From Klebsormidium nitens (lineage: Eukaryota > Plantae > Klebsormidiophyceae): a stretch of 64,000 nucleotides of DNA. Shown one piece after another: positions 1 to 64,000 of this stretch (the first letter of the stretch is position 1; the number at the start of each line of letters is the position of its first letter). Below the pieces are notes generated by a model that searched no databases, had not been told where the DNA came from, and saw only the letters and a list, made by a program, of their open reading frames with translations. The DNA is taken from NCBI GenBank assembly GCA_000708835.1, contig DF236965.1:124001-188000 (forward strand). The letters run 5' to 3'. The translations under genes were made by a program, and so were the position numbers.

Positions 1-639
1 GTCATGCTGTGCTGATAGTCACTATGGCAGAAGCGGAGCCTGCTGTGGTGATGGGTGACATTACTATGATCATGTATGGTTGAGCAGTTAAAAGTTGGAC
101 CGTGGACCGTTTTGTCGTTAAGCTCTTGATGGCTGGTCCGACCAATTATTGGTCAGCACTGGTTTTGCATGCTAACTCACGTGGATCTGCAAGTTGCCTC
201 CGACGATGGAACACATGCGTTATTCTTCAAGGAAGCGATCCATTCAGCAGCGAGGTCTTTTGCACGCATGCAAGGATGCCAGCCATATTGTGCATGGGCC
301 GCTAGTGCATCGTTAAGTTTGACAACAGCAAGTCTTACTGCATGCTTTTCGCAATTGCCTATGACTAAGCCGTAGAGTGTGGCTCACATGGCATGGCGTT
401 CATTCTCATGGCCTACTTCTGTTCGAGCCTAGCGAGAGAGCTTGGGCCTCCACTTGCCAAGTTATCTGCAAAAGTAAATGGACTTGGGGAGAATTGGCCG
501 TGATCCCAAGCTCGGCCGGAATAACATCAACTTCTCGATAAAATGTTGGGCTATATAGCCCTCAAAAGGTACTAATGTTTTGAAACGCGTGGCGACCCAG
601 GCCACCGTGACCGGATATGCAGAAGCCTGAGCAGTGGTA

Positions 640-722
640 TTTCGGATGGTCTAGTGGTAAGATCGAGGGACTCTGCGAACATTGACTCACGATAGATCGC
701 GGGTTCAATCCTGGCCGCGCTG
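640..722 (+). ncRNA. tRNA-derived Pol III element (SINE head or tRNA pseudogene, tRNA-Gln-like 5' half)
   Basis: A-box TGGTCTAGTGG (647-657) and B-box GGTTCAATCC (702-711). The D-arm GTCT/AGAT pairs, and GGACTCTG resembles the tRNA-Gln(CTG) anticodon region. The acceptor and anticodon stems do not pair, so this is not an intact tRNA. Confidence 0.5.
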
Positions 723-2570
723 AAACGCCAGTTGCATGATTTGCAATTTCTTTCCGACGATCTGCTGATGACTTTTCCCAGTAGCCCCCGGGCGAAAAGG
801 GTTGCTACAGCACGCCTCGTCGGACTGTTGAAAACTTTTAGTGAGACTGAATAATTTGCGCGGCCGCGCAAATGCGCGCGACGTTTAGCATGCGGCGGCC
901 GCGCAGGCCGGCCCGCGCTTGTTCTCGCGCGGCCGGGAGGTTTACGGGCGGTTCTACAGTTTGAGTCTATCCGGTCCATACCACGCGTCCGGTACCTACC
1001 GTTTAAGGAAAGATCTTGAAGCGGTCCTACTTTTCCGGGCATACCCTGGTACGACCTACATACGAAGTACCTACGTTAGTAAGGTAGGTACCTAGGTACC
1101 TGATTGAACCAAATTGGTTTGAGCCCCAGTCGGTTTTGCCCCCCGGGTCATGAGGACCACCGGGGCGGCGGGGATAGTAAGGACCCGGGAATCCTCGGAG
1201 TTCAACCGTAGGACCAGTTGAGACCGGTTGCAGTTGGGGGATCGACTCGACTACCGGCCTATGGACCATTGCACCCGAAAGTGCAAAGCGCGGTACACAC
1301 CGGACACATCCAGGAGATCTGCATTTGCAGGCTGAGGCGGTACCTCTTCGATGATGATTGCTAGGCATGTGAGCACTGAGGCTGCAGCGGCGGCCAGCCA
1401 TTCCTGTTCCTGTTCCTGTTCCTGCTTCCCCTTCGCGTTCACTGTTCAGCTGGCAGGGTTCAAGAAAAGCCTTCCAAAGAACGCCCTGGTCGACGTTGCA
1501 ACGTTAGCAAGTTGGTTGAATGCCCGGATTTCTGTGGATGCTTTAGATGTATTTGGCGAGCACTTATTCAAGAGGCTATGCTCCTGGCAAGCTCTGACTA
1601 TCTTGAGAATCAGCTACCGCAAGCTGTAGCGTTAGTTTTGGGTCGGGACAACATATTAATCTCAGAAGGACTGCAACCCCATGAGAGTGGCTGGCTGGAA
1701 CTTGTGTAAGATGGCAGGCTTTGAAGCAAGTAGAGGACACCATGAAAGGCGCGCAAGAGGATACTCTATACGACCGCCTTCTTTGTGATAGCAATCTGAG
1801 ACCGTTGTTGCAGAACTTGAAAGTGAGTGGGGTTTGCTCGAATCCAGCGTGAAGGAGTTGGGTTTACAACGTAAGTTTTGTCGTCATTGGGCGAAGCCTT
1901 GTCGTTTCAAGCAGTCCCGTCGCTCAAAGTTGTTGAAAATTGCAGCATTCAATTTGCAACAAAGTTGCACCACAGCAAGAATCTCGGCATTTAGATGTGC
2001 AAACAGGAAGCAGGTAAAGAGAGCATTAGCCATAAGTCGCTGAACAATCTTGAGCTCATTTGACCAGCCAGAGATTTGGCTGGTTGATTGAAGGGCTCCT
2101 GATCATGATCCAGGTCGTGGTGTCACTTTGATGCAGTGGTTGAATGTGCCAAGCTGTTTCTGTCATCACATTTGATCGTGCAAGCCTTGCCTTGCTTTTA
2201 CTATTAAAAGCTCACCTGATCTTTGCTCGCACTAAGTTCCTGATCTTAAGAAATAATTTTGTATTTTGCTTCTTGTGTCTATTATTGTTATGCCTAGTAT
2301 CAGGGAAGGGCGCTAGATTTGGCAGATGAGGTTGGAAACTTCTGCATCGCTCATCAATGTTGCCAGACAGGAAGGCTCATGAGCGTGCTGGTCACAAGGA
2401 TATCCTGGTGACAGGTTCAAGAGGTGCGATGGTTGTAGGTTGTACTGAGCTTGAAGTTTGGCTTCTCATAAGGCTTGCAATTTGACGCCGCTTCTCTCTT
2501 TGGCTTCATTCTACGTAATTTGTTTTGGAGGACAGGTTGAAGGACAGCCAGGCAAGGAGCCAGCTGTGCA

Positions 2571-5500
2571 ATGACCAGACCACAGTCGGCATCAACCCGC
2601 AGTCAGCATCCGACTGCTTGTATTGAATGCGAAGATGAGCTTGCCACTTCTTGGTGCGAGGTTAGTCCACATCAGCTCGCTTCAAGATTTCAGAATCAGA
2701 AGCTCTTGAAAATGGGTGTTTTCGATGGATCGGAAGCAATCGAGCGTCAGCTCCCTGTGTAAGCTCCTTGCTGGTTTCCTCCTTTAATGGATGCAGATTC
2801 GGTGTGGTCTTAGGTTCTAAATCAGTGTGTGACTGGCTCGGTTTCTTGTATCATGGATCAGCCCTTCCATGCTGACCGCATCTCGCTTTTCTCCAGGAGT
2901 GTCGCACAAGCTTCTGTGAGGTGAGCCTCGACGTCTTACTTTAACTTTGTTGGCGGTGGCTAGTCCTTTTGAGGGCCTAAATTTGGTATGTGGGGGAGAT
3001 GCACGATGGGCACTGCTTGACAGTGATCGAAGATTTTATGACATGTGGCTCTCTACAACGTGAGGATCTGGTCTGCGCCGTATGCTTTGTCCAGCTTCTC
3101 CATTGCTCAAAAGATGGTGGCGCTGACTGAAAAGCTCACTTTTGGCCACCATGTTCCAGGAATGCGACCTCCATCAGCACCATCCAAAAAGCTTGCGCCG
3201 AGAGCATGTCAGGACGCCAATCAGTCCTCCGGAACCCCCGGCCGCGGCGGCATCAAGAGCCGGCTTGCTCTCAAAGGCGTTTGCGACAGAGGAAACGGCC
3301 TGGAGTGCAGAGGGTGACGAAGATTCAGCAGAGGACGGACCTGCAGATAGTGGTCTCACTTCTGCTAACCAGGGGGCTTTCAGTTCTGGTGGGAAGTTGG
3401 AGAGTGGGAGCAGCCACCATGCGCTCAAGTCGAAACGGAAGCACAAGAAGAAGCGGGGGAAAAGTAGGGGTCACTCAAAGGACAGAGTGGAGGGTGGGGG
3501 AGTTGAAGCGGAAGGGCATGAAGATGGAAGGGCTGAGCCCAGCCCTACCAAGGGGCTGGATTGTCAGGTTAGAAAGGAGAAGGACGGGGATTCCGGAGGA
3601 AGCTCATCCGTCGAGCACTTGAGGGAACGCCCGGTGAGTTGCCTGGTTCTAAGGGTCCGGCAAGCTCCAAGGAGTCTTAAGATTCTCAAATTGATTGATT
3701 AGTTATGTTGAGATTGGTGCGTCATTGAGCCTTGTTTCCCAGGTGGCTGCTACACCAGCGGGGCGCTTCACGTGAGCACAGGCGGATGTTGCTGGCATTG
3801 CAACTGTTTGTCACACTTGCAACAAGGGTATCGTGAGACGAAGATGTAGGGACTTTGGTGTTGTCATCGAGAGTAAGAGGTTCTAACTCTCTGATGATGG
3901 GCGCTTTGGTCTTCTGTCGACTTCTGCCAATTAAACATCAAGCAGCTCTTTCTCTCTCTTTCTCTCTGTATTTCAAAGACTGTGCATACCCGAAGTCGCT
4001 CGCTGGCAATGACGTGTGTTCTCAGAAGCTTGGAAGACTCCCTCACCTTAAAACTTTGTCGTCTGCCAACCCTCAGGTCTGGAAGAAGCGCAAGTCGTCC
4101 CTGAAGGGCAGCCATGAAGCGGCCGGAGAGGGGCCCCGGCAGTCTCTGCACGTGCACTGGTCGCCCGACGTCAAGGACCACAGGGCAGAGGATCACTCGC
4201 CCTCATATGGCAGCCCCCGCCGCTTCGTCCCGTTCATCAGCAACCGCCGCAAAAAGTATGCGGAAAAGCACCACAAGAAGCATCACAAGGGAGCGGCAGA
4301 GCATGCCGACAAGCGGGGCAAGGGCAAGGGGCGGAAGAGCCATGAAGCGCCAAGGTCACCAGGGTGAGTCAGAATCAAGTTTACAAGGTGGTTATAGCTT
4401 GTGGGGGTCAAGGATACAACTAGTTTGGGCCCTGTCTCATCAAGGCCGTGTGTAAACTTAGAAATCTCAGGAAAGTAGTCTTCAGGGCAGTTGGTAGAAC
4501 GTCTTTGATTGAGCATTTGAACCAGTTGACGTCAGGTTTTGCGGTGACACTCGTGTGCTTTTAGAATTTACTGTCGAGCTTGTTTAAGCATTGCTTGATA
4601 TTTCTAAATCAGGCAAGTCGCATCTTTTCTAACTATCTGGCTTCTCAAGCCTTGATATCAAACGTCTTACCCAAATTCTGTCATTTATAGTCCGTCAGGC
4701 TCTTATTGCATTACTGGTTGAGGCAGGCTGAAACCCCTCGGGGCAGTCTGTTAGTGCTGCACCTAGAAGAAGCGTATATGGTTCTCGTCTCAAGGAGCTA
4801 ACACGACACGATTGCCATGATTGCAGAGCAAAGAAGGCCCACCTGGAAAGTGCTCCCGCCACCGGCCTCAGCGACGCCTCTGAGAGCGCAGATTCGGACG
4901 CGTTTAGCCCAGTCTGGCCAAGGGACTCCAGCGACAAGTCGGAGGGCACGAGCGATGACTCCAGCTTCGAGGACAAGATGGAGCCCCGACATCGTGTTCC
5001 GGACGTCCAGCTCAAGCTGCCAGAAGCCCGAAGCGGAAGAGGGTCCGAAGTCGAGAACGAAGAGATCCCGGGGGGGTCTGGTAAGGAGCAGGGGGCTAGA
5101 ACGGGTTCGGAAGCTGGGTTGAAGATGTCGGAGGAGGTTTCGGTGCTGAAGAGGGAGGGCGCCGCGCTGAAAGCGGTGCCGTTTGGAGAGATTGTGAGCA
5201 GCAGCGGGGCGGAGGACACAGCGGAAGAATCGGCGACGGAGGACGATTCAATGGCGGGGGGGATGGATCTCGACTCGTCGGAGACCGAGATGCTGGCCGG
5301 CGGTGCCAAGGAGCAGCCCCCCGGACGCTCCTGGAAGTGGTTTGAGAGATTCATGGGGAAGAAGAAGTCGGATGCGCCGGAGAGCAAGGGGCCTGCTCAG
5401 GAGAGGGAAAAAGCTGCGCGGTCAACAAAGGGGCCTGCGAAGAAGGGCTTGGTAGACGAAAGAGGAGGGGTGGGTTCTGTTCCAGCGGTGGAGAAGAGCC

Positions 5501-7296
5501 CGTTGGGTTTGATCCGCAACTCGAATAGCAGAGCGGAGTTCGGCGCTGCACCGCAGTACAGCAGGACCGCGCCTGCAAAAGCTCCGGCGGGAGACGCTCC
5601 GAATGAATTGAGGGTGGGAAATGATTCGGGCGAACTGGAGAACGCCCGCGGTCGGATGGAGTCTGCGGCGAGGCTGGCACAGGGTGGCGACACTGTAAAA
5701 GCTGTGTGCGAGTACGAGGCTGCTATTCGCTTATTCCGGTCTCAGTATAGCGCAGCCGGTCGCCAGGCGCTGCAAGGGGAGGCGCAAGCGTGGGAAAAGA
5801 TCGCCGCCCTACAGAAACGGGAAGACAACGGCGCGGCGGCAGGACGGGGTTACTTGGCTGCCGCGCGGGTGTATCAGAGGTTGGGTATGGAGCCGGAAAT
5901 GGGGGCGTGTCTGCAGCAGGCACGTGAGCTGCAAAAGGGGGGGAGCAGTGACGAAGAAGCGGCGGAGGAGGGGCCTAAAGCACAGGCAGAGGCGACCGTC
6001 GCTAGAAAGGGAGAAAAGGATTCGAACGAAAAGCAGGGGATGCTAACAAAGAGCGCGGACGACGATTCGACGAGGGGAACACGCGAATTTGGGAACGGTA
6101 ACACTAGCGTAGAGCAGGACAAGGTGTTTCCAGCACAGGGCAGTACAGTAGCAGTGAACAGTAGCCCGCAACCTGTACAGAGCAGTAACAAGCAGGACTT
6201 AGCGCAGGGTCTAGTGTACAATAACGAGGGGGCCAAGGGGGCCAGCGGCAAGAGGGGGCCCAAGAAGAAGGGGAAGGGCGCGGCCAGTAAGGGCACATCT
6301 GAAGTCGGTGTAGCCAAGACGGCACCTGGAGAGGGGTCTGACGACAAAGTGCAGGCCGAAACGGTGCAATCGGGACCGGTAGTCATTTCAGGCACGCCGG
6401 TGAGGAGAGGAGACTCAGGCGGAAGTTTTGCGGGGAGCGGGGCCGTCGCTGCCAGCCAGGTTGACACCACTGCGTCAATCGCAAGGAGCCGCAAGTCTGG
6501 GGCGGCGGCAGTGGCGTCAGGCGACGCGGACAAAGGGAAGGCGCTTCTGGTCGGGGCGTTGGTAGCGGCTCGGAAGGGGGGCGTGAAAGCGGAGGAGGCG
6601 CGCTGCCTGCGCCTGCTGGCGGATTCCCAGGCCACCGAGGAACAGCGCGTGCGGACGCTCGAGCAGGCGGTGCAGGGGATGCGGGACTCGGGCCTGCGGC
6701 TGGAGGAGGCTGAAGCGCTGTACCGGTTGGCTGACACCAAGCTGACGCAGTACCTCGGAAACAAGGCTGCAATCCAGGCGGCGGTGTCGGGCGTGCCGGG
6801 GAAAGAAGACGTGGCGCTGGTAGAGAGCGCCCGGAAGAGCCTGCTGGCAGCCGCTCAGATCTTGCAGGTGGCTGATCTGTGGAAGGGGCCGGAAACGGTT
6901 TCGGAACGACCCGCCCGCGAGATACTGAGCCCGACGCGCACGAACCGGCCGGAGGTGGTGACTCTTCCGGCGAGAGGGAAGTTTGCCGCGAGGAACGGAA
7001 GGGGTGGGGAGAATGCGGAGAACGGTGTCACCTTTGGAACGAAGGGGGCGTCTGAAGGGGTTCCGGTCAGAGTGGGAGGCCCGGGCTTGAACGGACGGAA
7101 TGCGGATGAGGTGCGCGTTTTGAGGGAGCTGTACGGGCTGGTCTGCCAGGGTGTCGGGAAGGCTTCCATTCTGCTGGGGCAGATGGGCGCAGCAAAAGAG
7201 AACTTCCAGGAGGCGCTTTCGAACGTCGAATGGACGTCCAAGTATGGGGATGAAGCTAAAAGGGTGCGGGACATTATGGGCAGGCTTCCGCGCTGA
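2571..7296 (+). CDS. B-box zinc finger + low-complexity linker + TPR-like helical repeat protein (~1138 aa)
   Basis: Model 2571-2660, 2897-2920, 3160-3633, 4077-4363, 4755-7296; all GT-AG and in frame (3417 nt). Exons 1-3 join to CIECEDELATSWCEECRTSFCEECDLHQHHPKSLRREHVR (B-box-type C/H spacing). The last exon contains the 772-aa ORF with TPR-like helices (AVCEYEAAIRLF, VGKASILLGQMGAAKENFQEAL). The 4363/4755 junction is the least certain. Confidence 0.7.
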
Positions 7297-7392
7297 CGGC
7301 CGTGAAAAAAGGTGTACAGGTCTTGGTTTTACAACTAAAAGCTTGAGACGACTAGTCGGAGCAGCGTGTCACTTCGAGACGCGTTTTGTAGG

Positions 7393-8300
7393 TTAGGAGC
7401 TCTGGCTAACGAGAGACTTTGTCAACCTATTGTGGTTTGAAGAATAAGGGATCGAAGCATTTAGGAGCTTCTTTGTAAGTTCCTTAACGCGTTGGCTGAA
7501 AGTCCTGCCTTCTGCTTTCAAAACGAGGATGCCTGACACAGCAGCATGAATCGGGGGCTCAGTGTGGTTGTACGTTAGGCCTTTATGCATGGAAGCATCG
7601 GATGAGCTGGCAGCGGCCTGAGTGTCCTCAAGTGCATACACTTCGGATGCGACGGTACTGAATCGTATGGAAGGTCGACAACGACCGCTGGTCCTTGTTG
7701 TTGTTCAGGGCCCTGCAGTGCTTCAACTTCCTATGTGAGCATGTGCTGCTCATGCCAGCTTCTGCACTCAATGCGCCGGTACGCATTCCATGATGAACAT
7801 GTCGGATAAATTATGTCCGGCCTGACCTAGTTGACTAGGTATACGTCGCACTGACACATATGCGCAGACTGAAAGGCGCACAATTCATGATGACGCAGGC
7901 CACATGTATCTCATCACTGTGCATTGCAGAGTAATAATCTGATTTGCACAGATTGAGGATGCACATGCATCAACAAGACGCGGGCCACACGAATCATCTT
8001 CTAGAAGCCATGCATGAGGTACATGTAAAGAAGGAAACCTGTTCATCACCCTTGATCACCTTGTAGATCTGCATGGCCACTGCATTTTGCTGGGCCAAGT
8101 GTATAACGCGCAACGCATGCCGAGCGATCCTAAGCATGCAGACTACTCAGTAGCCTCCGTGACATTGTCGAGCAGCAACCCACGTCAAGATCGCCTTCGC
8201 CGGAGAACACTCAGTTCAGTTCTGCTCATTGTTGCATGAGCCCGTGTGTAGCCTAGGCCGTGCAAGCTCCAGTGCCCGAATCTTGCACTGACTTTGACCG
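7393..8300. other. Decayed TpG/CpA-rich tract, probably a methylation-eroded repeat or pseudogene
   Basis: Dense CATG/TGCA words by eye. One minus-strand frame is interrupted only by TGA stops over ~230 codons. No family could be recognised. Confidence 0.35.
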
Positions 8301-8756
8301 AATTATATACCTTCAGAGATTATGTGTCCATCCACCTTTCAAGTTTAAAGCTTAGCTTTTTGTTGGCCCGTACAAGGCCGGAACCCGACTCACCACAATT
8401 TTTCCTGCGTCTAAAGAATCAGTATATGACCTTCTATAGTCTGTGCAAGGACACTGCGAGATCCTTTGAGGACAAACATTCTCCAGTTTTGACAACCTTC
8501 CGCTTCCGAGATCAGGGGGCGTGCCAGTCAACTCCACCAGCTTGTTCACCTGGCAGCTTTGAGAATCATTACCCCCCTTGCCGTAGTGCTCTTACAATTT
8601 CCCAAATGCGTACACGTTCCGTGACCGTTCGTGCAAACGAGTCCGCGAATGGGCCGCAGCAAAATATGTCAACCTTGCTAGCCAGTTCGAGTGCCCCAGC
8701 AAAAAGTTTGTAAGCAACACTTTTGTGCAACGCCTAGATTCCGTTTCTGGTTGCAA

Positions 8757-11700
8757 TCAGGCTTCCGGGTCCGGCGGGGGCGCTGGCTGCTGGTGGGTGT
8801 CCATGCTGTGGTGGGCCTTGTGGAAGTCCTGGAACTCGACCGCCTTCTGCTGCTCCCTCCGCCGCCGCAGCCCGAACAGCACCCCCACCGCCAGCAGCCC
8901 CACCGCCGCCGCGCACCCCACCGCGATGCCGACAATCGCGGCGACCTGGGGAGACGCTCAGCAGTGTTGAGATCAAAGGAGCTCAGGAGAAGCTTGAATA
9001 ACGTGTACGCATGATGTTCAATGAATGGTGATCCAATATTCGTACGAGACCTACCTTTTAGGTTACTCGACAATGCATCAGTAACTCGACAATGCATCAG
9101 TAACTATACCCAAAGGTTAGAAGTTGACAGAAATGGAGCTCGAGCGACGCGCTAAGCTTCACCGGGAAACGGACCGCCTTTTGATGAGACCAAGGAGGCA
9201 CCATGCGGCGCCCCCGCCGCGACTGAACCCGGAGCAGATGTGCGAAAGTGGTCTTCGTGCGGGCGCAGACTGAATCGCGTGTTCCGGTATCAGATCTGGT
9301 GCTATATTGTTGATGTAGCGGGAGATTGGGCGCACCAGCCTTATTTCTAGAGGCCGCAAGCCGCCTGCTACAAGATTGCAGAATCTATGGAGGGCCCCTC
9401 GGCTTTTTTCAGCCTGCTCAAGAATCATATTCTCTAACTAGCCTCAAACCGACAGAATACACGCGACCCATCACCAAGTCAATTTAATACTCCCACTCCA
9501 ATCCGTGATCATGAAATGCGGGATGCCGCAAGGGCGCACCAACCCATCGTCGGATTTCGCTACCGCCATACGCGAGCGACCACATAACAGACTCCTTTCT
9601 GCTTGAACGGAGAAAGCGTCCCTTGGGCCTTACCCCTATTCCGCCGGACCCCTCCGAAGATGCGAGTGACGTGGACCCCGGAGGTGCCACGCTGGCAGCC
9701 ACGGCGGCAGCGCTGCTGACAGTACCTGCGCGCGCGCACGAGCGTTGTCAAGCAGGGTTTTGAAAAAAGTAGCAGGCAACCGGCCAGCAAAGCGCGGACA
9801 GCATCGACTGCCCTCACAGGGAGAGATCAGCGTTGGTCTCTGCTTGATCAAACGCCCTTCTACCAGAGGAACGGAATTTATGCTAGATTCAAGACTCATC
9901 TGATGGCCTTCAACCAATCATGGTTAAGGGCGAAAATTTCTTGTGCCTGCCGCAGGACGAGAAAAGATGATTGCAATGGCACGCGCTCTGTTGCGAGCGC
10001 GCCCTCTGGCTGACGAAATGGGGCTTGGCTCGAGCCCTGCAATTGTTAGAAGTGTAACAGCCGGACCTCTCCTTTGTGTAGAACACGCCGGGAGAAACTT
10101 GCGAATGAACACGTCAACGCTAACGCTTTAAAACAAGAATGATTGACAGCGCAGCACACGCAGGCTGCAGGCTTGCGAAGCAGATTGGTCCCGCCGGTCA
10201 GTTCGGCCGTTCCGATGGATCTAACGCAGGTCGATTTGGTCAAATGCAATTAGATCTTCCACGTGGTCAGAGGCAATCAAAACACAGACATGCCTTTAGC
10301 CAAGAACGATTGTCGTTGAGAACTGGTTGTCAAGATATTCTTGTCAATGACGTCACTCCCGTACAACGCAGCTCACCCGCCGGCGGGGAGGGCGCGGCGG
10401 TGGCGGCCGGCGGCACGCTGTACGGCGCAGGGCACTCGGGCCCGTTGTAGCCCGTCACGCAGACGCACTGGACGACCTTCTGCTGACCGCGGTTGCTGAA
10501 CAGTGACGTGGTGTCGCACCGCTGCTTCTCCGGGCACACCAGGCCGTTGGAGCACACCTGGCCCCCGGAGGCGGGCGCCGCTGCACATAACGAAGAACTT
10601 TTGATAAGTGTGGAATGGTTGCTTGCGCATCCTTCTTTTCTGCAAAGCTGGGGAGCTTAAGATCCATCGAACCAAGCCAGGAGGGATGACTTTGTTTGTC
10701 CATAATGTCTGATTCTATTTTAAAGAGCTAACACCATCGAGAGTGCAAGACAGCACGATTGTCTTCAGCTTTTCGGTGCAAATCTTCTCTTCTTTTACGA
10801 GCTTGGCCTTTTCTTTGAGAAGCATTCACAATCTCTCTGGTCAAACATTGAGCGATCAAAATAGACCTATGGATTAGGTAGAATAGTTCTAGGTATGGTC
10901 TGGTCACGGACCGGCGAAGGGGTGGGGTTAGTTTCGGGGTCAGGGTGGGTACGCATGCAGAGCAGGGACATTTGTCAGTTTGGGTTTTTTGTTTCGTTTT
11001 CCCCGGGGACTGTTGCTACCATACCTAGAAACTATTATAAGAGTATCTGGGGGGCAGCGTTGGATGAGATGCAGCGGGGATTATCTTTCTGACCAAGGAG
11101 CGTTTTATGAAAGCAAGCAATGAACATAATTCTCGGCTTGACATGCGGGAGGCTGCGTAAGGCTCTGTAAATCGTGCCTGGCTAATCTCGGAATTATCAG
11201 GGCAAATACAAGTCCACGTGGTCTGGTAAGTGAAAACCCATCGTGATTGCTCTGCATTACAGGTATGTCTGAGAAAGACTTAAGGCAGGCATGTTTAAGG
11301 CGATGAGGATAAGTTGCTGACAGAGACCCGACAATCCTGCTGTGTCCGTTGGAACAGAGAGCGAGCAGAAATAGCTTGAAGAGGCAGACTATATATTACC
11401 CCAAGTACGTTTGGCACACTTTCCTGTTTACTGCCGCTGCCAAGCTGTTTCCATACGCCTGGGCTACTGACTTTCCAAGGTTTGTCGGGATGGGAGTTGG
11501 CTCCCAAGATCAGATTTTTACAACTTGGTAAGGACACCATGGACCGAAGTCTCAACGGTTAAGGTGTGGGCATGTGGGCTGGCATCTCCATCTAGCGCGG
11601 CTGGGTTGATTCAAGCTCCATGACCTTGGAACGTGCACCAGCAGTCTGAAAGGTTAAGAGCCTTGCGGCGCAAGTACTGCCAGAAAAATCACTGTGAACG

Positions 11701-13079
11701 CTCGAAGTTCGAACTCTGCCTTTCAACTTAAGCGTCCCTACCTGCGACCAAGGCTGGCGGGGCTGACAGGGCCGGCGGGGAGGGGGTAACAGCGTCGGTG
11801 GTGGGAGTTGGAGTGACGCTGTAAGGCGCGGGGCACTCGGGTCCGTTGTAGCCGGTTACGCAGAGGCACTGGATGATTGTCTGGGTGCCGATTTTGGTGG
11901 TGTCGGAGATTTGTGTGGTGTCACAGCGCTGGTTCTCGGGGCAGACCAGGCCGTTTGAACACACCTGGCCCACCGGGGCGGGCGCTGCTGCACGCAGACA
12001 AGGTAAATCCAAAGAAGGTTTCAACAGTTAGAGGCATGCTGTAAGGACATTTCACTTGGGGGCTACTCAGAGTAATTAGTAGTAGACCGGGGATGAAGGA
12101 AAGGGATGCCGCTACTGGCGCCGCGGCCACAAATCGGCCACGGCGGAAATCGATGATTTTCAGGGTCCCCTTGAATCGACCACTAAGACCATCATGCATG
12201 AGAGGAGGGGGACGAACAACGATGAGCTTTTCAAACGGAAGTGGCCCGTCCTTGTCAAGATCGCCGTTCCCTTGGATAGGCACTGCGGGTATCTGGATGT
12301 TAGGATCCTTCCATGGATACACAAACAGAAGACCACCTTTCGTCCCTGCCGCGGTGGACGTACTTGTCAGGTGGAGTCCAGATTCAAGTAACAGAGAGCC
12401 TTTTGAAGAAATCTAAAAAACCGGTACCATGAAACAAGCTGTGGGTGCCCATGAGGGAGCTGCCCCTTCTGGAAATGGTTTGAATAGATCCACTTACGTG
12501 CTGTTTGGTGCAAGCGCCGGTTGTGATGCAGAGCAGTCTGCCGCCCCTCTGTAGGAAAGACTGCCAGCAGGAAATGTATGCACAGGGGTTAGGGGCAGAG
12601 ACCTGGGACACAATCTAATGCGAGAACCTCCATTGCAAAGCAGGTGGGGGTGGCAGCAATAACTTATAAGGTGAAACTTTCGTCCTCCCTTACTCCCTTA
12701 CTCCCTCCCTCCCTCCTTCCCTCTCCCTCTCTCTTCCTCTCTCCCTCCCTCCTTCCCTGTGCAAAGGGCAGTGACAGAATGTGAAGGCACTCTGGCAAAG
12801 ATTGATTGCAAGGGATTCATTGGTTAACCAACATGTGGATACACTGTGAAGTGAAGTGCACGGAACAGCATTACCACATCCCATTGGCTTTCCTCCTTCT
12901 GATGGTGCGTCAAATCAGCTCCTCAGATAGCTGAGAAAGAGCCAGACCAACATGCTTGCTTGGACAGAACTCAATGTGGCGATCAAAAGTTAGGAGTATT
13001 CGAAGTGGGCGTTGAGATCCCCACCTGTGGTGCTCAGTAGGACGAGGAGGGCCACCAGTGTGCTCACAGCCGTACTCAT
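8757..13079 (-). CDS. Type I single-pass membrane protein with two EGF-like domains (~290 aa)
   Basis: Model 13079-13025, 12548-12498, 12399-12364, 11987-11742, 10580-10377, 9725-9634, 8945-8757 (873 nt, in frame). Contains signal peptide MSTAVSTLVALLVLLSTTEG, two C-x5-C-x5-C-x16/18-C-x-C-x8-C repeats, P/S/T/A linkers, TM VAAIVGIAVGCAAAVGLLAVGVLFGL followed by RRRR, and a short tail ending PPPDPEA*. Confidence 0.8.
9065..9105. repeat. 19-bp direct tandem duplication in an intron
   Basis: ACTCGACAATGCATCAGTA occurs twice in tandem. Confidence 0.9.
12686..12757. repeat. Polypyrimidine/polypurine (CTCC-rich) tract in intron 1 of the EGF-TM gene
   Basis: Almost exclusively C/T on the + strand, with repeated TCCC units. 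Confidence 0.9.
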
Positions 13080-13948
13080 TCTGAACCACGAACTGACACA
13101 GCATAGAAACTGGAATCAGTCACAGAATGGGTCTGCGCCTAGAAAGTTGGCTACCGGATAGAAGGTGTCAAAGCATTCTGCGACAAGAAACCAAGCCTCG
13201 GCTGATGACCTCAATTTTTAGTGCCTCATGAGCTGATACTATATTGGTCAGGGCTCAACCTGATTCAGCTTCTCGCTGGTTCCTGAGGCTTATACAGCAT
13301 TGAGCAGGAACTTTTACCAGGGGAATGCCCTTCACGTTGGACACAAGCTGCCAGTGCACGTCAGCTGCCGCACACAGACTTTGCCACCTCCATACACGCA
13401 GACTCGTCCGACTTGTTCCAACTCCCATCTTTATCTCATCATCCGTTGTTGTCAAGCCTCAAGGGCGATGCAATGGCGCCATCCCAGGGCCAGATTCCCT
13501 TGAAAAGATACCTTCACCCGGAAATTGGGGGCCTTCCAGGATGATCCCTCAGGTTAAGTATTTGGTTAAACATAGACCACAAACTTAACTTCAATAGCTC
13601 GCTAGCTGGAAGTTCCCTGGAGTAAGGAAAGTGGCTTGTTTCCATGCGATAATCAACCACCTGACAAATTAAATTACCGTATATCGTAGATAACGCGCCG
13701 CTCGACAAATCTGTAAAGTGCGTGCAAAACGGCACGCCTGACAAAATTGGTAGCACTGCCGTTGCATCGCGCACCGTCCGATCGGCAACGCACGGTCCGA
13801 TATCGACCGTGCTCGACGCGACCGTGTCGACCCACAAAGTTGCTCGCTGCGACCGTCTGAATTGCAGTACATAAGGGCGGCGCCCCCGGTGGTAGGGTGG
13901 TGGTTCGCGGCGGCTTGCCCCGGGTGCCACCTGCACTGCAAGTCCACT

Positions 13949-14115
13949 AGCATTAGGGTCTCGCGTACCGCCCGGGGAGCAACCGGGCCCTCCTTGTGAC
14001 ATTAGGGTCTCGCGGGCAACCGAGTGACAACCGGGCACTTCCCAGTGACATTAGGGTGTGGCGGTCACTCTATCCTAGGTTTTTAGTGTGCCCGGTACTT
14101 CCCTGTGACAACCGC
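13949..14115. repeat. Cluster of short dispersed direct repeats
   Basis: CATTAGGGT x3 (two extended to CATTAGGGTCTCGCG), GTGACAACCG x2 and CAACCGGG x2 within ~170 bp. Confidence 0.75.
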
Positions 14116-15250
14116 CCGGGGATTCCCAATTTTGTCAAGCCATGCATTATCTCCGATATACGGTATTTATAAATTTGTAGCGGCGCACGTCTTTCACGCG
14201 CTTGTAGACCAGTTTTATGCCTGGGAAGTTCGGGCGTATGTATGTACCGTATGTACTAAAACGGTGGCGCACTTTGTCACCCCTTCGTTCCCAGGCTCGG
14301 CACTCCATAACGGTACCCATTGCCCCACCACCCCACGCTTGGAGGCAACGGGGCAAACCGCGTCCTTCTTCCCCTTTCTCACGACACTCACTTGTCTATG
14401 TCAATAATGTTCAGAGATGAATATGATCTGCATGTTACTGGACGACCAACCGTCTTGCTTTTACTGGGAGAACTACTTTAGAACACGGCACTTATATGAG
14501 CTTAGCTATGTGTATGCAGCAGCTTTTGTAGATACCTCCTGAACTCGTTGAGCACTCGGTCCACTGCTCAAGAAGGGCCTCATCAGGAACAAAGTTGAAT
14601 CAAAGCGCGCATGTATGGCTAGCCTTATATTCCAACATTGGAGCGGCGAAACGTCTACCCGCCACTCCATTATTCATGGCCTAATAGTGTTTGAGAGAAT
14701 GTCGGCGGGTTCGAGAATTGTAAGTGGATAGAAGCAAACACTTTTCATGAACTCGAGCATGCCAATATAAGGACACACCGGCTTTACTGCCTGCAGGCCC
14801 GATTCGCAGAAGAGACCATCATGTGAGATGCTTGGACTCGACATCAAATGGAGTTGGATATCTTCTAAGGGTAGAGTTTATTGATGACATCTCGGGCGAA
14901 TGTACAGTATTTGATCTGCCCCCTTGATCCCGCTGGCGGAACTTGCCAGAGTGGTGAACCTTTAGTTCAGCTGGTCCGTGTCTTCAACGTGTCGGCAGTC
15001 TCTCGCTAAGTCTGTATTTTACACGGTATTTACATGTTGCACGACTTCTTTGCAGCCCTAGATCCTTCGAAGAAACCAACCCTAGCCCTCACCTAGACAT
15101 CCAACACTTTGCGTGCGGTCCCTACACGAGACAGCACAACTTGACGACAGACGTGCCACTCTCGTTATTCGCAACCCAAAAAGCTCCTCTTCCGGTGGGG
15201 CTTCCCCCATATGCAGCTGGCCAGTTGAGAATCTGTGCCGACATCCGCTG

Positions 15251-18200
15251 CTAGCGGATGCCTGCTTTCTGCAGATATTGCCGAAACTCATCCTGCTCTT
15301 CTTCGGAGATGACGTCAAGATTCTCCGGCCCTGGCAGCGGGCCCTGCTGCTTTCCTTGTCCCACGCCTGCCCCCACTTGCTCTTGCATGTACCGCAGGTC
15401 GGATAAGAGGGCCGATGACGTGGAGCGGCCCTGCGCGAGCACGCGCTCGCAGTACTCACGGTGGGTCTCAGCCTGCGCGTAAGTGGAAGAAGCAACGTTG
15501 ACAGGCAGCTCTTCATCAGCCTTTCTACTTTAAAATGCAAAGCCTGATTGGCTGAGTGAATGAGGCGTTCCACGGACCGCTAAAAGTACGAATTTAGTAG
15601 TCTGTCAACCTGAGGAGGACTTCGCGACTATGCTATATGAAGAGCAAAGACGACAGTATGCAAGGGGATGTGAGGACAATATCCGACATTTCCAAAGGGC
15701 GATCAGGGACCTCGACATACCAGCTTGGCTGTCGCTCGCCGGTTCATGTAGGCGATGAGATTCCGCTTGATCACGATGGCCGACTGCAGCCGCCGCCGAA
15801 TCGCCACTTGCTCCTCCTGCAAAATGAACAGAACAGCATTAGAAAGGGCTTCCGAGCAGTCCAGCAATGGCAAGATGGCCAAAGTCGAAAGATCATTGTG
15901 AATGAGCATCTCAAGCCTCGCTCGTGCAACAGGCAGCGGACGAAAAGCGGCGTTGATCGGTATCGAGAATTAGCAGCTAATACGCCACCGATCCTATCAT
16001 ACGAAAGGGTTAAAAAAAGCCGCTCATCAATAGTCGGTTGTGAGCACGTGCTGACGGGGTTGCAGGAAAGTCGAGCTTAGCATCCGAGACAAGTTTGATT
16101 GCGTTGGCAAGAATGCGTTCCTGGTCACCCTTTCGATGCTTATCCGCGGATGTCGCACACCTTGCACCAAAGCAAAGATTGGCACACTATAACTGACAGA
16201 TGTGCCCTCTGTAGCAACTTCGAGGCATGGCTTTGGACCTGTCTTCGCTCCTGGTACGAAGACTCCTTCAGTAATATCGTTCTCCTGCTTTCTCCGGGTT
16301 GCCGGCACGCCTGGAGTCATTGACTTCAGCCGTCTCAGCCCTGCTTACCCTCTCCTTCTCGTTTGGTGTCTCGTTGCCGCCGCTCTTGTCGCTTCGCGCG
16401 GGCCGCGACGCGAGGAACTCGGGCGCCAAGGGTTTCAGGGTTTGCTCCAGGGAGGCTTTGGGATGCTTCGCGCCTTCCCCTTTCCAGGGAAGGGGCAGCC
16501 GCGCCTTCGGCGACGCGAGCTGCAACTGCGCGGACCACGGCCGCACGCGGCCCGGGCCGACCTGCGTCACAGGGTTTAGAGGGTTTGAAGAGTCGGGCGC
16601 TTTTACTGCGTGCGGAAAGTAGGTCGACTTTAACGCAGTGCAAGATACTGTCTGCACGAAAGGTGGATGTGCTCCGACGAGCGGTCTTTGGCTATGACGG
16701 TTAGTTCCTTCGGTCGTCTGGGTCTCTCGTGCGTCCTCTATAGTCGTGACAGCGACTCAGCCTGCTCTCTATGCTCAGAAGCATATGCTGCAGTAGATCT
16801 TCCTGAATCGAAGGCATTTTCGTTCGAAGGACGGCTATATCAATGGCAACGAATGTAAGAATCTTGGCGTCGACCAAGAAGGCAGACGGCTCTTATGGAA
16901 GCTCACGATCACTTCAAGCTCCCGGGCGAGATCTGTAAGATCAATTGGTCAGCCCCACAATATTGGCTGCTTACGTGAGCAATACACCTGATAAAGTATT
17001 CACAAAGTTCAAAACTGTTCGCGGTTTGAAGATGCACTTCAATTTCAGGAAAGAAGAGCCCTTACCTTGACCCAGTTTGCCAGAGGGGCCGCGACGGATG
17101 CGGTGGACGGCCGTTGGACGGCGTCGGGCGGTACTCGGATCGTTTTCAGAGGCCCCGGCAACGCGCTGTGAAGCGGGGCCGCCGCCAAGCGGGACCAGGC
17201 GCCGACCTCAACCTACATGAAAACAGGGCCTCAAGAGAGAGCGTCGGGAGGCCTCAACTTTGGCAAGATCGATCGAAGCTAGTGGAGACAGCGTTCTTTG
17301 TGACGCGGAGGATAGGCTCCGAGTTTTCCGATCTGTTGCTCGGGAACTCTCTGCACCTCCGCTGAATCGTGCACAATGATAGCTTAAGCAGCCTGGTCGT
17401 CAGATTGTTCCAGAAATGTCAAAGCATGTGACAAATATAAAAGGTCAAGTACTCAAACATGACCACCTCACTGCCCGTGCTTTTAGTGCATTCAGTTTTG
17501 TCAAAGCTGCAAGGAATCCTGAGCGGACCGGGAAGCGCCAAAGGACGCCTCTCGCACTTACCTGAATGCGCGCCTGCAGTTCTTGCAGCCGCAGGCGCGC
17601 AGTTTTATATGCAGGAGACTCTAGGACTTTGATCGAAAGCTCCAGGGCTCGTCTGCACCGAGAGAACAGAGGATTGATCAGCAGAGTCCAAAACGTCGCA
17701 GGTATGAGTAGACTCCATGAGTTGTGAAACGCCATGAACATTGGCACCCATGCAGCCTCAGAATTTTGGCTTCGCCCTATACTCGTCAAGTGGTGTCTAT
17801 CCGCGCCGAAGAGGTGAAAGAATTCTTGATCTGTTGTGTGTTGAATAAGCATGATACCGCTCTCTATAGTGCGAAACGCGGAAAAAAGGTGACTATTCTG
17901 TTTTGAAAGCCTTGAGATCGTTTACGAAGATTGTGAGTAGAAGAATTTCAAGGCTTGACCAGAGAACCTATTTGAACAGGGGTATTAAGTAAGCCCAGCG
18001 ATTGAACAGAGCATTCAGATAGAATAAAGGGGACCAGTTCGATGGCAGCAGGAATTACTCAGACACTCTCGTTTGGCTGCATGAGAACAGCTGGGGTACC
18101 GCAGGCTTGCTTTCATGCTTTCTTACTTGGTGTACAGTTGGATCGTGTGAAGCATGCGGGGTAAGTGGGGCGAAGATGCTACCAGGACTGACGTAGGCGC

Positions 18201-21030
18201 CTCGTGCCTGCGTGGATGACACCAAAGTCTTGGATGCGTATAATGCTTAAAGACCAAGCGTCCAGAATGGAGAGTAACAGGCAGAAACGAGGCTCGGCTT
18301 CCGAGCGGACGAGGATCTTGCTGTGCCGATCGTGTCGCTTTCACTAAACCCTTCTCCTAAGCATCAGTAGCGCAAGCCAAATAATTTTGGGATGAAGCAT
18401 CGTCTTATACTTGCTGATCAGCATGGCTTGCCTCTGCAGAAAAAGAAGGTAAAGCTGGACTACAGGCCTCATTGCAATTAGTAGCCAACTCTGGCGAAGT
18501 TTCTCCCGCTCAGAATGTGCCTATAAGTCTACTCAATGTCCTCGACTGGTCATAGTTAAGATCTTCACTATCTAGAGCCCCTGAGATTGCGCTCACCATT
18601 GCTTTGCTACCCGTTCCACTGCCACCATCATTGCCTCGACTTCGTCCTCCGACATGGTCTGAGGAGTCATGTGCTGCCAAACCTGCACGAAACTTGCGAA
18701 TAAGTCCCTTCGCCCCACTTTCGTCAAATGAAGTATCCAATCCTCGAATACAGTAGCACAGGCCTTTAGATCGAAACTTCGCGTTTTGGAGTTTTACGGA
18801 TTTTAGGTCTGCTGGTCGTACGTCATAGTCGCAGGCTCAACGATCATTCTGTGAGTGCTGAAGGAACTGGCTACGAAACTGGTACAGGAGAGCAAGTACG
18901 AGGTGCAAGTGCTCAGCCTGACCTGTACGAGCATATCCGCCAGGTTCTCCCCCACGTGTGGTGGCAGCTGATTGCTGCCAACGCCGTATAATCGTGTCTG
19001 CACAGCGACAAACAGCATAAGACCATTTCCCTGTTCAGAGCGCGACCAGTCCAGAGACCCTGCTCGTGTCCTGTGAGAAGGTGCACAAAGAGTGTGACTC
19101 CTATGTGTGGAGTGACTTTCAGGAAAAGTCACTCCACTTCGGCTTCAGACCCTCTTGGCTTTGAGATTTGGCTAAAGGCCAGCTTTATCCTTTTACTGGT
19201 TGTCCGAGCTGCTCCAAAGCCCGATTGATTTGGCGGAGAGAAAGAGAATCGACAGGCCAACCGGAGCCGGGACTCGAGAAAGGTGGAGGCTATGCCTGTC
19301 GAAGGAGGAAGGGTATCAAATCGCTGATGAGTTGGGTGCCGGATCTGCTTGGACGCGTCGGTGTTCCCTTTTGACTTCTGGTGCTGTTGCAATTGTTAAG
19401 CACTTCAGGCAAGATAACCTGCAGACAACGACATGAACTGTTATGAGGGCTAGAAAAACTTGAATTGCCGTGGGCTTTCCGGAAGCGACAGGCATTGCAA
19501 AGTCTGAGCACGCAGACCTGAACGAGAGTCACTCGGGTGCAATATAAATGTCAAGTGGCATAAGAAAGAGGCATACTGGGATAGCTACAACAGAAGCTGT
19601 GCAAGCCAGATTCCGAGGCAGATCATGAATCATCAAACATGAATGCTGTTCAGGCTGAATGTGCGTCGTGCAGAAGTTCTCGGCTCGAAGAAATCCTTGA
19701 ACACTTGCCTCCAATGGGGTTCGTTCACCGGTCCTCCGTATGGCAGTGTGGTCGACATTCATCACTGCCTTGACCGACTCGAATAGGATGCCAGTGTGGC
19801 CCGGCTGAGAAGGAGAAAGGAGAGAAAGGTGAGGGTACGTGCTCAATATTACTCCCACTCATCGCCACAGAGTTCCCGTTTTCTGAGGCTTTGAAACTCT
19901 TCCCTACAACGCCTCCGTCCAGGAGGAGCCGGCTACACATTTCTGGGGCTGAGCTTTGCAGCAGACTCCACCAATCTTTGAATGGACTGAGTTGAGTGGA
20001 CTGAACGGGTTGACTGACGAACTTTTCATAGACAGGAAGTGTACAGGATATGTCATGCAGAACCGTCATCGAGTAAGGTTCACTCGAGCTCTTACCTCCT
20101 CCATGATCAGGTGCAGCAGCCGCGCTATGAAGGGTGTCTTGGCCAGGCAGACCCCAATCTTGGGCTTGCTGACCTCTTTTCGCCAGTGCAACAGCTGCTC
20201 CAGGCAGCGAGGCGTGTCCTGCAGGCCCCATTTGCTCGTCAGCTGCTACTCGCAATTTGTCTGACACGCTCTTCAGATAAATCTTGCGTTTGCAGAAATA
20301 GGGAGGTCGCCCGGCCTGGCATTACACGGAGTGGTCTTCTACGAAGAACCTCTGACTTTGAGCAGCAGCCTAAAACTTGCAGGTTGGGGTTTTCTGAATG
20401 CAGCTGGGACCAATCCTTAAGGAGGCTCGTTTCAAAGGATTGTTCATTTAGGCCTCAAAGCAAGCTTGGATCACTGGTATTTTACCAGGAAGAGCATCGC
20501 TGCATGCATGATGATGGTTGCGACGCCCTGCTGCGTGAGATTGCTCTCATTGCCGTCGCCATTCTCGTCCCCCAGGACCTCAAGCACACTAGCTGGTTCT
20601 CGGATGGTGCCCCGCCGCCTGTGTCTGCGGTCTGCCATTTTTTTTCAGAATTTATGGTCGAGCGCTTTTAGCAATCCGCCTGCTCCAAGCATGACATGTA
20701 GTGCGGTGCTTGGATACTCTACCCCACGCCAATACTGATCTGGCCCTTCTCAAAAAGCAATGAGGGAGTCATGGTCGAGTGATCATCTGGAGGTAGACAT
20801 ATGTGGTTGCTTGCAAGGCGGAAATGCTGACGGATGTCCCATCCATCTGTCTTGCTGCGAAGCATGAGCGGTGGTTGCACACATGCTCTTTTGAATCATG
20901 AGGGACCAACTTGGGACTTCTGGACCTTTCATTCAAGCGTTCTGCTCCGGTGAACGCTGATGGCTGCGTCCTTCTCAACTTGCAGCAGCTTGCAGCACGC
21001 ATTTGCAGACACGCCTCTCTGAAAGGAGGG
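15251..21030 (-). CDS. Uncharacterised multi-exon protein with a degenerate IQ-like motif; 5' end unresolved and may extend to ~22.1 kb
   Basis: Phase-compatible GT-AG exons encode ...QGVATIIMHAAMLFL | DTPRCLEQLLHWRKEV...LIMEE ... TRLYGVGSNQLPPHVGENLADMLVQ | VWQHMTPQTMSEDEVEAMMVAVERVAKQW | HEAPTSV...IQLYTK | RALELSIKVLESPAY...ARIQ | VGPGRVRPWSAQL...KER | EEQVAIRRRLQSAIVIKRNLIAYMNRRATAKL (15816-15721) | AETHREYCERV...QKAGIR* (15472-15251). Junctions near 19.0-20.1 kb were not resolved. Confidence 0.6.
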
Positions 21031-22396
21031 TGGCGGGAATATTCTGCATCGACGAATTCAAACGTAACGGTATGGGAGGCCAGGCAGCCAGTCAACTGAG
21101 TACGCATGCAGATAGGGACCCGGAGGCTTGCGAACTGCTGACGCATGCTTGGCCATCGCACGGACACAATGATTAGCAACTCAAGCAATTATTGTGAACG
21201 AAGGCTTCTTCGAGCTTCGTTCAGAGCCCAGAGTTTGTAATACCCACTACTAAGCTCAGTGATCCAGCCTGGTGCCCTCTGGTGCAGCCTATCCAGGTGA
21301 CCCGACGATATTAGAGCCATCCCAGGGGCATTCCAGGCTGGCCGGGTGGTGATACCTACTTATGGTGCATCAGCCGAGAGTACCGGTGGGTACTATCAGT
21401 ACTAGGGTGTGGAATTCTACATTATACTCATGTCTGTACGTCATGACCATCTGATGTCCTTATTAAATGCTGCAAGACCGAAGTGCCTAGACATCTGGTG
21501 CGATGCATCTTGCATGGTGCACCAATCTGCGGCGGCCTTGCAAATCTGCTGTCGAATCCTTCCAACAGGCTGAAGTTAGGTGTTTCATTCCTTTCTAGAA
21601 GTAGCGAATCCAGATTCCAGACTTTCACTGTATATGTTGACCCGTAATTGTATAACCGTTTTGAGGTCAGTCGAACGTTTTGTCGCTCGCGGGCTTTCTT
21701 GATGGCGAAACCGGTCGTCCGCTTGCAGATCATCGGCCCGTAATCAAGCTCCTAATGCTAGGACGGGGTGCCCGGTGTAGACAACCGAGCGAAACACAGT
21801 AGCACCCCAAAGGAGCACAAACGTGGCCCCATTCGTTCCCGTCGATAAGACATGCATGGACGGTGAGAACCACCCCGACACTGTGCTGCAGTGTATGTGC
21901 GCTATGCAAGACGACGACTAGCACTGGCAGAGATCAGAGGAGGGCGTCGTTTCTTCAGCTGAAGGGTGCTTGTGCGCACAGAAGGTCGACTTTAGGAGCT
22001 GGTGCCACAATTGGAAAGATTTCGGTCATTGTGACATCAGTGGCAGAGAACACTTTACAGTCTTGCACCATACATATCTTACATCTTTGCAACTTCTGTT
22101 TTCTCAAAATTTCCTTTCCCGTCTCTTGTTCGCTTTCAGTTTGCCCACGCAAGCACTACGCCTCAGTACTCTGAAAGCCAGCCCTAGGTCACAGCATTGG
22201 CATTCCTGACATGCTGGCACTATCTTTTCACAGCGTCCGTGTGAGCGCCCACAGCATTGCTGCCCTTTGCTGCAAGCCCCTGCATGCAACAGGACACCAA
22301 ACACTTGTTGATTTGCAGAGATTTGCCCTGCCGATCAGACAAAAGTTTCTACCTAACCAGCTCACCTATCGTACATTTCACAAGAGTGAGATCAGG

Positions 22397-25300
22397 ATGG
22401 TCGAGGGACCAGGAGTTCATAGAGTGGCGATCGCACACAAGAAAGCACTGCTAGGGAAGGTAAGGTTGCATCAGTACCTTCGCTGCCCTGCTTTATTCAT
22501 GAGCTTACATGGAACTTTTGGCCAATGCAGAGGTTTCATAATTTGGCGTCATATGTACATCGGAAGTGTCTGCTTGTAATGGAGAGGGCTTGAGTTAGTA
22601 CCACTCTTGGAATGCAGTGTCCCTGTGGGTGGCCCCTTTCAATCAAAAACTGCCGGCAGCCATTACAGGCAACAAGTTAATTCCTGGCATATTCTACAGG
22701 TACTTTTGTACGGACTCTGTATTTACGTTCTTCGTACGACTATACTTCTCTGGAAGCGCCTGGTTTTGGATGTTGAGATTTGGCAATCTTGTGCAGAAAT
22801 TTGAAGCGTCCTCACCGAATGGCCGATTTGCGGAGGGGGCCGCTGCCATCACGGGTCGGAATCTTGCGCGCATTGAAGCGCACGGGAAGAACCTGTTTTA
22901 CTTCTTCACTGCTGACGGCCAGGAGCCTGTGGTGGTGCACATTCACTTTGGAATGTCGGGCAGGTTCTCAGCGCACAAGCTGCCAAGTGAGGACACAGAC
23001 CTTTAGTCCTTTCTCGAAAAGAAATACACAAAATTGGCCAGGTTTAACCACCGCATTCTGTAGGTGGAAAGTTGCAGAGAATTGAATGGCCAGGAGTTTG
23101 GAGTCTGCTTCATCTGTAAGGTGTGGGCAATTCGGATGTAATAATGCGAGTCAGTGCATTAGTCACGCTCTTCGCGCCTATTGTGCTCTGCCTGCAAGTT
23201 TCTCTCTAGGTGCCCAGTCTTTCAAATCGAATATCACTCAGTTTGCGAGTGCTACATCTTCCAGCTAGGCTGTGCCTCCTCATGGATCCGAATCTCCATC
23301 ATTACGACTTAAAAGGCAGAGTAGCTTTAGCTTTTGTGACCAGAAAATTGTGGAGCCTTAGCGGCAATTGACCATGTTGTCCAGGCCCTGAGCCCAGGGA
23401 GACCACCCGCCTCCAGCTGGTGAACCGCGAGGCTAAAATTGGAGCGCACCTGAGCGCCATGTTTTGCAACTACGGCCCCCCGGAGTTCTACGACCAGAAG
23501 CTGGCGCTGCTGGGGCCAGACCCCCTGAGAGACGACGCCGATAAGGAGGTGGTGTGGAAGAAGATGCAGGTCAGGCAGGAGTTTTGTTTTTCTCGAGGGG
23601 GTCAGCTTTAGTCACCTATTTTCCTCTTCCAGTCTAGCTCATGGAGTGTCTGACTGTGTACAATCGACAAGTTTTTAGTGGTAAGGGCAATTTTGATAAG
23701 AGGGGGTTGACGCGTCACACAGAAGCAGAGTGAATGCTTGTCGGGTTGCGGGAACAAAGTAAATGCTTGTCGGGTTGCGGGAACAAAACATTTTAGCATG
23801 TTCGTGGGTATGTCAATCTGCAGGAACGTTTTTCGGAGGCTCTAAGAGATTCACAGTGTTAGTCACCAGACATGCCAAAACTTTACTGTGGTGCCACGAT
23901 ATAACTCTGCTTACTTCCGAGTTACGCTGTTGCAGACTCATGGGAAGCCCACTTGATTGAAGTTCGCCATTTTGATATGAGACCATCCGTGAGCAAACGG
24001 TCCTCATATCTGCGCCCCTTGAAGCTTTGGTCGTTTCGTGCAGGCCAGCAAGTCACCAATTGGGACTTTCGTCATGGATCAGAGCAAGATTGCAGGGATT
24101 GGAAACATCTACCGAGCAGGTACAGTACGATCACTAGAACCTCCAAGGTTTTGGTTCTGCTCTGATTGTGTTTTGTTGACAACTTGCAATCCGGGAAGAA
24201 TTTTCAAGATATGAGTGTTTAAAAGTTTGAAACGTCCCGTTCGGCTCGCTCCCAAAGCGCAGCACGTCTTGCGCTTTGCCTGCTCTGATGCGCGGAATTT
24301 GCTGTGCCACTCTTAAGAGATTGTTCGGCAGCAAGTGACACACGAGAATGTCGATGGGCCAGTCATTTGTTTCGGTCTGGAGTATTTGAGTAGTTCTGAG
24401 AGGTTATCAGGATCTTCTATTCGGGAATGTTCTTGCTACTAGGAAGCCCTTTTTAGATAGTTGAAAGTTTCGAAGTCAATCTTGGCAGATGGAGGCAATT
24501 CTTTGACTCTACAAACTCGACCTAAGGCTTTTCCTGGAGCGAGGGTCGCAGTGATCGAAGCATTCTCTCTCAGATTTATTGGCTCTCCTTTCCTCCCTCC
24601 CGTTCAGAAATCCTCTTTTTGGCGGGGATCCACCCGGAGCAGCCTTCAAAGACTGTTTCCCGGGATGCCTTTGAGCGGATGTGGGAAGAGGTGAGAATGA
24701 GACGCGCAAGTTGTTCAATTGGACGAGCCGGCTGTGGAGCTAGGCCTCAAGGACGGTGCAAATTGCGCCTTTGCGGTCCTCTGCTCGCGCCCCAATTCCG
24801 CAATCATTTTCTCACCGATTAAGTCGACTAGTAAATGGACCCTTGGTGGAAGTTGCTGTGCTCGTATCTGAGGGGGTCGTACTGTTATTTTCAAGGGCAA
24901 GCGATTCAGAGATGAGACAGGAGAGAAACGTCAGGGGCATGAGACGTCGGCAATTACGGAGGAGGCAAGGGTCTCCGACTCCTCGTGAAGCCGCAGTTCC
25001 CTTCCCTTCTTCTCCTGTCGAACTGTCCTTCTGAACATGGGTAAAAGCGGCCGACCTGATTCTGGTCCTTACTATGGTTCTTATCAGGCACCTGGTCAAA
25101 GCCCTTACCACCTGGTCTAGAAAAGCGTTGCGCGCACTGTTTACCCAATCCCATGATTGACCCCCAACTCGCTTTGTTGTGGCAGTCCGTCCGGCTTCTG
25201 CATATCGGCGTGCAGACCGGAAGAATTGTCACCATGGATCCTGTCGAGCTGGGTAAGCTTGGCGTCGCTCTGTAATGATTCGCCACGTGGCGCGCTTTCA

Positions 25301-27396
25301 GGTCCAGTGTGAACCTGCAGTCGTTACAGATTGAGAAGGACCCGTGCGCCTCGCTGCCTCGCATATGCCGACCGTTTCGGAGCTTTCAATCTATTTCAAA
25401 TCCGTTGCCGTCGAGTCGGACCCAGCTTTTCCCCTTTGCTGCTACTTGTGTGCACACCGCTTTCACATCTATCTTGAAAGCGCGCTTTGTGCACTGCTGC
25501 ATCGGCCCTGCCTTCGGTCCTCGCATTGCATCATACAATCAAGAGGTCCAAACAAGTGCACGAAGCTACTGTATCGTCTATGTTGATGACACTGTCCATG
25601 CGTCCAGGCAAGCCCGGAACCCCCATGGCCGCTTTGAGGGGCGGCGACCGCCGGTATGTGTACAACCACGCCAGCTGTCGCCGTTGCGGAAGCCAGATCC
25701 GGAGTTGGGTGGTCGCCACAAGGTAAAGCAAAGCCTCAGAAATGCTTCTTCCACTGGCTGGCAAAGGGGAGTCACTTAGTGGTGTTGCTTTCTAGTGTCT
25801 TCCTTCCAGTTCTTACTCACTTGCTCTCTAGCGTCTCCGTTAAAGGTGTTACTCACTTAGGTCCTCCTTTCGTCGTTGATTCAAGCCGACGCATGTTAGT
25901 TCAAGTTTCAGCCAACTTCATATACTGCGAAGTCCCGTAGGCTTTCGACTCTGGTTTGAACCCCACCAGAAACTCCCAGTTACCGGATACACATGCAAGC
26001 AACTTTTTCAAGAACCACCCAAGTATCGCAGGATGTGCCTCGAGAACGAATGCGTGGCCCGATCTCGTTTCTCGCATGAGGCCCCGCTCTTCGTTCTAGT
26101 CCGCCACAAAATAAAGAAAGAGTAGCCAGACACTCTGAGAGCCGGGATTAAATTTCCGCTTCCTTAACAGACTCAAGAAGTCAAGTCCTACCACCATCTG
26201 ACCATCAATCCTTGTCATTCCTTGTTCTACTCGGATATGGTGGTTTGACTACTCGGTCTGATTTCGCGGGTTCTGCATCGCTCGGGTATTCCGATTCTGC
26301 AAAATTTTTATCGATGCGCTGAGTGCAGTGCCCTTCTCGTCTGCGCAGGACTCTGTACGCCTGCGAGACGTGCCAACCTCTGTTGCTCGAAGTCGAGACC
26401 GAGACCGTCACAATAAAGGGGCAGACCGCCAAGCGCACGCGGAAAAAGACGACAGTGGTCGACGACGAAGATGTACCGCTGAGCGAGCTGGGGGCCGGCG
26501 GAAAGAAGCGGAAAGCGAGAAGTGTGGCTGGGTACGTAACGCGAAGCACTTGCGTCTGCTTGACGTTACTTGGCTCGACAAGCTTTATTGAACTCCGTGA
26601 GGGCTTCGGCTGTTTGGCTTTTTAATCTGTGGCAAAGAACGCGGGCTTTGAAAATGGAGAAAGACCTTCACTGTGCGCCAGGGCAGACAAGCCGAGTGAA
26701 GCAGGCACCTGGCGTGGAGAAGATTTTGCAAAAATAGTGTCTGCTACCTTACGACTCTAAGCTAAGTGGCAATCGCTTGCCGTGCATTGACTGTCCGACG
26801 CATCCTCTGACGTCGGCTGCAGGTCGGGGCAGCGGCCCCGCCGGGGCGACGGCACCGCGCAGGAGCACTTCGCCCTTCCGGACAAGGACATCACCACCGG
26901 GGGCCTGCCGGACACGGATGCTTATGCGGGCGAGCTGCGGACGCTTCCAGTGATAACCGAGGTGGAAACCCTCGAGGTCAAGGCGGAAGCTTTGGAAGAG
27001 CCGCGTGTTGCTACAGCGAAAGCGCCACGTGTCAGGGCGACGAAAGGGACACCTGTCACGCGGCGGAAGAATGGGCGGATGGGGGTGGGCGACGGGAGCT
27101 CGTCGTGCGATCCAAAGGACCCGCCGGAAAAGAAGCTAGAGGAGAACGGAAAGCGCGCGTTGCCGCCATTGAAACCGGTTCGGAGGAAAGGGGCAAAGAG
27201 TAGTCCGGAAACGCCAGCGGAGGGATTGGCCGTGAGCGAAGTGGTGGAGACGGAGGTGCAGACTGCCGGGGCAAGGAAACGAAGCAGGGTGCAGTCGACG
27301 GGGCGGGTTTTAAGTGTTGGTTCCAAGGCCGGAGCAGAGAGCGTTGGTGTAATCAGGAGAGAAGGCCTGCGCGCGAGGAAAAAGCTGGTCTTGTAG
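22397..27396 (+). CDS. Fpg/Nei-family DNA glycosylase/AP lyase (endonuclease VIII-like) with C4 zinc finger and long basic tail (~510 aa)
   Basis: Nine in-frame exons: 22397-22459, 22797-22986, 23385-23569, 24044-24119, 24608-24690, 25186-25252, 25608-25722, 26349-26531, 26823-27396. Motifs: MVEGPG, EAHGKNLF, HFGMSG, LGPDPL, H2TH MDQSKIAGIGNIYRAEILF, and zinc finger CRRC-x16-CETC. Confidence 0.92.
23733..23787. repeat. Direct tandem duplication (26-bp unit, 29-bp period) in an intron
   Basis: AATGCTTGTCGGGTTGCGGGAACAAA occurs twice. Confidence 0.9.
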
Positions 27397-28905
27397 GAGC
27401 GAGAGCTCGGTCATCTTGCAGACTGCGTGGGATGCCTCTCCATCATGAAGACTTGCATGATGGCCGCAAGCAAGGTTTGTTTAATGGAAGGCCTGAAGTA
27501 ATTGGTATTACGTTGGACTGCTGCGATTGCTAGAGCCCGAGTGCCTGCGCGTTCCCCCTGAATTAAGTTCTCCTACCATGGTCTTCGAATCTGTGCATAC
27601 TTTGACAATCGCGCCTTGACCCGTGCCAGCTTTTCGTGTTTTCATGATGGCAGGGGTCGACGCGTAACTTGTCCTAGCTCGACGTACTGTATGGTTAGGA
27701 GCCCCCCGGCCAGCATGCGAGTTGATGATATTTTAGGAATGAAGCTCTAGCTGCCAGTTTCCAATTAACATTTGCGCGGCCATATATATGTGACTTTCAT
27801 ATGCCTACGGCTCCGGTATGTAGGCATGCTACATGAGAAGCAAGCTTTGCGGCGATGAATCGAATTGCCACACTCAATATGGGCCGCGCTCTCTTTGATC
27901 ATGCATAGTACCTAACAAAAGTTCACCATAAAAAACAATGTTTGCATGTGTAATTTGCGGATTCTGGCATCATGCGTGTATGATTGAACATATCGTATAG
28001 CCGCCTAGCTTAATATAGGCTTCACAATGAATCCATTGCATGAGCCGATGCAGGTTGATTATACCACCAAGCTCTTAAGTGAGATCTGCCCCTTTGTATT
28101 CAATCATCTGAGCCCCATCTGAGTCGATTCTTAAGGGTGCAGCTGACCCTCTGACCCGTTGGCGTGAAGCCATGAGTCTCGATCTCAGTGAGTGATTGCT
28201 GCCGCCATACCAGGTTCGGTTGCTAGGAGTCCATTTTAACATATAAGTGCCTATAATAGTAGATTGAAGTCAACTATAGAGATGCAGGTGGTGGTTAAAA
28301 TTGCGAAGACAGAGTCACTACCAGAAGGACAGCTCATACATTTTGTGTCAACAGCACATTAATTTACATCCAAACGCCAGCTAGGCCCTAGAACAGGTAG
28401 GCGCGACGGTGAGCCCTTCAGGATATTATGCGAAGAAGAACTTTCGGCGGCCCACTTCAATCGAACACTTCATGCAACTGGCGCCATTGCAGACATTCGC
28501 TTGCACAAGCTAGACTTGGTGGTGAACAACAGATCTAATGCTGCACAAGAAAACTTTATCACATGAGCTGTCCATGCGCATGGCTTTTGATTATCTATGA
28601 AACGGATTACGTTTTCTATCAAATTCTGTGATATCTATCTGTCCATTAGCGCCACTGCTCTGTATAATTCTACAGAGGACCTTGTATCATACGTATCTTA
28701 TTATACAGTATATGTATCCTCCTCTTGCTATATATATATCGTGGACCCCAACAACATATAGGTTTCAAACCAAATGCGAAGGTTTTTGTATCAAACGCAA
28801 TTGAAATCCGATCACACTTTGCTGCAAGTAACTTTGCAATCTACAGATGCAGGCTAATGGATGGTGCCACAAAAGAAGGAGCCCATATCTAAATATCCAG
28901 AGCCT

Positions 28906-31900
28906 TTACGAAGCTATGTTGCAATCCAGCTCATCGGGATAGAGGAGCCCCGCCTTCTTCGGCGCCGAAGGCATCTGCTCTTGAACCTTCTTGAGGCGCT
29001 TCTGGAGCTCTTTCATGACTGCCTCGCCTTTGGAGTCCAAAGCCAGGTCAGAGAAGTCCTTTACAAGAGAGGCACGCGGCACGTTGAGGATGTAGTTGTA
29101 GTTGAGCCACAGTTGGTAGCGGTCTTTGTCCTCACGCAAAGCGCCCTGCAAGACAACGAACACGACATGTAAGATGGTCCCCGAAAACGAAAGCTTTGTG
29201 TGATGAATGCCGTAGCATTTCCACATGTTTTTCGTTGTTTGTTGAACTCGACAGGAGCAAACTTGTTTTGTGAGTCAAGACTGACTGGTTTGTTAACAGG
29301 ACGATCGTCAAAATGGAAGCAAGCCGGGTCCATTAAAACAAATCTATCTTGATCTACATTGCACCTTCAGATGACTTTCGTGAACACTCGCAACTAGCTC
29401 TGAGAGATGGGAATCCGGCTTTGACAGCCAACACCTCTGGTGTGAATACCATCCATTAACGCTTCGCTCGAAGATGCTGAGATTGCCAGCATCGCATCAT
29501 CGACGAGTGGCGTTGGATCGTGTCTGACCTGATACACTCTGAGCGGCCACGTGGCAGTCCAGCACACATAGTTCCACATGTTCTGACCCACGGCTCCGTG
29601 CTCGCCAGTGCCCGACCATATGAAGACGGCTGCAAGCTTGGTGAGACCGCTGAGCGTAGGCGTGACCGGGTTGACCACATTTGTGACACCGCCGGGTACC
29701 AGGTTGTTGAGGAGGGTTAAGAAACGAACGATGGACGCGTCCGTGGCAACCGCCTCGTCGTCCTTGTAGTAGATAGACAGGTAATCCTTGGAGTACCTGC
29801 GTTCAAAGGGGATTGTGGCTCTTAACCATAGCCGGTTACGAGCTGGTCAAGAGTCCAGCAGACTCGAGTAGTAAGCAGGGACGTAACATGGCTGTAACAT
29901 CGGTCAAAGAACCACACTGGAACTTGGTTTACCACACCTGGTTAGCCAGACCTTCCGGTGGTTGGGTGCTGCACGGTCAAAAGCTGTGCTGGAGTCAAGG
30001 CAGAGTTTCTTCTAAATTAGGCAGATTACAGCTTCTCCGGGATTGCGTTCAATTCCTTTAAAAAGTAACATCGCTTGAAACTCATCACCATGCTGAAAGG
30101 CTTCCGGATACCATAAAGAACCTGTCAAACAGGGAGAGCACCTGCGAAAGCTAAGGAAAGACCGGTGAAGCCCAATCTGAACTTTTGTAGTGATTGTATT
30201 CAACGTGGTTTGCTCTTATACAACTGAGTGAGCGCGTGGAATAGCAGAAAAGGAGGCAAATGACGTCGTTGCCGACTGACGCTATGAGAAAGCTGTGAGC
30301 TTCAAATCTTACATGGCGATGACGCCCCACAGCTCCCGTAGATTGTTGGCAGCGGGAGAGTCGACGTCCATGCAGTAATGGCTGGGGTCCATCTCCAGCA
30401 GGTCGAACCCGTCTGTCCAGTAATCAGCTACCGCTTTGAAGATCTCCTCGCGAGGCCAGCTGAACACCGATTCAAACTGCACAGCAGAATAAACCAACAC
30501 CTTAGGCAATCGTTTCTATCTGAAAAGAGCAAGAAGGTTACCTGAAAGGTGGAGCATCCTGCATCTGATCTCGAGATGTGTTTGAGAATTTTGAAATTGT
30601 GAAAAATCTCTTGAGAAGGGACTGCGAACCCTCTGACACTATCTTATTTGTGTCAGACTCACGAGATGTCGACCTAGATAGGCATACCGAAAGACATACC
30701 GAAGTGGTTGTGGCAATCTTCTCAAACGACCTCTAAGTTGGTCTGGAGCTGAGCGTGAAAACCGAGAAGCAAGGATCCTCATTACTACAAAAGCAAGGGC
30801 GCTCAAGCAGGAGCTAGCTAGCTATAGCAAGGAACCGTCCAGATGGAGTGAATTGTGAGTTGCATAGCTGCTTCAGCACAACCGCAGCATGAGACCAAGC
30901 CTTTCTGGGAATTGTGCTTGCTTCGGAAGATCAAGATGTCAGGATGAGGACTTCACCCTTCGTTCGTTAAGAGGCAACTTCGGGCTCGCTCACCGTCGAA
31001 TTGAAAAAGCCCCCCTGGAGGTCAGTCCTGATGGTCTGTGCGTTGCTCCGGATTGCCCCAAAGAAGTGGGCCCACAGCAGCCGAAGCAGGGGGTGGGAGC
31101 CGCTCAGCGTGTTCCGGGCCGCGATCTAAAGGAAGAGCACGTCGTCAAAGACCGAGGTAAGAGCCGGCTTGATTACTCACAGCCGAGTTTGTCGCACGCG
31201 CATCTAGTCACGAGGAGGGCTGCTTTGAGCCCAAAACACGTGTATACATCTGGATAAAGATATCGACTTTCTGCCCAACGATTTGCAGAAACAGACCAGC
31301 CAAGATGGGCTTTTGCATTTGACCATCAGCAATAACGTCAGCGTTCTGGTCCATTGACTCTCTGATTTCGAAGTTTTTACAGTCCGTCCTTTGGAAGGAG
31401 CTACTCGTGAGTACATCCCACAATGGCCTACCGTGGGCATGCGATCACAGCGGCTCCCAGCCGTTCACCTTGTAGCATGCCTCTCTCGATCTGAAATCTA
31501 TCATCTGCACTGTGGCAGCTTTGCCAAGCACTACTATGCACAGTGCCTGCTAGCTGACTGGTGACACAGCCGCTTTCACATCACTGGGTTGTCCTTCACA
31601 ATATTCAGAGCTTCATTGCTTAGTATCTGACCTCACATTCTCTTACAAGATTTGTAAAAGGAGGCTTCTGTAGATTCTGTAGGCTTCGTTGAAGGAGAAG
31701 CCTTCAGCGCTATGCACGTTGAGAAGGTAGCGGCCAACACCTCTGGCACCATAAAATGTAGGCCGCTTTAAGGTCTGGTTTAAGGCTTCCGGATGCAATA
31801 TTTCCAATCAAAGCGACCTCAAAGTTCTCCCCAAGATCAAGATGACCTGAAATGTTGCATCTTTAAGATCACCACTGACCTTTAAACCCGACCTTTAATC

Positions 31901-34391
31901 GCCTATACGTTTCTAGTATTTGGAGCTAAGCAGAGGTCGCCAATCGTACCTCAAAGCACTCCGCCATGGCCACGTGCACTCCCATCGTGTGGTGTAGAAT
32001 GCTGTTATAAGTGGCAGCGCTGGCCAAGAAAATCTGTTTGGCCAGTGCAAAGCGTTCGGGGTCGTCTGAAGGGCTGACAGCTCCTGTCTCGCCCGTGGTT
32101 ATGCTGGTTACCTGAAGAAGAGCAGCAAAGCATGATATACTGTAGCGTTGGCAGTTGTCGCCAACATTTTGCATTACATGTATGCCTTCATCCGATTTGG
32201 GAAAGAGGCGCCTTCTGTGGCAAGCAATGTGTCGTAGCAGCATGTACTGTTAGGGGAACCATCCGCAAGAAAACGGCTAGGATTGTCAGAAATTGCAAGA
32301 AGAGAAGCAGATTTTCACATCGCCTCAAGAACCACTGATATTATGATCAATACCTATCAATAGGTATTCTTGACAGGTGAGGATAGGCTGGGCTGTCCGT
32401 GAAGAAACATATCCACAAAATACTCGTGTCCCTCGCCTCCTGCCGGAATTAAGTGCAAAACCAGACTCTGAGCCTGTTCATCAGGACCTGAACGGACACT
32501 CTGTCCACTCTGAAAGTTGAACATCGGCAATTGGAGACGTCCATGGAATCTTTGTCACCTAAATTTTTCAGAAGGGGTCAGTCAGCGATCGAAGAATTCC
32601 CTCCAGTTGCTAAACAGAGTTCCCCAAGGCACCACTCAATTGAAAACTTAGAGACTGCTTGGATCCAGTTTGCTCCCGCCGGGCCCTTTCAAAAAGAGCT
32701 AGGTCTGGCTCTATGGTCGACATTTGATTTGCAAAGAAGCAGGGTTTGGTCTGACAAAGCCAACGTCTAGGTTCAGCAGACAAAGGTGATCTAAGCAGTT
32801 CTTTCAAAATGTCTGGAAAGCTTCAGCTTGTGCGTACCTGCCACACAGCGTTTAGCTCAGCTTTGGCCCCCAGTCTGTGCAGGCCCGGATAGACTTTGTA
32901 CTTTGCGAGCTTCGAGAGATCAATGATGTACCCTCCCTGGGTTGGCCCTTGCTGAGACTTTGCTTGGGTGTACCGAAGCAAGGGGCCATTGCGGGCCAGC
33001 TCTCCGATGTCAGCTCTGCCCTTTGCCATACCCTGTATTCAGAAAGGCAACCCCTATGACAACCTGCCAGATCAAAATCTCCTCGTGCATTTCAACCACG
33101 GTGCTGCACAAACTGCAATTCAATCGCTGTATCTACAAGAAACAAGATCTAGGCATTCAAGGTGACAAGCTGGCAGCCAGTCCGTGCACAGAGAAAGAAT
33201 GTAGTGAGGAGAGGCTACCTTTGTTGGTTGCTTACCGGAGGGCGCACAGGAGCTTGGAAAGACTTCTGGAGGTTTGCAAATGGGACCTTGGTGAATGCGT
33301 CTTGGACCATCTCGTCCTCTTGCAAAGTGAAAAGAGACAAAGTAAGGGAGCGCCCTTCCATCAAAATGTGCTCAACCATTCAACTTTTCCACAATGAAGC
33401 GCAGCAACCAGAAATCCTGGAAAGTTGCAGAGAAAGAAATTGCAACACAGGCTAGTCCCTCCAGTGAGTGTGTTTATAGAATTGATTGCCTTCTTCCATG
33501 GAAGATCTAGCCCCCATTCCAGGGTCCCAGCAAAAGCGCGTGTATTCCACCAGTGGTGAAATTGGATCATCACTTGAGCAGACTTACAAAAAGAAAGAAG
33601 ATGCCAGCTGAATCTCACCATCATTCACAACAGGTCCGCCGGTTCTTGAGTCGCCTGTTGCCAATGGGAAGATCCACATGAGCACCCACTGAACCAACGT
33701 AACAATCTGCAGAAAGTTGACGATTTGAGCTGAGAAGTAGAGAGGTGTTCATACAACTGTAAAACCTAACCAACCTCAAAGTTACCTTCATACGGGAACA
33801 CCCAATCAGAAGATAAGGTCTTGGAATGCTTCTTAAGAAGTTGACTGACGTGTGAGAGCTATTGCTCCGTGAAGAAGAGGTATCCGCACCAAACTTCAGG
33901 TCAGGGCTCCTTGGGAAGGCTGATCTTGTCCTGAGCAGTTTCATTGATTGGTCCCAGTGCCGGGGCACAATCCAGATGTTGCAGATCTCCAGGTCATTTA
34001 GCGTACAGGAAACAGCAGATGTTTGACTCCCATGTGTATCCAACAAAGATTACACAGGGCTGAGACAAAACAAGACTTGCTATCAAAGTAACCTGCCAAA
34101 AGTGGAGCACTGTATTACCTGAACAAGCCACTGATAGAGAATTGCCTCATCTTTTGGTACCGTTTCAGCCTGCACGACCAGCTTCGAAGTCGATCCGGTG
34201 CCTGGATCAACTGTTGGCAGGTAATGCGGCAGGAAGGACTTCACCCCCAGCTTATCCGTCTTGCAGGTTTTCAATAGGTTGTTGTTGGGAATGGGAAGCG
34301 GGGAGCGCTGGTTCCTGTCCATCTTTGTCTTTGCGAATGCTGTCCAAAAGATGCGCCGCAGACTGCAGCTAGTTTCTGATGGAGGCGCCAT
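28906..34391 (-). CDS. Lipoxygenase-family protein, compact and lacking a PLAT domain (~502 aa)
   Basis: Nine in-frame exons: 34391-34119, 33706-33619, 33318-33236, 32936-32838, 32111-31950, 31125-30994, 30476-30313, 29796-29529, 29145-28906. LOX motifs: VPKDE, FALAK, HHTMGVH (H-x4-H), IAARNTL-HPLLRLLWAHF, IYYKDDEAVATD, FIWSGTGEHGAV, C-terminus LLYPDELDCNIAS*. The start codon choice is tentative. Confidence 0.88.
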
Positions 34392-36309
34392 CTTCCAGTG
34401 GGAAATGCTCCTACCTTTCCTCAATCAGGAATGTCGAGTTTGAGACAATGCTATCAGACAAGGCCGAGCTGGGGGAGAAAGGAAATCTCCTTCGAATGTT
34501 TGAGGCAGCCAACTCTCTGGTGGTCCCAACACATATATACTTTTCTTTCTTGAAGAAGGGCGACGTAGCGGGGAAGCCATGGACCTGATTGCTGCAACAA
34601 AATGAATGTACGAGGACTGGTGCAGCAAATGCATTATTCACGTGATGGTATGTACTACCGAATTCCGCTGGAAAATATTCTGGGCGGTAATGGACCGATA
34701 ATGGTTCTATTTAGCTGGTAACGCTAGGGCTGCCGAAAGTCGCAAACGTTTCATAATTAATTATTTGGCGTCGAACCTGACGAAATCAAACGCTGGTACG
34801 GTATGCTGAGTGCTGCATTTAATGACCGTTAGCTTTCAAGGATGCATGATTGCCCTTCAATCATGAATATTCTTCGAATCTTTCCGTACTGGTTTGACTT
34901 TACGCGAAGTTCTCAGGCTCTGCGATTCCGCCTCATGCGCAGGCGTCCGGACTCCGACTCCGGACTCCGGCGAAGTACAAAGACGGAATCTTCCGCTTTT
35001 ACTCCGTCCGATTTGAAGGTCCGACTACACCGGAAGGGGTGTCCGCTGGGACTGACGGTACTAGTTCATCGGACGGTCTCGAACGGTTCGCCTTCAATAG
35101 GGTCCAGAATACCTATTCTACTAGTCCAGCTAATAGTATCCTTGCTTTCTTGCTTGGAGATAACTTTCGCCCAATGATGCAATGAATGCGCTGTTGCCTG
35201 CAATATCGCACGGTTCAAGGGTACGTTTGATTTCACTTCGAAGCTTCTCTAGTCCGTAACTGGCAATAGGTTACTTAGCTGAGCCGGAATGAAGAAAATT
35301 AAAACATTACTCCAAGCACAGATTTGCACTTGGTAGCTTTCTAGTCACACGGACAGATATACACCGAAAGGAACGAAGAGATGTGTAACAGCAGCCAAGA
35401 AGCGGCGTCAAGCAACAAGTGGTGAAGTGGCGCCAAAAAGAACGGACGAGAGATGGCTGCAAGGCTCGCATCGCGAGACTCACGTTCCAGTCTGTAGTTT
35501 GCATCACTCGGAACGCTGCGGGTACTAACCATCTCTGATCACATCTTTGTGACGCTTCCAAGTTCAGGTATAATCTCATCAACGCGAAGGCTCTGAGAGA
35601 GCATAAGAGCACCAAAGGCTTACTTGATGGCTGATTAGGATATAACGTGCATGATGTTTGATGTCAGCCTCAGTGCCTGGGGTATCCAGTTTTAAAGATA
35701 TGGATGCCTCTCTACTTTGGTCGCTCGTTTGACATTTGTCAAGCAAGCTGCAGCGAGCTCTCGACCGTTGTCCAAGTTGTCACTAGAAGGACTCAGCAGC
35801 CCTACTTTAGCTGTAGTGATTAGGGACACGTTTCCATATGAATCAGACGAATGGGCTTCAAAATGAACTGGTTGAACTGGTCCAGCTGCGAACAGAGGGC
35901 GGCCGCTAGTTTGTCATCTGGTCGCCAGACTAGGGCGCTCTCTTGTAGAACTTAGAGCTTCTTCCTTGACCAGATTGATAGCTTATCTTGAATGAAGACG
36001 CTGTTTCTAATCCATTGGTGTAAGCAATTCCCGCCTCGAGAGATTGCTGATGTAAAGTGCTTAGTGCATTCGAGAAGAGTGGCGCTAACTTGTGAAAGCA
36101 ACCGTCCAGGACGTGGCTCCACCTCAAATGGGGACGCCCTTAGACCTTTCACTGGACACGTGTCTGTTCCCGAAAAGTTTCTTCCACAAAAGGCGAAGCA
36201 GCTCACAACCGCGCAGGCAAGCCCAAGCCCTCTGAAAGGCCGGTCGATTTTATCTCGCGGCGGTGCTGCGCGTTACTCGTGGCCCGCGGAGCGCGCCGCG
36301 GTGGGGCAG

Positions 36310-36490
36310 CCGCTTGATCGACGCCGTGGAGGCGTGCTGGGACCACGACCCCACGCGGCGCCCCTCCGCGGACCAAGTCGCGCGCAGGCTGCACCTCGTT
36401 GGCCTCCGCCTGGGACACGTGGCGGCCAGGGAGGCCAGGATGATCTGTGTGATTAGGAGAGCTTGCTTCTGTGGGTGGCGGAAGAACTAA
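36310..36490 (+). pseudogene. Orphan terminal exon of a eukaryotic protein kinase (subdomain XI)
   Basis: After a GGGCAG acceptor it reads RLIDAVEACWDHDPTRRPSADQVARRL...RKN*, matching the L-I-x-x-CW-x-x-x-P-x-x-RPS subdomain XI pattern, with high GC3. I found no upstream kinase exons on the + strand. Confidence 0.65.
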
Positions 36491-37809
36491 GAAGGTGGGC
36501 TTTCGGTTAGCTAGGAGAAAGTCAAGTACAGTAGTCGTTCATTCTGTTCGATTACGCCGGGGGGAGGGATAGAAATTTGGAGCTTTGTCGTGGTTTAGCT
36601 GACAGCAAGTCGTCACTCGGCGCGGAATGGAGATCTTTCATGCGGGGTGGGTTGACAAGATTTTAGAAGCCCGTAGTGACGCCTGTTTCATATCGTGGGG
36701 GGAACTCAGAATTTAGAATATGACCATCGTGTATGGTTCTGTGATCGCCTGCGTACGAGATCATTCAAGTTGATACTGGAGGATTGCAGACGGGTTGTAA
36801 ACAGGTCGAATAAAATTGCTGGCAGCGTTGGTAAGATCAGATGTAAGGATGACTTTAGACAGGACGAGACCGTTGTTGACAGAACCCGTCCGTCCGTTGA
36901 CATTGCAACGCCTAAAGCAAAGTTTGATAGAAAGTTGAGACGATCACAAACTTGATCGTTCGAGTCAGAGACTTGCATGCGTACTACATCCTAATGAGAC
37001 TTGAGAATCCTTGGTGCCCCGGGTAGTCGGAGTGTGGTAGTGACTTATGTGTGCCGGCAATGATGTTGATGGCAAGATTTGACCCGAGCTCGAGCCTGCC
37101 ATGTACTGCGGTCACTTGCTATAATAGTCTCGATCTGAAAGCTATTCAGTAAAGGAAAGGGCCTTCACCTACGTGCGAACGCATTGTGCACTCAAACTGC
37201 GTATAGCACCTCGGCGTTGGCACAGAGTCTGACGCCGCTGGACTGCCATGCAGTACTAGTCTTATTACTTCAAACAAATTTTAGCGTCACTCCCGATTTG
37301 GATGCCTTAGGGCCAGTATAACGCGGTCGAACTCGCTTGGAGTAGGTATACGGTGATGTGGACGTTGTCAGCCAATGCTACAAAAGCAACATCTGGGGTC
37401 GCAAAAATCGACTACTCATCACTACCCAATCATCCATTTAATCATTTCCGATTCAAGCAGGCCAAGTAGCCTTGAAAGGAACCGTTCGATATGCACTCTG
37501 GATTCCAGCCGATTCGTAACGTGGAAATCAATCAACGTGGGATATCATCAGGAGTCTCAATCTGCTAAACTGTGTCTATAAAAAGCTGATTTTAACGAGT
37601 CTTCAATCACTCTCCCTACTTCTTCCAGTATCGCCGCAGCGCTCGCTAGTGCGACTGATCAAGATGCTGATGGTAGCTTTTCGGGAGAAGCGCTCAGAGG
37701 GTATGAACAAGGAGGTTTCGGCTTCAACCCGATGTTTCCACTTGAGCCAAACTGGTGTGCAACATATCCCTAGTTTTTAGTCAATCTGGAACACTGGAGA
37801 AACACCTTT

Positions 37810-40800
37810 CTAAAGCTCAAGCTTGGGATCTTGGCCTCTGCGGAAGAGAGGGCTGTGGTACTGAGGGCCCTTGTAAGGGACACCTGCAGAGGAGGACCAA
37901 AAGGGCGTCAGCAGAACGGAGCAGTGCTGCTCTTCTTGAAAGAAGAAGAGGCTCGGAGACGGACTTCATTTTACAGCAGGATCTTAAAGCGGCAAGGATC
38001 TCGGCACCGAAGTTTGGCATGTCAGCGAAACGGGTTCATCCTCAGGGCTTTCAGGCTTTCTTATCATCGTCAATTAGACCGGACAACAAACTCAGTACCC
38101 TCTCCACACATAGAATACTGGAAGGACCCCTGAAAGACTCTCTCTTCCTCACAAGCTTTCAAAAGCTTAAGCATCATGGTTTCCAGATCTTGGATATCAG
38201 AAACAAGGGAGCTCTTTGAGGTTAATAGCCCCCTTCTGGATATCCTAAAAGCTCAGAACCGATACCTCCACAATACTCTGAAATGATCATTTGCCAAATC
38301 CAACGACATACCTTGGCAGAAGATGCGCTCGCACTCTGGCCCGGCCAGCTCCCTCTTGTAGACGCTGACGAAGTCGGGCGCGGGGCAGTCGCACGTGTAC
38401 GTGGTGGTGCTCGTGGCGTGGCATATGCCGGGCTTGCAGGGGCCCTCGCGCGCGGCGCACGGATCAGCGGCCGCGGCTGCAAGATATAGGGAGTTAACGA
38501 CGTTAGAAAGGAAAGTAGAGCGAGGGAGGGAAGTAAGAACCGCGTTTTTCAATTGAGCCCGTATTGGAGCCATCTTTGAATCTCAATCGCTGTGCAGCGA
38601 GAAGAGATATTGTGCTGTGGAAGTTGAGATGGGCGAGTCATTTGCTTGGTGGATATCTTCAAGGTTGCGCACTGATGCGCAACAGAGACCGCAAGAGCTG
38701 GCGAGGTTGACATCCCCTTCAGCTTACAACACGTGCGCAAACCCCAGCTTCACCTCGAAAAGCACGATATCCTTCAGGAAAGACCGTTGCCAGACCATGC
38801 GAAAGGTCTTACCCAAGCTTAGCAGACCTGTATAATGCAGAAAAGGCGAGCCGGGGTCTTCGATAATTACAAGCATCAGTCAATCAAGGGTCTGCAAACT
38901 CACGGACGCAAACCTCCCGCCTCTCCCCGAACGGCCCGGGCGCCTTGGTCTGGCGCGCGAAGCCCTTGGGGCAGCGGCACTTGTTCCCGTTCTCGTACAG
39001 GCGGCACGTGCCGGGGAAGCAGACGTCCACGTCGCAGGACGGGTTGCTAACGCCGGGCGCGGGGCCGACCGCGGGCGCGGGCGCGGGAGCGGTTCCATTG
39101 ACGCCGAACTGGCCGCCGCCCGGAACGGGAGCGGTGAAGTTGCAGATTCCGTTGACGTAGTTAGGCCAGGCGAGCGCGGCGAATAAAGTGCCTGCGAATG
39201 GAAGAATTTGATCAGTAAACGAGCTTGATATCGTTAGGTGTTTGGAAACTTTCCAGAATGGTCCTAGAGTTGAGAGCACATTTCTGCTGATGTTTCGGAG
39301 CGTTCTTCTTCTTGCAGGTGTGATGATGATGATTCACGGGTGTGCAGAAAGAAGCGGCAAAGCTCCATCGCAGCAGAGAGACCGCCTCAACGGGCTGCTT
39401 GCAAAGACAGCCAATTTGCAAGACATTCTGTTAAGAAGGGGTTTTTCGCTGGGACGACTTACCGTTGGCGCACTCGAAGGAGTGAGGCCCCTTGAAGTTC
39501 TCGGTCTGCAAAGGAAGGACGGCAGTCGTATCAGACTTCTTGCCTCTCTTTAAGTGCTAGACGAAGAGCAGATCCGTTCATCCTTCGACCCATTATTGGC
39601 CTTGCAATCACACCCTTGCAACCTTGATGGATGACATACTCGTTTCAAAGCTCCCGCCACGTCGTCCTTTTGGACCCCTACTGCCAGAGTTGACCAGTTC
39701 TCATTAAGCTTCAACTAGATTAGAGTAGCTCTCTGATCAAGTCTCTGACAACTTGCGCTTTGCATCATCCGGCACTTCATCCATGTAAACGGTTTTGACC
39801 AGTTCCACTTAGAGTGCGAAAGAATCGAATGAGAGCTACGTTCAGCTTTCTGACAATTTGCGCACTTACGGGGTCGGTGAAAGTAATATTGGGAACGCGG
39901 CACAGCTGCGTGAAGCCGGCGGGCTGGGTGAAGACAGAGTCGGAGGCGCGGTCACCCGAGTCCTGTGGTGGCAGAACACACTTGTATTGAGGCTCCAATC
40001 TACTCAATACAGTGGGCCGACGCATGGCAGGCTGCTTTTCCTACCACCTTCGCGGCTTTTGGACGAAACAAGGTCCTCGCATTGGTAAAGAGAGCTCCGA
40101 AGACTCTGTTTAGTTTGTGTCGCCGGAAAAGCACGTTGACAGAGCTTGCTTCGGCGGAAGTTTGCGTGAAGACTCTCCTTGGGGATTGTGCATTCGTTCT
40201 GGACTTTCCGAAGCTGACGTAGCTAGCGAAACCCTGATCAAATGAAATTTTTCCGGATTTGTCCGCTAGATTTTGGATGGATTTGCAGGCGCTATCAGAG
40301 GTCTATATTGGCTTGCCTCTTTTTTTACGTAGTAAAAAGGCAAGTTGTAGTTTTGCTGTATTTTCCGAACTGTACGACGTCGTGAGCGGCTACGTGAGTG
40401 ACCAGTCTGGTGGTTTTGCCTCGATTTGCCCCGGATCGACGATAAAACGTACAGTAGGGACCCAAAATTTGCCATACCATGGTGGGTTTTGCTTTTGGAC
40501 TGCCCCCGCAGAGCGGCGCAAATAAGCTGTATCGCATCGAAGGCGGCCGCGAAAGCCGCTCGGAGCCAGATGTAACGCTGCAACAATCTGACATTCTTGA
40601 ACGGACAAGATTCTGCCACGTTGCAATCTCAGTGTGTCGCAATCCCGCCACGATAGCCAGTAACGTACCCTTATAAGGGCAGTGTCACAATTTCAACAAT
40701 CAATCAGTCCATCAATCAGTACACTAGGTTGATGCGCAACTTCATACCTTATTGAAAGGCTTTCCAAAATATACGCTTCGATCACAACAAATTTCAAAAA

Positions 40801-43800
40801 ATCGCCGTTGAAAAATAGCACAAGTTTCCGTCCATAAGCCCCCATTAGAGGCAAGCCCTGACGCCCCTCCGGGGCGTTTCCCACATGTTAAGTTCAAGAT
40901 TGCCCAACGGAATGGTGTAAGGGTCAAAAGATCGACTTACCGCCACCTTGTTGCTGTACACGAAGGTGGTCTGGAGCAGTACGCGCGCGCAGTCGTCAAC
41001 CCAGATGGCACCGCCAGCAACCTGCGAGGGCCGTCCACGTGTCAGCCATCGACCACATATCAAAAGAAAGTCGCTACTAACCTATTACCAGTATAAAGAA
41101 TGCGAATAGGCGGATAAAGAGAAAGCCAGCATACGGAAACGACAGTAGCAGGCCATATTACAAGCTCCAAAACTGAGTCAAACATTTCGCAGCAGGGATT
41201 ATCCTTCAAGCATGCATGCCCCGGCAATTCAATTCCTCATTCATGCCGGCGCTTCGCTTGATTTCTGGAGGCTTCGTCTCAGTCGTCGCAAGTGTGTGGC
41301 TCACCCCGGCCTGGTTGGAGAGCAGCGCCCCGGTTGCGATAAAGTTGGCAACGACGGGCCCGACGAGCTTAAACGCTCCGCCGACGCCGCCCGCGCGGTT
41401 GCTGCCGTACGTGAACACCTGGTAGTCGCTGTCGCCCTTCAGGAACGCGCCGCCGCCGTCCTGCGATGCCGCGGCCGCGTGTCAATCACTAAACCCTTCG
41501 ATTTCAAAGACGACTTGAGATTCGAAGGGCCAATCGTGACAAACAGAATCCCGAAACCACATTCTCAAACTGCGCCACCGTTGGGCTAGGAGAAGGTAAG
41601 CTGGAAGGCCAAAGGCCCCGAGGTGCTCAACCTCGAAGGAAGCAAAGTGCCGCCGATTCAACGACGGAAGCTTGCAGACTGCTCTTTGGGTGTTTCCCAG
41701 GAACAATAGGACTCTCAACGGGCCATCTTCCAGAACCCTTACGAGCTGGTTCGTAGATTGCAGGGCAGCGAGAGACAGGCGAGCCGGATGGAAAAGTCAC
41801 TCTTGGCGTTCCCGGTCTTGATAAAGAGAAGGGCTGAGCTGTCGAAGCAATTATTGAGAGCCGACTGCTATTTGGCGTACCTGCACGGCCCTGTTGCCCT
41901 GGATGCTGTACGAGCGGAAGTGAACGGTGCTCCCCTCGGACGTGTAGATGCCTCCGCCGTTGCCCTGCGCACAAGGGGAGATGACGTAAGCTGCCTGCCT
42001 AATTCTCACATCGAATAAGTTCGTCTTGATCCAAAGTAAAAGCGGGACGGAACCAGATACACGAATATTTTGAGCTACTGAAATCTGGAATTGTCACCGC
42101 AGAGAGTCACAATAGAATGGTAAAAAGCTTTCGCAATAGCACCGAGCAATAATCCGCAATCCGAACTTGTCTTCATTAGATGATAAGACCAAAACGGATA
42201 GAAGTTTCGCGCCCTTTCTTCTCAGATTCTGAAGCTTCGTACAATGCTCAAGAACGGTACCTCAGAAAGAAAACAAGCACAAGATCACGAGGGGCGTATT
42301 CTCACCGTGGCCGTGTTGCGGGTGATGGAGCCGACCTGGAAGGTGGCGGTCGCGCCCTGGCCCAGGAACACCGCGCCACCATTGCGCGCGATGTTCTGGG
42401 TGAAGTACATGTTGCTGTAGGTGACGTCTGTAAAGACGTCCTGGTACACCGCCGCGCCGTCACCGGCCGTCTGAGGAAAGTGAGGGCAGCTTAAGAACTG
42501 GGCTTTAACGTGCAGCCTCCGTGTAGTTTCCAACCCCTCGACTGGACCTCGAACGTCATGAAAGCATGACTGGTGAGAAAGTCTTCATTGTCCCAATTAT
42601 CCATTACAAATCGTCCTGCTTCCGACCAGAGATTGGCTAACCGGTGGATCGGCAAGCCGTTTTGCAGATGTTCCAAAGCCGACGAAAAAAGTATCAAAAA
42701 TGGCGGCAGTATAAGCAATGCAAACAAGTAGACGGCAACATCTCACGTGGAAGCAGGTATCAAGCAGTCAGCCAATCAAGCTTCCAAACCGCGGAGCGCT
42801 CCTCACCGCGGCCTCCATGAACGTGAGGGACTCCAGGATGACCTTGACGGGCGTGAACCCGTTCTGGCGAACCATGAACATGGGGTACTTGCTGTGGGTC
42901 GTAAACACGTTGTACAGAGCTTGGTCAGCCGCCCCCCGGATCGTGATCGATTTGTCGATGACCAGCGGCAGAGACGCGCCGCAGATTTCGGGGCTCATCT
43001 CGATGTAGGTCCCGCTGTTGGACCAGCCGTTGAGCGCGGTGTCGGTGGAGCCGATCAGGATCGTGTCGCCCGGCGCGGCCGCCTTGAGCGCGGCCACGAG
43101 CGCGCTGCAGTTCTTGATGTACTCGCCCTGCCCCGTCAGGACTGCGCGCGCGCGGAAAAGAGGCGGTCAGGTTGGCGCAGTGAATCATGGATGTTGGTCG
43201 AAGGGAAAGGTACGTTGGAAGCCGAAGGGCGTAGCAATGTGAGCAACATTGCTTTATCCGTAAAGTGGCAGCAGATCAAGCTCGAGCCAGGTTCTAAGAG
43301 GCGCTTTGGTATCTTCCTGTGCAGCTCAAGAACTCTTGAGGACTACGAGACTCCCTTCTTTTTCTCACTTCCCGACGCATCCTAGCCATAAGCATGCTTC
43401 CCCTGGTTACGGTTAGATTCTTCAGGCCGTAAGAAACTGGGCGATCGGATCTGGGCAGTAGGCTTTCAAACGCACGTTGGGGTGCTGTTCCTGCTGACGT
43501 CATTAACAATCTCGGGTGCACACTCACTCGGGCAGGTGGTGTTCCAGGCGGCGGTGGTGTTGGGCGACACCTCGAAGATGACGTCACCGAACTGGTCCTC
43601 CTGAGGGGGGCACGCCCAAAGGTACGTCTGCGGGTCCGTGTTCACCACGCGCGCATCGCCGCTGGCCAGGTCAGGGGTGCACTGCACAAACGGAAGGGGA
43701 CTGGTCCAGTTAGGTCTGATTATCCTGGAATCTCTGCCGCAAAGTGGTGTTTTTAGCACGCCACAGCGCCGCTTTTCTTGGTCGTACACATGCGGCGATT

Positions 43801-46800
43801 GGAGAGCAGGGTGTCATGCCGTGCATATGGGTCGATGCACGTCTAGCCGCCAAAGCTTGATGACTGAGAAGGCAACAAAAAAGACGGTCAAACAAGGTCA
43901 AACTAAAGGGTACAATAAAGGGTACAATAAAGGGTACAAAATAAAGGGTACAAAATAAAGGGTACAATTGAGCAGGGCCGCGTCTTTGAGCCGAAAGTCA
44001 AGCGTTGCGTGGGCTTCTCACCCCGGACGGAGGCGTGACGCTGGCGTCGATGTCGTTGGTGATAAAGACGTTGAAGCGGGCCTGGACCTGGCCGCCCTCG
44101 TCCAAGTAGAGAGCGCCGCCGGAGCACTGCAACAGGAGAGAATGTGTGTAGAAGCTGGTACGTGTTTGCATTGGAGCTGACTGCCCTACCCAATCTGAGG
44201 CGCACGAAGCTGAAAGTGATCACAAAAGGGCTACAATGCAGACCAATCTGAGACTCGGAGGAAGGAAATAATCTTGCTTGATGATGCGGAGGGCCGACAG
44301 TTTTCGACGGGCCTGCGCGGCAAGCGCAGTACTTGCTCCTGTGCTTCGCGCTCCGGTTCAAAAATCTCATACTGATGCGGCTGGGATTTTCTTTATAGAG
44401 CTCACCATGGCTGTGTTGTTGCCGAACTGCCCGCCGAAGTAGATGGCTGTACCGCCGTTGTTGTCGACAGCTCCACCGAACCGGCCCTGCAATGTGCACC
44501 GGGCCGCCGTTCAGAATCTTAAATGGAGCAGAAAGATGTCGACGCGATTTCCAAAGGTTTCCGGGCTAATATCTCTCACCATGGCTTGCTCGATAATGCT
44601 TTTTGATCTTTCAAGACCTTATACTCATGAATGTCGCCGGACTGGATACAAGATACGACCGATGCAGGGCTAGGGGCAGTGCCTCTGGATCAAAACAAAA
44701 TAAGCTTCGGAATTTCGTTCTTACCGCCTGGTTCCCGTTGAAGGTGGTGTAGTCTCCCAGCATGCTGCCCTTGTGGAACAGGCCGGCGCCGTTCTCCTTG
44801 GCCCAGTTCTTCTCGATCGTGGACGTGAAGGCCTGGATGATGGACCCAACCTCCGCGTAGATGGCTCCTCCGTTGAGCTGTACGGCGCAAAGGAGATCTC
44901 AGCAGGTAGATTCTACTCAAAACCAATGCACTCAGAAGGGATGTTCAGCAGGTACTTTATAAAGATTTCACACACTCAGAAGGGGAATTCAGCAGGTAAT
45001 CTTATCCTCATTCCATGACCTCAGAAGGAGTTTTCAACAGGTACGTAGGTAGGTTCAACCCGGTTCCAATAGACTGAAAAGGAGAGTCCAGCAGGTAGAT
45101 TCAACCCGGCAGCAAACAAAGTCAGAAGGAGAAGTCAGCAGGTAGATGTAAGGAAAAGGAAAAGCTAGTGGGTGAAGGATGGGCGAAAGGACTCCTCACT
45201 CCTGTGATAATGCGGACAAGCCAAGGTCAATTCAATCGCAAGGGCATGATTTCATTCAGAGTTCCGTATCTCCGCGGGTCGACTTTGCCATTACGAAGGA
45301 AAAGCAGTCCTGAACATCTTACCGCCCAATTGAAGCGGAAGGTGTCGGCGTATGCCAGGAGGTAGGTGTCCTTCTCCATGTAGATTGCCCCGCCATTTCC
45401 ATGGAACTGTGGAAAGAAGAAGACGCTCAGGCTCGGTGAAACCTATTGACTTATACGAATTGAGCAAAGCTCGAAGTCCGATATCGTGATTCGGCGATAG
45501 GGCAGAAAAACATTAGTTGCTTTTCGCGTTGAGGGCTTAAGCTTCGACTCTGAAGCAAAAGTATTCAAGACTCCACGTTGCTGGGTTCACGCAACGATCT
45601 CTCGTTCAAAAAGGAAGCGCGATGCTAAGGGCAGCAGACTCCTGCCTTCTTGAAGAAGCTCCGGACCTATGAGAGGTTACGCTCCAGCTTGCAGTGGCTA
45701 TTCGTCGTCTTATTCTTACCGACTTGGAGTTGAGGAAGTTGCACAGGTTGGTGAAGAGGAACGCTCCCTTCTTAACGTAGAAGATGGCGCCGTTGGCGAA
45801 GGTCGTGTTCAGCTACAGTACGAAAATAGTACGTCAGTTTGACTGTACTCAAGCCTTTCCGGCTGCTCTGTGAGGCTTGCATCTCTCTTTGCATCTGAGA
45901 GCCTTGTCTTGAGCAACTTCACCTGTATGAATGTAACTTGTAAAGGATCAATCGACGGAGCAAACGGTATACGGAGTCCTGCGATCATGTCGACGTGTCT
46001 GGACGCTCAAATAAAACAGGCCTTGAAACTATTTGTTGTAGCTCAGAACGTGTAAGGTTTCGATTGAAGTAACTTTCGGCTCAGTGTCCGAGCAAATGTC
46101 TTGCGAAACGTATAGTAAAATTGACCCCAAAGTCAAAGGACACTGCGCTCCTCATGTCTCTGGGTGATGCTTTTGTATGGATCCTAGCTTCTTATCGCTT
46201 ATGAGACGGCTCAAGAAGCCTCACCGAGAACTCCCTGAAACTGATCCTGTTGAAGCTGGCCGTCACGTTCTCGTCCACGACGAACGCGCCGGCTCCAAAC
46301 ACGGTCCGCCCGGTGATGACATTGTAGTCGGGGTTTAAGTCCGCTCCGTTGACGGTAATGTCCTGGCTGATGTGAATAGGCAGCTGCACGTTGCACGGGC
46401 TGCACTGGTCGGCGGTCAGCTGAACGATCCCCGACACAGTGAGGGTGGCCCCCTTGGCGGCGCCCGCGATAGCGGCGCCTAGAGCGCAGCAGTCGGTGAT
46501 CGTGCCAGTGACGCCTGAGGGAAGAAAACGAACGGGGTCAGAGTTAGCCAGGGGCGTTATTGCAACGAGCTAAACATCGACAATCGACATCAGTGCAAGG
46601 GGTTCTTGGAATTCATCGAAAGGCTTGGCGGTGTTCTGCGACATTTCAACCGTGTAAAGACAGTGATGCGGGATTTCGGACGTTGGGCGGCGCTTCCGGT
46701 GCTCCTTCCAAAGGATCCAGGCCAGCACCCAACTGGCTCAAGAAAGTAGCTGCTCTCAGACAGTCGATGCAAGCTTTTCAGAGCACACTGCAAGGTTTGT

Positions 46801-49800
46801 TGAAACCAGCATTCGACCTCAGAAACATGATCGTCGCATGCGCAGCTGAACCAAATGAATGTTCTTTACGGTCAATGTTGTTTGAAGACCCGTTTGACTC
46901 TCGGCTCTCCGTGTTCACGGAGCTCTCATTTGCCTTGCAGCTCTGTGACAGTCTCACCTGGGCACGAGGCGGCGTACGGTCCAGCCAGAGTGTGAGGGTT
47001 GAGGTTGACCGGGTCGTTGGGCATGGGGCAGAAAGAGGCGAAGCCAGGAGCCTCGCCGAAGTAGTCGGCGGAGCCGTCGGGAGCACCGAGGCCGGTCTGC
47101 AAAACAGCAGGCGAAGCGAACGGTCAGAAGCTGTTTTAGAGCTCCGAAAACAAAGTTTTGGAAGGTGATGAGATCTGTGACGGTTCGCTGACGCTCACCA
47201 ACGTCGCTTTTGAAAATCGCAGGTCGTCCTCAATCGGCCCTTTCAGCTTCTCATAGAGAGACCTCGGCCAAACACCTTCTTATACGCGCGGCTGCTTTTT
47301 GAAGTTGTCAACGGATGCCACTCGTTCGTGGCTAACGCATTCGAAGCTTACGCATTCACCTTCACTCGAGAAGCACATTCTCTACGAGATATCTCGTAAA
47401 GGAGCTCCGACAGAGCGACGTGTCCCCAAAGGCTTCTCAGTCCCTGAGCACATTCTGGACACATTTTTGCAATCAATGTTTTTTCCAGTCGCGTTCTCGT
47501 CGACTTACGGGGTCACTGTTGACTGGCATGTACGTGCCGCTCTTGAAGTAGGCATTTCCCCCGAACACGTGGATGGCGGCCCTGGCCCCCGCCACGTTGC
47601 GGGTGATAGCGGTGGAGGTAAAGAACGCGAGCCCAGAGCCGCCCTGGCTGTAGGCGGCGCCGTTAACGTCCTGCACGAACAAAACAAAAGACGTGCTTAT
47701 GTTGTCTAGACAGACTTTCAGATGTCACTGTTCCCGGAGCAACTGGTTTGTATCTCCTGAAGGCCGTTTTCGAAGGATTTCGTCAGGTTCTTGCCTAAGC
47801 GAGAGAGGCCGGCCACAAGATTTCCAATCTAGTATCTCAGCTGAAAGCTGACGTTTGTCGGGCAGAGAGCGCGATTAAGGGATGGGAAGATACAGCAACT
47901 CAAAGAAATAGAAGATGCACCATTTACGAGAGTAAACCTTTGGGTTGTCACCAAGATCGGACGTTCTATGTTCGGCTTTAAATCCTACCCAACGGAACAA
48001 CTGAGATGCAAGAGGTGTGGTCGTGCACTTACGGCAGTGTTGGCATCGATGGTGCAGGCCGTGACGGTCGCATCTCCCCACACCACCAGGGCTCCACCGT
48101 TCTGCACGATAGCCGGTTGTCGCTCTTTAAGTCCTTTGATCTTGTACTTCTCGGCCCTTTGCGATTCATCTTGCTTCGTGTGGAAGGGGTCTGCATTTCG
48201 TCAATCTTCGTGGAGACGAAAGCCGAGATATGCTCAGGTAACAAAGCTCGAATGCACGAATGAAGGTTTGGTGAACCAATTTCGAGCAGATGACGACCGG
48301 AGAACGAACGGATCTGAAGGCGTTTGGCGAAGGGGTGTCCTCACCACGCTGGCGTGGTTGTTGGTCAGGAAGCTGGTAACGATGGTGAGCTTCGAGTTCA
48401 TTTCAGCGTAGATGGCACCTCCGTTGGCCTGCAGCCCAACAGCCACAGCAATTTGTATGCCACCCACTATGTTCGAGCTTCTGTCTCCAATTCTACTCCA
48501 GTCACCAAGTCGATGCACACCTTCAAATTCAGGACACGCAACTGAGCTGCAACAGCTTGTGACAAGCCTGCGAGCATCTTCAGAACTACCGAAACGCGTC
48601 TTTTCAATCGATGACACCCAGGATGCACTCAACCTCACTGGCCTCTGAGTCAGTGTGGGATACACTCGATCATTCTATATAGTGTTTGCATGTTTCGGAA
48701 TATGCTGAGATGCACGTCAGCACGTCTGACATAGGCGAGTTTCACCAATCCCAACGAGATAACAATCAGAGAGTGTCAACTTACGGCCTTGTTGAACTGC
48801 ATCGTTCCCACAGTGAAGATCGCAGTAGCCGATGTTCCAAGGTAGACCGCTCCACCCTGGGCCGTCTGCAGCCAGGCAAAGGAAACGCTTTGTTTGCTTA
48901 CCCTTTATTTCTGCTGAGCTTTCTCATCTTTCTGAGACTTTGTGATTTTTAGTTAGAAAGAGCTTTGAAAGCAAAGCATCCTCTTGCAGCCTTCATATAG
49001 AGGTAGTAGCTGGGTTCATCCGCCCTTACTGCTGCTGTCGACATTCCAGTACGCGGGTAAAGGGAAGTGGAGGACTCACCGACTCGAGCCACTTGAAAAC
49101 GTAATTCGTGAAGGTGACCTGAGAGTTGCTGTCCACAGACACCGCCGCGCCATTTGCCGACGACTGCATCACCAGACAGGCCCAGTCAAGCTTCGGTCTA
49201 TGTTTCAGATTTCAAACGGCCCCTCCTAGAGAAGTCGAGCTTGTCAGTCAGCTGCAGCATTCGATGTTTTTGCTGTATCAATCAGTGTTCGATTTATTGC
49301 AGGTTGGTGAGGCAAAGAAGAACGGCACCTTGACATTCTGGAAGCCAACGTTGACGAAGTCGACTTTGGCTCCGTTGGTAATCTTGAAGAGCGACGCCGT
49401 GTTGGTAGCACCTCTCCCGTCAAAAGCGTTGTCGCTAGGCAGCTGTGACCCGCCGGCCCCGTTCACCTGGTTGGGACAAAGTTACGTGATGTGAGCGGGG
49501 CGCTTAGCATGGTAAACAAACATGTTCTCCTCAGAGACTCTGTGCTTGATGCTCGCTTTGGAGATCATCGATTATCAAGGTGCTATAACGGATGCAAGTT
49601 AGGTTCGCTGCTGAAAGGGGGAAAAACCAAGTCGACCAACTTTGGGGGTCACAAAGAGGTCGTTCGTGCTCTAGAGGGGTCCATGGCAGATTCCGCAATA
49701 CAGTCATCTTCTTCAGTGCACTAATATTGCATGTTTAGCTAAGCAGGAATTGCCAACTCACCACGATCTGAATGGACTTGTCGATGACAATTGGCAGTCC

Positions 49801-50351
49801 CGTGGAGCAGGCCTGGGTTGTAATTGAAATGTTTCCATTGAAAATGAGTGTATCGTGATCCTGTGCTGTGGCTAGAAGTGCCTTGAGGGTATTGCAGTCT
49901 GTGAAGGAACTCGACCCGGCTGCAGAGAGGGAAGGCAAAGGAAAGAGATCAATGCACACGGCTTTCAGAGGATCTAGAGAAGCTTGGCTGTCTGATGATT
50001 CTATTTCAAAATGACTGGCTTTTCATCTATTATTGGGTAGGCCCTCCCTGGAGTTCCTGAGAGCGCCGCCATAGAACAATATACTGAGGTCTGACTGCAC
50101 TGACCTGTTCATGTCAGAATATGTGATGGACGAGTAGCCTAAGAGTACACTCATTCGCACTAGCAAGCTTCAAGCCCTTTGTGCCCTTTGCGGGTGCAAG
50201 CTTGTTGAGGCAAGAGGATCTGGGATGCAGGGACTGGGAAGGCAGATGCTGACATCGAAAGCGTCCAAGGAAGGCTGTGCTTACCTTGCACAATTGCCAC
50301 CATAAACAGGCTGCAGATCAGCCCCAGAAGGCAGACACGCCAGGAAGCCAT
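37810..50351 (-). CDS. Secreted protein with three right-handed beta-helix (Pmp/pectin-lyase-like) modules and two EGF-like domains (~1140 aa, 26 exons)
   Basis: Signal exon 50351-50285 (MASWRVCLLGLICSLFMVAIVQ). Modules start at 49919, 46514 and 43141 with D/N-C-x-x-L-x-A-x6-7-[DG]-[DA]-T-[LI] caps and LP[IL]-x-I-x-[KQ]-[SD]-I motifs. Many GGA[IVL] and F/I-x-x-N repeats. EGF exons 39191-38904 and 38476-38312; last exon 37883-37810 ends DPKLEL*. Every junction I checked is GT-AG and in phase. Confidence 0.88.
43904..43968. repeat. Intronic tandem repeat TAAAGGGTACAA(AA) x5
   Basis: Five consecutive 12/14-bp units are directly visible. Confidence 0.92.
44890..45146. repeat. Degenerate intronic minisatellite, ~46-bp period, six copies
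   Basis: Core CAGCAGGTA (once CAACAGGTA) near 44900, 44946, 44990, 45035, 45089 and 45136, mostly preceded by CAGAAGG. Confidence 0.8.
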
Positions 50352-51342
50352 GCTTCTAGATTCCCGTCTAGAAACGGCGCTTGCAAACCCCCGATCTAGC
50401 CACCCAGACAAACCCACCTTCACGCCCTGTTCATAGAATAGTGCGCCTGAAACCAAAGCGCACCTGCGCTGCGATACACGGCCACAAAGACGCCCTGATG
50501 ACTACCCTCTCGTTCAAATCTCCCACCAATGTATGTTTGCAATTGCTCAAACGTGGTGAGATTTGCTTCTTGCCATTTGGGCAATCTGCGTTGCTTGAAG
50601 ATAGTCTTAGCCTAGAGGCTACTGTAGGGAGCTGCTGAATTTCGATCCAAGCCAGGATGTCCGCTGCAGTGCAGCACACTGCAACTCAGATTGCAGGTCT
50701 TGCATATTGCTCATGTGCCTACCTTCGACAGACTTCAATACACGTGTACCTATTACCTGAAAGACATCATACGCAGTGAGTACGCACTCGGGTTTTACAT
50801 GTACCTACATTGACGTAGCCTGGTGCCAAAGCTCTGCTGCCCTTGCGTCAGTCGAATGAAACCCGTACACATCATCATCATACCTACCGCAGACAAATTC
50901 CAACCCAACCCGGCAGTTATTTCTGCCGCGCGCGCAGCTTGATGCAAATCATGTTTGCCGTCCGATGAGGCATTCGGAAAAGGGCGAAGATCATCGAACG
51001 CTTGAAACACACACGCCTTGGGCCTGAGTCCCTGACCCTATGACTCTGAGTCTGTAGTGAGAAGGTGGACCTGTTCATTCCACGTTCATTCCGAGCTAGC
51101 TGGTTCAGCAAAACACCACCACGTTTGATGGGAGCTCCGCAGCTACGTATTGCCGTTGGTTATGAAAAGCTCTGCTCTCCAACAGATTCTTGTTTGTCCT
51201 GCGCTTGCGTTTGTGGCCGTCTTGCAGAGGGAGCTGCAGTAAGAGCTTGAACCCCCACCTTCAAACCTGATCACCGCACATCGTTGCTTGAACATTCTTT
51301 CAGGAACTGTGAGCATCAGCCACATTCTCTCTGTTTGAGACT

Positions 51343-54300
51343 ATGCCTGGCATGGCCGGCAGCTTACAGCAACCCCAGATCCTGGAGCACACCAGCAAAA
51401 GCTTGTCCGTGACGATCTACGATACAAAATGGGTACCCAGCAGGTATGCACCAGCCACACCCAGTCTGCACACTACCTGCTGTTTGATAGCCCTATATTG
51501 GAAAATCCGTGACCAACTCATCGTCACCAACTCTGACGATGCCCATCGACGAGATTTGAGCTAGTGCATACCACCTTCAGGGATTACTATGTTCTCTTTT
51601 GCTTTATCTAGGTTTGAGTCTCACAAAGAGAGCTCACGGGTGATCAATGCTCACACAAGATTTTTCAAAAGGGGAACATCTGTGAGCAGGTGGTAGCTCT
51701 AATGTTCATCATCTTCCTTACTGATATTGTGCAGCGCTCGCTTTGTGGTCCTCGGCTCCCACCCTAGAAACAGCGGCTGTATCCAGGTGTACGAACTGGG
51801 GGGAACGGAGATCAACAAACTCACAGAGGTCAGCCTTCAAAATAAAGATCAAGTTTTTTGCTGCACCTGCAAGTAGCTATGAGCTAGCTACTTATAGATT
51901 CTGGTTCCAGGAACATCAATAAAGCCAGTTTCCTTTATGCCACCATGTGAATATTGCATCATGAAGCAGGAACTGAGGAAGTCTGCTAGTGCAAGCAAGG
52001 CTGATTCTTTTTGCGTTTTGCCTTTCTGCATAACGTCCTTTGCTGCTGCCAGCTAAACTGAGGCCAAGCCTGAATTTTATAGCAGAACTGTTAATCGAAG
52101 TCAGCTTTGGGCCCTCAAAGTCAATGCAACAGAGAGAACTTTATCACTAGAACAGGGGAAGAATGAAGTACTTTCGCACACATGCGTTCCTTGTTGACAG
52201 GCCCCCAGTGTCACTTTCTACTTATAGAAGCTTGTTCCGCAGGCGGAAAAGCAGCACAGCTTCAAATGTGGGACATTTGGCGCCTCAAGCCTGGTAAGGC
52301 AGCATTCTTCCTTCATTTTGAAAGTCGATTTCTGGAACAGATTGTCGCCCTCAACCCCAGTTAGTGCTTCCCCTCCTCAGTGTTCCAGGCTGCACCTCAT
52401 AGCTGCCTTGGGGTTGTACACCTATTGCACAAGTCATTCCCAATCGATCGCCTTGCCCCAGTGAGCCCCAGCAAGCATCAATCTGGTTGTCAGCCTACTT
52501 CATGAGCAACAACCTAGTCTTGTCCTTCCTTCGTAAGAGAGCTTGACATCCACTATCTCCAACACTCCCAACTGCTGACATGCTCTTCTGTCAGCGCAGA
52601 CCCAACGCCACCTCGCCACCGGTGACTTCGACGGTAACCTCAACGTTTGGGACCTCGACAGGCTAGGGACCCCTCTCTACCACGCAAAAGCCCACAGCTC
52701 AATAGTAAACGCAATCGACGGCTGCGGAGGCCTAGGGGTCGGGCGGGGAGCCCCCGAGATCGTGACATGTGGCAGGGACGGCCGGGTCTGCGTATGGGAC
52801 ACCCGACAAAAGGACGACCCTGTGGCGTGCTTCGAGCCTGCCACGTCGGACAGCACGCGCGACTGCTGGGCCGTCTCGTTCGGAAACGCGTACGAGGAGA
52901 ACGAGCGGTGCGTTCTCGCGGGGTACGACAACGGCGACGTGAAGCTGTTCGACCTGCGCACGGGCACCGTGCGGTACGAGACGACGCTGCAGAACGGGGT
53001 GTGCGCGGTGGATTTCGACCGGAAGGACATCCCGATGAACAAGTTCGCGGCCACGACGCTCGAGTCGCGGTTCCACGTGTTTGACGCGCGCACGCAGCAT
53101 GCAACAAAGGGGATGGCGAGTTTGAGCGAGAAGCAGGCGCATGGGAGCACGATCTGGGGGGTGCGCCACCTGCCTCAAAACAGGGAGGTGTTCATGACGC
53201 TAGGGGGAGACGGCAGCTTGGCGTTGTACAAGTATTCGTACCCCGAGAAGAGGACGGCCAAGGAGGAGGACGGGAGCGTGTCGGGGGTGAGTGCGAGACG
53301 CCCTGATTTTAAATCGTTCTTATATCTAAGTAGTGGGTGGAAAGAAGGCGATTAGAGTCGATTTTGCTCGCACAAATGGTCGAGGTTTTGATCACCGGAA
53401 GGAGGAAAGCGAGAGCGTCACGTGAGACTTCACTCTTTGTGCACGCAAACGAGCACTGGCTACTACTGGATGGAGAGTCGTTTGAGGGGCCTTGTGAAAG
53501 CGATTTTGACGGCTAAAGTGTGGTCCCGTTCTTCCTTTCCGGGATGATTTGGACGCTCATCTCAGCAGCTCCCATTGCTGTCAGGCAACTTGCGGAGTCG
53601 AGATGCCGGCTGTCGACCTCTTAACCCCGTCAGCAATGTCCATATTCAAATGTGTAGCCTGACCCAAAACGGCAAACCTCAGAGAGATGAGGCGCTGGAC
53701 ATGATTGGAAAGCTGTTGACCCGTTGAAGAAGCATGTGGTCCACTGTTTTCAGCAAAGGATCAGGGGCTAAAGAACGGTATCTCCGGAAACCTCGCTTGG
53801 CCCGGTTCAGTGGGAAGGCATTCTTGTTTCTCTGAGGAAACCCCCGGATCTAGATTTCGGCCCCTGTCCATGCAGGTCATTGGAAGCGTAAACATGTTAG
53901 CGTCGCGAACGGTGGCCTCTCAACCAATCTCCTGCTTTGACTGGTGAGTTACTCCGCTGATGTGCGCCATTTCATGGTTCTGGATTGTTTCGCTCTTTTC
54001 AAGTGCGATTTGATATTCTGGATCTCCTGGAGTTAGGAGGTAGATCTGAAGAAGGGAAAGGTAAAATGAGCGCAAGAATTTGACGCAAGAGCGACCTGAA
54101 GCAAGGGACCTCCGATCAAACATTCATGCGTTTACTTATGAGCTTCGTGTACAATGTGAAACCGTGGTTCTGCTCTTGGCAACCGCATCCAACTTGCAGC
54201 AAATCGGAACCGTTTAGGACTGGCTCCTGCATGATTTGTATATCCCCTGCCCGTAGCTTCTTTTGCGGCACGTGGTGCATCTCCACCGTTTATAATTGCT

Positions 54301-54411
54301 TCTCTTCAATCTGTCTCTCACAGGAGTCCCGACAAGGAAGGCCTTGCCGTGTTTGGCTCTTTCGATCAAAGCATCCGAGTTGGGATCGTCACCAAACTGC
54401 ATAAGGTTTGA
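51343..54411 (+). CDS. WDR92: WD-repeat protein 92 (Monad / dynein axonemal assembly factor 10)
   Basis: Exons 51343-51443, 51735-51828, 52243-52293, 52600-53286, 53876-53943, 54324-54411 encode PQILEH...[86 protein letters not shown]...VTKL. These closely follow the WDR92 sequence as I recall it. The start could be ATG 51343 or 51352. Confidence 0.95.
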
Positions 54412-56826
54412 GGAACAAGCGCCTGCCACTTATACGATCGTGTCGGCCCGCCCATACATGCATGGGCAGCAGACATTCTGCTCCTTCCATGTCGTCCAAA
54501 CGAAGTTACTTATCTGATTAAGCAATATTAACTTACGGCGTACTTCGCTCTTAGAGTCGGTCGAGGTGGCCGCTAGCTTTTTGGCGGCCAATATTCATCG
54601 AACGCGCTTTATCGAATGTTTGTTTCTGTTGAGCCAAGCACCTTTGTCGTTGTATTAGAAGCCATGATACTAAGAGCCTGCATGAATGACTGAGACGTTT
54701 GTTGAGGGCCGTCAAGCTGCACGAGAAGTGCACTCGTTGATAGAGGCAATCGGGAGGCAGTCGGTCCGTGTTGCCCTGAATGGTATAGACAATTCGAACT
54801 AATTTACCAAGAAGTGTCGATCGGGCCCAGATTACCAGGGTTAATCTGGTGAAAGCTGAGTCCTGTACATGTCAGATTTAAGTACATCTACTCACAAGCT
54901 GCCATTTATCGCTGCTGGCAAAAAAACCTTTGGACACAGCCAGTGAGGCACCATGCATCATCGTTATGTTCGCGGTACCTTAGTACCACGGTATCTCCAA
55001 ATCCGGGCCAGCTTGGCTGGCTTGAGCTTCAACCGTAGCTGCGCTGATTGCAATTGATTGGCTGCGCATGTCATATTTGAACTTGGTGGGCTGGCCCATG
55101 TAAGCGGCCAGATGCGATGCGGTAATCCTCGGAGTATGCACGTCTAAAGCGAGACGTACACCATAGCATATTGCAACAAACAGAACAAGACGTAATTTGT
55201 GACGCAGATACGTATACTTAGCCCACATCATGCATATATACTAGATCGACAACATGCATGTAATATATGGTGTACGGCAATGACAGCGCAACTTCGGTGA
55301 TAAATACAATTCTAGTCACAGGATTATAGTCACGCTGAGGGCTGCCGCCAGCTCGTCCGTCAAGACTTGAAGCATATATGATAGAGCTAGCTAGGCCGGA
55401 AGCATACGTACAATCTGGGTGCAACATACGCGCATGTATATGTTTGCCAGCTGACGGGACTTTTAACACCATAGACTACTCTGGCACCGATGCTCGTGTC
55501 TCTAGTGCACAACAACGTTCATTTTAATCATGCTTGAGTAAGTGTACAGTCCAAACGAGTCCATTTTTGTGAAAACGGTTAGGCAGCAGATTCTGGCTGG
55601 CACGGATTAGTGACAGATTGCTTTGTCCTGCTGTACCAAATACGCCCCCGATCTTGCATAGCTTGTCAATAGGTGACAACGGGAAACATACAATATGAAG
55701 GGTTGAATTGAGATAAGTCAACTGCAGGGGGTTACCAATCAAGAACTTGAAACACGATGATCGACTCAACAAACACCTTGCTGGACGTTATATACTAACA
55801 AGTGGATATAGACATACCTTGTCGGAAACATACATACCTTAGACTAACTCCAATCTCTTTGGCAGCGCAAATGTGCGCTACCTTGTCTTAATGCTAAAAT
55901 GTGTGACTCACTGACCAACCGGCCTGAATGCTTGATCCGGTTTCAACGACTCCGACGCTCTGTCAGTGATTACCTGCAAAGACTGGAAGACCTTAGGATG
56001 AGCAACCATGTGCCAGACGTTGTGCTGCTCCTCACAGGTCACGATAGAGCTGGCATGCCAGTTTGATAAAGAGGAACCTTCCACCCAAACAAGCAGAAAC
56101 AACCAAAGACAACCAATGAAAGTGACCCGATTGCCACCCCACAGCTAGCTGAGGCCGTCAAGAAGCACAGGACCAATCTGCAAAACCATTGAACAATCGA
56201 CAACGTAGTGTTATAATATTGAGAAACAGAACAAGGCACCTGACTTACCTGATGACATGCGCTTTCCCAACCCGATCCACACCAGGGACTCAATGCCCGG
56301 TTATAGCGATGCTCCGCCTGATCTCGCTGTACGGTTGGTAATCCACAACTCTTTCGATCTACAACCGCAGATTGTCAACCTATCAACTCGGCTTTGAGAG
56401 CTAGTAACCTTCTGTTTGCGCGGCTCCAGCTTTCATGAGGCCTCACCCCATAGCACTCCCGCAAAGTATTCCTTCTTGTACCACCCCCGCCCCCTCGCCC
56501 CCTTGGGCACAAATTACCCCCCAATTCTACTGCGCTCTTCTTTCGCGCCACCGCCGGCAGAGCCCTCTCGCCCATGAACCCTTCGTTTCCGTCATTCTCA
56601 CGCAGCCATCCAACACTTGACCACGTTTCCAACTCGTTACCCGCTCCTCGCAACTCTCACCGGCCTCTTCGCTTGCGGCCTCTTCGCTTGCGAGGTCAAG
56701 CCCCCCCAACCCCTCCTCCCTCTCAGACCAAACCATGCCCCCATAGACAATCGCCGCTCCTTTCACCCCCCTACCTCATTGGATCGGAGCCCTCCGCTGG
56801 CGGACCCCAACCCCATACTTCCCAAT

Positions 56827-59800
56827 TTATTCTACCTCCGCCTGCAACGCAAGCCCCTCTTCCTCCTCTTTCAGGGCCTCTTTCTCGTTCTCGCGCTTCT
56901 TGATGCTCGCGTCATCGACCCGGAGCGCGAGTCGGGCGGCCTCGTAGCACATGCAGCTGACTGCGGCGGCGGGGATGAGCTTGACGCACGTGGTGCCAAG
57001 GCCGCGATAGAGCGCTAAGAAACCCTCTTCTTTGTAGATGGTCTGGACGACGTCGAGGGCGTTTTTGTACACAGCTTTCCCTCCCACCGTGCCTAGTTGC
57101 ATCTGGCGGCGTGCCACCTGGAAGTCCAACGGGGCTTGTGAGACGATTTCATCAAACTGAATCATCAAGTGCACGTATAGGAGTCTGTGCTTGAGTTGAC
57201 CGAATATTCGTGCAAATTAGTCTGTGCTTGACCTAGAAAGAGAGGCGCTGAATCCGTGGTTAAAAGCATGGCTGTAAAATAGTCAATAAAAGCACGAAAA
57301 ACCAAGAATTAACCAGACAGCTCGCCATTTACAGCACTCAAAGGATTCTGTACACTTATTACCCGCAGCCACAAAAGGTCGAACACCGACACGCGCAAAG
57401 TACGGCAATGCCGAGCACTGTTCAACGACACGAGGAACACAAGTCACTCAATCCCGATTCAAATCCATGCAACTCGGTGAATCACCCTGATCAGGGCTGG
57501 CAAGGGTGACCACTCTTCTCAACCCAAACACCTCCCCACAAAGGTTGCATCATTGTTCTGGGCAAGCTGACATTTCAACCATTCAAGAGTTGGTTAGTTC
57601 AACGGCAACATTTTTCTCATTCCAACTAGTTTGCGAAGGAATGTGAGGCCGAAGGGGCTGCAGTGCCATGAAGCAGCGTACACAGCGTCAGCAATACGCC
57701 CTTATTACCTTCCGTTCGCCTCAAAAACCTCCCGCAAAAGGCTGCCCTCATCCTTCAGAGCTACTCAACAGTTCTTACAAACATTACTTCATATCAGCTA
57801 CCTTACGCAGCTCTCCTTTTCTACTCACCTCCAGAGGGAACGTGAGGGCGCTCGAACACGACGCAGCGGCAGCCCCAAATAGCAGCGTAGGCACCGTCGG
57901 CACATAGTCCTTCTTTGTGACCCGCTTATAGGCGGATCGAAGGCCAGCATAGACGCCGTAGTTTGCGGCAGCGTATGGAAACACCCCCAGAACGCTAGGC
58001 CGTAAACCGCTGTACAGAGCGCCGGCGCCCTCCTCCGCAACAATCTTGTGGAACGTGCGGCTGATGCTCGTATACAAGTGCGGCTGCGAGGGAACAAAGA
58101 GGATGACCATTTTGACATGGGCACAGCGCTTTCTCCAACAAGCACAGCACCTTTTCTTAGAAAAGGGCGTTCCTGAATGAAGTCCAGTCTGATCAAGAAG
58201 AGCCGATTTGCCTTCTACCTTATCAGAACCCTGTGTTCCATCCACTTTTGACTGGAACATTGTCTGAACCACCACCCCAGTTTCAGTCTTGCTGTCGAGC
58301 TCCAGACCGGTTCTAAGGGTGCCGCTATGTTTACATCCGAGATGCATACAATGCATCTTGCAAATTGACTCTCAAGGATCACGCCGATCCGTTAGATGGT
58401 ATTTAGGAACTATCTGAACCAGACTATCCAATCTGCAAACAGTACTTTACACAAATTTCCGTTCTCCATTTGGCATCAGTTTATTTAGGAGGACACTGCC
58501 CGCGGTGAATATGCTTGACTCACCTGCACCATCATTCTGGTCCTCATCAACTCCAGGGGATAGGTCGCAACTGTTGACCTGGAAAAAAAAACTTTGCTTG
58601 TGAAACTACTCCAAAGTGCATAGGCTGTGCAATGCAGCAATTGCAGAAGTAACATGGAACCTCAAGTACGAGCCTGCTATACATTTTGAGACGCCTGCCA
58701 ATGTGAACAAGAAAATCCAACCGCATCCAGCTACTTGTACAGCATTTGGTGGGCCAAAGTCATATTAGATTGGTTTCTGCAAACCGTAGAAGCGGAGAAA
58801 GGTGTCAGGTACCATCCAGAGAATGTGCAGGAAAGTGCAACCGGCAAATACTCACATCATGCCTGCTGCTCCTCCCGCTACAGGTGCGGCGACGAAAGAC
58901 ATCAAACTGCCTTCATCTTTCGACAGCGCGCGCTTGAGGTTTTCAAAGACACACAGCTCGATGGCCTTGCACGGCGCCACCCGCAGACAATTAATGCCGT
59001 TCCCTGCAGATAAATGCAAGGGTGTTGAATAATTTCGGAGAGACCACTCATTGCACGTGGTTCTTGGATGGGATCCAGAGTGCGAGCTACACCCACGCAT
59101 CAGAAAGAGCTCCTTTCCATACTGCTTGCAGCCGCACAGAACTTTCGCCTCTGTTGTTGCTGAGCATGATGAAGAGAGCAAATATTAGAAAGTCTCTGAC
59201 GCCATGAAGATCATAAGCATTTCAGATGGACGTAAAGAATGGAGCAGTCCGCGTGCGTTACATTCATAAAAGCGGGCAAACTACGCTTGCGCAAGGTGGG
59301 ATGGCGCCTTCTTTGAGCAATGTACCAACTATAGCAACTTTTATTGTTGCGAGGGTCCTCAAATGCCTCAAACAATGTCAGAAGTTTGTCGATTTGACAG
59401 ACATGGTCAAATGTGCCAAGAACCACCAAAATAAACGCCAGACTACAAAATGAACCTCATTGAGATGACACATGGGAGCCCATACTGGAGCTAGATGCAC
59501 AACGTGCCAGTAAGAGCGGTGCTCACCTCGAAAGAACGCTTTCCACCCCCCCTCCTCGAAAATCTTTGCGGCCACCACGGCAGCAGTCTTGGGAGCCCCC
59601 CGGCTCCCATGCCCCGTTACTAGGTGCGTCTTTATAAGGTCCAGTGGGGCCACAAATGAGCGCGAGACCACGCCTGCAAACGCCCCGCTTGCTAGTTGCT
59701 GCAGCAGCCCGGATCTCTTGCCCAGCTTCTCAAGCCGCTTTGCTATTTGCGCCTGCCGCTCCACCCTCTTGAAATGCCACTTTCTGTGCATGTGCTTCTG

Positions 59801-60466
59801 TCTGCTGGGCCCAGCCTCAGTCTCCTGCCCGCTACTGCTCACAGCTTCCTGCTCTGAGGTGGTCTCCTGGGACTTTTGCGGCCGAGACGGTGTCAACTGG
59901 TACCACTGGACGTCCGGGCCTTTGGACAACTCATCCTCAAACACGAAGTCGGCTCGATGCCACGTCCTCTGCCCATCCAGAACACCAACAACGCCCTCGC
60001 CAAATGCTGCGTGACTTAAGCTAAGAGTAGCCACCGTCGAGCGGGGTCGCTCCTCGGGCGAGCTGGCAACCCTAGACAATGTGACGTCTCGCAATGCTGA
60101 CCGGCTTCCCCCAGTAGAATCTTCCATGACAACGGTTTGCCTCCGCTTTCTTTCAGTGACCACCTTACCCCTTTTATTGCTACTCTCAGGTTCCACGGGT
60201 CTTGCTTTCGACTGCGCAGGCCCTGCAACCTTCCTCGACCCCGCGCTCTGCGTTCGCTGAAGCGCCTTGGCGAGGCTGCTGCTTGAATGCTTGCTCAGGA
60301 AGTGCTTCGGCAGCCCTGTGGTAAAAATGGACGCGCTGTCCGTCAGCCGTGCGAATGGCAGTCCAAGCGGCCCTGAGGACTCCAAGGTTTCACCCGCTAT
60401 CTTTGTCAAACTCGTGGCAGCTTCTCGCAGCGTGCCCAGCGGCTGTGACTCCTGGGCACTTATCAT
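56827..60466 (-). CDS. Mitochondrial carrier family protein, Brittle-1 (BT1)-like adenine nucleotide transporter with a long N-terminal extension
   Basis: Exons 60466-59527, 59003-58856, 58578-58524, 58083-57829, 57117-56827 are in phase. Three carrier signatures (APLDLIKT, YPLELMRTR, FPLEVARR) plus GNGINCLRVAPCKAIEL, typical of the BT1 group. The true start may lie upstream of 60466. Confidence 0.88.
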
Positions 60467-61450
60467 GGCTGTCTCCTCTATACTGACAAACAACCGTAAC
60501 ACAGGCGAGAGCTGGCCAGAAAATGTGACGGCCGCTTTCTCGCCCCAGTACCAGCCTCCTGAGCTGCTTCCCTGCACACCTAGGTCCTAGAGGCGCCTCT
60601 GCAAACAGGCAGAGCTCAGCACAAGGGCGACAGAGCAACCTTCTTCACCAAACCAAATCGCACTGCTCAGCGTCAGGTCTCTGTAGACTGTACCAACTTC
60701 CAAGTCTCCGCAGAGCAGTGCAGACTCAGACTGCACAGTGCAGTGGCGTGGCTTGCTTCCTCGCCTCGAAAGTTTGACAAGAGGATTTGGTCCAAGGTTC
60801 GCCTGCGCCACAGGAGCAAATTTGAGCCACAAACGAGCATCAAAAATCTGCAGAAAACACGTGTACGGCGTGTGGATTATCTGAAATCGCGATTCAGGGT
60901 GATGTACGGACCGTGGATGGCGGTATTCTGACGGTGGGTACCGCGGCGTGCACGCTAGCCCACTCCTGTGGCTTGTGCACAATGCATAGGTACCAGGTAC
61001 CTGGTACCGCTTGCCGCCGACCGGATGGTCATCATGGCATTCGGCCGGATTGGGATGCTTCGCCTCTAACTTTTAGGGAAGCCCTGCTCTCTCTACTAGC
61101 TGAGTGCATGCAGCCATGCTCTTAGGTAGCATCCGATCGCCGTGCACATTGAGTTGTACATCGAAGTTCGCTCCTTGCAACCGCGACTGACAGGCTGTTC
61201 AAATGGTGTTTGCCACCCGGAAGCAATAGCTTTGAAATGTAAGTGCGTTGGACAAATCAGCCAATCAGCGACGTACCACCACACGAGTAACCTCCGCACC
61301 TGGTACCCCTTTCCTCGGCAGCCATGACCGTCTGCATATAACCTGCTAGCCTGATCGTACTTTTGGTAAATCATGATGCAGCCGCCAGATCGAACTCGTC
61401 GAAAGAATGCTCTGGCTAATCATATTTGGATAACGAGAAGTGCATGCCAT

Positions 61451-63851
61451 CTACTTTGCCCGAAAATCGTGTCTGAATATTGTCAGGTTCTGCGTGAATT
61501 TGTCTCTATTTTTAGGCTCCAAAGTCCTCGTCACATCCGCCATGAGCTTGTCAAAACACCCGGCCAATCGTTGTTGTTGATCAGGAGCCTGCAACAAGAA
61601 GGTTGACGTTTTTAGATTGCCCTCGCATGAAGATTGGACGTTTTACAACACAAGATGCAAATAAGTCCATCTTTTTCATAAACATGAGACAGAACAAGCA
61701 CTTCGGAGTTAAGGATTGAAGTGTCAAGCCTACGAGCTCAACCTTGCCCAGCTTACCTGTGTCGCCAGGATCTGAGCTTTTAGATCATTGAAAATCTGCA
61801 GAACAAACAAGTCGACGAGCGTTGTCATTCAGCGGTAACAAGGATAACTTCAGTGTCCAGGCCAATGTATGCCTCGGTGCAGGCCGTCAAATTCTGTTGC
61901 ACTTACTAGCAGACCAAAGTGGCGTGCTGACAAATTGGGGGTCAAGATTGCGCTGGCAGAATGAAGACCGCAAAAATGAAAGCTTACCTGTTCGTTGATC
62001 AAGATGAGGCTCAGCATCGGCCTGCTCAAGCTCCACTGGTTGCCGCAGTCCTCGAACAAAACTATCTCGAAGAGCGTCTTCAAGATCTGCAAAGAGGAGG
62101 TGCATTACGGCGTCCCTTTTTCCACTTTGAGAAAAGAGCCGACGAGTGAAAGTGGCCGCCAGCAAAATCTTTGGCTCACTCGCTATCAAATCCTCATCAT
62201 GCAGTTGACGCAAAATTGAGCTTATTTTTGCGTCAACTCACCAGAAATTAATGAATTCAATGGAAATCAATTCACCAGCTATCGCCTGGCCGCTACATTG
62301 TAAGGTCAGCAGCGACAGAACAGTTGGTCCAATATCACCGATAGCAAACAGTTGGCTGTTGCCAAGCGCTTGAATTGCCCGGGCTAAGCGCCAAGCCGTA
62401 CCTCTGGGAATAGGCTTGGGCTCGCGGCAATATGCCTGGCTAGATTAACAGCAGCGGGCGTGGACGGCGCTTCGCCAACGGTAATATTGGAGAAGTAGAA
62501 CGCCGCTAGGTTGTCGACAGAGGAAGCGCACTGCAACGTATCAGGCACGAGCAGTCAGACAAGGGAATCATACGAATGGGCCTAGATAACCGGGCAGCGT
62601 GAATACACATCAGCGCACTGTGCTCGGCAACAGAGTGAATCCGAAGGCATGCGCGCTGCGAATCAATGATAATGGTACCAGATTATTCAAGGCATTGCAA
62701 TACTAAGCCTTCCGTTGCAAACATTCTCATGCTAAAGCATGTATTAGGCCATGCAAATCTAAGCGGACGGAAGGCCTCAACTGTCACAAGCAAATGTGTG
62801 CAGGATGAGGTACACGAAGAGCACCAGAGATATTGGGCCATCTTTTGGTGACTGTTCCTCACCTGCGAGGATATGCTGACGTCTAGACACTTGAGCCCCG
62901 CTTCTAGGGACTGCATGATGTGGGCGAAGGTGGCCGTGTCGAGGTTGACGATCACGGCCGTGTGGTTGTGGCAGAGAACCTCCAGGAGGGAGTAGTATGC
63001 CCGCCCAAACTGCAGAAGGAGACCAGATGAATGTCAATAGAGCATATTTCCGGCCAGAATTTGGAAGGATTCCACTGTGACGACGCTGACAAGGGAAGGG
63101 CCTGCAGGGAAACGAGCAGCTCAGTGATTTCCAGAATCAGCGGAGATTCCTGGCGTTCCTAGTTGGCTCAGAGAGCTAGCGGCTCCCTCTGCCACAGTAA
63201 CGGACTCAGTCGCGCTCACCTTCCGGAATGCCAGGATGTCCGGGAGAGGGACGGACAGCGCCATCTTGAGCCCGATGTCGAGCGCGTCGGCCAGGGCTCT
63301 GTCCCCGTAGAGCTCAAAGACGCCAAAGTTGACGTAGTTTCCGGCCAGGGCTGTGGAAGAGCGTCCAGAAAAGCTTAGCGATTGGACGACTGAACCAAGT
63401 ACAGTAGAGTCACTTCGATTCTCAAGCGGTACCATTTCGTCGAAAAAGTTCCCATGGGCAGCAAGCCACAAAACTAGATTGCTTCAACAGTGGAAAGATT
63501 CTGTTGCAAGGATCCGCTTAGGTAAGGGCAGAGTTACTCAGCTACTTGAAACGGGGGGCTTCAAGTAGCTCCTGCGTCTGCAGGTCATTTCAGCTTCAAA
63601 ATATATAACCGGGTCAGGATAGCACGCTCACCTGCTTTTAGGATGGTGAGGGAGATCCAGATGCCCTTGTACTTGTTCGCGTACGGGTCGCTTGACACGG
63701 GCAGAAGGAGGACTCGGGTCCCGTAGCTCACGATCAGCTTGCTCACTTCCCGGAAGAGGAGGATGCCGTTCGGGGAGGAGGAGTCGAAGGTCAACCGCTG
63801 GGTCTTATTCACAACGAACTCGGCCATGAACTTGAGGACCGGGGTCGTCAC
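61451..63851 (-). CDS. XPO7: Exportin-7 / RanBP16-17 family, 3' portion; the gene continues past the window end
   Basis: Exons encode [68 protein letters not shown] and [17 protein letters not shown]...AK* (stop 61453-61451), which are hallmark XPO7 motifs. Confidence 0.95.
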
Positions 63852-64000
63852 CTGCAACCAGATATGACCGAGTACCGTGAAAAGGTACCAAATCAAAAGG
63901 CACGCTTCTCTCAAGCACCGCCAACCTGACAAGATGCTCTCATGAAATTCATTCCGCCACCCAAAGCTAGCACGTTGAGGAAGAGCCAAAAGGTAAGTTA

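Follow-up and report, generated by a model that had tools for sequence, protein, structure and literature searches.

Lipoxygenases (LOXs) are generally identified by a set of five metal ligands, among them the C-terminal carboxylate, which normally belongs to Ile and in some enzymes to Val, while the residue at the Coffa-Brash position gates the access of O2. In surveys of bacteria, LOXs have been rare. The plant-type enzymes consist of a PLAT domain and a catalytic domain and measure about 850-900 aa. A smaller form is CspLOX2 of Cyanothece sp. PCC 8801 (5med, 5mee, 5mef and 5meg), a PLAT-less 'mini-LOX' of 569 aa that carries an N-terminal helical extension where the β-barrel would be. A simplified metal site has been obtained by engineering in the soybean LOX-1 variant N694G (1y4k), a PLAT-containing enzyme of 839 aa with Gly at the fifth-ligand position, three His, the carboxylate of a C-terminal Ile, and Ala at the Coffa-Brash position. 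eLOX3 has a LOX fold and mainly transforms hydroperoxides, which is attributed to limited access of O2 at the Coffa-Brash site or close to it (PMC13319228). Finally, a dioxygenase and its hydroperoxide-converting companion can be co-encoded or fused, as in the coral AOS-LOX fusion (3dy5), the fungal DOX-CYP fusions, and the Nostoc 10S-DOX with its catalase-related lyase (PMC13049297).

Here we describe a protein of the alga Klebsormidium nitens (P0069; "lipoxygenase family protein [Klebsormidium nitens]" at NCBI) that, judging by its sequence and its modelled structure, is a 534-aa PLAT-less protein with a LOX catalytic fold. Its gene occupies the minus strand of the window, the whole 64-kb stretch of DNA analysed, with the coding sequence at 28906-34391. 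Spliced RNA contigs from four studies gave nine exons and eight introns, all of them GT..AG, and the spliced coding sequence is identical to P0069. The features are as follows:

34392-34606, minus strand: 5' UTR of exon 1; RNA contigs from three studies end at 34603, 34606 and 34607, and an in-frame TGA lies at 34427-34425.
34119-34391, minus strand: coding part of exon 1, from M1 onward; encodes the N-terminal helix kept in the bacterial kin.
33619-33706, minus strand: exon 2, 88 nt; apparently absent from the earlier model of about 502 aa; joints 33706/34119 and 33318/33619 seen in four runs.
33236-33318, minus strand: exon 3, 83 nt; apparently absent from that earlier model as well; RNA contigs, GT..AG introns.
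32838-33032, minus strand: exon 4; RNA contigs, GT..AG introns.
31950-32111, minus strand: exon 5, with N249, H254 and H259 (the H-x4-H metal ligands); RNA contigs and alignments.
30994-31125, minus strand: exon 6, with the H278-P279 motif, N295 and T298 (Coffa-Brash position); RNA contigs, Pfam and alignments.
30313-30476, minus strand: exon 7; RNA contigs, GT..AG introns.
29529-29796, minus strand: exon 8, with H432 (third His ligand) and G436 (Asn/His-ligand position); RNA contigs, Pfam and alignments.
28906-29145, minus strand: coding part of exon 9, from P525 to S534, with the stop codon at 28906-28908; RNA contigs and alignments.
28519-28905, minus strand: 3' UTR, end approximate; RNA contig X13 runs 181 nt past 28700.

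The length of about 502 aa given in the initial annotation did not hold: the two small exons at 33619-33706 and 33236-33318 had been left out, and the RNA gives 534 aa. The RNA did bear out that the gene is spliced, with transcripts ending near 34606, and that it is expressed and intact, with an open 534-aa frame and spliced contigs from four studies. Thus, this is an expressed, correctly spliced nuclear gene, and its spliced transcripts were abundant in all four studies. In other public runs we also observed a related partial copy with frameshifts of -1 and -10 nt. The gene has a GC3 of 0.69, its neighbours are mitochondrial-carrier and WD40 genes, and Rfam and tRNA scans of the 64-kb window returned no matches. 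The nearest relatives of the protein are bacterial, as would be expected if the gene were bacterial contamination or an assembly artefact. However, eight spliceosomal introns are removed in the RNA, the contig measures 401,725 bp and carries eukaryotic genes on both flanks, and an orthologue is present in a second Klebsormidium species. We therefore give contamination or artefact practically no chance, and consider it ruled out by the RNA splicing, the GT..AG introns and the eukaryotic flanking genes.

Membership in the LOX fold was supported at the level of both sequence and predicted structure. Against the Pfam Lipoxygenase profile (PF00305), which the initial annotation had proposed as a check, P0069 scored 56.9 bits, above the cut-off of 23.6; single exons matched it weakly (HGAVG exon, E 3.9e-5; SNAQTIR exon, E 0.068). 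A family profile matched solved LOXs in the PDB with E-values down to 5e-33, and CspLOX2 was the best single-sequence PDB match of P0069 (E 2.3e-10; VIA Z 26.6). The AF2 model of P0069 (pLDDT 84.6, pTM 0.89) found LOXs as its only Foldseek matches. In VIA, it aligned with h12-LOX at Z 28.9 and an rmsd of 3.1 Å over 440 residues, which is the mostly helical LOX catalytic fold; the 132 chains at Z >= 8 appear to be LOXs, and the best 50 of the 132 all are. No NCBIfam model covers the LOX-like family to which P0069 belongs. Matches to PGIP (E about 0.9), together with multi-stretch matches to long repeat proteins, were spurious and stem from a leucine-rich part of exon 8.

We conclude that the protein has no PLAT domain, because an in-frame stop (the TGA 12 codons 5' of the ATG) lies upstream, the transcript ends at about 34606, and no β-barrel appears in the predicted fold. 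This agrees with the PLAT-less reading given earlier from the DNA. Pfam found no PLAT match (PF01477) in P0069, and in animal and plant LOXs the VIA alignments begin past the PLAT domain. The protein thus differs from plant-type LOXs in missing the β-barrel, and resembles CspLOX2 in its size and in having an N-terminal helical extension in that place.

The metal site had been described as keeping three His and departing from the canonical residues elsewhere, and alignment to solved LOXs upheld each of these assignments. The three His ligands have their aligned counterparts in H254 (31991-31989), H259 (31976-31974) and H432 (29600-29598). Four residues past the third His, in the HGAVG motif, G436 (29588-29586) aligns to the Asn/His ligand, so that the fifth ligand of the usual set is not found there. 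The last residue, S534, stands nine residues past a conserved Pro, with the spacing seen in h12-LOX; it is co-linear with the canonical Ile, and residue 534 of the AF2 model superposes on the C-terminal Ile of solved LOXs in VIA. N249 replaces the His that is found five residues ahead of the first ligand. The Coffa-Brash position is T298, at N+3 from the conserved Asn N295. Profile alignments placed it there, in agreement with soybean LOX-1 numbering when a count from H499/H504 brings L546 and I553 into register; both ruled out an ungapped reading that put the site at the GG of 'LQGGFF'. The corresponding residue is Gly in 11R-LOX (3vf1) and Ala in h12S-LOX and CspLOX2.

In CspLOX2, the three His ligands and the INxxAR Asn align with those of P0069, but the enzyme has the canonical Asn ligand where P0069 has G436 and Ala where P0069 has T298, and the two are only 16-17% identical. 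The soybean N694G entry scored highest of the soybean entries against P0069 and shares with it the Gly, the three His and a C-terminal carboxylate, in P0069 a putative ligand. Its Gly was engineered, however, whereas that of P0069 is natural and clade-wide.

By sequence comparison, the K. nitens protein belongs to a distinct, otherwise bacterial clade of LOX-like proteins of about 500-540 aa. A profile search of genome contigs, for which the bacterial-subset alignment served as query (P0069 as a single-protein query matched none), found relatives encoded in at least 158 species genomes, all bacterial. The hosts are soil and freshwater bacteria and include mycobacteria, Pseudonocardia, Burkholderiales, Acidobacteriota, Nitrospirota and myxobacteria. 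In the ESM Atlas, too, the nearest clusters were bacterial, with a match to an actinobacterial cluster at TM 0.83/0.88. P0069 shows the hallmarks of the clade: a length of about 500-540 aa, the N-terminal W..R..FW...KF helix, H-x4-H, H-x3-G, and a short C-terminal N-x-x-x end. None of the three His varies among the 94 bacterial members and the two Klebsormidium proteins (96 in all), and the Asn-ligand position is Gly in every one of these sequences; the bacterial C-terminus is usually Ala and the bacterial Coffa-Brash residue usually Val. The initial annotation had proposed a divergent LOX class with an altered metal site. The site is indeed non-canonical, but it is not peculiar to the K. nitens gene, given the Gly in 94 of 94 bacterial members. 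We found no description of this bacterial Gly-site clade in a literature search that covered few subscription papers, and the clade is large and apparently uncharacterised.

A second property of the bacterial relatives concerns their genomic partners. An An_peroxidase gene, encoding an α-dioxygenase-type haem dioxygenase, adjoins the LOX-like gene in 80 of 86 bacterial loci, and in P0003, P0010, P0046 and P0050 the two are fused. The haem partner matches plant α-dioxygenase structures (E 7e-105), and its VYR[LM]H Tyr/His motif is present at 73 of the 86 loci. The bacterial kin thus share the logic of the two-enzyme oxylipin modules, with an α-dioxygenase-type haem protein as the second component, whereas the Klebsormidium LOX-like half stands alone: no coding sequence for a peroxidase-like or haem dioxygenase partner was found within the 64-kb window. 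The same literature search, with few subscription papers covered, found no report of a haem α-DOX-like protein paired with a non-haem LOX-like one. The analysis points to a widespread bacterial clade in which Gly always replaces one ligand and which is nearly always tied to an α-dioxygenase-type haem enzyme. A single characterised pair would define a new bacterial route of fatty-acid oxidation and would test what degree of simplification the LOX metal site tolerates.

Klebsormidium was the only eukaryote in which we saw a member of the clade. When HMMER was run exhaustively against 1.84 billion representatives, only three matches were obtained at E <= 1e-10: the K. subtile orthologue, a Klebsormidium-like fragment and a fusion of bacterial type. 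Fragment clusters of eukaryotic origin, from Haptophyta and Streptophyta, also appeared in the ESM Atlas with low scores; they are leads only. Because the kin are bacterial and the gene has eight introns, horizontal acquisition from bacteria followed by intron gain is most likely the most economical history, with the transfer deduced from distribution only; a bacterium would have passed the gene, but not the haem partner, to the Klebsormidium lineage, where the eight introns were then gained. In the tree, the Klebsormidium pair branches as the sister group of the bacterial α-DOX-linked clade rather than within it, so that neither the donor nor the direction is given by the tree. The horizontal origin followed by intronisation proposed earlier is therefore backed by the bacterial kin and the introns, but not by the position of the algal pair. 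That sister position would also suit an ancient LOX-like gene that eukaryotes inherited vertically and lost in almost every lineage, as would the fragment clusters if these leads were borne out. We consider such a history quite unlikely, since it needs very many independent losses, no other full-length eukaryotic member was found among the 1.84 billion representatives, and all 158 typed genomes are bacterial. Under horizontal acquisition, the algal copy would be a candidate for a gene that an early-diverging streptophyte lineage of land surfaces obtained from bacteria, and it lies outside the jasmonate-type LOX family usually counted in streptophyte genomes.

The sequence evidence suggests that the protein most likely came from bacteria and works as a metal enzyme in oxylipin chemistry. 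In our model, a redox metal, most likely Fe, would be held by the three His and the S534 carboxylate, with solvent at the position that Gly leaves vacant, as in the engineered soybean variant N694G. The substrates would be polyunsaturated fatty acids or their hydroperoxides. As a whole, a bacterially derived PLAT-less LOX-fold metal enzyme with a Gly-opened site and a lean towards hydroperoxide conversion is probably the best explanation. We tentatively favour a hydroperoxide-converting 'companion' activity, of the isomerase or lyase type, over plain dioxygenation, because the residue at the Coffa-Brash site is bulkier than Ala or Gly (Thr in K. nitens, Val in most kin) and because the bacterial relatives are paired or fused with a haem dioxygenase. 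In Mn-LOX, a larger residue at this site promotes hydroperoxide isomerase activity, and eLOX3 is an isomerase (PMC13319228). eLOX3 is thus a possible functional analogue, but its metal site is canonical and it includes a PLAT domain, so that the parallel concerns mechanism alone. An altered metal or hydroperoxide-isomerase chemistry, as the initial annotation had suggested, is plausible in view of the bulky Coffa-Brash residue and the haem dioxygenase partners in bacteria.

The Gly alone is no argument for new chemistry, because soybean N694G is reportedly still a dioxygenase, with reduced activity. One could instead envisage a small conventional LOX that dioxygenates 18:2 and 18:3, with water replacing the Asn ligand and the odd residues tuning only rate and regio- and stereochemistry. 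The three His and the co-linear C-terminus are kept, the soybean variant was stable enough for crystals (1y4k), active PLAT-less LOXs such as CspLOX2 exist, and linoleate is abundant in the lipids of K. nitens (PMC13364333). An argument against this reading is that the bacterial kin are almost always paired with a haem dioxygenase, which suggests instead a two-step pathway. In addition, the Val or Thr at the Coffa-Brash site is larger than the residue of any characterised dioxygenating LOX known to us, and many of the bacterial hosts, such as mycobacteria and Pseudonocardia, are not known to make bis-allylic polyunsaturated fatty acids. We regard the conventional LOX as a serious contender that is nonetheless doubtful.

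The favoured hydroperoxide-converting activity can be extended to a broader proposal, which we offer as possible but rather unlikely. The clade would then be a new functional class of the LOX fold, with four protein ligands (three His and the terminal carboxylate) and an obligatory Gly that keeps one coordination position open. It would have evolved in bacteria as a companion of α-dioxygenase-type haem enzymes, either converting hydroperoxides or engaged in mutual activation. Klebsormidium would have taken the non-haem half into an algal oxylipin pathway fed by the hydroperoxides that its LOX or α-DOX enzymes make.

Finally, we considered how far the algal protein has diverged from its relatives. 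Its branch is very long (2.27 substitutions per site), and of 68 columns conserved at >=95% in bacteria, K. nitens keeps 45 and has changed 23. These features, and the frameshifted partial copy, could point to a catalytically dead or decaying LOX-fold protein, either a pseudoenzyme or a gene nearing loss. In contrast, the reading frame is intact in two species, the K. subtile orthologue being 89% identical with all ligands kept, abundant spliced transcripts came from four studies, and most of the altered columns show conservative replacements, for instance L/I and W/F. Loss of function is thus very unlikely, and we retain the functional metal enzyme as the preferred reading. Two of the changes deserve mention: after the third His, both Klebsormidium proteins have G433 where 91 of 94 bacterial members have E/D, and the penultimate residue is A533 in both, against Asn in >=95% of bacterial members. 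Together with the long branch, these changes could reflect a changed or relaxed function in K. nitens.

Taken singly, the exon-bearing ORF fragments of the minus-strand lipoxygenase (LOX)-like gene matched the Pfam Lipoxygenase family weakly when translated (the EHGAVG fragment at E 3.9e-5, the SNAQTIR fragment at E 0.068). Evidence for splicing came from public run contigs of four different studies, aligned over 28700-34650. The contigs of all four share the same eight joints, each CT..AC on the plus strand and thus a GT..AG intron on the minus strand. Spliced contigs are 2173-2207 nt long, with 5' ends at 34603-34607 and 3' ends about 180 nt past 28700; intron sequence was present at low depth only. 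The nine-exon mRNA contains a single long ORF of 534 codons that begins with an ATG at 34391 and stops at 28908-28906; 12 codons 5' of this ATG there is an in-frame TGA. Thus, a spliced gene at 28906-34391 stands as initially annotated; the earlier product of about 502 residues was too short because two small exons had been omitted:

33619-33706, minus strand, small exon from RNA contigs
33236-33318, minus strand, small exon from RNA contigs

The translation is identical to P0069, the NCBI "lipoxygenase family protein [Klebsormidium nitens]", whose residue numbers we use. Since it was already auto-annotated as a LOX-family protein, the gene itself is not a new discovery.

We rejected bacterial contamination as the source of the locus. 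The gene sits on a 401,725-bp contig, its CDS has a GC3 of 0.69 and its introns a GC of 0.47, and other ORFs of the window encode mitochondrial-carrier and WD40 domains, all of which indicates a normal nuclear context:

57784-60577 (minus strand) and 52762-53355 (plus strand), ORF fragments of ordinary eukaryotic genes, encoding mitochondrial-carrier domains and WD40 β-propeller repeats

Elsewhere in the window, an uninterrupted 772-aa ORF (4978-7296, plus strand), unusual for the intron-rich K. nitens genome, had no Pfam match; the stretch around it has a raised GC (0.58) and a strong positive GC skew (0.18-0.21).

P0069 scored 56.9 bits against Pfam PF00305 (cut-off 23.6). A phmmer search of PDB chains returned LOXs down to E<=0.26, and just three weaker rows, by chance, at E 0.57-0.93. 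The top match was the PLAT-less CspLOX2 of Cyanothece (E 2.3e-10), and the top-scoring soybean entry was the engineered N694G enzyme (1y4k). A 29-sequence family profile reached E 5e-33 (11R-LOX, 3vf1), and an AF2 model built on the same family alignment (pLDDT 84.6, pTM 0.89) retrieved LOXs alone among its best 50 Foldseek matches in the PDB. With VIA-align, the model superposed on human 12-LOX with a Z of 28.9 and an rmsd of 3.1 Å over 440 residues. The protein lacks a PLAT domain: Pfam found none in P0069, and the VIA alignments, which cover model residues 33-534, begin past the PLAT domain of the target LOXs. In these alignments residue 534 falls on the targets' final residue (663, 673, 685 or 839).

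Alignment to solved LOXs placed every residue where the initial annotation had put it. H254 and H259 align to the H-x4-H ligands, H432 to the third His ligand and G436 to the Asn ligand, while N249 takes the place of the His located five residues ahead of the first ligand. N295 corresponds to the INxxAR motif's conserved Asn, and T298 is, by alignment and by counting soybean LOX numbering, assigned to the Coffa-Brash position; at this N+3 site the R-specific 11R-LOX has Gly, and both 12S-LOX and CspLOX2 have Ala. The tail is co-linear with canonical LOXs: here (P525 to S534), as in human 12-LOX, nine residues follow a conserved Pro up to the C-terminus.

Exon 8 was searched exhaustively with HMMER against 1.84 billion representatives, which yielded 68 matches. 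Only P0001, a fragment of 130 aa and a fusion protein of 1231 aa scored E<=1e-10. P0001, a 532-aa protein of Klebsormidium subtile (EukProt), is 87% identical across exon 8 and 89% identical to P0069 over the full length, with all ligand positions the same. The other full-length matches were proteins of 485-580 aa, aligned at the same relative place, or of >900 aa, aligned C-terminally. When one genome for each prokaryotic species was scanned with a degenerate pattern, 158 species proved to encode relatives, among them Actinomycetota (including Mycobacterium, Mycolicibacterium, Pseudonocardia and Geodermatophilus), Burkholderiales, Acidobacteriota, Rokubacteria, Nitrospirota, Myxococcota, Bacteroidota and Verrucomicrobiota. 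In the ESM Atlas, too, the closest clusters come from bacteria, with a TM of 0.83/0.88 to an actinobacterial cluster of 501 aa.

Residues at key positions in 94 bacterial members and two algal proteins
H254, H259, H432: bacterial His 94/94; K. nitens His; K. subtile His
Position 436 (Asn-ligand site): bacterial Gly 94/94; K. nitens Gly; K. subtile Gly
Position 534 (C-terminal): bacterial Ala 82, Gly 8, others 4; K. nitens Ser; K. subtile Ser
Position 298 (Coffa-Brash): bacterial Val 75, Ala 7, Gly 5, Thr 3, others 4; K. nitens Thr; K. subtile Ser

Because the three His and the Gly occur in all 94 bacterial members, the non-canonical ligands are hallmarks of the clade under strong constraint, neither a lineage-specific oddity nor decay. 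The initial interpretation is supported in part: the gene is expressed and spliced, its product has the LOX catalytic fold, and Gly occupies the fifth site throughout the clade. K. nitens retains 45 of the 68 columns that are >=95% conserved in bacteria, and most substitutions are conservative. Both algal species share two that are non-conservative: Gly replaces the acidic residue following the third His (E/D in 91/94 bacterial members), and Ala replaces the penultimate Asn of the bacterial kin. The leucine-rich stretch of exon 8 (29640-29760, residues ~385-425) gave multi-stretch matches to long repeat proteins and borderline matches to PGIP LRR proteins; we set homology aside here, as the likeness is probably compositional.

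A maximum-likelihood tree built from 72 rows united the two Klebsormidium proteins as a clade with 100% support; its stem is very long, at 2.27 substitutions per site. This clade is sister to a 64-row bacterial clade linked to fatty-acid α-dioxygenase (α-DOX; 98% support), outside rather than nested within it. Because the relatives span many bacterial phyla and one algal genus, the distribution favours transfer from bacteria followed by the gain of eight introns, as initially suggested; from the tree itself neither the donor nor the direction can be read, and long branches may have affected it. What is new here, as far as we checked, is that the Klebsormidium gene is recognised as the one eukaryotic branch seen so far from a large bacterial clade that is uncharacterised and whose metal site is simplified.

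Within this bacterial clade, an α-dioxygenase partner is near-obligate. An An_peroxidase gene directly adjoins the LOX-like gene in 80 of 86 loci, its start or end usually a few bases away, as in this example:

L081:6001-9834, two-gene module of a LOX-like gene and an α-DOX-type haem dioxygenase

Adjacent α-DOX-like genes also accompany it in the culturable Pseudonocardia acaciae DSM 45401 (L003) and Mycolicibacterium vulneris DSM 45247 (L037). The two are fused in P0003, P0010, P0046 and P0050, and in P0003 they are joined by a long, hydrophobic, TM-like linker. Against plant fatty-acid α-dioxygenase structures the partner reaches E 7e-105, and in 73/86 loci it carries VYR[LM]H, which we take to be the catalytic Tyr and proximal His, as in α-DOX and COX. 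P0031 (1076 aa, NCBI), which has no An_peroxidase, carries an N-terminal DyP-type peroxidase domain fused to the LOX-like domain, a second kind of haem partner. The 64-kb K. nitens window holds no peroxidase-like sequence. In their design, the bacterial pairs match coral AOS-LOX, fungal DOX-CYP fusions and the Nostoc 10S-DOX with its lyase, each of which joins a fatty-acid dioxygenase to a hydroperoxide-handling companion (PMC13049297). In the literature searched we found no description of an α-DOX-type haem enzyme paired with a LOX-like protein, and neither peroxidases nor mycobacteria figure in a 2026 review on LOXs of bacteria (PMC13319228).

Our model suggests that a metal, probably Fe, is bound by the three His and the S534 carboxylate, and that, as in the soybean N694G enzyme, solvent would fill the place that Gly leaves free. 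In Mn-LOX, a bulkier residue at the Coffa site restricts O2 access and favours hydroperoxide isomerase activity; eLOX3 acts as an isomerase (PMC13319228). Because the clade has Val or Thr at this O2-gating site and is coupled to a haem dioxygenase expected to produce hydroperoxides, we lean, tentatively, towards a hydroperoxide-converting role for the K. nitens protein. Ordinary dioxygenation is a somewhat doubtful but real possibility; linoleate is abundant in K. nitens (PMC13364333), so either substrate class is available. That the protein has no catalysis, or another function, we consider unlikely.

Two smaller observations concern relatives. At L084-L086, the bacterial loci of the P0019 subgroup, a gene for a 912-aa GAF-HisKA-HATPase-receiver hybrid kinase lies 3' of the LOX-like gene with an 8-nt overlap, which may mean that the pathway product is sensed or acts as a regulator. 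Logan contigs from SRR14092358-60 (L087:1618-2583, L088 and L089) hold a related genomic copy whose alignment with K. nitens is confined to exon 8 from its acceptor onward, intron 8 and exon 9 (75% nucleotide identity, 1007 nt). Its exon 9 is 86% identical in amino acids and ends in LDCNLAS, and deletions of 1 nt and 10 nt in exon 8 break the frame right after the third His. This copy appears to be truncated or decaying and to come from a relative.
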